A stretch of DNA of 64,000 bases from the human T2T-CHM13v2.0 reference genome, Homo sapiens. The stretch lies in the NCBI RefSeq assembly GCF_009914755.1, contig NC_060932.1; one strand, 5' to 3'. The translations under genes and the position numbers were made by a program. This document shows, one piece after another, positions 1-64,000 of the stretch (positions within the stretch are counted from its first letter, which is position 1; every line of letters begins with the position of its first letter). Below the pieces are notes generated by a model. That model was not told the origin of the DNA. It was given only the letters and a program-made list of their open reading frames with translations, and searched no databases.

Positions 1-1890
1 TATCAGATTTTGTTTATCCATTCATCAGTTGACAAACATTTGAGTTCTTTCCACTTTTTGTTATTATGAAGAATCCTGCTACAAACATCTGGGTACAAGC
101 TTCTGTACAGATATATGTTTTCACTTCTCTTGGGTATTTGCCTAGGAGTGGAATTGCCGGTTCATATGGTAACTCTATCTATATTTGTTTGAGAAACTGT
201 CAGACTGCTTTCCACAGAGTGTGCATCATTTTACATTTAATATACAATCAGAGGGTTTTCTGATTTCTCTATATCCACATCGAGACATATTCTCTGACTT
301 TTTGATTCTGGTCATCCTGGTGGAGATAAAGTAGCATCTTATTGTGAATTTGATTTGCCTTTCCCTGATAACTATACAATCTTTCTTGGAGAAATGTCTA
401 TGTAGGTTATTTGGTCATTTTAAAAATTATGTTGTCTTTTTATTATTGATTTAGAAGAGTACTTTATATATTCTGGAAAAAAGTCCCTTATCAGATATAT
501 GATTTGCAAATATTTTCTCCCATTTTGTGTGTTGTCTTTTCACTTTCTTGATGAACTCCTTTGACACACAAAAGCTTTAAATTTTGATTGTGTCCAGTGT
601 ATTTGTTATAGTTACATAGTAGTTGTACATTTGCTGCTTATACTTTTGGCATCATATCTAAGTATCCTTTATTGAGTGTGAGGTCATGAAGACTTAGCCT
701 TATATTTTCTCCTAAGAGTTCTAAGAGTTTTAGAGTTTCAGTTTTTATGTTTAAGTCTTTGTCCTATTTTAAGTTGCTCTTTTTATGGTGTGAGGTAGAG
801 GACCAACTCCACTCTTTTACACATGACTATCCAGTTGTCCTGGCATCATTTGTTGAAAAGGCTATTCTTTCCCCCATTGAATATTCTTGATGCTCTTGTA
901 AAAAAAAATCAATGGACTGGAGAGATATGTAGTTAATTCTGTACTCTCAAAGATATGCCATTGATTTATAAGTTTGTTTTTGTGCCAGCATCATACTATC
1001 TTGATGTCAATTGCTTTGCAGTGAGTTTTAGAATCTGGAAGTGTGAGTCCTCCTACTTTGTTTCTTCTCTTTCAAGATTGTTTCAGTTATTTAGGGTCCC
1101 TTATAATTCCATATGAATTTTAGAGTCAGCTTGTGAACTTCTCCAAAGACATCAGCTGGGATTTTGATAGAGACTGTGTTGAATCTGTAGATCAATTTAG
1201 AAAGTATTGACATCTTAACATGTTAAGTCTTCCATTCCATGAACATGGGATGTTTTCCTATTTACTTCTGCCTTCTTTAATTTCTTTCAACAATGTTATG
1301 TAGGTTTTAGAGTATAAATTTTGCACTTCTTTTGTTAATTATTTCTAAGTATTTTATTTTTTCGATCCTATTATAAATGGAATTGTTTTCTTAACTCCAT
1401 TTTCAAATTATTCCATTGCATGTATACAGAAATACAACTGATTTTTGTATATTAATCTTGTATCCCACAAACTTGCTAAACTTGTCTAGTAGTTCTAATA
1501 GTTTTTAGTGGGTTCTTTTGGGTTTTCTGTATATAAGATCAATGTCATCTGCAAATAGAGGTAATTATATTTCTTTTCCAATGTAGATGCCTTTTACTGC
1601 TTTTTCTTGTCTAATTACTCTAAAACCTCCCAGAGTAATACTGAATGGAAGTAGTGAGAGTAGACATCCTTGTCTCTTCCATATAATAGGGGGAAAGCAT
1701 CCAGTCTTTCACCATTAAGTATAATGTTACCTGTGGATTTTTCATATATGCCCTTTAATGGATTGAGGAAGTTTCCTTCTAGTCCTATTTATTTTGTGTG
1801 TGTGTTTTTTAAAAAATCATGAAAGGGTATAGAATTTTGTCTGATGCTTTTTCTGCATCAATTGAGATGATCATGTAATTTTTGGGTTTT
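1..1890 (-). mobile_element. Old LINE-1 fragment (L1M class; ORF2 3' part and 3' UTR), decayed
   Basis: Typical antisense L1 text such as TTTGCAAATATTTTCTCCCATT, CATTTGTTGAAAAG and TTTTCTGCATCAATTGAGATGATCATG; no long ORF. Confidence 0.85.
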
Positions 1891-2349
1891 GCTAAATTTT
1901 TAATAACTTTGTGTTATTAATTACAATGGCACTTATGTACTCAAGAAACTATTCATCAATAATTCAGACTGCTTGATTCACAGTGGAGTTCTTGGTTATT
2001 TGAAAAAGATACTGTAAACCTCAAGTGTCTATAATCTGAAGTTCAGAGTCATTGGTCTGGTAACTTGCTATCTACATAATAAGTGGAGTGCTCACTGCTT
2101 TCTCTGTGAAATGGATTCTAGTGTGATAGAATCCTGGCATTAGGAGAGGCTTGATTGTGTAAGTAGTCTGGTCTTCTGCCCAGTGAGAGAGTCTCCTCCA
2201 CAGTATGTCCAACAGGTGGTCATCAGCTTGGAATCCACTCAGAAATTAAAGCAGGCCTTTTGGAAAAGGAGGAGGGGCACTGTGTTATAAAGTTTCAGTA
2301 TCATTTTTTACAAAAACACAGATTGGATTTTCTGTATTTAGTTATTTAC

Positions 2350-2550
2350 TAGACTAAGGGTCAGGAACCCAGGGTTTTAGTGCTGGTTTCAATCCTGACT
2401 TGTTATGTAAGCCCGCCAAGTTTTTGCTCCACTGAGCCTTAATTTCCTTCTCTGTTAAATGGCAACAATAATAATAACAATGCCTTATACATTTTATTTG
2501 TCCTAGCTTCTTCACAGATGCTGGAAGGCTCAAAAAATAAATTATATGAA
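2350..2550 (+). mobile_element. MIR SINE
   Basis: CTGAGCCTTAATTTCCTTCTCTGTTAAATGG resembles the MIR core. Confidence 0.6.
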
Positions 2551-2657
2551 GACAACTAAAAAAAATAATTTCATAAATTTAAATTATTAATATCAGACAA
2601 CCTTGGTATTATTTGTAACTCAAGTAATAAGAGTTAATGCCTTAAAAAAAGTAGGCA

Positions 2658-2980
2658 GGCCAGGTGTGGGGTTCACACCTATAATCATAGTGTTTTGGAA
2701 GGCTGATGCAGGAGGATCGCTTGAGCCCAGGAGTTCAAGACCAGCCAAAGCAACATAGTGAGACTCTGTCCCTACCAGAAAATTTTAAAAATACACCCAG
2801 CATGGTGATGCACACCTGTAGTTCCAGGTACTCAAGAAGCTGAGGTGGGAGGATCACTTGAGCCTGGGAATTTGAGGCTACAGTGAGCTGTGATCACACT
2901 GCTGCTCTCCAGCCTGGGTGACAGAGTGAGACCCTGTCTCAAAAAAAAAAAAAAAGTAAATAAATAAATAAACAAACAAA
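2658..2980 (+). mobile_element. Alu (AluJ-like)
   Basis: Dimeric Alu with GGAGGATCGCTTGAGCCCAGGAG and a poly-A tail. Confidence 0.9.
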
Positions 2981-3689
2981 GAATAGATATTCAATATTTA
3001 CATTTGTTCCTTAAAATTTCAGAAAAGCAGAGCTCAGGGATTTTGTCTGTTGGTGTAAATGAAAAGTTCAGTAGATAACTTGGGTTGGAGTTGAAACCCA
3101 ACTAAGCTGGTTGCACAGGTGTTAACTGAAGAGCTTAAAGGTAAGAGAGTCATATAGAACAGACACGAGACCCCAAACTCCATTCCAGGGTAGAGCTAAT
3201 CTGTAAAATTGAGATTCTGCATTCTTCACTCCAATGCGAGGCAATACACTAGGAAGAAATCTCGTCCACAAAACACTCACGTTCTCAACATTACATAGTT
3301 TTGAAGGAAGATTATAAATAACAGCCTGACACTAATAGAGTGGTTTTGGAGACCAGCTGTGTGGCTAGTTACTTTAGAGAATATTTATCTCTGTACTGAC
3401 CTTCTCAGGAAGTGGATACGGAATGGAGATAGAACACTCTCCTCCCAGAGCCTGAGGTTTTGGAATTCCCTGGCTCTTCTCTATCTTCTTCTGTGTTGGC
3501 AACTTCTCTGAAAGACGTGTGAGTTACTGCAATGTTTGTGTTTCAGGAAAGAGACTATAAGCCTCCAAGACATTTGTTTCTTCAGTCCTCTTTCCCTTCT
3601 ATTCCCTAGAATCCCAAATCTGAGTACTCATGGGCTCTAAAAAGAAAAAAGCTTATTTCTACACTTGTACAGAACACTTCTGACTATGC

Positions 3690-4860
3690 TCCTCTCATCA
3701 TCAAATGTGTACGTTTTCCTGCACCAAGCAATTGCCCAGTTTTCTGCAGACACCAACTGGGTGTCCTATAATTCAATTGAATTCTGACACCATTTATCTG
3801 GAGTTAATGCAGACCCCACAGGGCAAGGGCTCAGTCCTAAAGACTGCCTCCAATTCAGATGCCAATTGCAAGTCCCAGGTTAATACCTGTGCTTCTGCCT
3901 GAGCTGGCTATAAATTGAGTTCTCATGATGGCCTCCTCAGGTTCGATAATTTGTTACAATGGCTCACAGAGCTCAGGGAAATATTTTGCTTACTATTACC
4001 AGTTTTATAAAGCAGCAGTCCCCAACCTTTTTGGCAGCAGGGACTGGTTTCATGGAAGACAATTTTTCCACAGATGGTGGGGGGATGATTTCAGGATGAA
4101 ACTGTTCCACCTCAGATCATGAGGCAGTAGATTCTCATAAGCAGTGCGCAACCTAGATCCCTTGCATGTGGAGTTCACAATAGGGTTCATGCTCCTATGA
4201 GAATCTAATGCAGCCACTGACCTGACAGGAGGCGGAGCTCAGGTGGTAATAGGAGTGACAGGGAGTGGCTGTAAATACAGATGAAGTTTTATTTTCTCAC
4301 CTGAGGCTCACCTCCTGCTGTGCAGCCCAGCGGCAGGGAGGTGGGGGGTGGGGGCAGGGGTTGAGGACCCTTGTTATAAAGGACATAACTCAGGAACAGC
4401 CAAATGGAAGAGATACAGAGGGCAAAGGATGGGGAAGGGGCACGGAACTTCCATGCCTTCACTGGGCGTGCCATCTTCTTCAAACCTCCATGTGTTCACT
4501 GACCTAGAAGCTCCATGAATCTCATAGTTCTGAGTTTTTATGGAGGCTTCATTATGTAAGTATGCTTGATGAGGTCATTGGCCACTGGTGACTGAACTCA
4601 ATCCCTAGCCCTTCTCTCCTCCCCAGAATTCCAGGGTGGGGGTGAAAGTTCCAGTCCTCTAATCACATGGTTGGTTCCTCTGGGGTCCAGATCCCATCCT
4701 CGAAGAGTCACTTCATTAGCATAAACTCAGGTATAGTTGAAAGGGGCTTATTACGAATAACAAAAGACGCTCCTCTCATTACCACTCAGGAAATTCCAAA
4801 GGTTTTCAGAATCCCAGGCAGAGACCAAATATGTATTTCATAGTATATCCCAATATTACA
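3690..4860. mobile_element. ERV LTR (MER21-like) interrupted by MER1
   Basis: CAGACACCAACTGGGTGTCCTATAATTCAATT...AAGGGCTCAGTCC and the ...CAATATTACA end resemble MER21; subfamily by eye. Confidence 0.65.
4013..4373 (+). mobile_element. MER1B-like hAT-Charlie MITE with perfect 8-bp TSD
   Basis: TIRs CAGCAGTCCCCAAC / GTTGAGGACCCTTG; TSD TTATAAAG at 4005-4012 and 4374-4381. Confidence 0.9.
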
Positions 4861-5673
4861 CGCTCTCACCCAATTTAGACCTTGGGCATCTGTCTGTGTA
4901 GCCATGGAAATATTGGAGCTAAAATCTCCCAGGCAGAACTGAACATCCTTGCCAGAATTCACTTGGTTTCCCCTTTCAGGTACTGTGTTTTGATTTGAAT
5001 AGCATCAGAAACCAGATTTGAAGTTCTTCCTGCAAACTACTCTTCTGTTCCAGGGCAGAAAGAAGTTTAATGGGAGCCTTTTCCTGCCCCGGAAAATGAC
5101 TTCTTTGGGGAGAGGATGACAGCAGAGGGTCCATCTCCTTGACCCACGGCAACAGGCCCTGGTTTGGAAAAAAGCAAGGCAACAAGGAACTGTTGCTGAA
5201 CTGGTCATATCAGCTGGAACCCCTGCTCCCTTGAGGAGCTGAGGCTAGCAGTTGTGTTTGTTACTCTGTTGCTGCTGGAGATGGCTGTAGAACAGTCTAG
5301 CATTATAAGGAGCTGGGTGCGTGGGAGCTGAGAGCTCTTGACCAGTTCTGTAATTAAAAGGGGACATGCATTAAAAGCAGAGCACATCCTGCACATCCCT
5401 GGTCCTTTGCCAGGGGCCACAGATTGCATTGTCTGCACTTTGCTTCTTCACTCTGATGGGGTTTGGCAGTCTCTGGGGCAGTGGGAGGTGCAGAGCCTCA
5501 TAAATACAGTGTTTGCTTGGAAGCCCAAAGTTCCTAGGTTCTATTTCTGCTTTGGCTCCATTTAGGAACCAAACTGGAAATGGTGGCTTGATTTCCTTTC
5601 TCCAATCCTTGGGGGCCCGTGAGGACTCTTCAGATAGTGTATGTACCAAAGTCTTGCTAGAATCTCCTGTTTT

Positions 5674-5795
5674 GACTGGTTAGCTCAGCTGGTTGAAAGT
5701 GGGCATTAACAAAAGCTGAAGTGTGGGTCCTCTTCCTTTGTGGGCACGTGAGCTTTTTTCTATTTCACGGCCATGGGCTGCATCTCTGGCTCCAA
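5674..5795 (+). mobile_element. Ancient tRNA-derived SINE (MamSINE1-like)
   Basis: tRNA-Ile-like head GACTGGTTAGCTCAGCTGGTT, degenerate B box, SINE-like body. Confidence 0.55.
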
Positions 5796-7384
5796 TCAGG
5801 TAAAATGTCCTGGGTGAATTAATGCAGATTAAATGCCTTGCCTAGGATACAACTTGGTAGGTATTTAATCTGTGTTTGCCCAATGAATGAATGCAAATCA
5901 TTCAGAGAATCACAGAATGACAATAAAAAATGTTTTTAGAGACCATCTGCTGCATCCCTTTACAATATTATTTGTCAGAGAAAAACAATTCTGAGTCTCA
6001 TTTGACTATTTACAGTTACTATGTAATTTTTCTCAATTGGAAGGACAGAATTGCATTTTATTTATGCAATCCTTTATGTCCTCTCCAGCACCCAGGGCCT
6101 TGCCTGGCAATTAGCTGAAACTCAGATGGCAGTGCCCAGCGACCCTCAGCTCTGACAATGGCCCTGCCCAGATGGGCTCCCTGTCCAAACACCACATTTG
6201 GTATAAAGGCTATCACAATTGCAGAGTATTGAGTACAGAAACCTGTAATCTAGGGAAGAATTCAGCCAGAGCAGTTCCTCCTACACCGGGAACAGAGCCT
6301 ACAGCAAGCAGTGTGGAGACCTTGGTGCTCCAAGAAGGCCTGGCCTCTGGGGCTGCTGCTGAGAAGGTATCTGTGGGCCTTGGGGCGGACTTGGGGCAGG
6401 TGAAGCCTACACAAGAGGAAGGACCACCCCAACTTGTTAGTGAACAGAGGGGAGAACTGAAGACAAACCTCCCTGCCTTTGCTTAGGCCCAGGACTGAAG
6501 AAAATTAATCGATGTGTAGTTGAATGCCACCACTTTACAAGATATGGGAGGAGAAGGCCATGTGACTTGATAGGAAAATCGACTTCGTAGAGCCACACAA
6601 ATTAACCAAAGACTTTCTCCAGGGAAAGATCTTTGGGCTGCCGTAATGAATCACGTTCGACTCTAAATTGCAGAGGAGTGGTCTTTGGGATGCATATAGG
6701 AAATTATTTTGTAAAGAGACAGAATCCAGGGTTAGAATCTGAGAGGTGCAGCAGGAGTCAGAGTGGAGACTTGGTGGCTCTAAGGTAGCACAGAAGGAGT
6801 CATTATGTGATGGAAGGGCAGTGCCCACTCTCATAAACCTGGGCTGGAAGTGTGGGTCTCTGTTGAGCAGGTGTACTGCTCACAAAGCCCCCCAGGGGCG
6901 TGTGGCCTTGTGCCACTCTCCTTTGTGTAGCTCTTTAAGGAATTCCAGTGGCTAGGATATTTTTTTTTTAACTTTGGTTTTTTGGAAGTATTTGTGGGTT
7001 TCCGGAGAGGATGCCTGTCCTTCCATGTTGGTGCAATAGAGAGGCATGAGTGTGACTCCCAAAGCAGCTGGATGGAGCCGTGGTAGAGGCTCCCCAGCTC
7101 CGGATTTGAGAAGACCCAGCAGGGCTGGGAGAAGTGCTGCACAGGAGGCTGAGGGTAAGTCTCGCTTCTGTTCTCTGGAGGCGTTGGCCACACTAGCCTT
7201 CCAGCTCTTGCTCACAGACTTCTCTCCACTGTAAATGTTCTCCTTCCATCTTTCCACTGATCTTAGTCTTTCCAGCCTTCAGAGTTCAGCTCAAATCCCC
7301 ATGCTACCATAAAAACTGGCTGGCCCTCCAGAGAAGACAGCTTCTGTCTCTGTAACTCCTTTAAGCTGTAATACACTAACTTTG

Positions 7385-7615
7385 TCATCAGAGAGGCTGA
7401 ATTCAAATCCTGGCTCTGCCATTTGTCATCCATATGACTTGGCAAATTACTTAACCTCTTTGAGCCTCAGCTTCCTTATCTGTAAAACAGAGATAATTAT
7501 AATGACAATAATCCTAGCACCTCTTCTGGAGGCTATTGTGAGCATTAAATAAGATAATACACGTGAGGTATTAGTAAACACATGGTAAGCATTTAATAAA
7601 TGTTACTTGTTATTA
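7385..7615 (+). mobile_element. MIR SINE
   Basis: TTCAAATCCTGGCTCTGCCA...TTACTTAACCTCTTTGAGCCTCAGCTTCCTTATCTGTAAAA. Confidence 0.85.
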
Positions 7616-7890
7616 GCAGTTATTTGACACTCAGATCAGACAGCCTTATATTACTAACATTTTCACATATGATGTTCTCTCTTTTTGTGCAGGGTATAAT
7701 TTCCTTGATGCCATATACATTGTCGTTTTCCTGTTCAATAAATATTTGTTGTGTGTCATACTGTATATTTTTATTGTATTTAGTTATACATTTTATTTGA
7801 TAGATAATGATGTATAAATTATTATATTTGTGAGGTACAGTGTGATGTTTTGCTATATGTTTGCATTGTAGAATAATTAAATCAAGGTAA

Positions 7891-10860
<2,970 letters not shown>

Positions 10861-13800
10861 CATATTGCATTTTAAGCTTCATTGATTCATCAAGGTCTAG
10901 CTTAGAGCCTTACTTAATTACAGGTTCTGAATTAATTGTCTACTGTTTGTTTACTTCTGAGTACAACTAAAGTCATTTAAGACTACTGGAAAATAAGTTA
11001 CTTTAGCTTTTTCATCTGAAAATTTTTCTACAGTTATAAATTGTATATTTATATAGTACCATTATGATGAGTAATACATTATTACCATAATGGTAATAAT
11101 GTATTACCATAATTTACCACTTTATGACAATAATTTATAACCATAAAATTTTCAGATGAAAAAGCTAAGGTAACTTAAAATATTTTAGGCACCAGAATTC
11201 TTCTCAGGGAAAAATGCCATTGTTTGGAAAAAACATTTTGTTAAGTTACTAAGAGAAGAAGGTAAAATTTACAAAGGCGTAAGTCAAGACAACAACAAAA
11301 AAAATAGTGCCCTGCTTGAACCAAGGAGAAGATGCTCTGTGTTCCCGAGAGGGAGGATACAGAAGAGAGGAAAGGAAAGATTAAGAAAAGAGATTGGAGG
11401 AATTAGCAGATGAAATAAAGCTGAGATCCACATGCAATGAAGCAACCATTAGAAATTCCACCATATAAGACTAGGGATGCCTGATGTGGAATTTGAAAAT
11501 CTTCTTGCTGCTGTGATATGACACTCGCTTTTGTCCCTAACCACCTCAACCCATCCTCAGTAAAGTCTATCACACTTATGAATGCTTTGTGTGAAAGTTT
11601 TGTTTTGTTTTTTAGGAATTCAGGAAAGAACTTGAGTTCTACTTTTGCAGTGAAGAACAGAGAACACCTGCAGAAGCTGAGAATGAAATGAGCCCACCAG
11701 GACTTAGCAACCGTCTTGCTGAGGTTTGGATTTTGACAGGGTGTGAATGGTGGTTGGAGATAAGCTTATCTGGTTTTCCAGGGGCCAGGAGACCACAGCT
11801 AGGTTAGCATCTGCATTGCACATGTTATAGTAAGGATGCCTGTTTGCTATCAAATTACTCTAACAGCATTATTTCCTTTGACTCTATTTAACAGTCATGT
11901 GAAGCAAACCCTTTCTGTAGATCGTGCAAATTTAACTCAATCTGCATTGGGCTGGACATTGTGATAAATTACTAGGGATCTACTTGAATGACACTTTACA
12001 TGCAAACTTTATTTTTACATTTTAATATATTCAAACTTATATGGTTAGGAGAGGAGTGTGACAGCTTCAAAAATAGAAGAAAAATCATTAAATGTTGACT
12101 GGTAGAGCTGGAAGAGATCTCAGCAACTACTTTATAGATGAGGAAACTAAGACATAGAGAAGTGGATAACTTTCCAACATCATACAGCCTTTGAACAGTA
12201 GATTCATTGGAATAATTAAAACAGAAGGTCTTCTTTCCCTGCTAGGGGGATTTCTGCCATGAACCACTCCTCCTGTAGTACTCAAAGGTCTAACTTGGCT
12301 ATGGAAAAGCCTCTATCTCAGGAATGTTTATGTCTTTGGATCCTTTCCTCTCTTTTACAAAAGAACCCTGGAGAAAATAAAAAAAAAAGGTCCACATGGT
12401 TATAAAACACTGAACTTCAGCTTTTTCTGAAGCCACCCTCTTGTCCAAATTTTGGGGACTTTACGTGGATGGGAGCAAGCAGTTTATCTGGGCTTTTTCC
12501 TACTTCCTACCTCTCCCAGGACTGGGAGAGTCAACTGAAAACCAATCAATATATGTTTCATTTTTGTTTTCTGTATAAATAGTTGTCTTATCTGAAATGA
12601 CCTTTTTCCAAGAGCTAATAGCCATAAATTTTTGCAGCTGGACATGTTTAGAAATGCCTCTTAGCTATTTTTGTTGATTTATTTTCTTTGTCTGTATTTG
12701 TGCAATCCAGCTTTGGGCATAGAAGCAAGCAGCTCTGGTTTCTGGTCCTCTACCTCTAATGATTTAAATTCAGGGGACGTAGTTCTTTTTCTATAGGAAT
12801 GGCCCCGTATGGGATTCCATGGAGTCATAGCTCAGCCCAGGAGTTATTATTCTATCTTGGAGACTCATGTTGAATTCTTTTTGTGGCAACTATTTCTGCA
12901 TTTTCTGCATTTCTTTCTGAGTCTGCTTTGAAATGTTTTTATCTATCTATCTATCTGCCTACCTACCTACTTCCAATTTCGATGTCCAATAATATGGTGA
13001 TTATATATTATAGAGTATTAACTCACTGGCATATTAAGTGACCACAATAAATGCAAATGAAAATATCATCTGCTGTGTAGCTCCATGGAACAGCACATCT
13101 GAAACATATTAAGTGACCATTCCGTATATTTAATTATAGTCTGAAAAATTTATGTAACATGTGGATAAAGTTTAGACATTTTCTCAAAAAGAAGTAAGTG
13201 AACTAGAAGTTCTTAATGGCCTAATATGTGCTGGATTTATCTCATTTAACCCTTAGAACAGTCCTGTAAATTAAGCGTCATTACCTCCATCTGAAGATGT
13301 AGAACCTGAGTCTCAATGGATCAAATAACTTGTCTAAAGTCACACAGCTAATATTAATATAAAGGTACAGCCAGAGTTCTAGGTTGGTCCAAAAGCTGGA
13401 ATCTCTGCTCTTTTCATTATGCCGTGCTACGTTTAGAGAAATCTAAGCAATGATAGACTTATGTAAAGGGCTTAGAATTGTAGCATTTTGGGTTAAAAAT
13501 AAAAATAAAAGTAAATATAAAAATATTTTTGTCCCCCTTCATCTTCACTGTATTAATAATTTCTGAGTTGGAGCAAAGGACACATGACTGACACAATAGA
13601 GAGAAATCATCATTCCTCTCTGTCCTTTTGCTTCTAGAACAACGTTGTTACCTCTCTGTCTCTGGATATCCATTTTCCAGGCCACAATATGTATGTTCTG
13701 AGGTCTAAAGTCAAAAGGATGCCAAGAAAATAAGGCAATCGCTTAAGCCCAGAATGTAAGACTAAGCAATAAAACAATCAGAATTATCTGACTTATAAGC

Positions 13801-14319
13801 AGGGCTAAACTTAGATGAAATTTAGAAATAGAAATAAAAGTTGATCTTTTTCTTCTCAAGCCTCCAGTATGCTTTCCCTTCTCTTTTATACAAATTTATT
13901 TTCTGTATCACATGGTGCTGTGTTGAAATTAAGAAAATTATTCATATTAGGAATAAATGATTCATTATGTATAATTCATTACTTCTTCCATGAATATTCA
14001 TATTTTAATTGGAAATAAATTCTTAAGGTTCAAGAATGAATCCCTCCAGGTGGAATGTCAGATATTAATCAGCAGGTATCAATCAATCAGTAAATCTTCA
14101 CTATCCTTGAAATCACACAATTGGTTTCCTTATGAATCAAAGATGGACCTGCAGAGCTGATTTGATTCAATTAACCACCAGAAAAATTAATTTCTACATT
14201 TAACAAAGGAGTAGCTGAAACTCACAGAAGTTGGGTGATTTGTCTACATCTCCCAATTAGTAGGTGGCAGATGGGTTGCAACCACATACTTCTCTCTAGA
14301 GCAATAGAACCAGGGGGTT

Positions 14320-14720
14320 GGCAAGGATCTTAGAGTAGCACCATGCTGTTCATCCTTCTCAAGACCTCCTTACCAAATAATTATTAGTTTCAAGAAACTT
14401 CCCCAATGACACAGAACACACATCAGCCCAATATTTTTGCAGGTGTTGCTGATCTCAGTCCTATGTCACCTTGAAGATTCCACCTAGGACAACACAGAAA
14501 AAGTCTAGTCCTTCTTCTCTTCCTTGAACCTCATGCCTTCCCCACCCATAGCACCGACTTTCCTTTCTCAGGTTAAATATTCCTAGTTTCTCCTACTTTT
14601 CTTCAGGTGACATGTTTGTACTCTTGCCTCCTCCCAGTTATGCTCTTCTGAACTTGCTATTGTTTTCCTCAAAAGTATGGTGTGTAGAACTGAACCTAGT
14701 ACTCCAGGCGAGGTCTGAAC
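14320..14720 (-). mobile_element. Ancient CR1/L3-like fragment
   Basis: TTCTCAGGTTAAATATTCCTAGTTTC...AGAACTGAACCTAGTACTCCAGG resembles an antisense L3 3' region. Confidence 0.45.
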
Positions 14721-16335
14721 TCACTCATTCATTTATTCATTCATTCGATATGTATTTGATCAGTGTCAAACCTCTGTCTGATCAGGGCAGAGAAGGGAGG
14801 GGACTTAGCTGCATTTCTCGAGATGCCATACACTATTGGTTGCTGCCTAAGATCAAATTAGTTCTGGTTTTTAGGTGTTCATTGTCAACGAGTTCTCTGG
14901 AGCTTTTCCCCATGACCTCCTATGTAGTGTGCCTCGTTCTCCGCCAAGCTGCTTCTCTGTGTGCGAAGCTGGCTGTTTTTATATGGGGGTGTGTGCCTGC
15001 ACAGGATTTTATAAAACCTATTTGGGTTATAATGAGAACACCTTTCCTCAGATCCCAGTCCAGCTTTTGTTCCTTCCTGATGCCAAAGTTGACATGCCCC
15101 TAGTCTGTCTCTGTAATAAAATCTAATCTCCAGGATGTGGAGCCATCTCCCTGCTCAGGGGTCAATCAGGAGCCAACGAGAGAGGTAGTGAGCTCACATG
15201 TGTACAAAGATGCTTCTGTAGCCCATGGAAAACTACCCATCCAGTTCTTCCCCCTTGCTTTGGACTCTTCGCGGTCCCTCCTCCTTCTCCTTTGCTCCTC
15301 CCATGCAGTTGAACTGGCTCAAAGCAAAGAAAGGCAACAACCCAGTAACAGGGCACACAACTGAAGTCAGGGCATGAGAGCCATTTCTGAAGTTGGGATT
15401 CTGCAGATAGGAGGTTGCAGAATTCTGAAATCTACACTGAGGGTGTCTTTAATGTGTCTTTTCTTGCCCACGCCATTATCCTTCACTCTGTTCATTTTTT
15501 TTTAATCTAAAAAATTACTTCCACCGGAATTTCTTGATGCAGTTTGCAATTTACAGAGGGTCTTGTCTATGCATTTTACAGATAAGGAAAACTGAAAACC
15601 CAGAGAAATCCTTTGTGGGAGTCACACTGTGGACCCCGGGACCTTTGTCCTAAACTTTGATGATAAATTTACTCTGGCAATTTGTGTGTTTTGCTAAGGG
15701 AGCAACTAAAGAATAATCCACATCCTCTGTAAGTCTGTACATTCTAATTTAATCCAAAAGTCTCTCACGCTGTTATTTTCATTATGTTGGGTTTTTTCCC
15801 CCCACAGGAAGGAGATTGTGGAACATCTAAGTAGAGCTCTGCTAAAGCTAATTAAGCACCTTCTCATGTATCTTCACTCACTGCAATCCTCCGTGCCCAC
15901 TCCACATAGTCACATATCATCCAAGTCTTTGCAAAGCAGGAGAACCTGCACATATTAGCCTTCCATGAGTCAGATCTTCCTTGAAGGGAAAAAAATATAA
16001 AGGATCTAAGTATAAACCAGCTCTCAGGATGGAGTGAGGGAGAGATTCCAAACTTTTCCATGATAGAATGCCATCTCCTCCCTGCCCTCAAGTTCATGTT
16101 GTGAATATTGCCTGTATTCTTCTTAGTAAAAGAACTAACTCATTGCCATCCCTCTTGTTTGCAGATGCTTTTTAGGTCAAGTTTAAGCTTTTCTGGCTTT
16201 GGGGTGGAGTTCTAAGGCCTACTCTGCATTAATCGCATGCAAATTTTACTTTAAAATGCAAGGCATATTCCTTCTCCTTGGAGCACCCTCCACAACCATC
16301 TATTGCTGAACACATAATTTAAGTCTGCTATCTAC

Positions 16336-16460
16336 CAGGATGCAGTGGTGTGCACCTGTAGTCCCAGCAATTTGGGAGGCTAAGGTGGAAGGATCATTTG
16401 AGCTCAGGAGTTTGAGTCCAGCCTGGGTAATATAGCAAGACTGTCTCAAAAAAAAAAAAG
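16336..16460 (+). mobile_element. Alu monomer (FLAM-like)
   Basis: Single ~115 bp arm with poly-A. Confidence 0.8.
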
Positions 16461-17175
16461 ACAAAAAGAATTTTTTAAATGTACATTACCAATTTGGCAG
16501 AAGGATGTATAAATATTATGTCAGCCTTAAGACGTGATTTAATCCTGATAGATGAGTTGTCAGGGAAGGGTGACACTAATTGACAGATGTTAGCTGGCAC
16601 CTGCTATTCCCAGCGATGCACTAAGAAGGCTCTGTGGTTCTGGGTGGGTGAAAAGTCCTCGGCAGCACAGTCAAAAATGAGATTTTCTTTTCTGTCTTCC
16701 ATTGAGGAAGTCAAAGAGTGTGTTGACAGTCTGGAGGGGCCTGGGTTGGAGATGGGTAATAAATGCTTCTGGATGACCAGGTTAGCAAAAGCACCCACAC
16801 ACTTTGGGTCCCTTAAACTTCTATTGAGGGATCAACCAGAATAAGCTGGGGTTTCCTAGATTACAAGGGGCGTTTGATGATGTCAGACATTCCAGGAAGA
16901 GGAGGCTTGGGAGAAAAGTAAGAAAGGTTGAACATTTGTTTTCTGTAAAAAGAAAAAGCAAGTCAAAAAAGAAACAAAACAAAACAAAGAAAACCCACCC
17001 CCAACTCCTCCCTTCCTGGTGGGCACCTCCAGGTGTCTCTCTCCTGTCCTGGCATCCATTTGTCTCTCACAAGATTTTATAAGGGCTGAGAGGCCGAGTA
17101 GACAAACCAGTTGAAAGGAGGATAAGGAAGTGGTTTGTAAATTTGGACACAACTAGTCTTTAAAATAAGTACTGA

Positions 17176-17500
17176 GGCCAGACGCCTTGGCTCACACCTG
17201 TAATCCCAGCACTTAGGGAGACCAAGAAAGGAGGATCACTTGAGACCAGGAGTTAAAGACCAACCTGGGTGACATAGTGAGACCCCTGTCCCTACCAAAA
17301 ATACCAAAATTAGTCAGGTGTGGTGGTGTGCACCTGCTCTCCTAGCTACTCACCAGGCTGAGACAAGAGGATGGCTTGAGCCCAGGAGTTTAAGGCTGTA
17401 TTGAGCTATGATTGTGCCACTGCACTCCAGCCTGGGTGACAGAGCAGGATCCTCTCTCAAAAAACAAACAAACAAAACCTCAAAAACCAACAACAAAAAA
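17176..17500 (+). mobile_element. Alu (AluJ-like), inserted in a MER5A-like relic
   Basis: Diverged dimeric Alu with a (CAAA)n tail; it is the template for the inverted copy at 19064-19245. Confidence 0.88.
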
Positions 17501-17754
17501 CTGATGCCTGAGCCTTACTTCCAGAGATTACAGTACAGTTGGTGTTAAGTAGGAAGTAGGGCTGGGTCTTCGTATGTCTTCAAAGACTCCCAGGAAATTC
17601 TATTGAACAACCAATGCTGACAGCCACTGGGTAAAAGGCATCCACAGATGCAACTGCAATTGTAAGTACAGTTTGTATTTGAGACTAATTGCTGGTGGAC
17701 TTTCACTGTTAAGAGGGCAAAATCAGCATTTATTCTCCCATGCAGATTTCTGGG

Positions 17755-18136
17755 TGATATGGTTTGGCTCTGTGTCCCCACCCAAATCTCATCTTGAGTT
17801 GCAATTCCAATGTGTCAAGGGAGGAACCTGGTGGGAGGTGATTGGATTATGGAGGTGGTTTCCCCTATGCTGTTCTCATGATAGTGAGTGAGTCTCACAA
17901 GATCTGATGGTTTTAAAAATGGGAGTTTTTCCTGTGCTCTCAGTTCACTTCCCACCTGCCGCATGTAAGACTTGCTTGCTTCCTCTTTGCCTTCCGCCAT
18001 AAGTGTAAGTTTCCTGAGGCTTCCTAGCCATGCTTGCTGTTAAAACTGTGGAATTTTGAGTAGTTAAACTTCTTTCCTGTATAAATTACCCAGTCTTGGG
18101 CAGTTCTTTATAGCATTGTGAAAACGGACGAATACA
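17755..18136 (+). mobile_element. MaLR solo LTR (THE1D/MSTA-like)
   Basis: TGATATGGTTTGGCTCTGTGTCCCCACCCAAATCTCATC ... CGGACGAATACA; 5-bp TSD CTGGG/CTAGG. Confidence 0.9.
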
Positions 18137-18899
18137 CTAGGCTTTAAACAAATTCTCTATGTATCCCACAGTCATTCCAATGAGAAAATAGGACTTTTCT
18201 CTGTGTATCACCCTTTTCTCTCTACCCAGTCACCTCCCCAGTATGGGCTCTCCCCATGACTGAGCTGGCTGGAAACAGGTGAAGAATGCCCAGTTAGAAG
18301 ATGCCACACAATGGATCTATCCTAAATCTCTGTCCTAAATCTATCCTAAACTCCATATTGGACCCAGAGCAAGCTCAGGAAATAAGTCAAGGCTGCATCT
18401 ACAGCCTTTGCATAAATTAGGGGAGAACATACCATGGAAACTGAAATTCTTTTCCTTTCCCTTGCAGACTTTAGATAACCCTTTCCACGGGGTAGTCTGT
18501 CTGGGAAAGTTTGCATGAAGGCCAAGTCTAGGCTAAACTAGGAGCTCTTCATGTCCCAGGGCTATCGGTCCTGCCCTTTTTCTTGAGCAGTAAATAACTC
18601 TCAGCTTTGAAAAGCATGCCCTGGTGACGTGTTCATCATGGCCATGGGAGGAGCAGAGTCTGGCTGTCTGGGTGCAGAACTCAGAGCTCCAAGCCTCGTC
18701 TGACACTGATTTTCTCACCGCGAAAAATGGTGGGGACCGTGGCCCTGAGAGTGACCAAGGAAAGGATCTTATGTTTTATAGTGGATCACATGGTGCTCCA
18801 CTGAGTCCCCCTGTGCAGGGCTGATGTGCCCCCTCCCAGCTGCTAGGCATATTGGTGCAATGAATCGCAGCTGGGTCCCTCGATGGCCATCGCCTAACA

Positions 18900-19365
18900 C
18901 TGACAGGACTGCATTGCCCAAGGTTATTCTCATTTTTGGGAGGCAGCTGATGCTGGGATACAAATGTCCAGCCTACGATCCTCAATTTGGTGCACAGTGG
19001 TTTTGGAGCTTCTTAAGGTATTGGGTGAGGCCTCAGTTGCAGCTGCCTTAACCCTGCCTTCCTCCACCACACCTGACTAATTTTGGTATTTTTGGTAGGG
19101 ACAGGGGTCTCACTATGTCACCCAGGTTGGTCTTTAACTCCTGGTCTCAAGTGATCCTCCTTTCTTGGTCTCCCTAAATGCTGGGATTACAGGTGTGAGC
19201 CAAGGCGTCTGGCCTCAGTACTTATTTTAAAAACTAGTAGTGTCCTTCTCTTCAACCCTGCCTTCCTCACTTCCTCCCAGATGTGTCCCAAGCACCCTCT
19301 CAAGAAAGCTTCTGTGTGCAATTCCCCATTCACTGGAGCTGTTTCCCGGGCGCCTAAGCTAAGTG
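18900..19365 (+). mobile_element. Old ERVL LTR (LTR16-like), disrupted by a templated insertion
   Basis: 3' end ...GCAATTCCCCATTCACTGGAGCTGTTTCCCGGGCGCCTAAGCTAAG resembles LTR16. Confidence 0.45.
19064..19245 (-). repeat. 182-bp inverted duplicate of 17145-17326
   Basis: 3 mismatches in 182 bp, including 31 bp of non-Alu flank; flanked by 15-bp direct repeat AACCCTGCCTTCCTC. Confidence 0.95.
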
Positions 19366-19819
19366 ACTTTCTCATAATGGCCACTGTTTCCTTCAAGGTC
19401 AGCTTTAAGATGTGTGAAATTAACATCACCCTACAACAGTAATTTGCTTTGATAGAAGGAAAACATTGTTGTTAGACGCAAGTCTCTGACATTCATTTCC
19501 CCTCTGACAGCTATGGTTGGCCTTCCTAAGGAGGCTTGGGGAGAACCAATGGGACCACAGATGACAAAGCTGCAGTGGCTCTAGACACTTTCACCAGAAG
19601 TAACTTGAGAGACAAATTGAAGAGAAATTCCAGATGCCACGAACATGTGGCATGCTAACTGGGATTGCTGGTTGGCATGCTAAGGGGAGTTGCGAGAAGA
19701 AGAGGGGTGTGAGATTGGCAGAGATATTGAAAGAAAGTTGGAAAAGGGACAAAAAGAGGAGGGAGAAGAGGACTTTCTTAAGGGATGGGAGATTTTTATT
19801 TAATTTCCTGGATTAGTTA

Positions 19820-20025
<206 letters not shown>

Positions 20026-20538
20026 AAAATCTACATCTGTTAATTGACTGCAAGTGTCTTTGTAATTTGAGAGCTCATGGCCTTCCAGGGGAGGGGAGAA
20101 TGGTTACAGATTTGTGCAAAGAGGTAAATCTTACGATGTGAGCATGCCAAGAAAAGCCTCACCTGTGTGTACATGTGCTTAAAGGATTAGAGCAAAGTTT
20201 GAAATTATGATATATTTTCTTTAGAGTAAGCACCTTACTCTTTAAGCTTCTATTTCCTTGAGGAAGGGAGGAAGAAACCATCAATTCTTGAAGGTAATCA
20301 GGTGCATGGGATTCTCCTCTTGTGGGATTTAATGAAGGTTTAAGTGCAGGGAGATGAAGGATGTGTTGTTTATGTTTTATTTTAACACATTAATAAAACC
20401 TATTTTTCATACTTGTGATTCCAGTTCAAAGGCGTCACTTGCAAGAGGTCTATCAGCTCTGGATGAAGGTGACATTTTTTGCGAGATGCAGGAGCCAGGG
20501 AAGTTATAGTGTGAGGGCTAGCGGAACATAAAAGGGGA

Positions 20539-20839
20539 TTTTTTTTTTTTTTTTTTTTGAGACAGAGTCTTGCTCTGTCACCCAGGCTGGAGCACAGTGG
20601 TGTGATCTTGGCTGACTGCAACCTCCGCCTCTCGGGTTCCAGCGATTCTCCTGTCTCAGCCTACGGAGTAGCTGGGATTACAGGTGTCTGCCACTACGCC
20701 CAGCTAATTTTTGTATTTTTAGTAGAGACAAGGTTTCACCATGTTGGCCAGGCTGGTCTCGAACTCCTGACCTCAGGTGATCTGCCCACCTTGGTCTCCC
20801 AAATGCTGGGATTACAGGCGTGAGCCACCGTGCCTGGCC
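20539..20839 (-). mobile_element. Alu (AluS-like)
   Basis: Full antisense Alu; TSD-like AAAGGGGA on both sides. Confidence 0.92.
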
Positions 20840-20977
20840 AAAGGGGAACTTTTAAAGAAGGATTGCTGTAGTCTTTGTGTTCCCTTTAAGGTCTTCAAGA
20901 AATGTAAAGTAAATACTTGGTTATCTTTTTTTTTAAACAAAAGGTATTCCTTGGCTGGAGTAGGTGATTATTTAAAT

Positions 20978-21410
20978 GTTTTTATTTTTATTTTTATAGG
21001 ATCGGGGATACAAGTGCAGTTGTGTTGCATGGATCTATTGCACAGTAGTGAAGCCTGGAATTTTAGTACCCATTGCCCGAATAGTGAACACTCTACCCAG
21101 TCGTTTTTCATCCCTCACTTTCCTACCACCCTCCAACATTTTGGAGCCTCCAGTGTCTCTTATTCCACTCTGTATACCCATCGTTTAGCTCCCATTTCCA
21201 AATGAGAACATGCAGTTTCTGACTTTCTGTCTCTGAGTCATTTCACTTACGATAAGGGCTTCTAGTTCCATCCATATTGCTGCAAAAGATGTGATTTCAT
21301 TATTTTTGATGGTTGCGTATGTATTCCATGGTATATATGCACATTTTAAAATCTAATCATCTGTTGATGGACACATAGGTTCAGCCCATGATGTTGCTAT
21401 TGTGAATAGT
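20978..21410 (-). mobile_element. L1PB/L1MA-like 3' end
   Basis: TACAAGTGCAGTTGTGTTGCATGGAT...TTCCATCCATATTGCTGCAAAAGA; TSD-like AGGTGATTATT / AGTTGATTATT. Confidence 0.8.
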
Positions 21411-21629
21411 GAACAGTTGATTATTAGACTGAAGAGAGAAAAGGCCTTCCTCCCCCATGACTTAACAGGAACGAAGGACGTTGCATTTATAAAAGGATGG
21501 CCATCACCAGCTACTGGGTAGGCTGAGGCTTTTGATCACCATAGGTTGCAATTGGTGTGTTAGGTGGACGAGGGCAAGAGGATATGGTAATTAGAAATAT
21601 CTAAGTTACACAGCATGTAGTTTTTAGGA

Positions 21630-21821
21630 AACTGAAAATCACACACACATAAATCTAATAAAGACATGGGTACTTTATTTTCAAAACACTCATATGTTGC
21701 AAAAAACACATAGAAAAATAAAGTTTGGTGGGGGTGCTGACTAAACTTCAAGTCACAGACTTTTATGTGACAGATTGGAGCAGGGTTTGTTATGCATGTA
21801 GAGAACCCAAACTAATTTATT
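21630..21821 (-). terminator. NKX3-1 polyadenylation signals
   Basis: AATAAA on minus at 21679-21674 followed by GU-rich TTTATGTGTGTGTGATTTTC; a second, proximal AATAAA at 21821-21816. Confidence 0.8.
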
Positions 21822-24166
21822 AAACAGGATAGAAACAGGCTGTCTGGGTGAAATGGTTCTGAGAACCATCCAATTCACCTGTCAGATGCTGATAGACTAG
21901 CTCTTCAGATGTTTTTCTACCAGTTCAGAGATGGGTTAATGACTAGTTCCAATGGGGAAAAAGCAAGATGGATTCACAAACCAAGTAATTTTAAACAAAG
22001 ACACTTTTTTTTTTTTGCAACACAATATACATCACAGTGAAATGTGTAATCCTTGCAAATTGCAAGTTGAAAGAATTAAATTCAGAGGAGGGGAGAGAAA
22101 GAGTACTCAGTAGGGACTGAGCACTAAATGCTTATTTTAAAAGAAATGTAAAGAGCAGAAAGCAATTCAGGCTACCCTGCCTTTTGTGCTGGCTAGTACT
22201 CCGGTCGGTGTCAGCAGCACGTGGCATTGAACATTGCAATGTGGAGCCCAAACCACAGAAAATGGGGTGAAATTGGCCAACTTTCTATTAACTTATGTTG
22301 GCAATTTTGCCACCAACAGTAAGCTGGCCCTTCTAATAAAAGAAAATTGAAAGGTTTCTCACTAAACGGAATTAAGTAGTGGAGTCAAGAGACTCCCAGG
22401 CCTCAGCGTACCTCATTAGTAATTGTTTTGTTGTTTCATTTTTTTCTAATGTCTCCCCTCTACCAGCTCACCTGAGATAACAGAATGAAAATGGAAGGAC
22501 AGCCAGATTTCTCCTTTGCTCTCTGCTCATTCTCTCTGAAGTCTAGGTTACCCATTTTGGGGACCCATTATAGGCAATAAACACAGTTCCCAAAGCATTT
22601 GGACAGTTTCTTGTTGTGTTTTAGAATGGTTTTCCTTTTTCTTAGCCTTTTCCTGCAAAAGGCTCACTCAGTCCCTTGCTTGCTCAGTGGACTGGGCTCC
22701 CCAGGGCCTAGGCTGCCTTCTTTTCCATGTCCCACCCATGAGCCCTCCACTGGACAGCTCAGTAAGCCTGGCCCTTCATTCTGCGCTGTGTTCTTCCTCT
22801 GTGAAAATCCAATACCTCTTACCTCCTCTGCATGCAAAGATTCTCAAGGATTGTCAGACTTCAAACGTAACAGCAGAACCACCAGAAGGTCCTATAAATG
22901 CAGTAGTGACCTTCTCAAGCTGTCAGGTCTTTAAATAGGATTTGGGATTTAATGCTATGTATTTTTAAAGGAAAGAAATAAGAGTTGCTAGTTTTAAAAA
23001 TGCATGTCTTTTAGCCAATTCAGAATCTGCCCCCAAACTTTTTTAAAAAGTCAAGACAGATAAAGCTTTGGGGAGACGGAAAAAAAAAAAAAAAAAAAAA
23101 AAGACCAGATCTCGGGCTAAATAAGCGAGGCATAAGTTAGGTGCAGCCAGACTAAAAATCTGGACTAAAATGAAGCCCTTTAGTGAGTAATTGCTGCAAA
23201 AAGGAACACAAAATTTTAAAAGGAGGGAAGGAAGAATTATGTTGCCTTTCAGGATACAGTATATATGATAGCCTGAAAACTCCAGGAAACTTCTGATTCT
23301 AAATTCTCCAGCCCAAGGGAAAAAAGTTGAGAAGAGGCCTTTCCACTTTCTACTAATAAAAAAATGCAACAGCCCCTAGCAGCAGTGTGGAGACCCTCCT
23401 TAGGCCCCTGTCTTGGACAAGCGGAGATTCTCCTGGCCCGGCCCTCCCTCTTGCAGTGGAGTTCTGTTTATACAGCTTGTCTTAAAATCACAGCGAGTGC
23501 ATCTTGTTCTATTTGGGCCACCCTGTAAATACTTAAGTTGGCATACCATTTTAAAAGGAATAAAAAGGAATAAGAAAAGCTGATATTTTCATCTCCTCCC
23601 ACCCATCTCCCCCTCCCATGCAAATATGTGCTGAGCATGAGGGCGTTCTCTTGGAGACTATTTGCCCCTCTCTTTTACAGGGACAGAGAGAGCCTTGGCC
23701 ATATTCCAAGGCCAACAGGAGGCTTCTGGACTTAAGTTTAATTCAGTTGGTGACATCCTCATCCTGGTTGTCCTTTCTCCTGTTAGGTTTGCTCTTTCAG
23801 AGTTGATATTCAGTGACACAGGAGGATGGAGTTGCAGAACAGAATCCTTGGGTGTACAGCTCATCCAAAATCATACAAAGTGCTGGAAAATACCACTTGA
23901 TTTTCCCTCTCTCCCCTTCAAACAGGTAGCCAGAAGCAAAAAAAATGACCTACAGTATGCACTGGGGGAATGACTTAGGTATTAAAACTTTCACTGTCTC
24001 TGTTGTTTCATTGTCTCACCAGTGAAGAATCTGAGATTTCCACGCAAATCTCCAATAGCTTTGGTGTGCACACCTCTTGCTCCCTGACCTTGGCCCCTTG
24101 TGCTTTTCATAGAGACACCCTGGGGAAGGCAGTTTTTGATCATAATGGTTGTCACCTGAGCTGGCA
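21655..24166 (-). other. NKX3-1: NKX3-1 3' UTR (~2.5 kb)
   Basis: Repeat-free sequence from the stop codon to the AATAAA signals; contains a ~24-nt U tract (A run 23080-23103 on +). The exact cleavage site is inferred. Confidence 0.8.
23496..23510 (-). promoter_or_regulatory. Androgen/steroid response element in the NKX3-1 3' UTR
   Basis: AGAACAagaTGCACT on minus fits AGAACAnnnTGTTCT; flanked by forkhead motifs TGTTTAT (23465-23471) and GTAAATA (23525-23531). NKX3-1 is a known AR target. Confidence 0.7.
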
Positions 24167-24655
<489 letters not shown>

Positions 24656-25549
24656 TCAATCCACCCTTATCTCTTTAGTGAGTGAACAAACAGCCCACTG
24701 TCATCGTGGATACATTTCACTTTTTTCACATGACTAAGGAGCTCTCCGGAGTGAAGAGTGAGTAAATATGTTTATTACGCATTCATTTGCTAAGAATCAT
24801 CAAGAACCCAAAGTTAGAGACGTTTCGTGGTTGAACTTTCTCCCTACTGTCTAGTAGAATTATATGGGGATTCTGGATCTGTGTGCTGAGGAGAGGCGGG
24901 AGAGGGAGGCAGGGAAAATGCCGTGGAACAAGATACCCGGGAAGGCCAGACCAAAAGACATCCGGTGTTAGGATCCAGGTGGGCAAGAGAGGGCTTGTGC
25001 CACTGGAGACGCAGAGGCAGGCTCATTCTGGGCTTTAATTCCCTCTTCGCTAAACGAGGCGTTCGGTCGCCTCATCAGAAGTGACAGGAAAGAAAATAAG
25101 TGGACTCTCTCTCCTGGACACCGGAGGGAACCCCGAATATACCGCTTTACTGCCCACGGGATTGGGAAGCACACGGAGGCTTTGCTGGTCAACCCCTGCT
25201 TTGTCACTGTTAATAAGTTATTATTAGTTCTCATAACTACCGGGGGGCTGGCGCCGATCGCGGGTGGCGCGGGGCGGGATCCGCTCCTGGGACGGTGGAG
25301 GGCAGTGGCGCTGCAGTCGCGCCGGCTTCTGAGCCCCAGGGAGCGGAGGGCACGGAGCCGGGCGAGTCCTGCGGTGTCAGAATCCTGCGCCGCCCTGACG
25401 CTGGGGCTCAGGGTTCATTCCGGGGGCGCGCGCGTGGCTGCGGAGGCGGGAAGGTCCCTCTGCCTGTCGCCGCGGAGCCCCGCGTCCCTGCACCCCGAGC
25501 TCTGGGGGTCCGCCTTGGGCTGCCCCCCTTCCCCGGCCTCGCCGCTTAC

Positions 25550-25835
25550 CTGGCTCGGTCTCTGCCAGCGTCTCGGCCTCCTCCGGCGCGGCGCGGGGCC
25601 CGGTGCTCAGCTGGTCGTTCTGCGCCCCGGCGCGGCTGCGTCCTCCCTCTGGCTCTGGCTCTGGCTCCGGCTCCGGGTCGCGCTGTCTCTGGCTGCTCGT
25701 GCGGCCGCCTTGCCGCTGCGCGCCGTCCCGCAGGATGTCCTGGATGAGGAAGGACGTGAGCGGCTTGGACGGGGTCGGCGGCGCGGCCCCCTCCGCTTTC
25801 GCCTCCCCGGGCCGCGGCTCCGGAACCCTGAGCAT
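25550..25835 (-). CDS. NKX3-1: NK3 homeobox 1, coding exon 1 (286 nt, phase-1 intron follows)
   Basis: ATG at 25835; [36 protein letters not shown] with TN/eh1 motif TSFLIQDIL and an EPEPEP run; donor CCAG|GTAAGC at 25550/25549. Residue 52 is Arg. Confidence 0.98.
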
Positions 25836-25883
25836 CCCGGCGGCCCCGCTTTGGCCTGAATGCACCCGCCCGGCCCGCACCGC

Positions 25884-25985
25884 TTTCACTTTCCGCCTCC
25901 CGGCTCGCTTATAGCCCAGGGGAGCGGGCCGCGCCGCCCTCCCATTGGCCGCGGGACGGGCCGCGCCGCGGATTGGCCGCCCTGA
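25884..25985 (-). promoter_or_regulatory. NKX3-1 core promoter (TATA-like plus two CCAAT boxes, GC boxes)
   Basis: TATAA on minus at 25913-25909; CCAAT on minus at 25948-25944 and 25976-25972; GC-rich flanks about 75-140 nt upstream of the ATG. Confidence 0.8.
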
Positions 25986-26052
25986 GCCCCAGGTGACCCC
26001 GCCGATCTGCGAGCCCTGAGCACTGCCCCGCTCCGCTCCTCCCTAGGGGATT

Positions 26053-26124
26053 CCTTCCCCAGTTCCCTCTCCTTCCCCAATTCCCTCTCCTTCCCCAATT
26101 TCCTCTCCTTCTCCAGCTCTCCTC
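26053..26124. repeat. 18-bp tandem repeat (~4 copies) in the NKX3-1 promoter
   Basis: CCTTCCCCARTTYCCTCT units at 26053, 26071 and 26089, with a degenerate copy at 26107. Confidence 0.9.
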
Positions 26125-26424
26125 CCTCCGCCCTGAGCCGTTTTCCCAGGCCAGGAGCGCACCCCAAAGCGGGGCTCCTCTGCCCCAACCCACCCGCAAC
26201 AGAGAGAAGCTCCTGGGGATGGGACGATCAAGACAAACAGTCCAGTTAGCTCTTCAGGACCGTCAGAGCCAATTACAGGGGATGAGCACGCAGTCACTGC
26301 AGCCGCGCGGTACCGTGAGAGTTCTGGGTGCTCTCTCTCTCTCTGGGAGAGATGGTGCAAACTCAGATCTGCAATATCTACGACCTCAAAGAGGCATGAC
26401 AAGTAGGTGCAGCCAGACCCCAGG

Positions 26425-27406
26425 CTGAAAGAAGGAAAACACCTTTGCCAAAGCCTTTTCCCGTTGCAGAAGTGGTTTTCTTTGGTGGTTCCTTTATCCG
26501 CAATAACCTGTTAACTTTCCTTCCTCCCCAGACACATGACATACCATCCTTTTGAAAAGTTTCCAGACGGATGGAAGGCGTTTTAGGCCAGGACAAATGC
26601 AAAAACTGCATTTAAAAAAGTAGTTCAAAAGAACATCAGCATACTCTTTTTGCAGATTACCAACTGTTAACATGTAACCCATTGGCTAAACAATGGGTTA
26701 GCCAGATTGGTCCAACCGGTACTGTGACTGGACTGGACGGTACCGTGACAACAGACGAAAGTGGAACAGAGATGATGGAAGTATTTTCTTTCCTTGTCTT
26801 TTCTCTTCTTTTTTTTACGGACAGGGTCTCCCTCTGCCGCCCAGGCTGGAGTGCAGTGATGCCATCATAACTCACTGCAGCCTCGATTTCCTGGATTCAA
26901 GTGATCCTCCTGCCTTGGCCTCTCAAAGTGCCAGGACTACAGGCATGAGTCTCAGTGTCAGGTCGATGATGGAAGTATTGAATTAATGTTAAATTTACTG
27001 AAATTGCACATTGTACTGTCAGTGTACAAGAGAATATTTTTAGGAAATAAACACTGAAGTAAGTAGGAGCAAAGGCACAAGATTTATGAAACTTACATCA
27101 AATGGTTCTGAAACAAGGATGCAGATTGATAGATCCCACGCCATAAAGCCGATGGGTTAAATGGTAACAGTTGGTAATCTGGAAAAAGGGTAGGCTGATG
27201 TTTTTTAGAACCATTTTTTTAATGCAACTTTTTTGTCTGTCCTGGTCTAAGACGGCTTCTATTCAACTGGCAACTTTTCAAAAGGATGGTATGTCATGTG
27301 TCTCTGGAGGAAGGAAAGTTAATAGGTTATTGCTGATAAAGCGACCGCCAAAGAAAACTACCTGTGCAACGGGAAAGACTTTGGCAAAGCTGGTTTTCTT
27401 CTCTCA
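26425..27406. repeat. Spaced inverted repeat: arms ~26425-26687 and ~27147-27406
   Basis: Hand alignment gives ~84% identity over ~260 bp; perfect 32-mer at 26530-26561 vs 27272-27303. Confidence 0.95.
26786..26964 (-). mobile_element. Monomeric left/right hybrid Alu with 15-bp TSD
   Basis: TSD GATGATGGAAGTATT at 26771-26785 and 26965-26979. Confidence 0.85.
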
Positions 27407-27574
27407 TCTTTTCAAAGTCTCTTTATATTAGAACATTCTTTAATGTTTTCTTTTGAATCATTGTAGATTCACAGGAAGTTGCAAAAATAATACCTCCAGT
27501 GTCCTCCAAAGACATCTATACAACTGTAGGACAATGTAGAAAACAGGAAATTTACGTTGGGACATTACAGTTAA

Positions 27575-27889
<315 letters not shown>

Positions 27890-28679
27890 TTATTGTGGTT
27901 TAAATTTTTAATTTGCATTTCACAAATGCCTAGAGATGTTGAATACCTTGTCATGTGCTTGTTTGCCATCCATATTTCCTCTTTGGTGAAATATCTGTTC
28001 AAGCCTTTTGCTCATATTATAATTGAATTTTTCTTTCTTTTATTTTTTAACCATTGAGTTATGATAGTTCTTTATATATTGCTGTTTGTAAGTCTTTGTT
28101 TGGTAGGTTATTTGCAAATATTATCTCCCAGTCTGTAGCTTGTGTTTCCATCCCTCTAACAGGATCTTCAACAGAACAAAAGATTTTAATTTCATTGAAG
28201 ATCAATTTATGAATTTTTGAATTTTACAGAATGTGATTTTGATGTCCTGCCTAAGAACTCTTTGTTTAGTCCTAATACTGAAGATTTGCTCCTATGTTAT
28301 CTTCTAAAAGTTTTATGCTTTACTCTTAAATCCATGATTCCTTCAGAATTAATTTTTGTATATAGTGTGAGGTTTAGATTGAGATGGCCTCCTTTTATTT
28401 CTAAAATTGAGAGTTGGGTATGAATTATTTAATAACAAGTGCTGCCATTTGGAAAAGATAAAGTCCTATTCTTATGACAAAATAAATTCCAGACAGCTCA
28501 AAGATGTAAAACACAAACGAGCACGTGAAAAAAATATTTTAACTACACTTCATCAGTGAAGGAATGCAAATCAAAATCACATTGAGACGAGCCTTTTCCA
28601 CCTTTCAGATTGACAAAGGTTAAAAAAAATGGATAATGTCCAGTGTAAGTGAGAGTGTGGAGGAACAGCTGCTCTCATA

Positions 28680-29024
28680 CAGCCATGCACTGCATCGTGA
28701 CGTTTGATCAGTGACAGACAGCATATATGACGGTGGTTCCATAAGGTTATGATACTGTATTTTTACTGTACCTTTTTATGTTTAGATATGTTTACATGCA
28801 CAAATTCTTACCATTGTATTACCTTTGCTTACAGTATTCAGTACAGTAACATGCTGTACATGTTTGTAGCCTAGGAGCAATAGGGCATACCATGTAGCCT
28901 AGGTGTGTAGTAGACTACATCCATCTAAGTTTGTGTAAGTAGCTCTATGATGTTTGCACAGCAATGAAATTGCCTAACATTGCATCTCTCAGAACATATT
29001 CTTGTCCCTAAGGATGCGTGACTG
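28680..29024 (+). mobile_element. Tigger3a/MER7-like Tc1-mariner MITE
   Basis: Ends CAGCCATGCA... and ...TGCGTGACTG; internal CAGTACAGTAACATGCTGTACA and GCCTAGGTGTGTAGTAG. Confidence 0.8.
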
Positions 29025-29871
29025 TTTTTGGATGACAACTTGGGAATATTTGTCAAAATTAAAACTGAGCATATCCTTTGACACAGCTATTCTGTGTTTG
29101 GCAATGTGCCCTAGAAGTGCACAAATACACAATGTATTGACTTGGGAACATATCTTCAATTTGGTCAGAGACTGGTTCAAGCTGCAAAGCATGTTATAGA
29201 TGAAACCCATTGTATAAAACAGCACTATAAGTTACCTATATAATGTTTTTCATTTGAACACTTTAACATACAGAATATATCAGGAACAAGATTTATACAT
29301 ATGTATTCTTTTTTTCCATAGAGTAGTTACCTCTGCTCAGTGAGATGGAGACAGTAGGTTGGGAGAGGGACAGGAGGATAGTGGAACAGGGTGTATTTCC
29401 TTGTACTCATTGATAATTTTAAAAAATGAAAAATATCAAGTTGGAGCTGAGCCTGGACTGCCCTCCTCCACCGCGTCCTCCTCAGGCCTGTGAGTGGGGC
29501 CACAGCTCGTGGTCCTCGGCCTCACCTCACTGCATCTTTTCTCCCCTTGTGCTTTGTATTTGGGGGTGTGGATGGCTCATCTTCTTTATGAGACTATGAG
29601 CTCCCTGAGAAGGGACTGTATCCTCCTCATATTTGTACCATCTCTAAAGTCTGGCTTAGTTCTCGGCATACAGAAGGCGCTCCATAAGTGCTTGCTGGCT
29701 CAATGTCCAGCTCCAGTTGTTATGACACATCTCACTGGCTAGCGGAATTATCCATAAGGGGCCAAAGGACCCCCAGGCAAATCACAGTGGAAGGCTCGTC
29801 CTCCTCCCCTTGCTGTGTTTATGCAGTTTAAACCGGGTGAAAATGTGCAAGGCAATCTGGAGACACTCAGG

Positions 29872-30402
29872 GGCTGCAGCCCAGAACAATGCCCCCTTCC
29901 AGCGATGACCAACCCCTAGTCCCCAGATTCTGTGAATATGCTATGTAAATAGACAGCGAAAGTTAATGCTGCAGATGGAATTAGGTTTGCTGGTCCGCTG
30001 ATCCTGAGATGGGAAGGTTATTCTGGATTATCCAAATGGGCCTGTTGTGTCACAGGGGTCTTTATCAGTACAAGTATGAGGCCAGAGAATCAGAGTCAGA
30101 CAAGATATGACAACTGAAGCAAGGCTAGAAAGAGTCAACTGTGGGAAAGACTCAACTGGCCCTTGCTGGCTTTGAGGGTGCAAGGAGGCCAGGAGCCAAC
30201 TGATGCAGGCAGCAGGGAAAGAAAAGAAGTGGATTCTCTCCTAGAGCCACCAGAAGGAACACAACCCTGATGACACCTTGATATTAGCCCAATAAGCCAG
30301 TGTGGGCTTCTGATCTCCAGAACCATAGCATAATAAATGTGCATTGTTTTAAGCCACTAACTTTATGGTAATTTGCCACAGCAGCACTAAGAAACTAATA
30401 TA
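29872..30402 (+). mobile_element. MaLR LTR (MLT1D/E-like)
   Basis: GATTCTCTCCTAGAGCCACCAGAAGGAAC ... GTTTTAAGCCACTAA ... GAAACTAATA. Confidence 0.8.
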
Positions 30403-30540
30403 GGGGCACTAGTAAAAGAGCAGCAGTGATGAAGGAGGCCCTACCAGCTTGAACTTGACTGCAGATGTGAACTTTGGATCCTTTTTTCCTTTTAAGTTAT
30501 AAATATCTCTTTAGACCCATGATCCCATCCCTTCATTAAA

Positions 30541-30546
<6 letters not shown>

Positions 30547-30590
<44 letters not shown>

Positions 30591-30601
30591 TGTGTGTGTG
30601 T
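30547..30601. repeat. (TG)n microsatellite
   Basis: About 21 pure TG units plus an interrupted tail. Confidence 0.95.
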
Positions 30602-31054
30602 CTGTATTTTCTTCCGGTCTTTGGCCATCTTCAATGGTAAGATAAATATAATTTTGTATCCTTTTTTCCTCCCAAATTCATATTACACATAAACATTTTA
30701 ACATTGCTCTATTACATGTTTTAGAAACCATCTAAGAGCTAGGAGGGACCTCAGGATTATCTAAGAAAATGTCTTGCTTTTCTAGGAAGGAGCCTTAAGT
30801 TTACAGAGATGACAAGAACTATAACAAAGTTGAGTCCCTAAACCTCTAGGCCCGTGGATGTCTCCACTGCATTACCCTCCATCCTTCCACCCACTCCACC
30901 TGCCTCCACTGCTACCCTCCAGGGTAGGAAGTACAACCAGAGCCCATAGAATTGGCCCCTATATGTGTGTTTGAAAATGCATCTGGGGTTTGTTTTAGTC
31001 AGGTATGGTAAGACACACAGACCCAGAAGTGACTCTCATGAAGGAAGAAGGTGT

Positions 31055-31361
<307 letters not shown>

Positions 31362-31821
31362 TGGAAGAAAGGTTTATACTCATATACCCTAGAAGCAGGG
31401 GCACAGACTGCAGGGCCACTCAGGGAAACACCAGGGTCAGTTGGGACATAGAGGGGACTTTATGGTGGTTTTAATGGAAAGGAATGGGTTAGGCGAGCAG
31501 ACAGCTACACAGATTTAGGATTGGATAGTTAGTCACAATCCTCAGCTTCCCTGTCCTCCCTCCCCTTCCTTATTGACATTCTCCCCTGCCTCTCCCGACT
31601 GGTTTGTCACTGTTCCCACTCGTGTTATGCTCAGTTCTATCAGTCCTAGGCCTTTTTGCAAGCTGCATGTACATTTCCTGTCTCTTGTTTATATTCACTG
31701 GTTCAATTTCCACCCAAAAGGCTTTGTAGCCCTCTCCAGCCTTCATTGATGGCTCTGTGGCTCATTTGGGCACATAATCTTATATTGCTTTAGAGTATTT
31801 AATCTTTTGATGCTCACCAGT

Positions 31822-32204
31822 TGTCTCAGTCTGTTTGTGCTGCTGTAACAAAATACCATAGACTAGGTAATTGATCAAGAGCAGACATTTATTTTCTCAC
31901 AGTTCTGGAGGCTGTGAAGTCCAAGATGAAGGTGCCAGCAGGTTCGGTTGTCTGGTGAGGGCTGCTCTCTGCTTCCAAGGTGGTTCCTTATGTTGAAGGC
32001 TCCAGAGGGGAGGAACGCTGTGTCCTCACATGGCAAGAGGCTGAACCCTTTGTAAAGCCACTTTCATAAGAGCCTTAATCCTATTCATGAGGGAGGAGCC
32101 CTCATGACCTAATCACCTCTTAAAGCCCCATCTCTTAATACCATCACCTTGGCCATGAAATTTCAATGCCTGAACTTTGGAGGGGACACATTCAAACCAT
32201 AGCA
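31822..32204 (-). mobile_element. MaLR solo LTR (MST-family) with perfect 5-bp TSD
   Basis: TG...CA ends; CCAGT at 31817-31821 and 32205-32209. Confidence 0.9.
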
Positions 32205-33144
32205 CCAGTTTTCTTGTAAACCTTATTGAGGCCTAGGGTTGTGTTTCAGCTTCTCTTCCTGCCCCACACCAGGACAGGGGAGAGAAGACTGACACCTGTT
32301 GAATGCTCACTCTAGGCTCACCACAGTGAGTCTATGGCTCACCATAGACATTCGATAAGCACTTCAACCCACTGGGGACTGTTTTGTGCAGAGAAGGAAG
32401 CTCAGACATGAAGGTAACATGCCCAGGTTCTCACTGTTAACCCAGGTTGTCCTGGCTTCAAAGCCCATGCCTTCCCCGTGACCCCATGCACTGGGCAAAT
32501 AGCAGGTGTTCCATAAACACCTGTCAACCTGGCTGTTTGGAAATGGCTTTGAGAACAGATCAGTCTTTTTGACAGCCTGGGTTTCATTGTTTGGGTTGAC
32601 ACTGGGAAAAGAGAAAGTATGCATCAGTTTCATAGAATGAGGAAGGCAGCCAGGACTGCGGACGACTTCCCGAGGGTTGCAGCGGTCGTCCACGGCTTCT
32701 CCAAAATTCCTAGCTTAGTTGACCCTATTTCCTGGCTTACTTCTCTTTTTCTTTTCCCAAGGGAGCCCAATAGCAGGGCCATTGAAGAATGGAACCAGAG
32801 GCAAATGACACTGCCCTCAGGCCACTTCCTTTCCTAAGTAGTTCCCCAGCAGCCCCTCCCCACTGGTCTTGCTCTGGGCCCTACATTTTTCCCTGTGGCA
32901 TTTGGTTAAGATTATTGTCATGTGTTAATATGAAAATGTGATGTGAGTTTGGCGGCACATTAAGTGATTCTCCACCATTTACACAGTGGCATGAATTAGT
33001 CTGACCTTTATTTTCCAGCTGGTGGTTGGCAGAGGGCAGAGCTGCAGGTTATGAGAGACCTGGCACAAGAGGGGAGGGTAAAGAGACCAACTGCTGGGGC
33101 AGCGCTTACACACATTGAAGATCTTGTTAAAATGTAGATTCTGA

Positions 33145-33400
33145 GGCCAGTCGTGATGTCTCACACCTGTAATCTCAGCACTTTAGGAGGCTGAGGCAGG
33201 TGGATCGCTTGAGATCAGCCTGGGCAACATGGCGATACTCCATCTCTACAAAAAACACAAAAAATTAGCTGGGCGTGGTGGCATATGCCTGTAGTCTCAG
33301 CTACTCAGGAGGCTGAGAGGGTAGGATCGCTTGAGCCTGGGAGGCAGAGGTTGCAGTGCAATCACGTCTCTGCACTCCAGCAAAAAAAAAAAAAAAAAAA
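33145..33400 (+). mobile_element. Alu (AluJ-like, internally deleted) in a MER5A-like relic
   Basis: TSD GTAGATTCTG at 33134-33143 and 33401-33410. Confidence 0.88.
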
Positions 33401-35284
33401 GTAGATTCTGCTTCGGTAGATCTGGGAGGACCCTAAGATTGTGCTTCTGAAAAACTCTCAAGTGATGCCTGTGCTACTGGTCCAGCAAACCCTCTCTCTC
33501 TTGAGTAGTGAGAGCTGAGGGCTCTGAGTGGCTCAGCCAGGGAGGGAGGGGGGCTTTATGAGGAGGAGGCAGAGGCCACTGTAGGTTCATGCAATGGTCT
33601 CCATCGTTCCTCTTGGGAACTCCAGACCTCATGAGTTTCTGTGCTCTTTATCTCTTGCTCATACCCATTCATGCTTCCTATCTCATACCTGCCAAAAGTC
33701 CTCTTCCCTTGCATCCCAGAACGCTTAAAAAATATCTGACCTTGCCACTCTGTAACTGTGTGTGCAAGCTCTCCCTGCAGGCCTTTCTGTAAGGCCAAGG
33801 CATGAAGGTTTGGGAAACGTTTGCAGCAGATAATAGCTCAACCTCATTACACCCCTTATCAATGCTATGGCCCAAGGGATCACCAGGGGGGATTTACTGG
33901 GCAATAGGAATCCAAGAGTATTTTGCTAACAGTGCCCTGGTCACCTTTCCTCACCCCTCCATGGCTGCCGGCTTCTGGAGAGCCCCAGGCTGCAGGGCTG
34001 AGTCTGCAGAAGTTTCCCTGCCCTCTCACTGGGTGGCCTTGGTCCTTCCCAGCCTGTTCAACAGCTTAACGAAGACCCTCGCCTGGGAGATACATAGGGT
34101 GTTGTTTGTCTAAGGGAGGAGGCTCTGACCTTCCCACCCTGAGCTGCCTGCCAGAGCAATTTGAGACCCTCCCTCTGCCACTCCCTGCCGCACAGTGCCC
34201 ACCATAAAGTGAAACAGGTTCTTGTAGCCTCCTGGCGCCCCAACATGATGCCTTCCCAGGTGGATGATCATCTGAGAAGGTGATGGAGCCCATTTCCAGG
34301 CACGGGGTGGGTGCAGATCCCTGTGGTGAGGGGCTGTAGGCTAGGCTTCTGCTTGGCTCTCCAGAAGATTCTACTGATCCTTGAGAGTGGACAGGACCTG
34401 GGGGACTGGAGAGGCTGCCTTACAAAGCAAACGGCTTTTTCCCTGGACTTCTGACTGCGGCTCCTCTGATGGACATTTTCCTGAAAATTATTTGGAAAAG
34501 CACAACGGTGGACCACTGGGTGGGGAGGAATTTGCTCAGCCGGGAGTTCCTATTTGGCCTGAGGCAAGTCCCATCCCTGTTGCTCCCAGGAAGGGAGGCA
34601 GGCAAGACCCTCCTGGTGTTTTCACAGCTCATAAGGGAAATGGCCACCTCAGGCATGTGGGGAAGGAAGGACAGATGCCCGAGACCACCCTGCAGCAGCG
34701 CCCTGATGCCTGAAATGCTTTGGGCATGGACAGAGCCTTTCATCCATTCATATATTTATTCAGGCTCCCTTCCCCTCTCAAGGGGCTGGGGGAGGAAAGA
34801 AGGAGATAGGGAACAAGCTGGAAGGCATGGAAGCAGGGAATGGCAGAAAGAGGAGAATGTCCAGGATCAGGAGACATTGCAGCATTCCCATTTAAACATC
34901 CACAGAATTGCATGATAAAGGCCTTAGGTATCATTGTATTAGTGGAGAAACTGAGGTTCAGATAATCTAAATGACTCACCAAAAATTACATGTCAGTGAC
35001 CAAGTCAGAACTTCGACCTATGTCTCTCAATGTGTAGGTCAGTTTTAATTCGATCTCCTAAAAAATAGGATTTTTTTTTACGCTAACATGTTTTAAACAC
35101 TTAAAAAAGTGGAGGTAATTGCTATAATTTGATTTATCTCATGTACTTTAAAAAAAAGAAACACAATGTCACAGGCACAGTCAAAGCCCCTTTCCAGTGT
35201 TTTACTTCTATGACATGGCAATGGAAATGTAAAGGACTTAAAAAAAAATCTCATTCAGATACTCTCCCTTCAAAGCCAGCAGTT

Positions 35285-35455
35285 AAGCCTGGGCAACATG
35301 GTGAAACCTCATCTCTACCAAAAGTACAAAAAAATTAGCCAGGCGTGGTGCTGCATGCCTGTGGTCCCAGCTACTGGGAGAAGGGGGATGTGTGTGGCAG
35401 GGAGGCTGAAGTGGGAGGGTTGCTTGAGTCTGGGAAGCAGAGGTTGCAGTGAGAT
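35285..35455 (+). mobile_element. Alu fragment
   Basis: AGCCTGGGCAACATGGTGAAACC...GAGGTTGCAGTGAG. Confidence 0.8.
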
Positions 35456-36499
35456 GAGGACATTAATGCATTGTAAAGCATCCCACTGATCTCATAGCCA
35501 CCAGCATCACCAATTTTATCATTAATATTTGCCACACTGAAAAACCATTGCCAACAGCAGCTATCCCTGGAGCCCTTAATCTATTGATTCAATGTCTCCA
35601 GTTCATCCCCAACTGTCAACATCCAAATAGGAAGGTAAAGGGCTTGACCTGAAAAAAGAAACCTGAATCATTGCTCAAAGTCAAATACAAAGGCTTGGAG
35701 TGGAGTCCCAAGGAGTTTGGGGGGAATTTCCTCTTTCCCGCAGTGGGAAACTGGAGGCAATGGTGTCCCCTGGTGGGCAGTTTAAGTTCTGCAAGCAATG
35801 GCTGCTGGTTGTTCCACAGGTGTTACCTCTAGCACAGATGTTCTTGAAGTTATATGCAACACTCATATGTAATGACTCGTTTGTAGATTCTGAATGCAGA
35901 CATCCCTGGATAGAGATCAGATCCCCATGGGCATCGCTGAGATCTTAGCCTTCTGAAACATCTGAAGGTGCTTTTTGGGCCAGACACTTTCCCTCCGAGT
36001 CACTCCCTCTGAGGCTGGGATGAAAATAGCAGGATCAAAAAAACACCACAATCAGAAGGCAGATGCTGGGTGCTGAATCATTAGCAAATATAGCTGTATG
36101 TTTAAGTAGTTAAAGAATAGAAGCAGCAAAGTGTAATGAATGCCAGAAGGCAACAGAATATTAATGGAAAGCAAGTGGACTTTGGAGGCTCAGCTTCTAC
36201 CTCTACCTTTAGTGATGGTGATTCTGCATAAGTTCCCTAATACTTCTGGTGTTTAGTTTCCTAATTTGGGAGTTTATTGGGCTTCACTGGATTTTAGAAT
36301 GTAGAGAGTGATTATGGTGATTAAATACTATGAAGCATGTCAAGAACTCAGCACTCGGTATGGGTTTGAACATTCATTATTTTTACCTCCTCTCCTCCTC
36401 CAATGGTTTGACTCAACTATATACCGTTATACAAACATTCATGATACTCTCACTGTCTGTATTGCCTTGTTCTGGGCAAGGAAGTGCAAGAAGGGAGAG

Positions 36500-37495
<996 letters not shown>

Positions 37496-40329
37496 AAAAT
37501 TGGCTAAAACTGATTTCTTCAATTAAGTGGCTTATGGTTTTACTGGAGAGCAATTAGGGAAACAGCCAACTGCAATCCAAGGGTGAACTATGTGCTACAA
37601 CAGGGAACAAACCATGAGCTGTGACAGCTCGGAGCACCCAGACCAGAGTCCTTGACTGGGCAACTCAGAGGACTTCCTTAGGGGTGGCATTGAACTAGGC
37701 ATGAAAGACCAAAAGAAGAAGACATGCCTTATGTGTTTTGGAATGCCAGAGGTTTGCTGACTGCAAGCAGAAAACATGCAGAACAATTTGGCAGGGAATG
37801 AGACTGGAAATGTAGGGAAGAGAAAGATTATTGAAACTTGTGTGTCTGGTTGAAGAATGCAGACTACATTTGAAAGTCTTTTCATCAGGAAACATAACTT
37901 TTAAAAAATCCTGTAGAAGAATGAGGAGTGGCTTGGAGAGAAAAAGGAATGGCTTGGCATCCAGGGATGCCAGTTAGGAGAAATTGCGCATGGTCAGGTG
38001 GGAGATAGTAACCTGGGGACCTAGCCTTCTTCTATCTTGTTGCTCTCTTATAATCTAACATAGCTGCTACTGCTCTCACCATTTCATCTGTATTCCAGCC
38101 AGCAGCAGGAAGAGAAGGAAAGTGGAGCCTGTGTCGTGGAGAGTGCCCCCCTCACATCTGCTTACATCCTTTTGGCTAGGACGTAATTATTTGGCTACCC
38201 CTCACTGCAGAAAGAGTCAGGGAAATATAATCCTTAGCTGGGAGACTGTGTGCTTAACTAAAACTCTGGGGTTCAATTACTAAAGAGGAAAGAGGGAAAA
38301 TGGACATTGGATGACAGCCAGGTTGCCTCTCATCATAAGCATCTTTTGGACAGGAATCATAATGCAGATATTCAATTAATTGAATGAATGATTGACCACA
38401 GTCAGAATAAATAGTTCCCTTCCGTGTGCTCCCATGCGATGTTTATAATGCACCTCTTCTAGTTTTCCATGTGGTATAATTAGCTGTAGAGGTGATGTTT
38501 CACCTTCCAGTTTATAATCTTCTTGAGAATAGCACTAAACGTTCTTTGCATCCATGGGTCTCTCTTGCTGTCTATGCTCCCTCTTCTCAGTGCATAGAAG
38601 AGTACTTTGCCCTAAGTAATAGTTCTCTTGTAAATATTTTTTAATGATACTGATCTTATATTCACCCACAGTGCTTTTTTTGTTATACTTGCTAATTAAA
38701 GTTAAGTTGATCTACAGAAGAATGGTTGGAAGAAGGAAACAAAGAACTTCCTTTTTCTCCATAGCCATAAATCCTGGCTGACAGAAATTCTTAGGGTCCT
38801 TGTTATCAGCGGTCAGACAATCCCTGCCAAGAGCTGGGTCCCTATCCGCACAGAGAAGGGATTTCTTCCAGAGGATCTGACTGCTCAGGAGCCAGCTAAG
38901 AGCCTGAATGTTTAATGAAGACTTTGTGAGTTCATACAAAAAGGCCAACTAGCAGCCATTCACTCATTTGATCAATCAACAAATGGTATGGGGCCCCTCC
39001 ACTATGCTGGGCACAGGGCAAGCTGGAAATACATAGGGCAGATTGACTGCTTAAAAAGAACAAACAACTGATTGTTTAAAAAGGACAACAAATATGGAGA
39101 GTCACTGAATTGTCGTGGAGACATCGGGGGTACTCCAGGATCTCATGCCGGAGGCACCTGACCCAACTGGGGCATTAAGACAGGCTCTCTACCAGGAATG
39201 TCCAGGCGAGACACCAGAGGGCTCTGCGATGGCCTGGATACGGGAGCTGTGCAAGGAAAAGATCCCCTTTGGACCACTGAAGTCCTCACTTAGGATTTCA
39301 ATCCTGCGCCCTCAAATTTCAGGCATTTAAACTGGACTGGCGATGGGAGTAAGCAGGAGTCACTGTCGCATTAATGGGAAGGAGGCAGACTTAACTGAGG
39401 CCAGCTTACAAGGACCGTCCCACAGGGAGAGAGTCCAAAGCACTCTGAGGTTTGTGCTCAGGGCTGCTGGGCATATCTTTGCTTTTCTTACAGTGGAATC
39501 TGGACTATGTCACTAAGACCACATCTTTCGTTTGGATTGTGTGGGGGTTGCTAGACAGTCTAAACAGAGGGTCAGGGAGGAAGGCAGATGGACTTCCCAG
39601 GAAGCCCTCTCCCCACTGTGGGGGGAGGTGGAACTGAGGAGGAGAAACAGTCAGGGGAATGCTCCCCACTCTGAAGAGCTGGCCATTTAAAAGCTTGAAT
39701 CAGTGTCCTCAGGGCTTCAAGGCACAGAGGAAAATGTGGACTGAACCAGGCAAGGGGAATGCAGAAGCCAGGGTCTTCGCACGTTGTTTACCCACAGGCA
39801 TCGGAAGATGCAGTTGTATCTCTCCCTTCCCTCCCCACCCTTTCTGGCATCTTGCTTCATAGCTCTCCCCTCTTCATGCTTTCCAAAGGCCTCCTACCTC
39901 TCATGCATTTTTCACTCAGCACAGAAAGAAAGTGTCACTCAATAGTCCCGTGATTTGTATGAAGACAAGAATGCCTTGTGGAGTATTCAGTGGAAGGAAC
40001 CGAGGGGCGAAAGGACAGGGAGCCCAGGGTCTATTCCCAGTTCCATCACTAACTCACAGTGTTGCTGTCACCTTTCTGACCCTTAGACTCTGACTCTGGA
40101 TGGGAGTAGTAATATATTCTGCCTTGTATGGATGGTAAGTACAGAATAAAATCATACCATAGTTCAAAGGATATGCCAATGCAAGGCTGTTATTCGTTAT
40201 ATAAAATATAAATCTATCAGAGGATGGATGCTTGCCAGCAAGTCACAAAAGTGCACGACAGCCCAGGACATATTCCAGCTATGGAATCCAGCTGTACCTG
40301 TGAGACAGGGTACCACTAACAGAAATCTG

Positions 40330-41190
<861 letters not shown>

Positions 41191-43581
41191 AAAATTAAAG
41201 GCATCTGAAATCAATAGGGAGCCACCCCAAATTAGCATAGTAGCCTCAGAGATCCATCTCCTCAATTGTATAGGTGCAGAGAATGAAGTCCAGAGAGGTT
41301 AGGAGGCTTACTCAAGGTCACAGAGCATGTTCTTAGTGGAACTGGGACTAGAATGAAAGGACTCCAAACTCAGGTTCCTCTACCTCCTCTATGTCTCTGG
41401 ACTCTTCATTAGGGGAAGGGAAAGGAAGGGAGGAGCACAGCTTTTAAGCCTGAGAATTCCCTCGTTTTGTGAAAAAGAAAAAGGGCCAGTTGGCGAGCCA
41501 ATAAAATAATAAAGAGCTGGCAGAAACATTGAGGGTTGTAAACACTTTTCAAATGGAATTTTAAAAGATTTAAATATGCCTTCCTCAAATCATAATAATG
41601 ATTTCATTTATCATAATAATGACAACATTATGAAAAATAAATACCAGAAATCTGGCAAGTCTGTGATCTAGAATTAGACTCCATCTAACTTGCAGATGGT
41701 ATCAGGATGGAGCTGGCTTGGAGTGGGGCTGGGATGGGAAAGGAAAGACAGGGAGCCAGGAAGTCTGCAACTTTATTGACTCATCCACCTGGCCTAGGTG
41801 AGACCCCTAGCCCTGGGACAGTCAGGAAAGGAACCTCTGCTATCTCTCTGAGAGCTTTTTTGTTTTGTTTAGAGGTCAATTACTTCCCATTTGGGGAACT
41901 TGTGAACATTAAGAGGTGACCGGAGTGAATGATGGAGATAAGAGGCTGATTGCTTACAGAGCGGCTCCCTGGTAAAAGCTCTGCAGAGGATAAGCAGTTG
42001 TCGGTAAGAGACACACAAAAAGGGGCAGCTTTCAGTGCAGAGGAGAGATTACGGAGATGGAAGACAGGCAGCTGGGGGTGGGCTTGATGAGCTGGGAGAG
42101 TGATGCGTTTTAAAGTGATCTTGACAGGCAGAGAGTGGGGAGATGGGGGAAGAGAATTTTTCCTTCACTCTCCTTTCCTTTAGGAATGAAATCTTTGCTG
42201 TCATGTGAATCTCAAACTTCCTTGCTGTGGTCTGAAGGAAAAGCCACGTGGATTGCACATGGACAAGGTTTTTGTTATATTTTTTTTTTTTTTTTTTGCC
42301 AGCCAGATATAGATGCCCCAGCAATCTAGGGAGCATAACAAAAAATGTGGCAGGCAAATGGAGCATCTAAAGGATCTTGGGTGTGCATGTAACTGACACC
42401 CCTTCCCACCTCCCAAACCCCTTCAGCCAACCGAGTGCAGTTTACAAAGTCCCAGAAGCTAACTTGAATTGTATCTCAAACTACTATAAAATATAGCTCT
42501 GGCTTTGGCATATACCCATGTCTTTTCTCCATTCCAAAGTCCTAGAGCTTTCCCAGAACCTCTCCCAGTAAACAGTGTCATTCCCCTGCTAATCACCAGG
42601 ATTAACCCCCATCCTCCATGTAGCCTTCTCTAAGCACCCCAGCTTGGGCTGGATTTTCTTTCTCTCTAGAGTGAGCTTAATGTCTGTCCTATTTGACATG
42701 CAGCATATACCACCTTGTATTTTTAGACACCTTCCTCATGTTGGTCTTTGCTTTCCCAATTAGAAAATACATTCCTTAAGGGTGGCAGCCAAATCTTATT
42801 TTTTTCTTGTGTCCCTAGCAGGAATGTTCAGCAATGCTTGAGTTCCTGATGATTAAACTGAGCCCCTTTCTTTCCCCCTTCACTGTGAGCCTTGACCCAA
42901 CCATCCCTGATCTTCCTGTACCTCTTCCTGCGGTCACAAAGGTGTAGAGAAGGCATGGGAGTCTTTCACTTGCCCTAACTCTGGAGACAAGGTTATTCAA
43001 AACATCACATATCTAGTAACTGCTTCTTCTGCTACTATTCTGTGTTAGAAGAGGGTGAGAGGATGAAGGAAATAACATTGATTAATTTCCTACTCTGTGC
43101 CAAGTACTTCTCAATCCATACTACAGTGACCTATATTTCTGGGGTAGGGAATTTACCCGGAGGATTTTAAACAAATTAACATATAGCATTTTAGAATCTG
43201 ATAATAGAAAAGTTTAATAAACCTCACTTAACTATTGTGGGCTGGGCAGATTATATATAACTCAGTGGCAGCGTTGGACTGCAGCTCACCTGTCATGGGT
43301 CTAAGGCTGGTGTCCAAGGGTGAAACCTCTCCTCTTGTAAGGAATGACCTCCCAAGTGAAAGGAGAGTGGTGGCACTCTATGACAATTCTCTCATGGTGG
43401 AGACTTTCATTGTAATCTCCACCTTTTTTCTCAGTTTTGTTGACCAAGTTGACTCACCAATATTCCCAAATTTAAAATAGGCATATCCACTTTTTAATCC
43501 CAGGGCACAACACTATAATTGGAAGATACTGTGAAGTGTTTCTGAACACACTTTTATTGGCAGTGAACATGGAGAAATAAG

Positions 43582-43900
43582 GGCTGGGCTTGGCTCGGTG
43601 ACTCACACCTGTAATCCCAACACTTTGAGAAGCTGAGGCGGGAGGATCGCTTGAGCCAGCCTGGGCATCACAGGGAGACCTTCTCTATATACAAAATTTA
43701 AAAAATTAGCTGGGTGTGGTGGCATGCACCTATAGTCCCAGCTGCTTGAAAGGCTGAGGTGGGAAGATGGTTCAAGCTTGGGAGGTGTAAGCTACAGTGA
43801 GCTAGGATTGGACCATGCCATTACACTCCAGCCTGGGCAATACAGCAGGCTCAATAAATAAATAAATACCCCAGCCCAATAAATAAATAAATAAATAAAC
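43582..43900 (+). mobile_element. Alu (AluJ-like) with a (TAAA)n tail
   Basis: Diverged dimeric Alu. Confidence 0.85.
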
Positions 43901-44669
43901 AACAACAAAAAAGAAATAAAAGAGAGAAGTGGCAAAAATCCAAAGGAGAGAAAATGTAAGAAAATGATAGTAAAAAAATTAACCACTACTTTTTTTTTTA
44001 AGCTGAAACGTATACACTCTAAGGGATGAAAGCTATCAACAGTCAGGTATAGTTTACATACCCTTAAGCAGTCTGCTTCTCACTTTAGTAAAACAACCAG
44101 GCCATATTAGAAATGAGAAAATTCAGGGGTAGTACATTTGAATTAAATATGGGAATTTATCAAATATGAGAATTTAACGTTCAAGAAGTCAGTAGTCCTG
44201 CGGGATGAATAATTAGAATTTTCATTATCTAAAAATGCAATCCAAGGGGAGAAAAAAAAGCCATGTTTTCCTACTAAATTTTCTATAATATCTGTCTTGG
44301 CAAACACACGTTTTCTATTTGATCCCATGTCCCTATGAGTAAAATGAGTTTGTTTTCATTCTTGAATTTGCATGACCTCAGATACGTTAGGGGTGAGATG
44401 TCAAAATGTCACAATTTTAGAAAGCCTAAAGGTCAGGCTTTCTACCCATCTTTTTAGGACTTTGGGGCACTTGATCTTTTCCTGGCTCAAAACTTAGAAA
44501 CTGCTGATGCTCCAAAGAAAACCCACAAAGAGGGCGAGAGGAGTGTTAGGGAAGAAATTAGGAAACCTACCTCCAAGACTGAATTGATTTTGTTCTCCTA
44601 GCACTTCTTGGCTTCATTTTTACTTTAACTCGAAATTGTTTCAAGGTAATGGTGAATATATGTTCTAAC

Positions 44670-44716
44670 GGCCTACACACACGCAACCACATGCACACCT
44701 ACTTAGTATATTTATT
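44670..44716 (-). terminator. NKX2-6 polyadenylation signal (implies ~700 nt 3' UTR)
   Basis: AATAAA on minus at 44716-44711 followed by GU-rich GTGTGCATGTGGTTGCGTGTGTGT. Confidence 0.75.
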
Positions 44717-45249
44717 GGAGGTGCTGTGCTGTACAAAGAGATAAAATGCACAACAGTGAAAGGGACCAGAATGTAGAGCCTACTTCCAGGAGAGCAGTCG
44801 TGGCCAGAAAAGAGTGCTCCTCTGGATTAACGGAGTCCCCTGGGGCGCGGCCTTATGGGGATGTTTAAGTCCCAAAGGAAGAGGCTCAAAGCAGGTTACT
44901 CTTCGTGAACTTCCCGGATCCTCAAGTTCCCAGCTCTTCAGCCCCCTTCCCGCCCTCCCGTCCTCTTCTCTTTCTTCCCCAACAGCTGTCATTAATTGGA
45001 GGATGGTAGGCCCGCTAGATCACCATCTCCATTCACCGCCGATGCCCCGGGGCTGCTGCGTACAGATGCAAGAGCCTCTCGGGCCTCTGGGGTTGAAGCC
45101 CCAAAAGTCACGCGCCTTAGTACTGCTCCCACACCCCAAACTGCCAGCCAGCCTTGGTGTTCTTCAGTCCCTGTGTTGCTTGGTGGGTGACCGGTGGAGG
45201 GGTCTCCTTTTGGGGGAAGAACGTCCCAGGCGGGGCCTTTAACTGGGTG

Positions 45250-46200
45250 ACTGTGGTGCAGATCGCAGTTTCAGAGATCCCTCCGGAAAGAAGCGCCGTT
45301 GGGTAGCAGCTTCCTTCCAGCGCCGCGTCCCCTCCTTGTCACGACCTGCGGGCGGAGGGGAAGGGAACGAGCATCTGGCCCTGGTTGGCAGAGTCAAGCC
45401 GAGGAGCCTCACCAGGCCCTGACACCCTGCAGCGTGGCTGCCAGATGGCCCTGCGGGGTGGCATTCTGGCCACCGTGTCCGAAGCCCGCGCTGGCCAGTG
45501 GTGTGTGTGGCGCAGGACCCGAGGGCGCGCCCGCGTAGCAGGTGCCGTAGCCTGCGCCGTAGGGTGCTCCGCTGTAGCCTCCGTAGCAAGAGTAGGGCGA
45601 CACTGCTGCACTGTAGGGGCTGGGGAAGGCAGGTGCGCCGGGCCCGGGGCCCAGGCAGGGCTTGCCATCGCGCACCAGGACGGGCACAGCTACTCGGCGC
45701 GGCGTTAGAGGGTGGCCAGCCAGTTCCAGCGACTTGTCCTGGCGCTGTCTCTTGCATTTGTAGCGTCGGTTCTGGAACCAGATCTTGACCTGCGTGGACG
45801 TGAGCTGCAGCGCGCTGGCCAGGTGCTCGCGCTCGGGCGCTGACAGGTACCGCTGCTGCTTGAAGCGCCGCTCCAGGGCCAGCACCTGCGCCTGCGAAAA
45901 GAGCACGCGCGGCTTCCGTCGTTGCCGCGCCTTGGGCTGCTCCGAGCGGCCACCCCGCACGCTGTCGCCGCTGTTGCCAACGCCGCGCTCTGGCACCCTG
46001 GTCCCGCCGCCGAGGGGCGAGGCCGCGTTCAGGCCGGGCTCTAAAAGCACAGGAAGGGACACATCAGCGCCCAGCCTAAGGCTCACCTGAGCAGTTCCTA
46101 CTTAGTTTTCAAGACTTTCCTCTCCCTGGCAGCCTTCACTCTGCGCAGGCTCCTCCTCCCTCCTACTGCCCCCGAACCCTGTCCCAGGACGAACCCTGTC
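45250..46200. promoter_or_regulatory. CpG island over NKX2-6 exon 2
   Basis: Dense CpG and high GC. Confidence 0.8.
45409..46040 (-). CDS. NKX2-6: NK2 homeobox 6, coding exon 2 (homeodomain, NK2-SD, GVRAW C-terminus)
   Basis: Acceptor CTTCCTGTGCTTTTAG|AG at 46041/46040; homeodomain [13 protein letters not shown]...[12 protein letters not shown]; NK2-[17 protein letters not shown]; NK4-type GVRAW end. 274+632=906 nt = 301 aa + stop. Confidence 0.97.
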
Positions 46201-46372
46201 CCAGGACTGTCTCCATGTTTTTTCCCTCCAAGCTCTGTCACCTTTATATGTTACTGCTGGAACATAAATTGTGACACCCTATGGTCCCTCGTGTGTGCGT
46301 CCTTTTCCTAAAGGTAGACTCTAGATAAAGAGTTAAGGCAACTCCATTTGCTTCTTAGAATGTGTGTGCATG

Positions 46373-47168
<796 letters not shown>

Positions 47169-49282
47169 TCAGAAACTGAGGTTCTCTTTGAGAGATACAT
47201 AAAGTTGAGGTCCACATTTGGCTTCTTAAAAAGTAGCCTCTCCCTCCTTTGGGGTCTTTCTGGCAAGCAGGTGGTGTGGGCTTCACCCTGAAGTCTTCCT
47301 TTCACCCAGGGCGACCCCTACAGCTGAGACTGTGCCCACCAAGATGCAGCGTTTTCCTCCCTTCTCACTTCTCTCCTGTCTGGGCTTAAACCCCGTTTTA
47401 CCCCAAGGGTGGATAGAAGGGAAATGCTGAGTTTTCATGGGATCTCACGCCAGGAGAAAATCAGGAGCATGGAAGGGGTGCAAGTTCATGGCAAGACGGG
47501 ACAGGACTCTAAATGAGCCAGTGCGATTGGAACCAGACTCCTAATACCCAAGGCACTGGCACAATCTCCTGGAGGGGGATGGAGCTGTTTGGTATGTAAA
47601 GTTTGAGGACAGAACAACTTCCTTCAGAGACGTCTGTGCTCAGATAAACTGAGGCCATCTCCACTTGCAAAGAGGAAAAATTCTGAGGAGGGTTTGTTTT
47701 CTTAGCACATCGAAAGGTAACAACTGACCTTCAGCCAGGCTGCAGAGCAAGGAGGACCCCATTTCAAAGTCACAGATCATGCAGGCCCTGGGGCTGCACA
47801 GCACCGCAGGGTGGGCCAGCACCCTGCGCCCTTCTGTTCACAATCCTGGAGTTCTTGAGGGCAAGGTGGTTAGCTGCGATGGAGGAAGGCATGAAGCCCA
47901 CCGAAGGTGTCTTCCCTGTCCGGATCGCTACCGCGGCCTTGGGCTCAGTTCCTGGAGCCGGCCTCGGGTCCGGCCTCGGGTCCCTCCTCGGCGGCGTCCA
48001 CTGCTGCCGCAGAAGAGACGCTCCCAGGATTTGGTTTCCAGTGGGAGAAGGAAGGCGCCGCAAATACCATCGGCTGCGAGGCGACTGTGGTGGTCGAAGG
48101 AACGTGATCCTTTGTCAGCTCAGCGGAGCCGAAGTGATCGCCGAGTTGGCTGAGCAGCGCCGAGGGAGTTTAGAATCCGCTGCAGAAAACCTACCAGCTT
48201 CTTCGCGGACACAGCAGGTAATGTTCTTAGGCTTCTGGAGTTAGTGAGTAGCCGGCCTGCAGGCCGGTAAATAACTCCGATCTAGCCCCTTGGTTTATTT
48301 CTTTCGTTCGCGCCTTGAATGGAGGCGCCATGGCACAGTCTGGCAGAGGAGGCCTGCCCTGGCGGGCGCTACTCAGGGCCCCTGCGTTGAGAATGCCGAG
48401 TGAGGTGCTGAGGTTTGGAGAGAAAAAGGTGGCGTTTTCATCCCTTGGAATATCGGGCCTCTCCAGCTGAAGCCTCCGGATCGACACAACACAACTCCCG
48501 GATCGACGCAACACAACTCCCCGCCAGCCCCTTCCCTTCCAGCGGGCTGGACACAGGTGCGTGGGCCTCGCAGCCCGGCGCGCACGGTTGCGCCTTTGGA
48601 TACCTGCGACAGGACTCGGCCAGAACCGTGTCCCAGGGCAGAGAAAACCCTGGCAACCTTTAACGTTCTCCCTGACGCGGAGAATCCTGCGCCAACGGGG
48701 CCTTCCACTTCGGGAGACTCAATCGCCACCCGGTCCCCAACTTTCGTCTTCCAGAAGAAAAATCCATGAGGAGGAATGGGGGGGTCCCCCGACCAGACCA
48801 GCAAGAAAGGGCCCAGTTAGGAGTGACCTCAGCGCCACGAGGGTTCCACTGCTTTGATGGCCACACGCTTTTGCAAACGGTTTGGGGGTGGAGAGACACC
48901 AGGTGATGGTAGGGAAGGGCGGTGGTGACTGGCACGGCTAAGACACTGCGGAGGGTTTCGCTGTGGAGATGAGAAGGTGGAGGTTCTGGGCACTGTGGCT
49001 GCGAGTGTGAGCGATGCGTTTGTGGGAATCAGAGGAGCGGATTTGGGAAAAGTGAATCCTTGAGATTCAGGGCCTTAATTTCGTTAGGGGTGTGTGAAGC
49101 ACACTGGGTGTCAGGAGAGGATGGGAATGGGATTCGAGAGGCCTTTTTTTGGACTCCTCGAGAGAAAATGGAGAGAGTCTCGAACCCAGGAGATAGGAGG
49201 CGTATTTTCCCCATGCACCCATGGATCACGCCCCCGCCCCCACATTCCCCCCGTAGGAGGCAAGACCTGAGCGCTTACTCAC

Positions 49283-49556
49283 GTGGCTCCCCCATCCGTT
49301 CCGCGTCCATCTCCAAGACTGCCTCACAGGGACCCCCAGGAGGCTCCGAACCATCCAGCTTTCTGTCACCGCCGCCGCCACCAGCGTTGTGAACCTCTGA
49401 CCCTCGCGGCTCTGCGTCCATTCTCAGGTACTGAAAGTTTTCCGGGCTCTTCCGCACCCGCGGATGTGGCGAAGCCGCGGGGCAGCTCCGCTCGCGCTCC
49501 AGTCGCAGGATGTCCTTGACCGAGAAGGGGGTGGAGGTGACGGGGCTCAGCAGCAT
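49283..49556 (-). CDS. NKX2-6: NK2 homeobox 6, coding exon 1 (274 nt)
   Basis: ATG at 49556; MLLSPVTSTPFSVKDILRLERE with TN domain TPFSVKDIL; donor CCAC|GTGAGT at 49283/49282. Confidence 0.97.
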
Positions 49557-49719
49557 CCCGAAGGCGGATGGGGCGGGGCCGAGGAGGTCCGGGTGAGGAG
49601 CGGCACCCTGAACTTCCCGTCTTGTCGCTGCAGGCCCCGCAGACAGACCCAAGCTCTGGGACAGACGCCCAGCGTCCCAGACAGCGCCTTCCTCTGGGCC
49701 ATGCTGGTAGGCCCGGGTC

Positions 49720-49800
49720 CAGGGCCGGGTGACGAGACCGTAGCCCCCCATTGGTTCTCGCAGAAACCACGTGCTAGCTCTGCACCTTCCTCCCCCAGCG
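49720..49800 (-). promoter_or_regulatory. Probable NKX2-6 TATA-less core promoter
   Basis: CCAAT on minus at 49754-49750 and E-box CACGTG at 49768-49773, inside a CpG island about 200 nt upstream of the ATG. The TSS cannot be seen directly. Confidence 0.55.
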
Positions 49801-50811
49801 CTTTCTTCCCGCGCCCGTCGAATCCTCTCCAGTCCCCAGTCGCCTTCCTGGGAGGTTTGGTTCGTATTGACGGTTCTCAAAGCAAAGAAAACGTGGAGAG
49901 ACAGTGCTGCGCGCGGCTTGGATCTCCGTCAATACGGTACTAGCGGGAGCTTCCGAGGTCAACCTAGGGTCCACGGGGACCCTCCTAGTGGACATGCGGG
50001 GATTGGAGGTGGAGTCCTTGCTGTGCAACCCGATCCGGTCCATCCAGCCTGGTCTTAGCTCAACTCTGCATTCTTATGGCGGAGGAAAGCTAAGATAGAG
50101 ACAGCTGGGACCCGCGGGATTTGAGGCGCGCGCTGGGATCTTACGTGCGCAGAGGCCGGACCGCAGAGTAGAAGTGAGTCTTGACCCACCAGGGCCTATA
50201 TTGAGATGGAAACCTCTCTCTTTGAACAGAATCCAGGTCTGCGGAGTCCCGACCCGCCACTTCCTAGGAGCAGCTTCTCAGCCCCAGGACCGAGGAATGG
50301 GTGTGGGGGCTACATGTGGGGAGCCCTCGACCTCTTAAAGGGCTCCGCGAATGGTGGGGGAGACTGGAAGGCAATCTCTGCGGCCCGCGCAAAGTGGTCA
50401 GAGGCGGGAGTGGGGGTGGGGGGGGGGTGGGCTTCCGTCGCCCTTGGCGTCCCCACGTTCTTTTTCTTCCTCTCCTTTATCCTCCTTAAAGCGGATTGCC
50501 TGGAGCGTGCCAGCTTGTGTGCGCGTATAAATGCGGCGCCCGCCGAAGGGCTGGGAAGATTTGACTCGCATTAGATCTCCAGAAAAGGCCCTTGGTTACG
50601 GCGGGCACCGAGTAAATGGCGCAGTGTGGCACAAAGGTTACCAACACGGAGATAGCGCCAACAGATCCAGCCCCTGCTGTTACTACTCCTGGATCAGGGA
50701 AACGTGATTTGGTGTCAGCTGTTCCAGCACTGAATCGAAGAGGGTTTAAAAATTGTGTTTTAATCACAATGGGATCTCATTAGAGTTCTTTTGGGGATTT
50801 CAGATCAAATG

Positions 50812-51196
50812 TTTCTTTTTGTTTTTCTTTCCTTCCTTTCCCTCCCTCCCTCCCTCCTTTTTCTTTCTTTCTTTTCTTTCTTTCTCTTTCTTCCTTTTTT
50901 TTTTTTTTTTTTTGGTTACAGGGTCTCTCTCTGTCTCCCAGGCTGGAATGCAGTGGCCGGATCATGGCTCGCTGCAGCCTCGACCCGGACTCAGTGATCC
51001 TCCCACCTCAGCCTCCTGAGTAGCTGGGACCACAGATGCAGCCACTAAGCCTGGCTATTTATTTATTTATTTATTGCTTGTAGAGCCGGGGTTTCGCCAT
51101 GTTGCTTAGGCTGGTCTTGAACTCCTGGGCTCAAGTAATGTGCCCACCTCGGCCTCCCAAAGTGCTGGGATTACAGGTGTGAGCCACCGCGCAGGC
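50812..51196 (-). mobile_element. Alu (AluJ-like) with an extended CT-rich tail
   Basis: Antisense Alu preceded by a ~100 nt pyrimidine tract. Confidence 0.88.
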
Positions 51197-51442
51197 TTCA
51201 AATGCTTCTTAAACCTACTTACGTGAATTCAGTGTTACAACAGCTGTTTGAATATGATTATCTCCTGAAATTCAGATAAACCCAACTCATCTCCCCAGGC
51301 TAATGGGTGCAAAATTGCACACAAAGATTTATGCAAAATTTCAGCACATTTGATCATTCAGCTACAAAGTAATGATTTCCTATACATGGTAACATTTAAT
51401 CTTCACATCAAAGCTATACCCAAATATTTCCAGCTGCTGCTC

Positions 51443-51570
51443 CTTCTTCTTCTTCTTCTTCTTCTTCTTCTTCTTCTTCTTCTTCTTCTTCTTCTTCTTC
51501 TTCTTCTTCTTCTTCTTCTTCTCCTCCTCCTCCTCCTCCTCCTCCTTCTCCTTCTCCTTCTTCTTCTTTT
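51443..51570. repeat. Compound trinucleotide STR (CTT)26(CTC)8..., i.e. GAA/GAG on the NKX2-6 sense strand
   Basis: Direct count: 51443-51520 CTT x26, 51521-51544 CTC x8, then mixed. Confidence 0.97.
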
Positions 51571-52199
51571 GTTCAGCGAGGAGTCCAGATCAGAGAGGTG
51601 GCCCAGATAGTTCACCAAATGGCAAGACCAGACTAGCCTCTAAACCAAGACAATTTACCCTGTCTTTCTTTCTTTTTGAAATATACATCCTTTGCTCTTA
51701 GAGATCTCAAAATCTTCTGATGACCCATACATTTATTTGAATTTTTGTTTCCTGATAAAAGTCATCATGCGCACCTTGGAAAAAGTGAAGAAAAGTTAAA
51801 AGAAAATATCCACCCAGAGACAACATTTTAGTGGACCTTCTTGTCTTTATTTCTGTATATATGAGCTCATAGGGTATATATGTTTGTATATGTTTAAATT
51901 TACATCATAAGCATGCCCAGTTCATCTTTAGAATTTTTTAAACAAATATAATTTAAAATAGGAATCTAATATTTCATGTTATTGATAGACCGTAGTAGAC
52001 TGTGTTTGTATTTTTAGATAATATCTTTTTTTATCACTGTAAATAAGACTTTATTTTGTGCCTTCAATTTTCATCCTTGTCAATATTTTCTGTTATTTTC
52101 TCAGGATACATATGTAGAAGAAACATCAATCAGTCAAATATTTTAATGCTCATAAGACATGCCATTCCAGGGCTTCCTAGAAAAACAGTATTATCGTAT

Positions 52200-53210
52200 T
52201 TTGTTCCCGGAGGTGCAGGCGAGTGCCTGGTCTACGGGTGTTTACAATCATCACCGGGCACCCACAAGAGACCCTGAACTTAGAATATTTCCGCGGTAGG
52301 AGTTCCGCCTCGTCCTTCCAGGGGATACTGACGACTCGCTGGGTTCTCGCCTTCCAAGTGCTGGAGGGGGGAAGTAGGGCCACCCGGGGTAGAAACCTAA
52401 CGCCAGAAACCTTCCAGCGCCTTATCAGTTGGTGGAATTTTCGTGGCAGACAGTCGCGCTCTACCTAAGTCGTAGAAGAAAAGACACCTTGTGGGGGACT
52501 TGGCGTCGGAAGCCTTGAGTTCAAATCGTAGCCCTAGGTCCCCAGCCTTGCCCTTCCTGGCTTGCTGCGAGGATGAAATGAGATTTTTGTACGTGAAAAT
52601 GCTTTCTAACCCCTCTCGAGGGGTGGAAACGTCTCCATTCGACCAGAGTCCGGGTCTGCGGAGCAATTTACCCGCCGCTTTCCAAGAGCAGGCTCCCCAG
52701 CGTAGCGAGTCCTTGTTATGGAAAGGGTCGTTTCGGCTCAGGATGCGCGCTCCCGGCGTAGACCTGGGGATAGGGGTCCCTGTCGCGCTCGCCCCACCCC
52801 TGCAGGGAGCAAGGCCGTCCTTCTGCAGCACCGCGCCACGCGGCGGGAATTTGCAGTGTCCTGCTTTCTGGTTTCAGCTTCTTCGCTCGCTTGGGTCTTT
52901 CTCGGTCACCTCTCGGAGGGGCCTGGAGTCCCTCCTCCCTCCTCCTACTTCAGCGCCAGAAGCATTGAAAGCCGCCCGCCCGCCGAGAGTGGAACCGGTA
53001 CCTCGAATCTCGCTCATTCCGGGTCAATTGGAGGCGCATTAGCGGCTGCCTTGCAGTGCAACAGAGGCTCGAGTGACAGGCCACCTGCCTAAGCGCTGGC
53101 GCCCAGGAAAGCCGGGGAGGAAACTAGGAAGGGAGGCGACAGCAGAAAAGCCAGAGAGTCCAGAGACTCCTAGGCAGGCCTCCGTGCAGCCCCAACAGCG
53201 TGGTGCCGGG

Positions 53211-53260
<50 letters not shown>

Positions 53261-53400
53261 TACTCAGGAATGGAGACATCGTGATCACCTCTGTTCTTAG
53301 GTGAGATGGAGACGGCCGTGCTAGGGGTGTGATTGATCCGCTTTGCTTCACTCAGGTCCGCAGAGTGTTTTAAGCGCCTACCGTGGGCCAGCTCTGCCCA
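52200..53400. promoter_or_regulatory. Upstream CpG island ending in a (TG)n tract (53214-53256)
   Basis: CpG-rich unique sequence with no recognisable coding exon. Confidence 0.75.
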
Positions 53401-53544
53401 AGCTCTGGGAATACTGAGAAAATGAGAGGTCTCAGCCTTCTTATCCGAACTTGCATTCTTGCATAGAAGACAGACTTTTAAATAATTCCCATACATTGTG
53501 TTACCTTGCACAATCAGACGGAATTTGTACACTATATTTATTGA

Positions 53545-53837
53545 TTTTTTTTTTTTGAGACGGAGTTTCGCTCTTTTGCCCAGGCTGGAGTGCAGTGGCA
53601 TGATCTCGGCTCACTGCAACCTCCGCCTTTTCGGTTTCAAGCAATTCTCCTGCCTCAGCCTCCCGAGTAGCTGGGATTACAGGTGCCCGCCACCACACCC
53701 GGCTAATTTTTGTATTTTTAGTAGAGACCGGGTTTCACCATGTTGGCCAGGTTAGTCTCGAACTCCTGACCTCGTGATCTACCCGCCTCGGCCTCCCAAA
53801 GTGCTGGGATTACAGGCGTGAACCACCGCGCCCGGCC
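53545..53837 (-). mobile_element. Alu (AluS-like, CpG-rich)
   Basis: Full antisense Alu. Confidence 0.93.
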
Positions 53838-55473
53838 CTGAACCTCTACTTCTCCGTGGTTAACAAAAGTCATTATTTCCTGTTTCTTTCACTCTCCTGA
53901 AACGAAGGGATTCCCTCCAGCAAGTACCATACTCAACAGGCAATTCCTGGTAACCTCGCGGCTTAGTGGGCCCTGTGGGCCGAGGTGAAATCAGTCCTCT
54001 TTAACCCAAGTGCAGGATCCCCGTTAGACTAGACTAGACTTGGGCTCTGGGTCTGTTGTCACAGCTGTGTCCCCAAGGCACGTAGTAGGTCTTTAACAAA
54101 TATTTATTGAGGACAGGTATCTGTCCTGCTTGATTGGGGATAGTTCCTAGGATACTCTGGGGACTGTCCCAAAGGGTGTCTGGGGACCATCAATGGTGGC
54201 AATTTCTGCTTTGCCACGGTCCCTTTTGCTGGGATCCACTTTTTAATACTGTAATAATGTATTTATATTTTTGAGTATTTGAAAAATTAACATGGTTCTT
54301 AAAATCAAAATTATGTAAAAAGATATACTTAAAGAAGTGACAGTACACCTTTATCCCTGTATTCCTGTTCCCACTCCCCTTTCTTTCCTAGTTGGTACAC
54401 ACTTCAAATCTCATTAGTTTGTCCTTTCTGTGCTTTAAAACAACAACAACAAATGAACAGATATATGTGTATTTTCTTATTTTTCCTTCTTTCTTACATG
54501 ACAAGGCAGCTTAATATGGATACTCTTTCTTATTGTAAAGCCATGACATTTATTGTGTGTTTTTTTTTGAATTGATATCATGTCTCTGGTTGCTACCTGT
54601 GCATGGCCACTGCTTTAGAACAATAGCTGCAATAACAATGCCTGTGTACTTTCTACCTATATCTCCTTTGCTCAAAATAAGCTATTCCATGCCTGCAGTA
54701 TACTCAGGATGGCGAGAATCTCCTACTACTCATGACTGTTAGCATAGGGCTTTATAACCTTATATTTCAGAGTGCATAATGATAATTTTAAAGTAAACCC
54801 TCAAAATGACTCAGTGAATTTTCTCATTTTTTCTTTTAAATGATGGCTTTAGCTTAGTCATCTTTATTTTACAGATAAAGAACACAGAGATTACATGTGG
54901 TCCAAGATCACACGGCTATCACATAGCAGAGGAAAATTAGAATCCAGGTTTTCTCACTACCAATCCTGGGGCCATTGTTCTGCACTTCTGTGGCCCTGCT
55001 CCCGCATCAGTTCCCTCTAGAGCAGAAATGAAGAGTTGAAAAATAATGGGGAACGATTTGGCAAACAGATCTAGATTATTTCCTGTATGGTTTCCTTTTT
55101 TAAAAAATGCATATTTATATCTCATCTCACTGGTTCTCAAAATAACTCAGTGAGATGTGTAAAGTAGTTATGATTTCTAGTTTATAAATGAGGAAACTAA
55201 GAGAAAGGAAGGTTAAGAAACTTATTTGAGGCCACATCTATCTCCTGATTTCCCATATGGTGCTCTTTCATGTACTATGATCAATGCATTTATTTAGTAA
55301 TTGCCTTTTATGTTTCTTCCTAATTTTTTTTGCTCAGTACGCGTTAGTACACTCACTCCGTAGAAACATATACTCAACATTTAAAACATTTTAGCAAAAC
55401 CATTACTTCATTATGTTCCAAATTATTCCATTCAATTCAGAAGATATTTTCTGAGAGTGCCTATTACATGGAA

Positions 55474-55749
55474 AAGGTAATCATAGAATCTGTCACACAA
55501 ACTGGGATACATTTTTTTTTAGAGACAGAGCCTCACTATGTTGCCTAGGCTGGTCTGGAACTCCCAGCCTCGAGTGATCCTCCCACCTTGACCTCCCAAA
55601 GCGTTGGGATTACAGGAGTAAGCTGCTGCACCTGGCCTAACTGGTAAAGGCCAGTGTCCTTTAACACTGGGAAAGTGGAAAGTGTCCTTTAACACTAACT
55701 AGATGGTGTGCCAAGTATAAACTAACCACAACTGTCCATATGGTCACCC
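55474..55749. mobile_element. MER94-like hAT relic interrupted by a FLAM-like monomer (55512-55637, minus)
   Basis: ...CAAACTGGGATAC start and CATATGGTCACCC end; Alu left-arm text inside. Confidence 0.55.
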
Positions 55750-56129
55750 CATATACAAGGCACTCAGACACAAAGATAAATAGTACACACTTCAGGACCC
55801 TCCAGGAGTATCCAGTCCAGTCAGGAGAAGACACAATAACTTTTATTGTAGAATGTCACCAGCTCACCTTTGTCTGCCGGACTGGCATTAATGTGCCTAA
55901 TTTCATCCACTTGATGGATAACATTTTCATTTATAATGATACTTTTATCATTAAAATCTATGATGTTGATCTGATTACCATATTTAAGAGACGGGTTGAT
56001 CACTGGTGCATCCTTTTTCTGCTGCCACAAGGCAAGCACACCTGCAGTCAATCACACACCCAAAGCCCCATGGCCGGCACAGCCTCCTCCCCAGAACATG
56101 AGCTGTTCCCAGCTCTCATTGATTCTTGA

Positions 56130-57110
56130 AGATACTCTTTTGCCGTTACCTTTTTTTCACTTAACAATATATTCAGCAGTCACATCATATTGGTCCAAAG
56201 AGGTCTTCCTTATTGTTTTCTATAGTTGCCTAGTACTCCATTGCACGAATGTACCAAAGTTTATTCAACCACTGTTCTGTGAATGAGTATTTAGAGTTTT
56301 CCAGTACTTTACAATAATAAGTTTGTATGTGTTTTTATATTGTTGGAGGCATGTCTTCAGAGTCAAAAGACAATTGTCAATTGAATTTGTCGAAAGACAA
56401 ATTTCTAAGAAATGGGACCATAGGTGAAACATAAATGCACATATAGTATTTTTAGGAGTTCTCCTCTCCAGAAAGGTTCTACAGGTTTGCATTCCACCAG
56501 TACTGTATGGGAGTGCCTGCTTCCCAGCTAGCCCGGGCAACGGAATGCATGATCATGCCTCTTAATTCTTACAAATTTGATAGGTGAGAAACAGTATCTC
56601 AGTGTTGTTTTTAATTTGCATTTCTCTAATTACAAGTGAGGTGCAACATCCTTTTATATGTTTAAGGGATATATACATATGTGTATGTATCTATACATAT
56701 ACATGTATAATATACATAACAATTAAAAACACATAAATATATACACATACATACACAAACGCAAATTGTATCCATCTCCCAATTTCAATTTTTAAGTTTT
56801 CTCAATATCAGTTACTTTGGTTATGTGTGCTATATGTTGCAAATATTTTCTTCCTGTTTGACAATTGTCTTTTGACTTCTTTTATAGTGATTTCTTACCA
56901 TGCATTTTATAAAATGTAATCATTTGTGTTATGTTTACTTGCTTCTTGATTTGAGTCATGGTGAGAAGACCTTTCTTTTCCTACACTGAGGTTAAAAAGG
57001 AATTCACCCATATTTTATTCTGGTATTTGTTATAATTTCTTTGCTTACTTTCGAGTGTATTAGAGTGTATGGTGTGAATTAAGGATCTGATACGATCTTT
57101 TCCTAAATTG
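56130..57110 (-). mobile_element. L1MC-like fragment
   Basis: TTTAATTTGCATTTCTCTAAT and GTTGCAAATATTTTCT antisense L1 motifs. Confidence 0.7.
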
Positions 57111-57129
57111 CTATGCTGAGGCCTTTTTG

Positions 57130-57980
57130 ACGGTTTGTCCGCCATCACTTTCAGAGGCGCTCCGCGCGAACCCCGAAAATCTGTGCAAAATTCTCAGGGT
57201 TAGGGGAAGAGCATGGGTGGAGAGTAAAGTGAAGCGGGCCAAGAGATTTCTTGCATTAAATGTTTAGAAGAACCAACCAGTTAAAGGAAATAAAAATCTG
57301 CCGGTATGTAACCGCTGGGTGGGCTTCTCCATTTCTCCGTGTCACCCTCCCCCAGCCGGCCTCTTAGCTTCTCGGCTTTGGGTGGCGGAGACCGTTTAGT
57401 TCTGGGACAGACCGTCGGGGGCTGACTCCGGGGGTTTGCGGGCGCCGAGCTGCCTCCGCGCGCGTTCCACTCCTTCAGCGTGGAAAAGAAAACCCTCAGC
57501 GGCCAGAGAGGCGGCGGGGCCTTCCCGGATCGCTGATTCGGGGAGCCGCAGGCGGGGACGCTGCTGGGCGACGCTTATCTGCGCCGCGCTCGCCAGCTCC
57601 GTTTCAATTAACATTCCAGTGCCGCCGCCCGCCGCGGGAGCGGAGTCCCCACCAGCCCCTGGAAAAATAAACTCTAGGCCTAGCGGCTGTGCGTGCGTGT
57701 GTGTGTGCGTGCGTGTGTGCATGTGTGTGTGTGTGCGCGCGCGTGTGTGTGTCTGTAGAGCCGACAGAGTCCCAGATCAGTGCAGTCCAGAGCTGCCTAT
57801 CCCCGGGTCGCGGTTCCCTGCGGGGTCGAGCCTGCGCCGGGCTGCAGCTCTCTGTCCCACTGCGCGGCGGGATGGCAGCTGCTCTTTTAATAAACTAGCA
57901 GTCGGCGGTCTGAGCCCTACAATATCCCCAAAGCCTGGTGTGCGATGGAACACATGGCTGCGTCCCCAGACCCCGAGAGG
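57130..57980. promoter_or_regulatory. Upstream orphan CpG island
   Basis: CpG-rich unique sequence with no recognisable coding exon. Confidence 0.75.
57688..57752. repeat. Alternating purine-pyrimidine (TG/CG) tract
   Basis: 65 nt of uninterrupted alternation including a (GC)4 run. Confidence 0.95.
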
Positions 57981-58819
57981 GGAGTTGCACACACATTGCT
58001 GACCTTGAGGGTCAGACAGACCCTTTCTCGTCTAGTTTTTAGCATCAGATGTAACCTCAGCTTGGGCTTCTATGATCTCATCGATGTCCTTTTGAGATAA
58101 GCAGGGCAGACGTCCTTCTCTCCATTCCAGGGATGGGATGTTGAGGCTCAGAGGAGTCCCTTAACTTGTTTATAGCCGCTGGCCAGCCTCTTGCCTAGGG
58201 AGGGGGACATGACAGGTCTGCTATTCATGGTTTCCCGGGGCTGAGCCCAGGGCTCCAAGTTGCACTTTCCTTAAGAAGTTACCAACCTGCACATTGCTAT
58301 AAATAAGTTTCTACTGTCGCTATTGTTATTCTCTACAAATGTAAAATATGTCAACATCTCTCCTTGTGCCCACTGAATATAGGGCCACCCACCCCCGCCA
58401 CTGGCTGTATATGTGGGAGGTGTCCACAGTGAATAACATTCTAAATGGAATCTTTCTACCAAAAAAAAAAAAAAAAAAGCCATTTAAACAAACAAACAAA
58501 CAGAAACCCTTGTTGATTTCTTTCTTCAACATAATTGCAAGTTCCCAAGGATTGTTCCTGAATTCACCCTCCAGGGGCCTCCTGTGACTTGCTAGAGCCA
58601 GCCCAGGCTTCTGAACTTGTTTTTCTAATTAAAAGCTATTTTTGGGGTATAATACAGATAAACTAGTTGTGCTTGTGAGTTTAACTTTTAAAAGACTTTT
58701 TAAGCACATTCTTCAGGAAAAGGAGAAACCTGCTAAGGTGAGGTCGGTCAGGCCAAACTAGAAGCAGTTCTAAGTGTTAAGAGCAGCTGTGAAGTGGGCT
58801 TCCCAGTTAAATACCATCC

Positions 58820-59659
<840 letters not shown>

Positions 59660-61249
59660 GCACAACACTCTTTGAGTCCTAAGGCACTCATAGTCTGACC
59701 ATCTATTGCCCCCTGAGGCAACAACTGTCAGACTATGTCCCTAGCCATCTGTGGGACCACCCAGCCCTGGAGGGTGTCTTGCATGGAAGGAACTTAATTT
59801 GTAGTATGGCCACAGGCTTCCATGTTCCTTAATCCTGGAAGGATGCCAGGGAAAGTGGGAAGTCTCCTAAGATCCTCCACCAATGCCCAGGGAACTTGTG
59901 GATGCTTCCCTCAACACACAGGAGAAGGGCATGTGAGTTACTGTGCAGGGGGAGTGAAGGCGAAGCCCAGGGCCTGGGGAGCTGCTGCAGCACAGTCCAT
60001 TACTCTTTCCCCAGTGGCCGCTCTCCAAACATGCATAGCAGTGGTGGGAGGGGGAGTGCTGTGTGGAGCAACTACATGGACAAAGATGGAGCAGGCAGGC
60101 ACAGCGGCATGCTGATGTTTGGTGCCATGTAGATAAATTATCCTGATAACCAAGTGTGTGCTTCCCCTTCTACCTCCTCCCCAGACAGTCTGACGCTGGG
60201 TAGAAGTATTAGAGAGCAGGATGGGTCATTTAAAAGCGACCCAGGGAACGTCTTATTTTGATCAGGTCCATTTTATGTAAGAGAATTAGGCCCAGAAGGC
60301 TCTCACTGTGCCAGAGCTGCTCATCCAACTTCCTTTGGCAGGACTCCTCACTCCAGGGCCTGGAGCAGGGTTGGAGTGGACCTGTGGCCAGAAGACCCTG
60401 GGCATGCTTGGGGTAGGTGGAGGATGGAAGGGGAATACATTTACCCTAAAAGAAGCTGCTAATTCATTCTCCATTCCCGAGTCCTAGCAATTTGAGAGAT
60501 TGCAGAACAGAAATTATAAGAAAAAGTTATAGAATGTTTGACTCTGAACCATCATGCTGACTGTCAAATAGTCACATCTTCAAAATTTTACTGTTTCCTT
60601 TTGATCCCCCTGAGAGTCTGGGAATAGAGATAGGAAGGGAGGAGCTGAAATTGTGTTTGTTAAAATACACAGGAGAGAGTGTCAAACCAAGTTTATGCAG
60701 AGAATAAAGCTGCCAGTCCTAACAATAATTGTTATTTCCTGTCTTATTCCAGGAGGGACTCTTTATCAAAAGCTAATATTTGGCTATTAATTTACCCAAC
60801 TCTAGGCATTATCAACTACCCCCTTCATTTTTACAGACAGGGCCAGAGAAATCGAATAATGTGATTGAAAGCACATCCTTCGAAGCAAAGGATCAGGGCT
60901 TCTATTCTGCTGGGAATGCCACATTCCTCCCTGGGTCTTCTAGGCATGAGTTAGGTGTGTGTGGGGTATCAGCTTTTGGCATTCTCCCCCCGCCCTGCCT
61001 TCTTACCTAGTGCCTTTCTGCCAAGTAGCTTTAAATAAACATGGTTGGTTTAATTATAAACGATTCACTAAAATTCACAGCATTGCTTTTCCATTTTGAA
61101 GGGAGGGGTGGACTAAATATTAATAATAGCTAGTACTCATTCTGTGCTTACCAGGTGCTATGCTTTCTGTGGATATTTCTCGTGTGTTTGTACAATTCCT
61201 TACCCGTAGCATTACCTCTTCTGCCAGATGTCCTCATAGCTCCTTCAGG

Positions 61250-62400
61250 TCTTTGCTTAGGTCAGCTTGATTTCTGCCTTTAGGAGCTTACACTGGGGAG
61301 GGAGGAACAGGAAATAAACAAGAAATATAACATATGGGTAAATTGCATAGCATGTTAGAAGGTAATATAAGATAAGGGGTAAGGGGGAGGAGGGATGTGC
61401 GTGTGCCATGCATGTGTGTTGCACAAAGGTGAGCAATTGCAATTTTAAGAAGAAAATTCAGGAATAGGCCTCTTTGAGAGGGTGCCCTTTGAGCAAGGGA
61501 CCCAAGGGAGGTGGGGAAAGGAGCCATGTGGGTGTCTGGAGGGAGTGTGCAAAGGCCCAGAGGTGGGCTCACTCTTGGTATGTTTGAGAATCAATGTGCT
61601 GAGGATAGATGGAGTGGAGTGAATGAGGGGAAGAGGGAAGAGGGGGTAGAGGAGATGAGGTCAGAGAGGTAAGGGGGCCTTGATAGGCTAGTGAAGATCT
61701 TTGGCTTTTACTTTTGAGGCAAACTGAGAACACGGGAAGGTTTTCAGTAGAAGAGTATATAATACATAATGTGACTTAAGATCGTGAAAGCACTCCTTGT
61801 TGTCTGTGTTAGAATAGGTTACAGGACCACAGAGGTGGAAGGAGCAAGACTTGTTCAGAGGCCATTGCAATAATCTAGACAGCAGACCCAGGTGGAAACA
61901 GTGGAGGTGGTGAAAAGTGGTCAGATTCAGAGTGTATTCTGAAGAGTGAGGGAACAGGGTTTCCAGACCGATTGGACGTAGACAGTAAGACACAATGATG
62001 AGTCAAGGATGATTCTGTTTTTTTGGCTTGAGCAAATGGAAAGGTGGAGTTGCTGTCAGTTGAGAAGGAAAAGGCCACAGGCAGAAGAAGTTTTGGGAAG
62101 ACCAAATGTTCAGTTTTAAAATTTGAGCTGATTATGAAATACCAGGTAGAGATCTCCATTAATACTTAGAGTCAGGCATTCAGGAGACAGGCCTAGGCTG
62201 AGAATATGTATTTGAGAGTTATTGACATGTGGATGATATTTAAAGGCATTATCCCAGATGAGATCACCAAGAAAGTGAGTGTAAACAGAGAAGAAAAGAA
62301 GTCCAAAACCAAATTCTCGGGTAACCCAAAAGTTAAGAGGGCCGGGGATAGGAGAAATTCACAAACCACCTCTTCTGAACTCTGCAAAAAAGGTCAATGT
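61250..62400 (-). mobile_element. L2 LINE fragment
   Basis: AGGAGCTTACA..., GAGATGAGGTCAGAGAGG and TTTGGCTTGAGCAAATGGAAAGG are typical antisense L2a text. Confidence 0.8.
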
Positions 62401-62946
62401 TATTATTATTTTCTGTAAATGTGCTGAGCTGATCTAGATGAAAACAAACCAAAGAGTCATCACCACCAAATACATTTTGTGAACCTGCACTGGATACTGG
62501 CTAAAAGGAAGCTATGACAAACAAACCCTTTTGGGACAATTGGAGAAATCTGAATAGATATTAGATGGTATCATATTAATGTTAATTTTCTTAGCTGTAA
62601 TAGTAGTAGAGTGGTTTTGTTGAAAGTCATGGCATACGCAACTTTCAAATGGCTCAACAAATACACATGGAGAGAGAACAAATGTGGCAAAATGGCAATA
62701 GCTGGTGAATGGTTAGGTGATTAGTTGGGTGAGGGAAATACCAGTGGGTATTCATTGCCCTGTTCTTTCAATTTTCCTATAGTATGAAAATTTCAAAATA
62801 AAACTGTCAGAGAAAAAAAGTTTGGGTGAACCAGTATAGGAGACTCCAGAGAAGAGCAGAACAACCAGAGAGGGCAATGGGTGTCCTGGAAGCCAAGTGA
62901 AGGAAGTGTGTAAAGCAGGAGGGAATAAAATCCACGTAAAATGCAA

Positions 62947-63298
<352 letters not shown>

Positions 63299-64000
63299 TT
63301 AAAAACAGAGAGTTAATGGTGACCTTGGCAGGGTGGCTGGGCAGGTGGGTGGGTGACAGTCACCTCTGCTGGCTAAACCCAAAGGATGGGCATGCTGATT
63401 CAGAGCCTGGGCCTCCAGAAGCCAGGAATGCGTGTGTGTGGTCACTCATCTTTGTGGAGGATGAGTCACGGTGAATGAATTGGGTGGCTGTACCAGGCAG
63501 GAGGGGGACCCGGGGGCTCCGCCTTGGCTCTCCAGTTTGGCAACAGAGATTGGCTTTTCTCTGGCAGCGCTCAGGGGTGGTTCAAAGAAACCTCTGAGTA
63601 TAGTAACTGGGATTGGCTTTTATTTGACAGGGAGTAGGTTAATTCAAATGGAGAAGGTTGCATAGAAAGACCAAAATAACTGGAATAAAGAGTATGTTTA
63701 TTAAGCAAATTCCAGTCTTCTCCAGGCAGAAAACAGCAGAGGTTTCTTCTCCATCCCTCCCTTCCTCCCTTTTCTCTCTCTCTCTTTGTCTTTCTCTCTC
63801 TCTCTCTCTCATCTGCTGCCTGAATTACCCCAGTAGTTGCTTCAATTCTGAGTTTTCTAGGGATATAGACCTGGCCTCAGAGTTGATTGCACAGAAACCA
63901 GCCTTGATGACAGATCTGCCCTCACCTCAAGGAGCCAAAACAGTTTTGAAAATGTCATGAGTCAATCTCAGTCTCTCTTTTTTTCTCGATCACTCTCCTT

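What the first reader, a model, noticed from the sequence alone, without database searches (positions are those of the whole stretch)
17145..19268. 182-bp inverted templated insertion copied from 1.7 kb away, with a 15-bp target duplication
Seen: 19064-19245 is the reverse complement of 17145-17326 with only 3 mismatches. It includes 31 bp of non-Alu flank (GGACACAACTAGTCTTTAAAATAAGTACTGA) and the old Alu's private mutations, has no poly-A, and stops just inside the right arm. It sits between two copies of AACCCTGCCTTCCTC (19050-19064 and 19254-19268) with an 8-nt filler TTCTCTTC. This is not retrotransposition, and a repeat annotator would hide it as an Alu fragment. Inference: a recent double-strand-break repair template switch (synthesis-dependent or Pol-theta-like) left a ~98%-identical inverted pair, a substrate for inversion of the 1.7-kb spacer and for dsRNA in NKX3-1 read-through RNA about 2.4 kb past the polyA site.
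Basis: partly seen in the sequence, partly recalled or inferred. Interest (0 to 1): 0.72.

Follow-up and report, generated by a model that had tools for sequence, protein, structure and literature searches.

The report
Inverted local templated insertion near NKX3-1
A 182-base piece of DNA (part of an old Alu repeat plus its unique flank) was copied backwards into a spot 1.7 kb away, most likely by a DNA polymerase that briefly switched templates; it is a clean example of a known kind of mutation, not a new one.

Summary
19064-19245 is the reverse complement of 17145-17326: 182 bp, 3 mismatches. It lies between two exact copies of a 15-mer, with 8 extra bases.

The 31-bp non-Alu flank occurs only at these two places in the 3.1-Gb assembly. 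The next-best genomic matches cover only the Alu part, at no more than 90% identity. The full-length Alu at 17176 onward is therefore the donor.

The best reading is a DNA template switch, replicative or break-repair. In four-point notation: leave at 19064, copy the + strand from 17326 to 17145, return 15 nt behind the departure point. That return makes the "target duplication". The 8-nt filler may be a third short jump.

Classical L1 or Alu retrotransposition fails. There is no poly(A), the Alu is truncated at its 3' end, and the donor is local. A TT/AA site at the duplication boundary keeps an L1-endonuclease variant alive as a minority rival.

"Recent" is not shown: divergence is 1.65% (95% CI 0.34-4.8%). 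A 264-kb survey found three to four more genome-unique local inverted copies, so the class recurs.

Empty site, polymorphism, inversion and RNA editing could not be tested. This is a new member of a known kind, of modest interest.

The parts
17145..17326 (+). Donor segment: 31 bp of unique flank, the Alu left arm, the A-rich linker, and the first bases of the right arm
   Evidence: 182 bp, 98.35% identical to rc(19064-19245). It sits inside a contiguous full-length Alu.
17145..17175 (+). 31-bp non-Alu flank carried along with the Alu piece
   Evidence: with up to 3 mismatches it occurs at only 2 places in the 3.1-Gb assembly, the donor (0 mismatches) and the copy (2 mismatches).
17176..17501 (+). 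Old full-length Alu with an A-rich tail; the donor element
Evidence: sequence; 17188-17477 aligns contiguously to another Alu at 20827-20540 (76%); thousands of genomic relatives, at no more than 90% identity.
17327..19063 (.). 1737-bp spacer between the two inverted arms
   Evidence: 1737 nt between arms. The sequence to the left of the insertion site (18760-19064) is single-copy in the genome apart from one weak 78% hit.
19050..19064 (+). Left copy of the 15-mer direct repeat. Its last base, C at 19064, is shared with the copy as 1 nt of junction microhomology.
19064..19245 (-). Inverted templated copy (the insertion)
   Evidence: At the one mismatch inside the Alu (17212), the donor keeps the base held by 4 of 6 other Alus and the copy is derived.
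19246..19253 (+). 8-nt filler TTCTCTTC, which does not match the donor's continuation
   Evidence: the donor continues differently beyond 17145.
19254..19268 (+). Right copy of the 15-mer direct repeat
   Evidence: The sequence to its right (19254-19560) is single-copy in the genome.
19617..19626 (-). Candidate template of the filler. It is the only other TTCTCTTCAA in the window (filler plus the first two bases of the 15-mer), also in inverted orientation, 364 bp to the right.
   Evidence: Background: 1.5% of the window's 10-mers have another copy on either strand within 400 bp, and 0.33% have an inverted one. This is suggestive only, because the framing was chosen after seeing the data.

Best explanation
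This is a germline DNA template-switch insertion: a long-range four-point event, or a miniature 'cycle of templated insertion'.

Proposed path. A 3' end being extended with + strand sense reached 19064 and came off its template. It re-paired by a single base (C:G) with the + strand at 17326, either as a fold-back on its own strand or on the sister template. It copied 181-182 nt leftwards to 17145, which made a reverse-complement copy of the Alu left half plus 31 bp of unique flank. It then came off again and acquired 8 nt. These were either untemplated or copied from 19626-19619, with AA serving as return microhomology. Finally it re-annealed to the original template at 19050, 15 nt behind where it had left. 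Re-copying those 15 nt created the flanking direct repeat.

Shown: the sequence relationships, the direction (the full Alu is the donor), the uniqueness of the donor, and the junction anatomy.

Inferred: that the template was DNA and not RNA, that all steps happened in one event, and the polymerase or pathway (stalled fork, MMBIR, or fold-back synthesis on a resected break end).

Result: a 98% identical 182-bp inverted pair, 1737 bp apart. It lies 2.4-4.5 kb downstream of NKX3-1 and inside the span of lncRNA LOC107986930.
For: 1. The copy is inverted, local and retains its donor. That is the defining output of the four-point template-switch model (PMC7954356; PMC5453318).
2. That model predicts a direct repeat when point 4 precedes point 1, and such events look like one large insertion (passages, sections 8 and S5 Fig legend). 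PCAWG 'cycles' likewise re-replicate a piece of the host (PMC7025897).
3. Junctions carry 1-nt microhomology and a short filler, with no poly(A).
4. The filler plus AA has its only other copy in the window 364 bp away, also inverted. This fits serial local switching.
5. Two of the 3 mismatches lie within 14 nt of the 17145 junction: P = 0.017 for one given end, about 0.034 for either end. This fits error-prone BIR/MMBIR synthesis (PMC4352052).
6. The class recurs locally. In 264 kb, all 3 non-self matches with at least 92% identity and at least 80 bp are local and inverted. Pairs B and C each have exactly two places in the genome. One has only a 6-bp flanking repeat and one has none, as expected if the return point varies.
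7. The target is a 21-of-25 pyrimidine tract, a plausible stalling site. The link to stalling is inference.
Against: - The donor is 1.7 kb away and the copy is 182 nt long. Published short-range screens look within tens to hundreds of nt, and MMBSearch looks within 100 bp, so this is outside the range where the model has been validated.
- Microhomology at the first switch is only 1 nt.
- The 8-nt filler needs an extra step.
- The left boundary of the 15-mer is TT/AA, which resembles an L1 endonuclease site. TTAA occurs at 0.56% of window positions. A 15-bp duplication is also a typical L1 length (recalled).
- No outgroup sequence was available, so the empty site and the single-event assumption are unverified.
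- Orientation bias in the survey is weak once older pairs are counted: 4-5 inverted against 1 direct genome-unique pair.
Confidence: 0.6

Rival explanations
1. L1 ORF2p-initiated event. The L1 endonuclease nicked the - strand at GGTT/AA (between 19049 and 19050) and the top strand 15 bp further on. The exposed ...TT-3' end primed on a local - strand nucleic acid, for example nascent NKX3-1 read-through RNA. It would have copied 8 nt at 19626-19619 (primed on the AA at 19618-19617), jumped, and then copied 17145-17326. The result would be an atypical, poly(A)-less class-1-like templated sequence insertion.
For: - There is a 15-bp duplication. Class 1 TSIPs are defined by a TSD of at least 5 bp and by insertion at 5'-TTTT/A-3' (PMC5110952).
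- The boundary reads TT|AA. The chance of that is about 0.56% per position and orientation.
- Both copied pieces have - strand sense, the sense of NKX3-1 read-through transcription (hub table).
- An AA follows the filler template, and AAA follows the donor end on the - strand. A TT-3' primer could pair with either.
Against: - There is no poly(A) tract and no polyadenylation signal at the 3' end. Both are class-1 features.
- Only 2 of the 4 T's of the consensus are present.
- L1 trans-mobilised RNAs land at distant, effectively random sites. A donor within 2 kb would be about a 1-in-a-million coincidence (4 kb out of 3.1 Gb, my arithmetic) unless local nascent RNA is used, for which I know no precedent.
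- Sister events B and C in the survey have a 6-bp repeat or none, and no TT/AA boundary.
Confidence: 0.12
2. End-joining capture of a free DNA fragment. A fragment of about 190 nt made from the neighbouring locus, such as a displaced flap, an Okazaki-size fragment or an aborted repair product, was ligated by NHEJ or alt-EJ into a double-strand break with 15-nt 5' overhangs that had been filled in.
For: - There is a filler and 1-nt microhomology at the junctions, which are the class-2 TSIP / NHEJ features.
- The 182-nt size is within the 73-414 bp range (median 191) of experimental insertions at I-SceI breaks (PMC5110952, Fig. 1 legend).
- The donor is intact, so the insert is a copy.
Against: - It needs an unexplained 15-nt staggered break. 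Class 2 events are defined by the absence of TSDs.
- Captured fragments in those studies came from distant loci, not from 1.7 kb away.
- Capture predicts either orientation, yet the three youngest local pairs in 264 kb are all inverted. With n = 3 this is weak.
Confidence: 0.13
3. Not a templated insertion at all: either two independent Alu fragments that resemble each other by chance or by gene conversion, or an assembly artefact.
For: Alu sequences are very numerous (5714 candidates). Only one haplotype assembly was examined.
Against: - The 31-bp unique flank is shared and occurs nowhere else.
- There are 18 shared private differences.
- Identity is 98%, against no more than 90% for any other scored Alu.
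- The exact 15-mer repeat brackets the copy.
- Three mismatches and a filler are not what a duplicated-read artefact would give (inference).
- Gene conversion cannot create the unique flank inside single-copy DNA.
Confidence: 0.03

Closest known systems
Template-switch mutations under the four-point model (Loytynoja & Goldman 2017, PMC5453318; Walker et al. 2021, PMC7954356). Passages seen.
   Same: A reverse-complement copy (2->3) of nearby same-chromosome sequence is inserted, and the donor is kept. It creates an inverted repeat. When point 4 precedes point 1, a direct repeat flanks the insert and the event looks like one large insertion.
   Different: Published screens search tens to hundreds of nt around the site and discard repeat-masked fragments. 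Here the donor is 1.7 kb away, the fragment is 182 nt and mostly Alu, and 8 extra nt lie between points 3 and 4.
MMBIR templated insertions (MMB-TI; Osia et al. 2021, PMC8421209) and FoSTeS/MMBIR breakpoint insertions (PMC4352052). Passages seen.
   Same: These are inverted copies of a local template. Several switches are possible, junctions show microhomology, and synthesis is error-prone near junctions.
   Different: MMB-TIs are defined with templates within 100 bp and were mostly studied as somatic or cancer events. Here microhomology is only 1 nt, there is no associated larger rearrangement, and the event is germline and old.
Cycles of templated insertions and local n-jumps in cancer genomes (PCAWG, PMC7025897). 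Passages seen.
   Same: A copied segment is inserted and the strand returns to the host, re-replicating a piece of it ('cycle'). Templates are local and the junction is inverted.
   Different: PCAWG events are somatic and involve kb-to-Mb segments detected as copy-number steps. This one is 182 bp with a 15-bp re-replicated stretch.
Templated sequence insertion polymorphisms, classes 1 and 2 (Onozawa & Aplan 2016, PMC5110952). Abstract and parts 1-2 of the text read.
   Same: A non-retroelement-defined stretch is copied into a new site while the donor stays intact. Size is similar (median 191 bp experimentally). The TSD is like class 1; the filler and microhomology are like class 2.
   Different: TSIP donors are distant, often on other chromosomes, and evidence favours RNA intermediates. 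Class 1 has a poly(A) tract and signal, which are absent here. Class 2 has no TSD, which is present here. The event therefore fits neither class.
Alu retrotransposition (TPRT); non-classical Alu insertions are recalled, not looked up
   Same: The insert is mostly Alu sequence and is flanked by a 15-bp direct repeat.
   Different: The Alu is truncated at its 3' end and lacks an A-tail. It carries 31 bp of the donor's 5' flank. It matches one neighbouring old Alu at 98% and no active subfamily.

Membership tests
Four-point template-switch event | The inserted fragment (2->3) is the reverse complement of sequence nearby on the same chromosome, and the donor is retained | tested here: met
   182 bp, 98.35% identity, inverted, donor intact 1737 bp away.
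Four-point template-switch event | Three fragments L->1, 2->3 and 4->R fully explain the derived sequence. Point 4 before point 1 gives a direct repeat. | tested here: inconclusive
   The 15-mer repeat fits point 4 (19050) lying before point 1 (19064). However, 8 nt at 19246-19253 fall outside the three fragments. A second short jump to 19626-19617 is possible.
Four-point template-switch event | Short range: the alternate template lies within tens to hundreds of nucleotides (as modelled) | tested here: not met
   The donor is 1737 bp from the insertion point. The range definition is from PMC7954356.
Four-point template-switch event | An ancestral (outgroup) sequence shows the pre-event state | not testable with these tools
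   No primate genomes are held; the own genome 'has no relatives here'. The flanks are single-copy, so there is no paralogous empty site.
MMBIR templated insertion (MMB-TI as defined for MMBSearch) | An inverted copy of at least 10 bp of a template within 100 bp, flanked by microhomology | tested here: not met
   Inverted and at least 10 bp: yes. Template distance is 1.7 kb, not 100 bp or less. Microhomology is 1 nt at one junction only.
Class 1 TSIP (L1 ORF2p-mediated) | Target-site duplication of at least 5 bp | tested here: met
   15-bp exact repeat. Definition.
Class 1 TSIP (L1 ORF2p-mediated) | Untemplated poly(A) of 10-40 A, with a polyadenylation signal just upstream | tested here: not met
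   The copy ends ...GTGTCC followed by TTCTCTTC. There is no A-run at either end.
Class 1 TSIP (L1 ORF2p-mediated) | Insertion at a 5'-TTTT/A-3' site | tested here: inconclusive
   The - strand reads CAGGGTT/AAGGCAG. Only TT/AA is present, which is 2 of the 4 T's.
Class 1 and class 2 TSIP | The donor lies in a distant genomic region | tested here: not met
   The donor is 1.7 kb away on the same strand of the same chromosome.
Class 2 TSIP (DSB patch) | No TSD; junctions show microhomology, microdeletion or non-templated bases | tested here: not met
   Filler and 1-nt microhomology are present, but so is a 15-bp duplication.
Alu retrotransposon insertion | The 3' end of the Alu with its A-tail abuts the target duplication, and the sequence matches a source subfamily rather than one neighbour's flank | tested here: not met
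   The copy stops a few bases into the right arm, has no A-tail and includes 31 bp of unique 5' flank.

The most novel reading that the evidence does not exclude
Kilobase-range inverted template-switch insertions of 100-260 bp may be a much commoner germline mutation class in primates than current catalogues show. Existing screens look only within about 100-200 nt and discard repeat-masked fragments.

In 264 kb around NKX3-1 I found this event plus 3-4 further genome-unique local inverted copies, with identities from 84% to 96%. If that density held genome-wide, it would mean on the order of 10^4 such events. Each would create a long dsRNA-capable and inversion-capable pair. Here, one pair sits just downstream of NKX3-1 and another just upstream.
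Probability: 0.2. Interest if true: 0.55.

Novelty: new member of a known kind. Interest (0 to 1): 0.3.

Why it matters
As a single locus it matters little. It is a neutral-looking intergenic or intronic insertion, and the mutational class (templated insertion by template switching) is well described.

Its value is as a very clean, fully resolved example at a scale that published screens do not cover: 182 nt copied from 1.7 kb away. It shows that a flanking 'target-site duplication' plus Alu content can mimic retrotransposition.

It also leaves a 98% identical 182-bp inverted pair, with a longest perfect block of 114 bp, next to a prostate tumour-suppressor gene. In principle that pair could give dsRNA in read-through or lncRNA transcripts, or mediate inversion of 1.7 kb. 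Neither was tested.

The small survey hints that the class is locally frequent. That could be tested genome-wide with existing ape T2T assemblies.

Tried and rejected
1. Extended homeology beyond the copy. The donor's purine-rich upstream flank resembles the pyrimidine-rich target and was picked up by the aligner. It is not significant: 235 of 5000 random 45-mer pairs and 592 of 5000 shuffles score at least as high. I rejected it as a driver of the return switch.

2. Paralogous empty site. Both flanks of the insertion are single-copy in the genome (1 match, self; self plus one 78% hit of 76 bp). No paralogue can stand in for an outgroup.

3. A longer target duplication, 18 of 19 with one indel, was suggested by blastn (19047-19064 vs 19250-19268). 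It is less parsimonious than an exact 15-mer plus an 8-nt filler, so I did not adopt it.

4. A better donor elsewhere in the genome: none was found. Caveat: one search scored only 40 of 5714 candidates. The exhaustive pattern search for the flank covers this gap.

Density estimates therefore rest on 264 kb that includes the pre-selected window.

7. Literature on this specific locus. A search for 'NKX3-1' plus 'templated insertion' returned 0 papers. I did not search other wordings, so this is weak evidence that the locus is undescribed.

8. Survey pairs dropped as ordinary repeats. L021:1649-1879 belongs to a dispersed family with full-length relatives elsewhere. L020:7518-7690 is a direct pair of a dispersed family.
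Full report
**Observation.** The repeat finder lists an inverted pair at 17132-17326 / 19064-19258. A local alignment trims it to 17145-17326 against the reverse complement of 19064-19245: 182 bp, no gaps, 3 mismatches at 17151, 17158 and 17212 (98.35% by blastn).

The 15-mer AACCCTGCCTTCCTC is exact at 19050-19064 and 19254-19268. Shuffles expect 0.18 matches in the window with up to 2 mismatches, and 0 of 100 shuffles reach the 3 observed. Eight bases, TTCTCTTC (19246-19253), lie between the copy and the right 15-mer. They do not match the donor's continuation.

C19064 belongs both to the 15-mer and to the copy, so the left junction has 1 nt of microhomology. Neither end of the copy has an A-run.

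**Is it more than chance, and which copy is the donor?**
- The 31 bp at 17145-17175 precede the Alu. Allowing 3 mismatches, they occur at exactly two places in the 3.1-Gb assembly, the donor and the copy; the reversed-pattern control gives 0.
- A whole-genome search with the insert returned self, then the donor at 98% over query 25-206. All further hits were 80-90% identical and restricted to the Alu part. Only 40 of 5714 candidates were scored.
- Against six of those Alus, donor and copy share 18 private differences over 142 comparable columns.
- In the window's self-comparison, the other 95 of 96 HSPs of at least 100 bp lie in the identity bins from 70% to just under 90%. This pair alone is at 98%.
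- The donor piece sits in a contiguous full-length Alu with an A-rich tail (17188-17477 aligns end to end with another Alu). The copy is a fragment that stops where other Alus continue.
- The sequence on both sides of the copy is single-copy.

So 17145-17326 is the donor and 19064-19245 is an insertion into unique DNA.

**Age.** Three differences in 182 bp is 1.65%, with a Poisson 95% CI of 0.34-4.8%. That is near or above my recalled figure of about 1.2% for human-chimpanzee divergence. The event is young relative to the Alu, which differs from other Alus by about 15%. It is not demonstrably recent or human-specific.

One caveat cuts the other way. Two of the three differences lie 6 and 13 nt from the 17145 junction: P = 0.017 for one given end, about 0.034 for either. 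Replicative repair synthesis is reported to be error-prone (PMC4352052, Discussion passage). Those two differences may therefore date from the event itself, which would make it younger.

At the third difference the donor keeps the base held by 4 of 6 other Alus, and the copy is derived. No outgroup genome was available, so the empty site could not be checked.

**Mechanism.** The anatomy maps directly onto the four-point template-switch model:
- point 1 at 19064 (departure);
- point 2 at 17326 (re-pairing);
- point 3 at 17145 (second departure);
- point 4 at 19050 (return).

Walker et al. state that the 2->3 fragment appears as reverse-complement sequence. They also state that events with point 4 preceding point 1 exist, generate a direct repeat, and look like one large insertion in a normal alignment (PMC7954356, passages). 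PCAWG's 'cycles of templated insertions' likewise return to the host and re-replicate a segment (PMC7025897). On this reading the 15-bp 'target duplication' is re-copied template and not a staggered cut.

The filler may be a third, very short jump. TTCTCTTCAA (the filler plus the first two bases of the 15-mer) has one other copy in the 64-kb window on either strand. It lies at 19617-19626 on the - strand, 364 bp away and also inverted. Only 1.5% of the window's 10-mers have any second copy within 400 bp, and 0.33% have an inverted one. I chose the 10-mer framing after seeing the data, so I treat this as suggestive.

The target is a 21-of-25 pyrimidine tract. Its link to polymerase stalling is inference. 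Whether the switch happened at a fork, in MMBIR, or as fold-back synthesis on a resected break end cannot be told from sequence.

**Rivals.**

*L1 endonuclease / reverse transcription.* The 15-mer's left boundary is TT|AA; the - strand reads GGTT/AAGG. TTAA occupies 0.56% of window positions. A TSD of at least 5 bp and a TTTT/A site are class-1 TSIP features (PMC5110952). Both copied pieces have the sense of NKX3-1 read-through RNA.

Against this, the poly(A) tract and signal that define class 1 are absent. L1 trans-insertions have distant donors, whereas this donor is 1.7 kb away. Sister events B and C show a 6-bp repeat or none, and no TT/AA. I give this about 0.12.

*End-joining capture of a free fragment.* This fits the filler, the microhomology and the size; experimental inserts are 73-414 bp with a median of 191. 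It needs an unexplained 15-nt stagger, does not explain the local donor, and predicts either orientation. I give this about 0.13.

*Chance, gene conversion or artefact.* Excluded, apart from a raw-read check I could not make.

Ordinary Alu retrotransposition fails every test: the Alu is truncated at its 3' end, there is no A-tail, and the donor's flank is included.

Exactly three non-self matches reach at least 92% identity over at least 80 bp. All three are local and inverted:
- this one;
- pair B: L016:4987-5092 / 5661-5766, 106 bp, 96.2%, arms 568 bp apart;
- pair C: L022:2606-2734 / 3410-3538, 129 bp, 93.0%, arms 675 bp apart.

B and C each have exactly two places in the whole genome. In B the right arm is bracketed by GCTTTC ... 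AT-GCTTTC. In C the left arm interrupts an Alu, is followed by about 8 extra bases, and has no clear duplication (the Alu and MIR contexts are from recall).

A more sensitive pass listed 7 pairs of at least 50 bp whose arms are otherwise unique within the 264 kb. Whole-genome checks gave these results:
- D: window 26426-26687 / 27147-27406, inverted, 84%, genome-unique.
- E: L014:4767-4989, inverted, 87%. Half of it is a dispersed repeat and half is unique; only the local partner matches full-length.
- One inverted pair that is an ordinary dispersed family.
- One genome-unique direct pair at 85%.
- One direct pair of a dispersed family.

The tally is 4-5 inverted local copies (including this one) against 1 direct. 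The class recurs here over a long time span. With these numbers the orientation bias is only a hint, and the sample includes the pre-selected window.

**Consequences.** An RNA of either strand spanning 17100-19300 is predicted to pair the two arms in register: 179 and 181 of 182 pairs. Arm-arm cofold energy is about -363 to -370 kcal/mol. This follows from the sequence and is not evidence of expression.

Per the hub table, the + strand lies within the span of lncRNA LOC107986930, and the - strand lies 2.4-4.5 kb past the NKX3-1 3' end. The longest perfect identity block is 114 bp.

In this haplotype the donor Alu is contiguous across 17326/17327. The spacer is therefore in the arrangement it had when the copy was made. 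Inversion polymorphism, gene conversion and A-to-I editing could not be tested.

**Comparison and novelty.** It works like a four-point / MMBIR-type templated insertion. It fails the range criteria of the published detectors: tens to hundreds of nt in one, within 100 bp in the other. One screen's repeat-mask filter would also have removed it (PMC5453318 Methods passage).

It fits neither TSIP class. A search for 'NKX3-1' with 'templated insertion' found no paper, and I searched no other wording.

I class it as a new member of a known kind, at the long-range end of that kind. Interest is modest. The most novel reading left open is that such kb-range inverted switches are far more frequent in primate germlines than is catalogued.

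**Limits.** Only one assembly was examined, with no outgroups, no population data and no RNA data. Papers were read as passages or parts as stated above, and no supplements were opened. Alu and MIR identities, the human-chimpanzee divergence figure, typical L1 TSD lengths and Pol-theta insertion sizes are recalled, not computed.

Noticed in passing
L016:4987-5092 and L016:5661-5766 (chr8 about 45 kb right of the window): This is a second local inverted copy: 106 bp, 96.2% identity, arms 568 bp apart, with only these two places in the genome. The left arm continues into older repeat-like context and looks like the donor. The right arm is bracketed by GCTTTC ... AT GCTTTC, a 6-bp repeat plus a 2-nt filler. 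An Alu poly-T starts immediately after the left arm.
   Followed up: partly
L022:2606-2734 and L022:3410-3538 (chr8 about 103 kb right of the window): This is a third local inverted copy: 129 bp, 93.0% identity, arms 675 bp apart, with only these two places in the genome. The left arm sits inside an Alu right arm and so looks like the insertion. About 8 extra bases follow it, and there is no clear flanking duplication.
   Followed up: partly
window 26426-26687 and 27147-27406: This is an older genome-unique inverted pair: 262 bp, 84% identity, 460-bp spacer. It lies 0.5-1.5 kb upstream of the annotated NKX3-1 start (25884) and next to the RefSeq silencer 25556-26065. Its origin and any regulatory role were not examined.
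   Followed up: partly
L014:4767-4989 and its partner about 2 kb to the right (big coordinates 88767-88989 / 90972-91202): This inverted pair is 223-231 bp at 87% identity. The first 103 bp belong to a dispersed repeat family (2765 candidates), while the other 120 bp match only the local partner. The architecture is the same as the main finding: a repeat fragment plus unique flank.
   Followed up: partly
L018:5946-6089 and about 1.85 kb to the right: This is a genome-unique direct (not inverted) local duplicate: 144 bp at 85% identity. It is the only direct one found in 264 kb.
   Followed up: partly
window 19050-19278 (excluding the insert): The insertion site is a pyrimidine-rich tract: 21 of 25 bases on the + strand once the insert is removed. 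This is a possible non-B DNA or stalling context; it was not tested.
   Followed up: no
window 30543-30605 and 53213-53257: These are two simple-sequence tracts that match each other at 95-100% over 42-45 bp in several registers. They are ordinary microsatellites and unrelated to the finding.
   Followed up: no
window 17055-17069 and 19606-19620: This is a 15-nt inverted match with 1 mismatch (I5). It lies directly beside the candidate filler template at 19617-19626. It is probably chance, since repeat finder lists several pairs of similar size, but the adjacency is unexplained.
   Followed up: no

What the first reader, a model, noticed from the sequence alone, without database searches (positions are those of the whole stretch)
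26425..27406. ~1-kb spaced palindrome (260-bp arms) immediately upstream of the NKX3-1 promoter
Seen: 26425-26687 is the reverse complement of 27147-27406 at about 84% identity, with a perfect 32-mer AACTTTTCAAAAGGATGGTATGTCATGTGTCT and almost no indels. The ORF track shows it as two homologous opposite-strand peptides sharing TFQKDGMSCV.GGRKVNRLL. The inner part of the right arm continues an old L1M-like 3' end in the spacer while the outer part looks unique, so this is a local inverted duplication, not two TE insertions. It begins about 540 bp from the TSS. Inference: a divergent (+ strand) promoter transcript crossing it would fold into a ~260-bp imperfect dsRNA stem (ADAR/Dicer/PKR substrate). 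It also mirrors GATA (GATAAA) and GGAA motifs and could permit spacer inversion or arm-to-arm gene conversion.
Basis: partly seen in the sequence, partly recalled or inferred. Interest (0 to 1): 0.8.

Follow-up and report, generated by a model that had tools for sequence, protein, structure and literature searches.

The report
Old inverted duplication upstream of NKX3-1
A 260-base stretch upstream of the human NKX3-1 gene was copied backwards long ago, and the copy nearer the gene is the DNA already shown by others to dock the leukaemia factors TAL1 and GATA-3.

Summary
Window 26426-26687 is the reverse complement of 27147-27406: 221 of 260 aligned bases (85%), two one-base gaps, a 459-bp spacer, a perfect 32-mer.

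It is a local inverted duplication, not a transposon with terminal repeats. The arm sequence occurs only twice in the 3.1-Gb assembly. An old dispersed repeat, L1-like by recollection, runs from the spacer about 90 bp into the right arm. Both arms share 21 departures from that family's usual bases. A later Alu-like insert with a 15-bp target duplication widened the spacer.

Arm divergence (K2P 0.169) suggests roughly 38-85 Myr.

New link: primers and motifs of Kusy et al. 2010 (PMC2947082) place their TAL1/GATA-3-bound NKX3.1 promoter region (-875/-570) on the left arm. All three mapped motifs lie in that arm, and all three are mirrored in the right arm. The paper's main text does not use the words repeat, palindrome or duplication.

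The hairpin-RNA, gene-conversion and spacer-inversion ideas have no support here. The 32-mer is compatible with chance (P = 0.12). Most likely this is a neutral relic whose proximal arm carries ordinary transcription-factor sites.

The parts
26426..26687 (-). Left (NKX3-1-proximal) arm, the inverted copy. The outer part (26426 to about 26563) is non-repeat sequence. The inner part (about 26564-26687) is the reverse complement of the tail of the L1-like repeat.
   Evidence: L010 matches 26601-26680 in inverted orientation. It coincides with the -875/-570 TAL1/GATA-3 region of PMC2947082.
27147..27406 (+). Right (distal) arm, the parental copy. It is contiguous with the L1-like repeat in the spacer.
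26688..27146 (.). Spacer of 459 bp; about 265 bp before the Alu-like insertion.
26688..26770 (.). Left part of the spacer. It is single-copy in the assembly and not significantly similar to the arms or to the L1-like part.
   Evidence: One search found only itself. One search gave P = 0.34-0.77 against the arms.
26771..26785 (+). Target-site duplication, copy 1 (GATGATGGAAGTATT).
26786..26964 (-). Alu-like SINE insert. Its A-tail reads as a T-run on the + strand at its left end.
   Evidence: Sub-threshold Rfam SRP and mir-3135 matches at 26816-26963 and 26838-26897. Many matches per locus in unrelated loci. NCBI mask 26778-26954 in the hub's table. The family name is recalled.
26965..26979 (+). 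Target-site duplication, copy 2.
26968..27241 (+). 5'-truncated copy of an old dispersed repeat (L1M-type 3' end by recollection). Its last 95 or so bases lie inside the right arm.
   Evidence: All 22 other genomic loci match 26968-27116 or part of it at 68-74%. Four of the 22 (L016, L017, L019, L021) run on to 27233-27241. Those copies end 30-40 bp later in an A-rich tail. The family extends further upstream in other loci.
26530..26561 (-). Perfect 32-mer, left copy. It holds the E-box (-738) and GATG (-748) of PMC2947082.
27272..27303 (+). Perfect 32-mer, right copy.
26494..26498 (-). GATAA, the -697 GATA-3/TAL1 site that PMC2947082 reports as the major regulatory site.
27335..27339 (+). Mirror GATAA in the right arm; not tested in print as far as I could see.
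26675..26700 (.). Perfect 10-bp mini-hairpin (TAACCCATTG / CAATGGGTTA, 6-nt loop) straddling the inner edge of the left arm.
   Evidence: Its meaning is unknown.

Best explanation
This is a one-off, old, local inverted duplication. A 260-bp segment, made of the last 95 or so bases of a 5'-truncated L1-like repeat plus about 165 bp of what follows it, was copied in reverse orientation. The copy landed about 0.27 kb to the NKX3-1 side, most plausibly through a replication or repair template switch (inferred). An Alu-like element later inserted into the spacer. The arms have since drifted to 85% identity. The structure acts, as far as evidence goes, as ordinary double-stranded DNA carrying transcription-factor sites. 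The proximal (copied) arm is the region that Kusy et al. 2010 showed to be bound by GATA-3 and TAL1 and to give TAL1-dependent reporter activity in Jurkat T-ALL cells. The distal (parental) arm keeps mirror copies of the same three motifs. The palindromic symmetry itself is most likely a by-product without a function of its own.
For: Two copies only. The whole left arm, the outer right arm and the 32-mer (up to 3 mismatches) each find only the two arms in 3.1 Gb. A profile of both arms finds nothing else in the 64-kb window.

The right arm is the parental copy. The dispersed repeat in the spacer (22 other loci) continues into the right arm in 4 of those 22 loci. The left arm's inner end is not followed by the matching upstream repeat sequence.

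One ancestral insertion. Of 92 columns with a clear family state, both arms share a non-family base at 21, against 10 private to the left arm and 4 private to the right.

Age. K2P is 0.169.

Function of the left arm. All 5 Kusy primers map exactly to 26281-26776, which anchors the paper's -N at window 25799+N. GATA -697, E-box -738 and GATG -748 then fall at 26494-98, 26533-38 and 26545-48, all in the left arm, and each has a mirror copy in the right arm. NKX3-1 is confirmed as a direct TAL1 target in later work (passages read).
Against: No orthologous sequences could be examined, so the date and the direction of the copy rest on internal evidence only. The mechanism (template switch) is inferred, and no clear junction microhomology was found. 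The genome search is not exhaustive: its own text says common words are skipped, and it missed the 63-66% L1-like matches when the arm alone was the query. The outer arm could therefore still be a very old, diverged repeat. The L1 name is recalled, not tested: 0 of 120 open stretches scanned (of 136 found upstream of the 22 copies) hit an L1 protein domain. The Kusy reporter contained only the left arm, so nothing is known about the right arm's activity. Their evidence is from leukaemia cell lines, not prostate.
Confidence: 0.8

Rival explanations
1. Hairpin-RNA source. A + strand transcript crossing both arms folds into a 260-bp imperfect duplex that is edited by ADAR, cut by Dicer or sensed by PKR/MDA5, and this feeds back on NKX3-1.
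For: The + strand RNA of 26400-27430 folds with the two arms paired end to end, at -484.6 kcal/mol. 15 of the 39 mismatches become G-U pairs in + strand RNA, against 8 in - strand RNA. The hub's annotation places the region inside an intron of a predicted + strand lncRNA (LOC107986930).
Against: The fold is a consequence of the repeat, not independent evidence. The 15 versus 8 G-U difference is small. No Rfam family matches the arms: the only hits with E below 0.1 between 26426 and 27406 are Alu-derived and lie in the spacer. The lncRNA model is predicted, and the 2 papers that name it are polygenic-risk studies of prostate cancer (listing only). In size and identity the pair resembles an ordinary inverted Alu pair, of which human transcripts hold very many (recalled), so even if transcribed it would not be special. 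There are no expression or editing data here.
Confidence: 0.08
2. Two-arm docking platform. Both mirror-image GATA/E-box modules are bound, and the TAL1-LMO-LDB1 complex bridges them, so the duplication itself made human NKX3-1 TAL1-responsive.
For: All three motifs mapped by Kusy et al. are kept in both arms, two of them inside the perfect 32-mer. The paper reports LMO and Ldb1 on the promoter and says the sites are not conserved in mouse. LDB1 self-association bridging such sites is recalled knowledge.
Against: The left arm alone sufficed in the reporter assay. Motif retention is not more than chance predicts: no window of 40-80 bp is significantly poorer in mismatches (P = 0.09-0.58; 0.64 for any window size). 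There are no binding data for the right arm.
Confidence: 0.1
3. A non-autonomous DNA transposon with 260-bp terminal inverted repeats, or two independent insertions (or a twin-priming inversion) of one L1 subfamily.
For: Long inverted termini. The inner third of each arm is homologous to a dispersed repeat.
Against: No other copy exists in the genome. No direct repeat flanks the arms, by reading 26410-26425 against 27407-27422. The arms share the same repeat-to-flank junction and 21 derived bases. Twin priming inverts a different, more 5' part of the L1 and never the flank (recalled mechanism).
Confidence: 0.03
4. Concerted evolution: the arms are kept alike by gene conversion, or the spacer flips by recombination between them.
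For: A perfect 32-mer inside arms that are 85% identical overall.
Against: A run of 32 or more arises in 12% of shuffles of the same mismatches. Outer and inner parts are 88% and 81% identical, with no sharp tract. Polarised changes of 10 versus 4 are not significantly uneven (P = 0.18). 15% divergence and a 459-bp spacer are both unfavourable for recombination (recalled from yeast work on inverted Alu pairs).
Confidence: 0.04

Closest known systems
Small germline inverted duplications made by template switching during replication or repair (as in the four-point template-switch model; recalled, no paper read here)
   Same: Two copies only, close together and in opposite orientation. The copy boundaries ignore older repeat boundaries. 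There is no target-site duplication.
   Different: At 260 bp it is long for the short template-switch events usually described, and no junction microhomology could be shown after this much divergence.
Inverted Alu pairs (the main ADAR substrates in human RNA; recalled)
   Same: Arm length of about 260-300 bp, identity of about 85%, and a spacer under 1 kb. It would form a comparable duplex if transcribed.
   Different: The arms are not SINEs but a unique duplication. Transcription and editing are not shown.
The TAL1/GATA-3-responsive region of the human NKX3.1 promoter (-977/-482; Kusy et al. 2010, PMC2947082; passages read)
   Same: The same DNA. The left arm is 26426-26687, and the paper's ChIP region -875/-570 corresponds to 26369-26674 by its primers.
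   Different: The paper treats it as plain promoter sequence that is not conserved in mouse. Its origin as the inverted copy of a segment 0.8 kb further upstream, and the existence of a second motif set, are not mentioned in its main text. Its supplement could not be read.

Membership tests
DNA transposon / MITE with terminal inverted repeats | Several dispersed copies in the genome | tested here: not met
   Only the two arms are found with the left arm, the outer right arm and the 32-mer as queries. The search's sensitivity falls off below about 70% identity.
DNA transposon / MITE with terminal inverted repeats | Target-site duplication flanking the outer ends | tested here: not met
   Reading: the flank before 26426 (...CCCCAGGC) and the flank after 27406 (TCTTTTCA...) share no direct repeat.
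L1 insertion with twin-priming inversion | The inverted part is a different, more 5' segment of the same L1, and the whole lies within L1 sequence | tested here: not met
   The inverted arm repeats the same 3' segment and also about 165 bp beyond the last detectable repeat homology.
Local inverted duplication | Exactly two adjacent copies that share one older repeat/flank junction and shared derived bases | tested here: met
   (two copies). (junction). (21 shared derived bases in 92 columns).
Local inverted duplication | Microhomology at the switch points | tested here: inconclusive
   The alignment does not extend past 26687/27147 or 26426/27406. The only feature found is a 10-bp mini-hairpin at the inner edge, of unclear meaning.
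L1 (LINE-1) 3' end, L1M type | Homology to a dispersed family with an A-rich 3' end and L1 ORF2 upstream | tested here: inconclusive
   22 other loci are homologous and A-rich ends are seen. However, 0 of 120 open stretches scanned (of 136 found upstream of those copies) hit an L1 domain in Pfam. The name rests on recollection, and no Dfam was available.
ADAR/Dicer hairpin substrate | Both arms present in one RNA, with editing or small RNAs observed | not testable with these tools
   Only the fold could be computed. There are no expression or editing data.
TAL1-GATA composite regulatory element | GATA and E-box motifs bound by GATA-3/TAL1 in cells and needed for reporter activity | not testable with these tools
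   Binding and reporter data come from PMC2947082. Here I tested only that its primers and motifs map to the left arm (5 of 5 primers exact, 3 of 3 motifs at the predicted places).

The most novel reading that the evidence does not exclude
The inverted duplication is what made human NKX3-1 a TAL1 target. It placed a second, mirror-image GATA/E-box module within 0.7 kb of the start codon. The two modules, 0.8 kb apart, are co-occupied and bridged by the TAL1-LMO-LDB1-GATA-3 complex. This would explain why the gene is switched on in human TAL1-positive T-ALL but not in mouse models.
Probability: 0.1. Interest if true: 0.6.

Novelty: new member of a known kind. Interest (0 to 1): 0.38.

Why it matters
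NKX3-1 is a prostate tumour suppressor and a direct TAL1 target needed for growth of TAL1-positive T-ALL cells (PMC2947082, passages read). The regulatory sites that recruit TAL1 were reported as not conserved in mouse.

This analysis shows that those sites sit in the derived copy of a lineage-restricted inverted duplication, and that an untested twin set lies 0.8 kb further out. That gives a concrete, testable account of where a disease-relevant human regulatory element came from.

It also flags a practical point for anyone designing primers, guides or reporter constructs here: the sequence exists twice, at 85% identity. Otherwise the structure is an ordinary neutral relic.

Tried and rejected
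1. TE with TIRs: rejected.

2. Profile search of the whole genome with a two-arm model: the tool does not take models for this genome. I used the model on the window only, where it found nothing new.

3. Proving the spacer repeat is L1 through protein domains. I then scanned 120 of the 136 stop-free stretches. 0 had an L1 domain, and the 2 weak hits that did appear were unrelated families below their cut-offs. The L1 name therefore stays a recollection.

4. Looking for a third, degenerate copy of the arm in the left spacer: not significant.

5. Clustering of mismatches, as a sign of constraint or a conversion tract: not significant.

6. Relative-rate asymmetry between the arms: 10 versus 4, P = 0.18.

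7. Locating the ETS site of PMC2866657. I did not try to open it, so I cannot say whether that site lies in an arm.

8. Nagel et al. 2012 (PMC3407137). Their NKX3-1 ChIP and reporter primers map to 12507-12658 and 37350-37673, not to the palindrome.

9. Print search for the palindrome itself.
- 'nkx3-1' with 'inverted repeat' gave 8 papers, of which 7 were listed. By title and abstract, five deal with steroid- or nuclear-receptor binding or response elements, one with NKX3.1 in castration-resistant prostate cancer and one is a circular-RNA review. None concerns this repeat.
- 'nkx3' with 'inverted duplication' gave 4 unrelated papers.
- 'nkx3' with 'tal1' and 'primate-specific' gave 1 review.
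- The searches for 'nkx3.1 promoter' and for flanking-region terms found no deletion analysis of this stretch.
- Older NKX3.1 promoter papers that I recall from a Shandong group are not in the library and were not seen.

Full report
**Observation**

The inverted repeat is real and lies at the stated place. The repeat finder reports three collinear inverted pieces. A gapped local alignment joins them into 26426-26687 against the reverse complement of 27147-27406. That alignment has 221 matches, 39 mismatches (23 transitions, 16 transversions) and two one-base gaps, which is 85% identity.

The spacer is 459 bp, and the left arm starts 542 bp from the annotated NKX3-1 TSS at 25884. The perfect 32-mer is at 26530-26561 (-) and 27272-27303 (+).

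**Not a transposon**

The window's own 3.1-Gb assembly was searched with four queries:
- The whole left arm found 2 candidates, itself and the right arm.
- The outer right arm, 27255-27406, found 2.
- The 32-mer with up to 3 mismatches found 2 places; the reversed control found 0.
- The left part of the spacer, 26688-26786, found only itself.

A sequence-only profile built from both arms found nothing else in the 64-kb window apart from one E = 7.7 scrap. The same profile could not be run on the whole genome.

The tool warns that it is not exhaustive. It also missed the 63-66% repeat homology when the arm alone was the query. 'Unique' therefore means no copy closer than roughly 70%.

**What the arms are made of**

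A query covering 26975-27406 found 22 further loci. Re-aligned with a sensitive BLAST, all 22 match 26968-27116 or part of it at 68-74%. Four of the 22 (L016, L017, L019, L021) carry the homology on to 27233-27241, which is about 90 bp into the right arm.

In those four loci the family ends 30-40 bases later in an A-rich tail; in two of them an Alu follows directly. A fifth locus, L010, matches the left arm at 26601-26680 in the opposite orientation. Elsewhere the family extends 60 to about 500 bp further upstream than in the window, so the window's copy is 5'-truncated near 26968.

0 of 120 open stretches scanned (of 136 found upstream of the 22 copies) hit an L1 protein domain, and no Dfam is available here.

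The rest of the right arm (about 27242-27406) and its mirror (26426 to about 26590) show no repeat homology.

**One ancestral copy, duplicated later**

Both arms were aligned with five family copies. 92 columns have a clear family state:
- both arms keep the family state at 55;
- both arms share a different base at 21;
- only the left arm differs at 10;
- only the right arm differs at 4;
- all three differ at 2.

The 21 shared departures show that the arms descend from one insertion that had already diverged before it was copied. The 10 versus 4 split is not significant (P = 0.18).

The right arm is continuous with the upstream part of the repeat, while the left arm's inner end is followed by unrelated single-copy sequence. 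The right arm is therefore parental and the left arm is the inverted copy.

The spacer holds a later Alu-like insert on the - strand, 26786-26964. It is flanked by a perfect 15-bp direct repeat (26771-26785 and 26965-26979). It gives sub-threshold SRP and mir-3135 matches in Rfam and many matches per locus in unrelated loci. Before that insertion the spacer was about 265 bp.

**Age**

The K2P distance between the arms is 0.169. At 1.0-2.2e-9 substitutions per site per year (recalled rates) this gives about 38-85 Myr.

**No sign of selection on pairing or of conversion**

A perfect run of 32 or more occurs in 12% of shuffles of the same mismatches. The mismatch-poorest windows of 40-80 columns have P = 0.09-0.58, and 0.64 for any window size. 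The outer and inner parts are 88% and 81% identical.

**Link to published function**

Kusy et al. 2010 (PMC2947082; passages read) report the following:
- TAL1 and GATA-3 occupy -875/-570 of the human NKX3.1 promoter in Jurkat cells.
- A -977/-482 fragment gives TAL1-dependent reporter activity.
- The GATA site at -697 is the major site, and an E-box at -738 and a GATG at -748 also bind.
- These sites are not conserved in mouse.

All five of their primers match the window exactly. The reporter fragment is 26281-26776 and the ChIP amplicon is 26353-26582. This anchors the paper's -N at window 25799+N, which is 36 bp off the RefSeq ATG at 25835.

On that scale the three motifs fall at 26494-26498, 26533-26538 and 26545-26548. 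All lie in the left arm, and the last two lie inside the perfect 32-mer. Each has a mirror copy in the right arm, at 27335, 27295 and 27285.

The paper's main text contains none of the words repeat, palindrom- or duplicat-. Its supplement, with the human-mouse alignment, could not be read. Later papers confirm NKX3-1 as a direct TAL1 target without giving positions (passages read).

**The hairpin-RNA idea**

The + strand RNA of 26400-27430 folds with the arms paired along their length, at -484.6 kcal/mol. That outcome is built into the repeat. 15 of the 39 mismatches would be G-U pairs in + strand RNA, against 8 in - strand RNA.

The hub's annotation puts the region inside an intron of a predicted + strand lncRNA. 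The only 2 papers that name that lncRNA are polygenic-risk studies of prostate cancer (listing only). No Rfam family matches the arms.

I could not test transcription, editing or small RNAs. In size and identity the pair is like a common inverted Alu pair, so even if it is transcribed it would be one of very many such duplexes (recalled).

**Verdict**

This is a confirmed, non-TE, local inverted duplication of moderate age and most likely a neutral relic. The useful result is that its proximal arm is the known TAL1/GATA-3 docking region of human NKX3-1. That region is therefore a derived copy, with an untested twin 0.8 kb further upstream.

Its RNA and recombination inferences remain speculation.

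Noticed in passing
window 12507-12658: The NKX3-1 'ChIP' primers in Table 1 of Nagel et al. 2012 (PMC3407137) map here. [quoted passage not shown] The amplicon lies downstream of the gene, about 13.8 kb from the Kusy GATA site at 26494, so that negative ChIP may not have examined the reported site.
   Followed up: partly
window 37350-37673: The MSX2-responsive NKX3-1 'upstream fragment' of Nagel et al. 2012 maps here, about 11.5 kb upstream of the TSS and well outside the palindrome.
   Followed up: no
window 25799-25835: Kusy et al. state that +1 is the ATG. Their primer positions, however, put +1 near window 25799-25800, which is 36 bp inside the coding sequence relative to the RefSeq ATG at 25833-25835.
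   Followed up: partly
window 27309-27329: The Kusy qPCR reverse primer (exact match at 26504-26524) also has a one-mismatch site in the right arm, facing inward. That single primer could therefore amplify across the palindrome (about 826 bp). Assays and guide RNAs designed in either arm need checking against the other arm.
   Followed up: partly
window 26675-26700: A perfect 10-bp hairpin (TAACCCATTG, 6-nt loop, CAATGGGTTA) sits exactly on the inner edge of the left arm. The second half repeats the first bases of the parental arm in direct orientation. It may be a scar of the copying event, but the rest of the left spacer shows no significant similarity to the arms.
   Followed up: partly
window 27586-27926: A second Alu-like element lies on the - strand just beyond the right arm (Rfam SRP, mir-3135, mir-1285 and mir-1268 sub-threshold hits). 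It has the same orientation as the Alu-like insert in the spacer, so the two do not form an inverted Alu pair.
   Followed up: no
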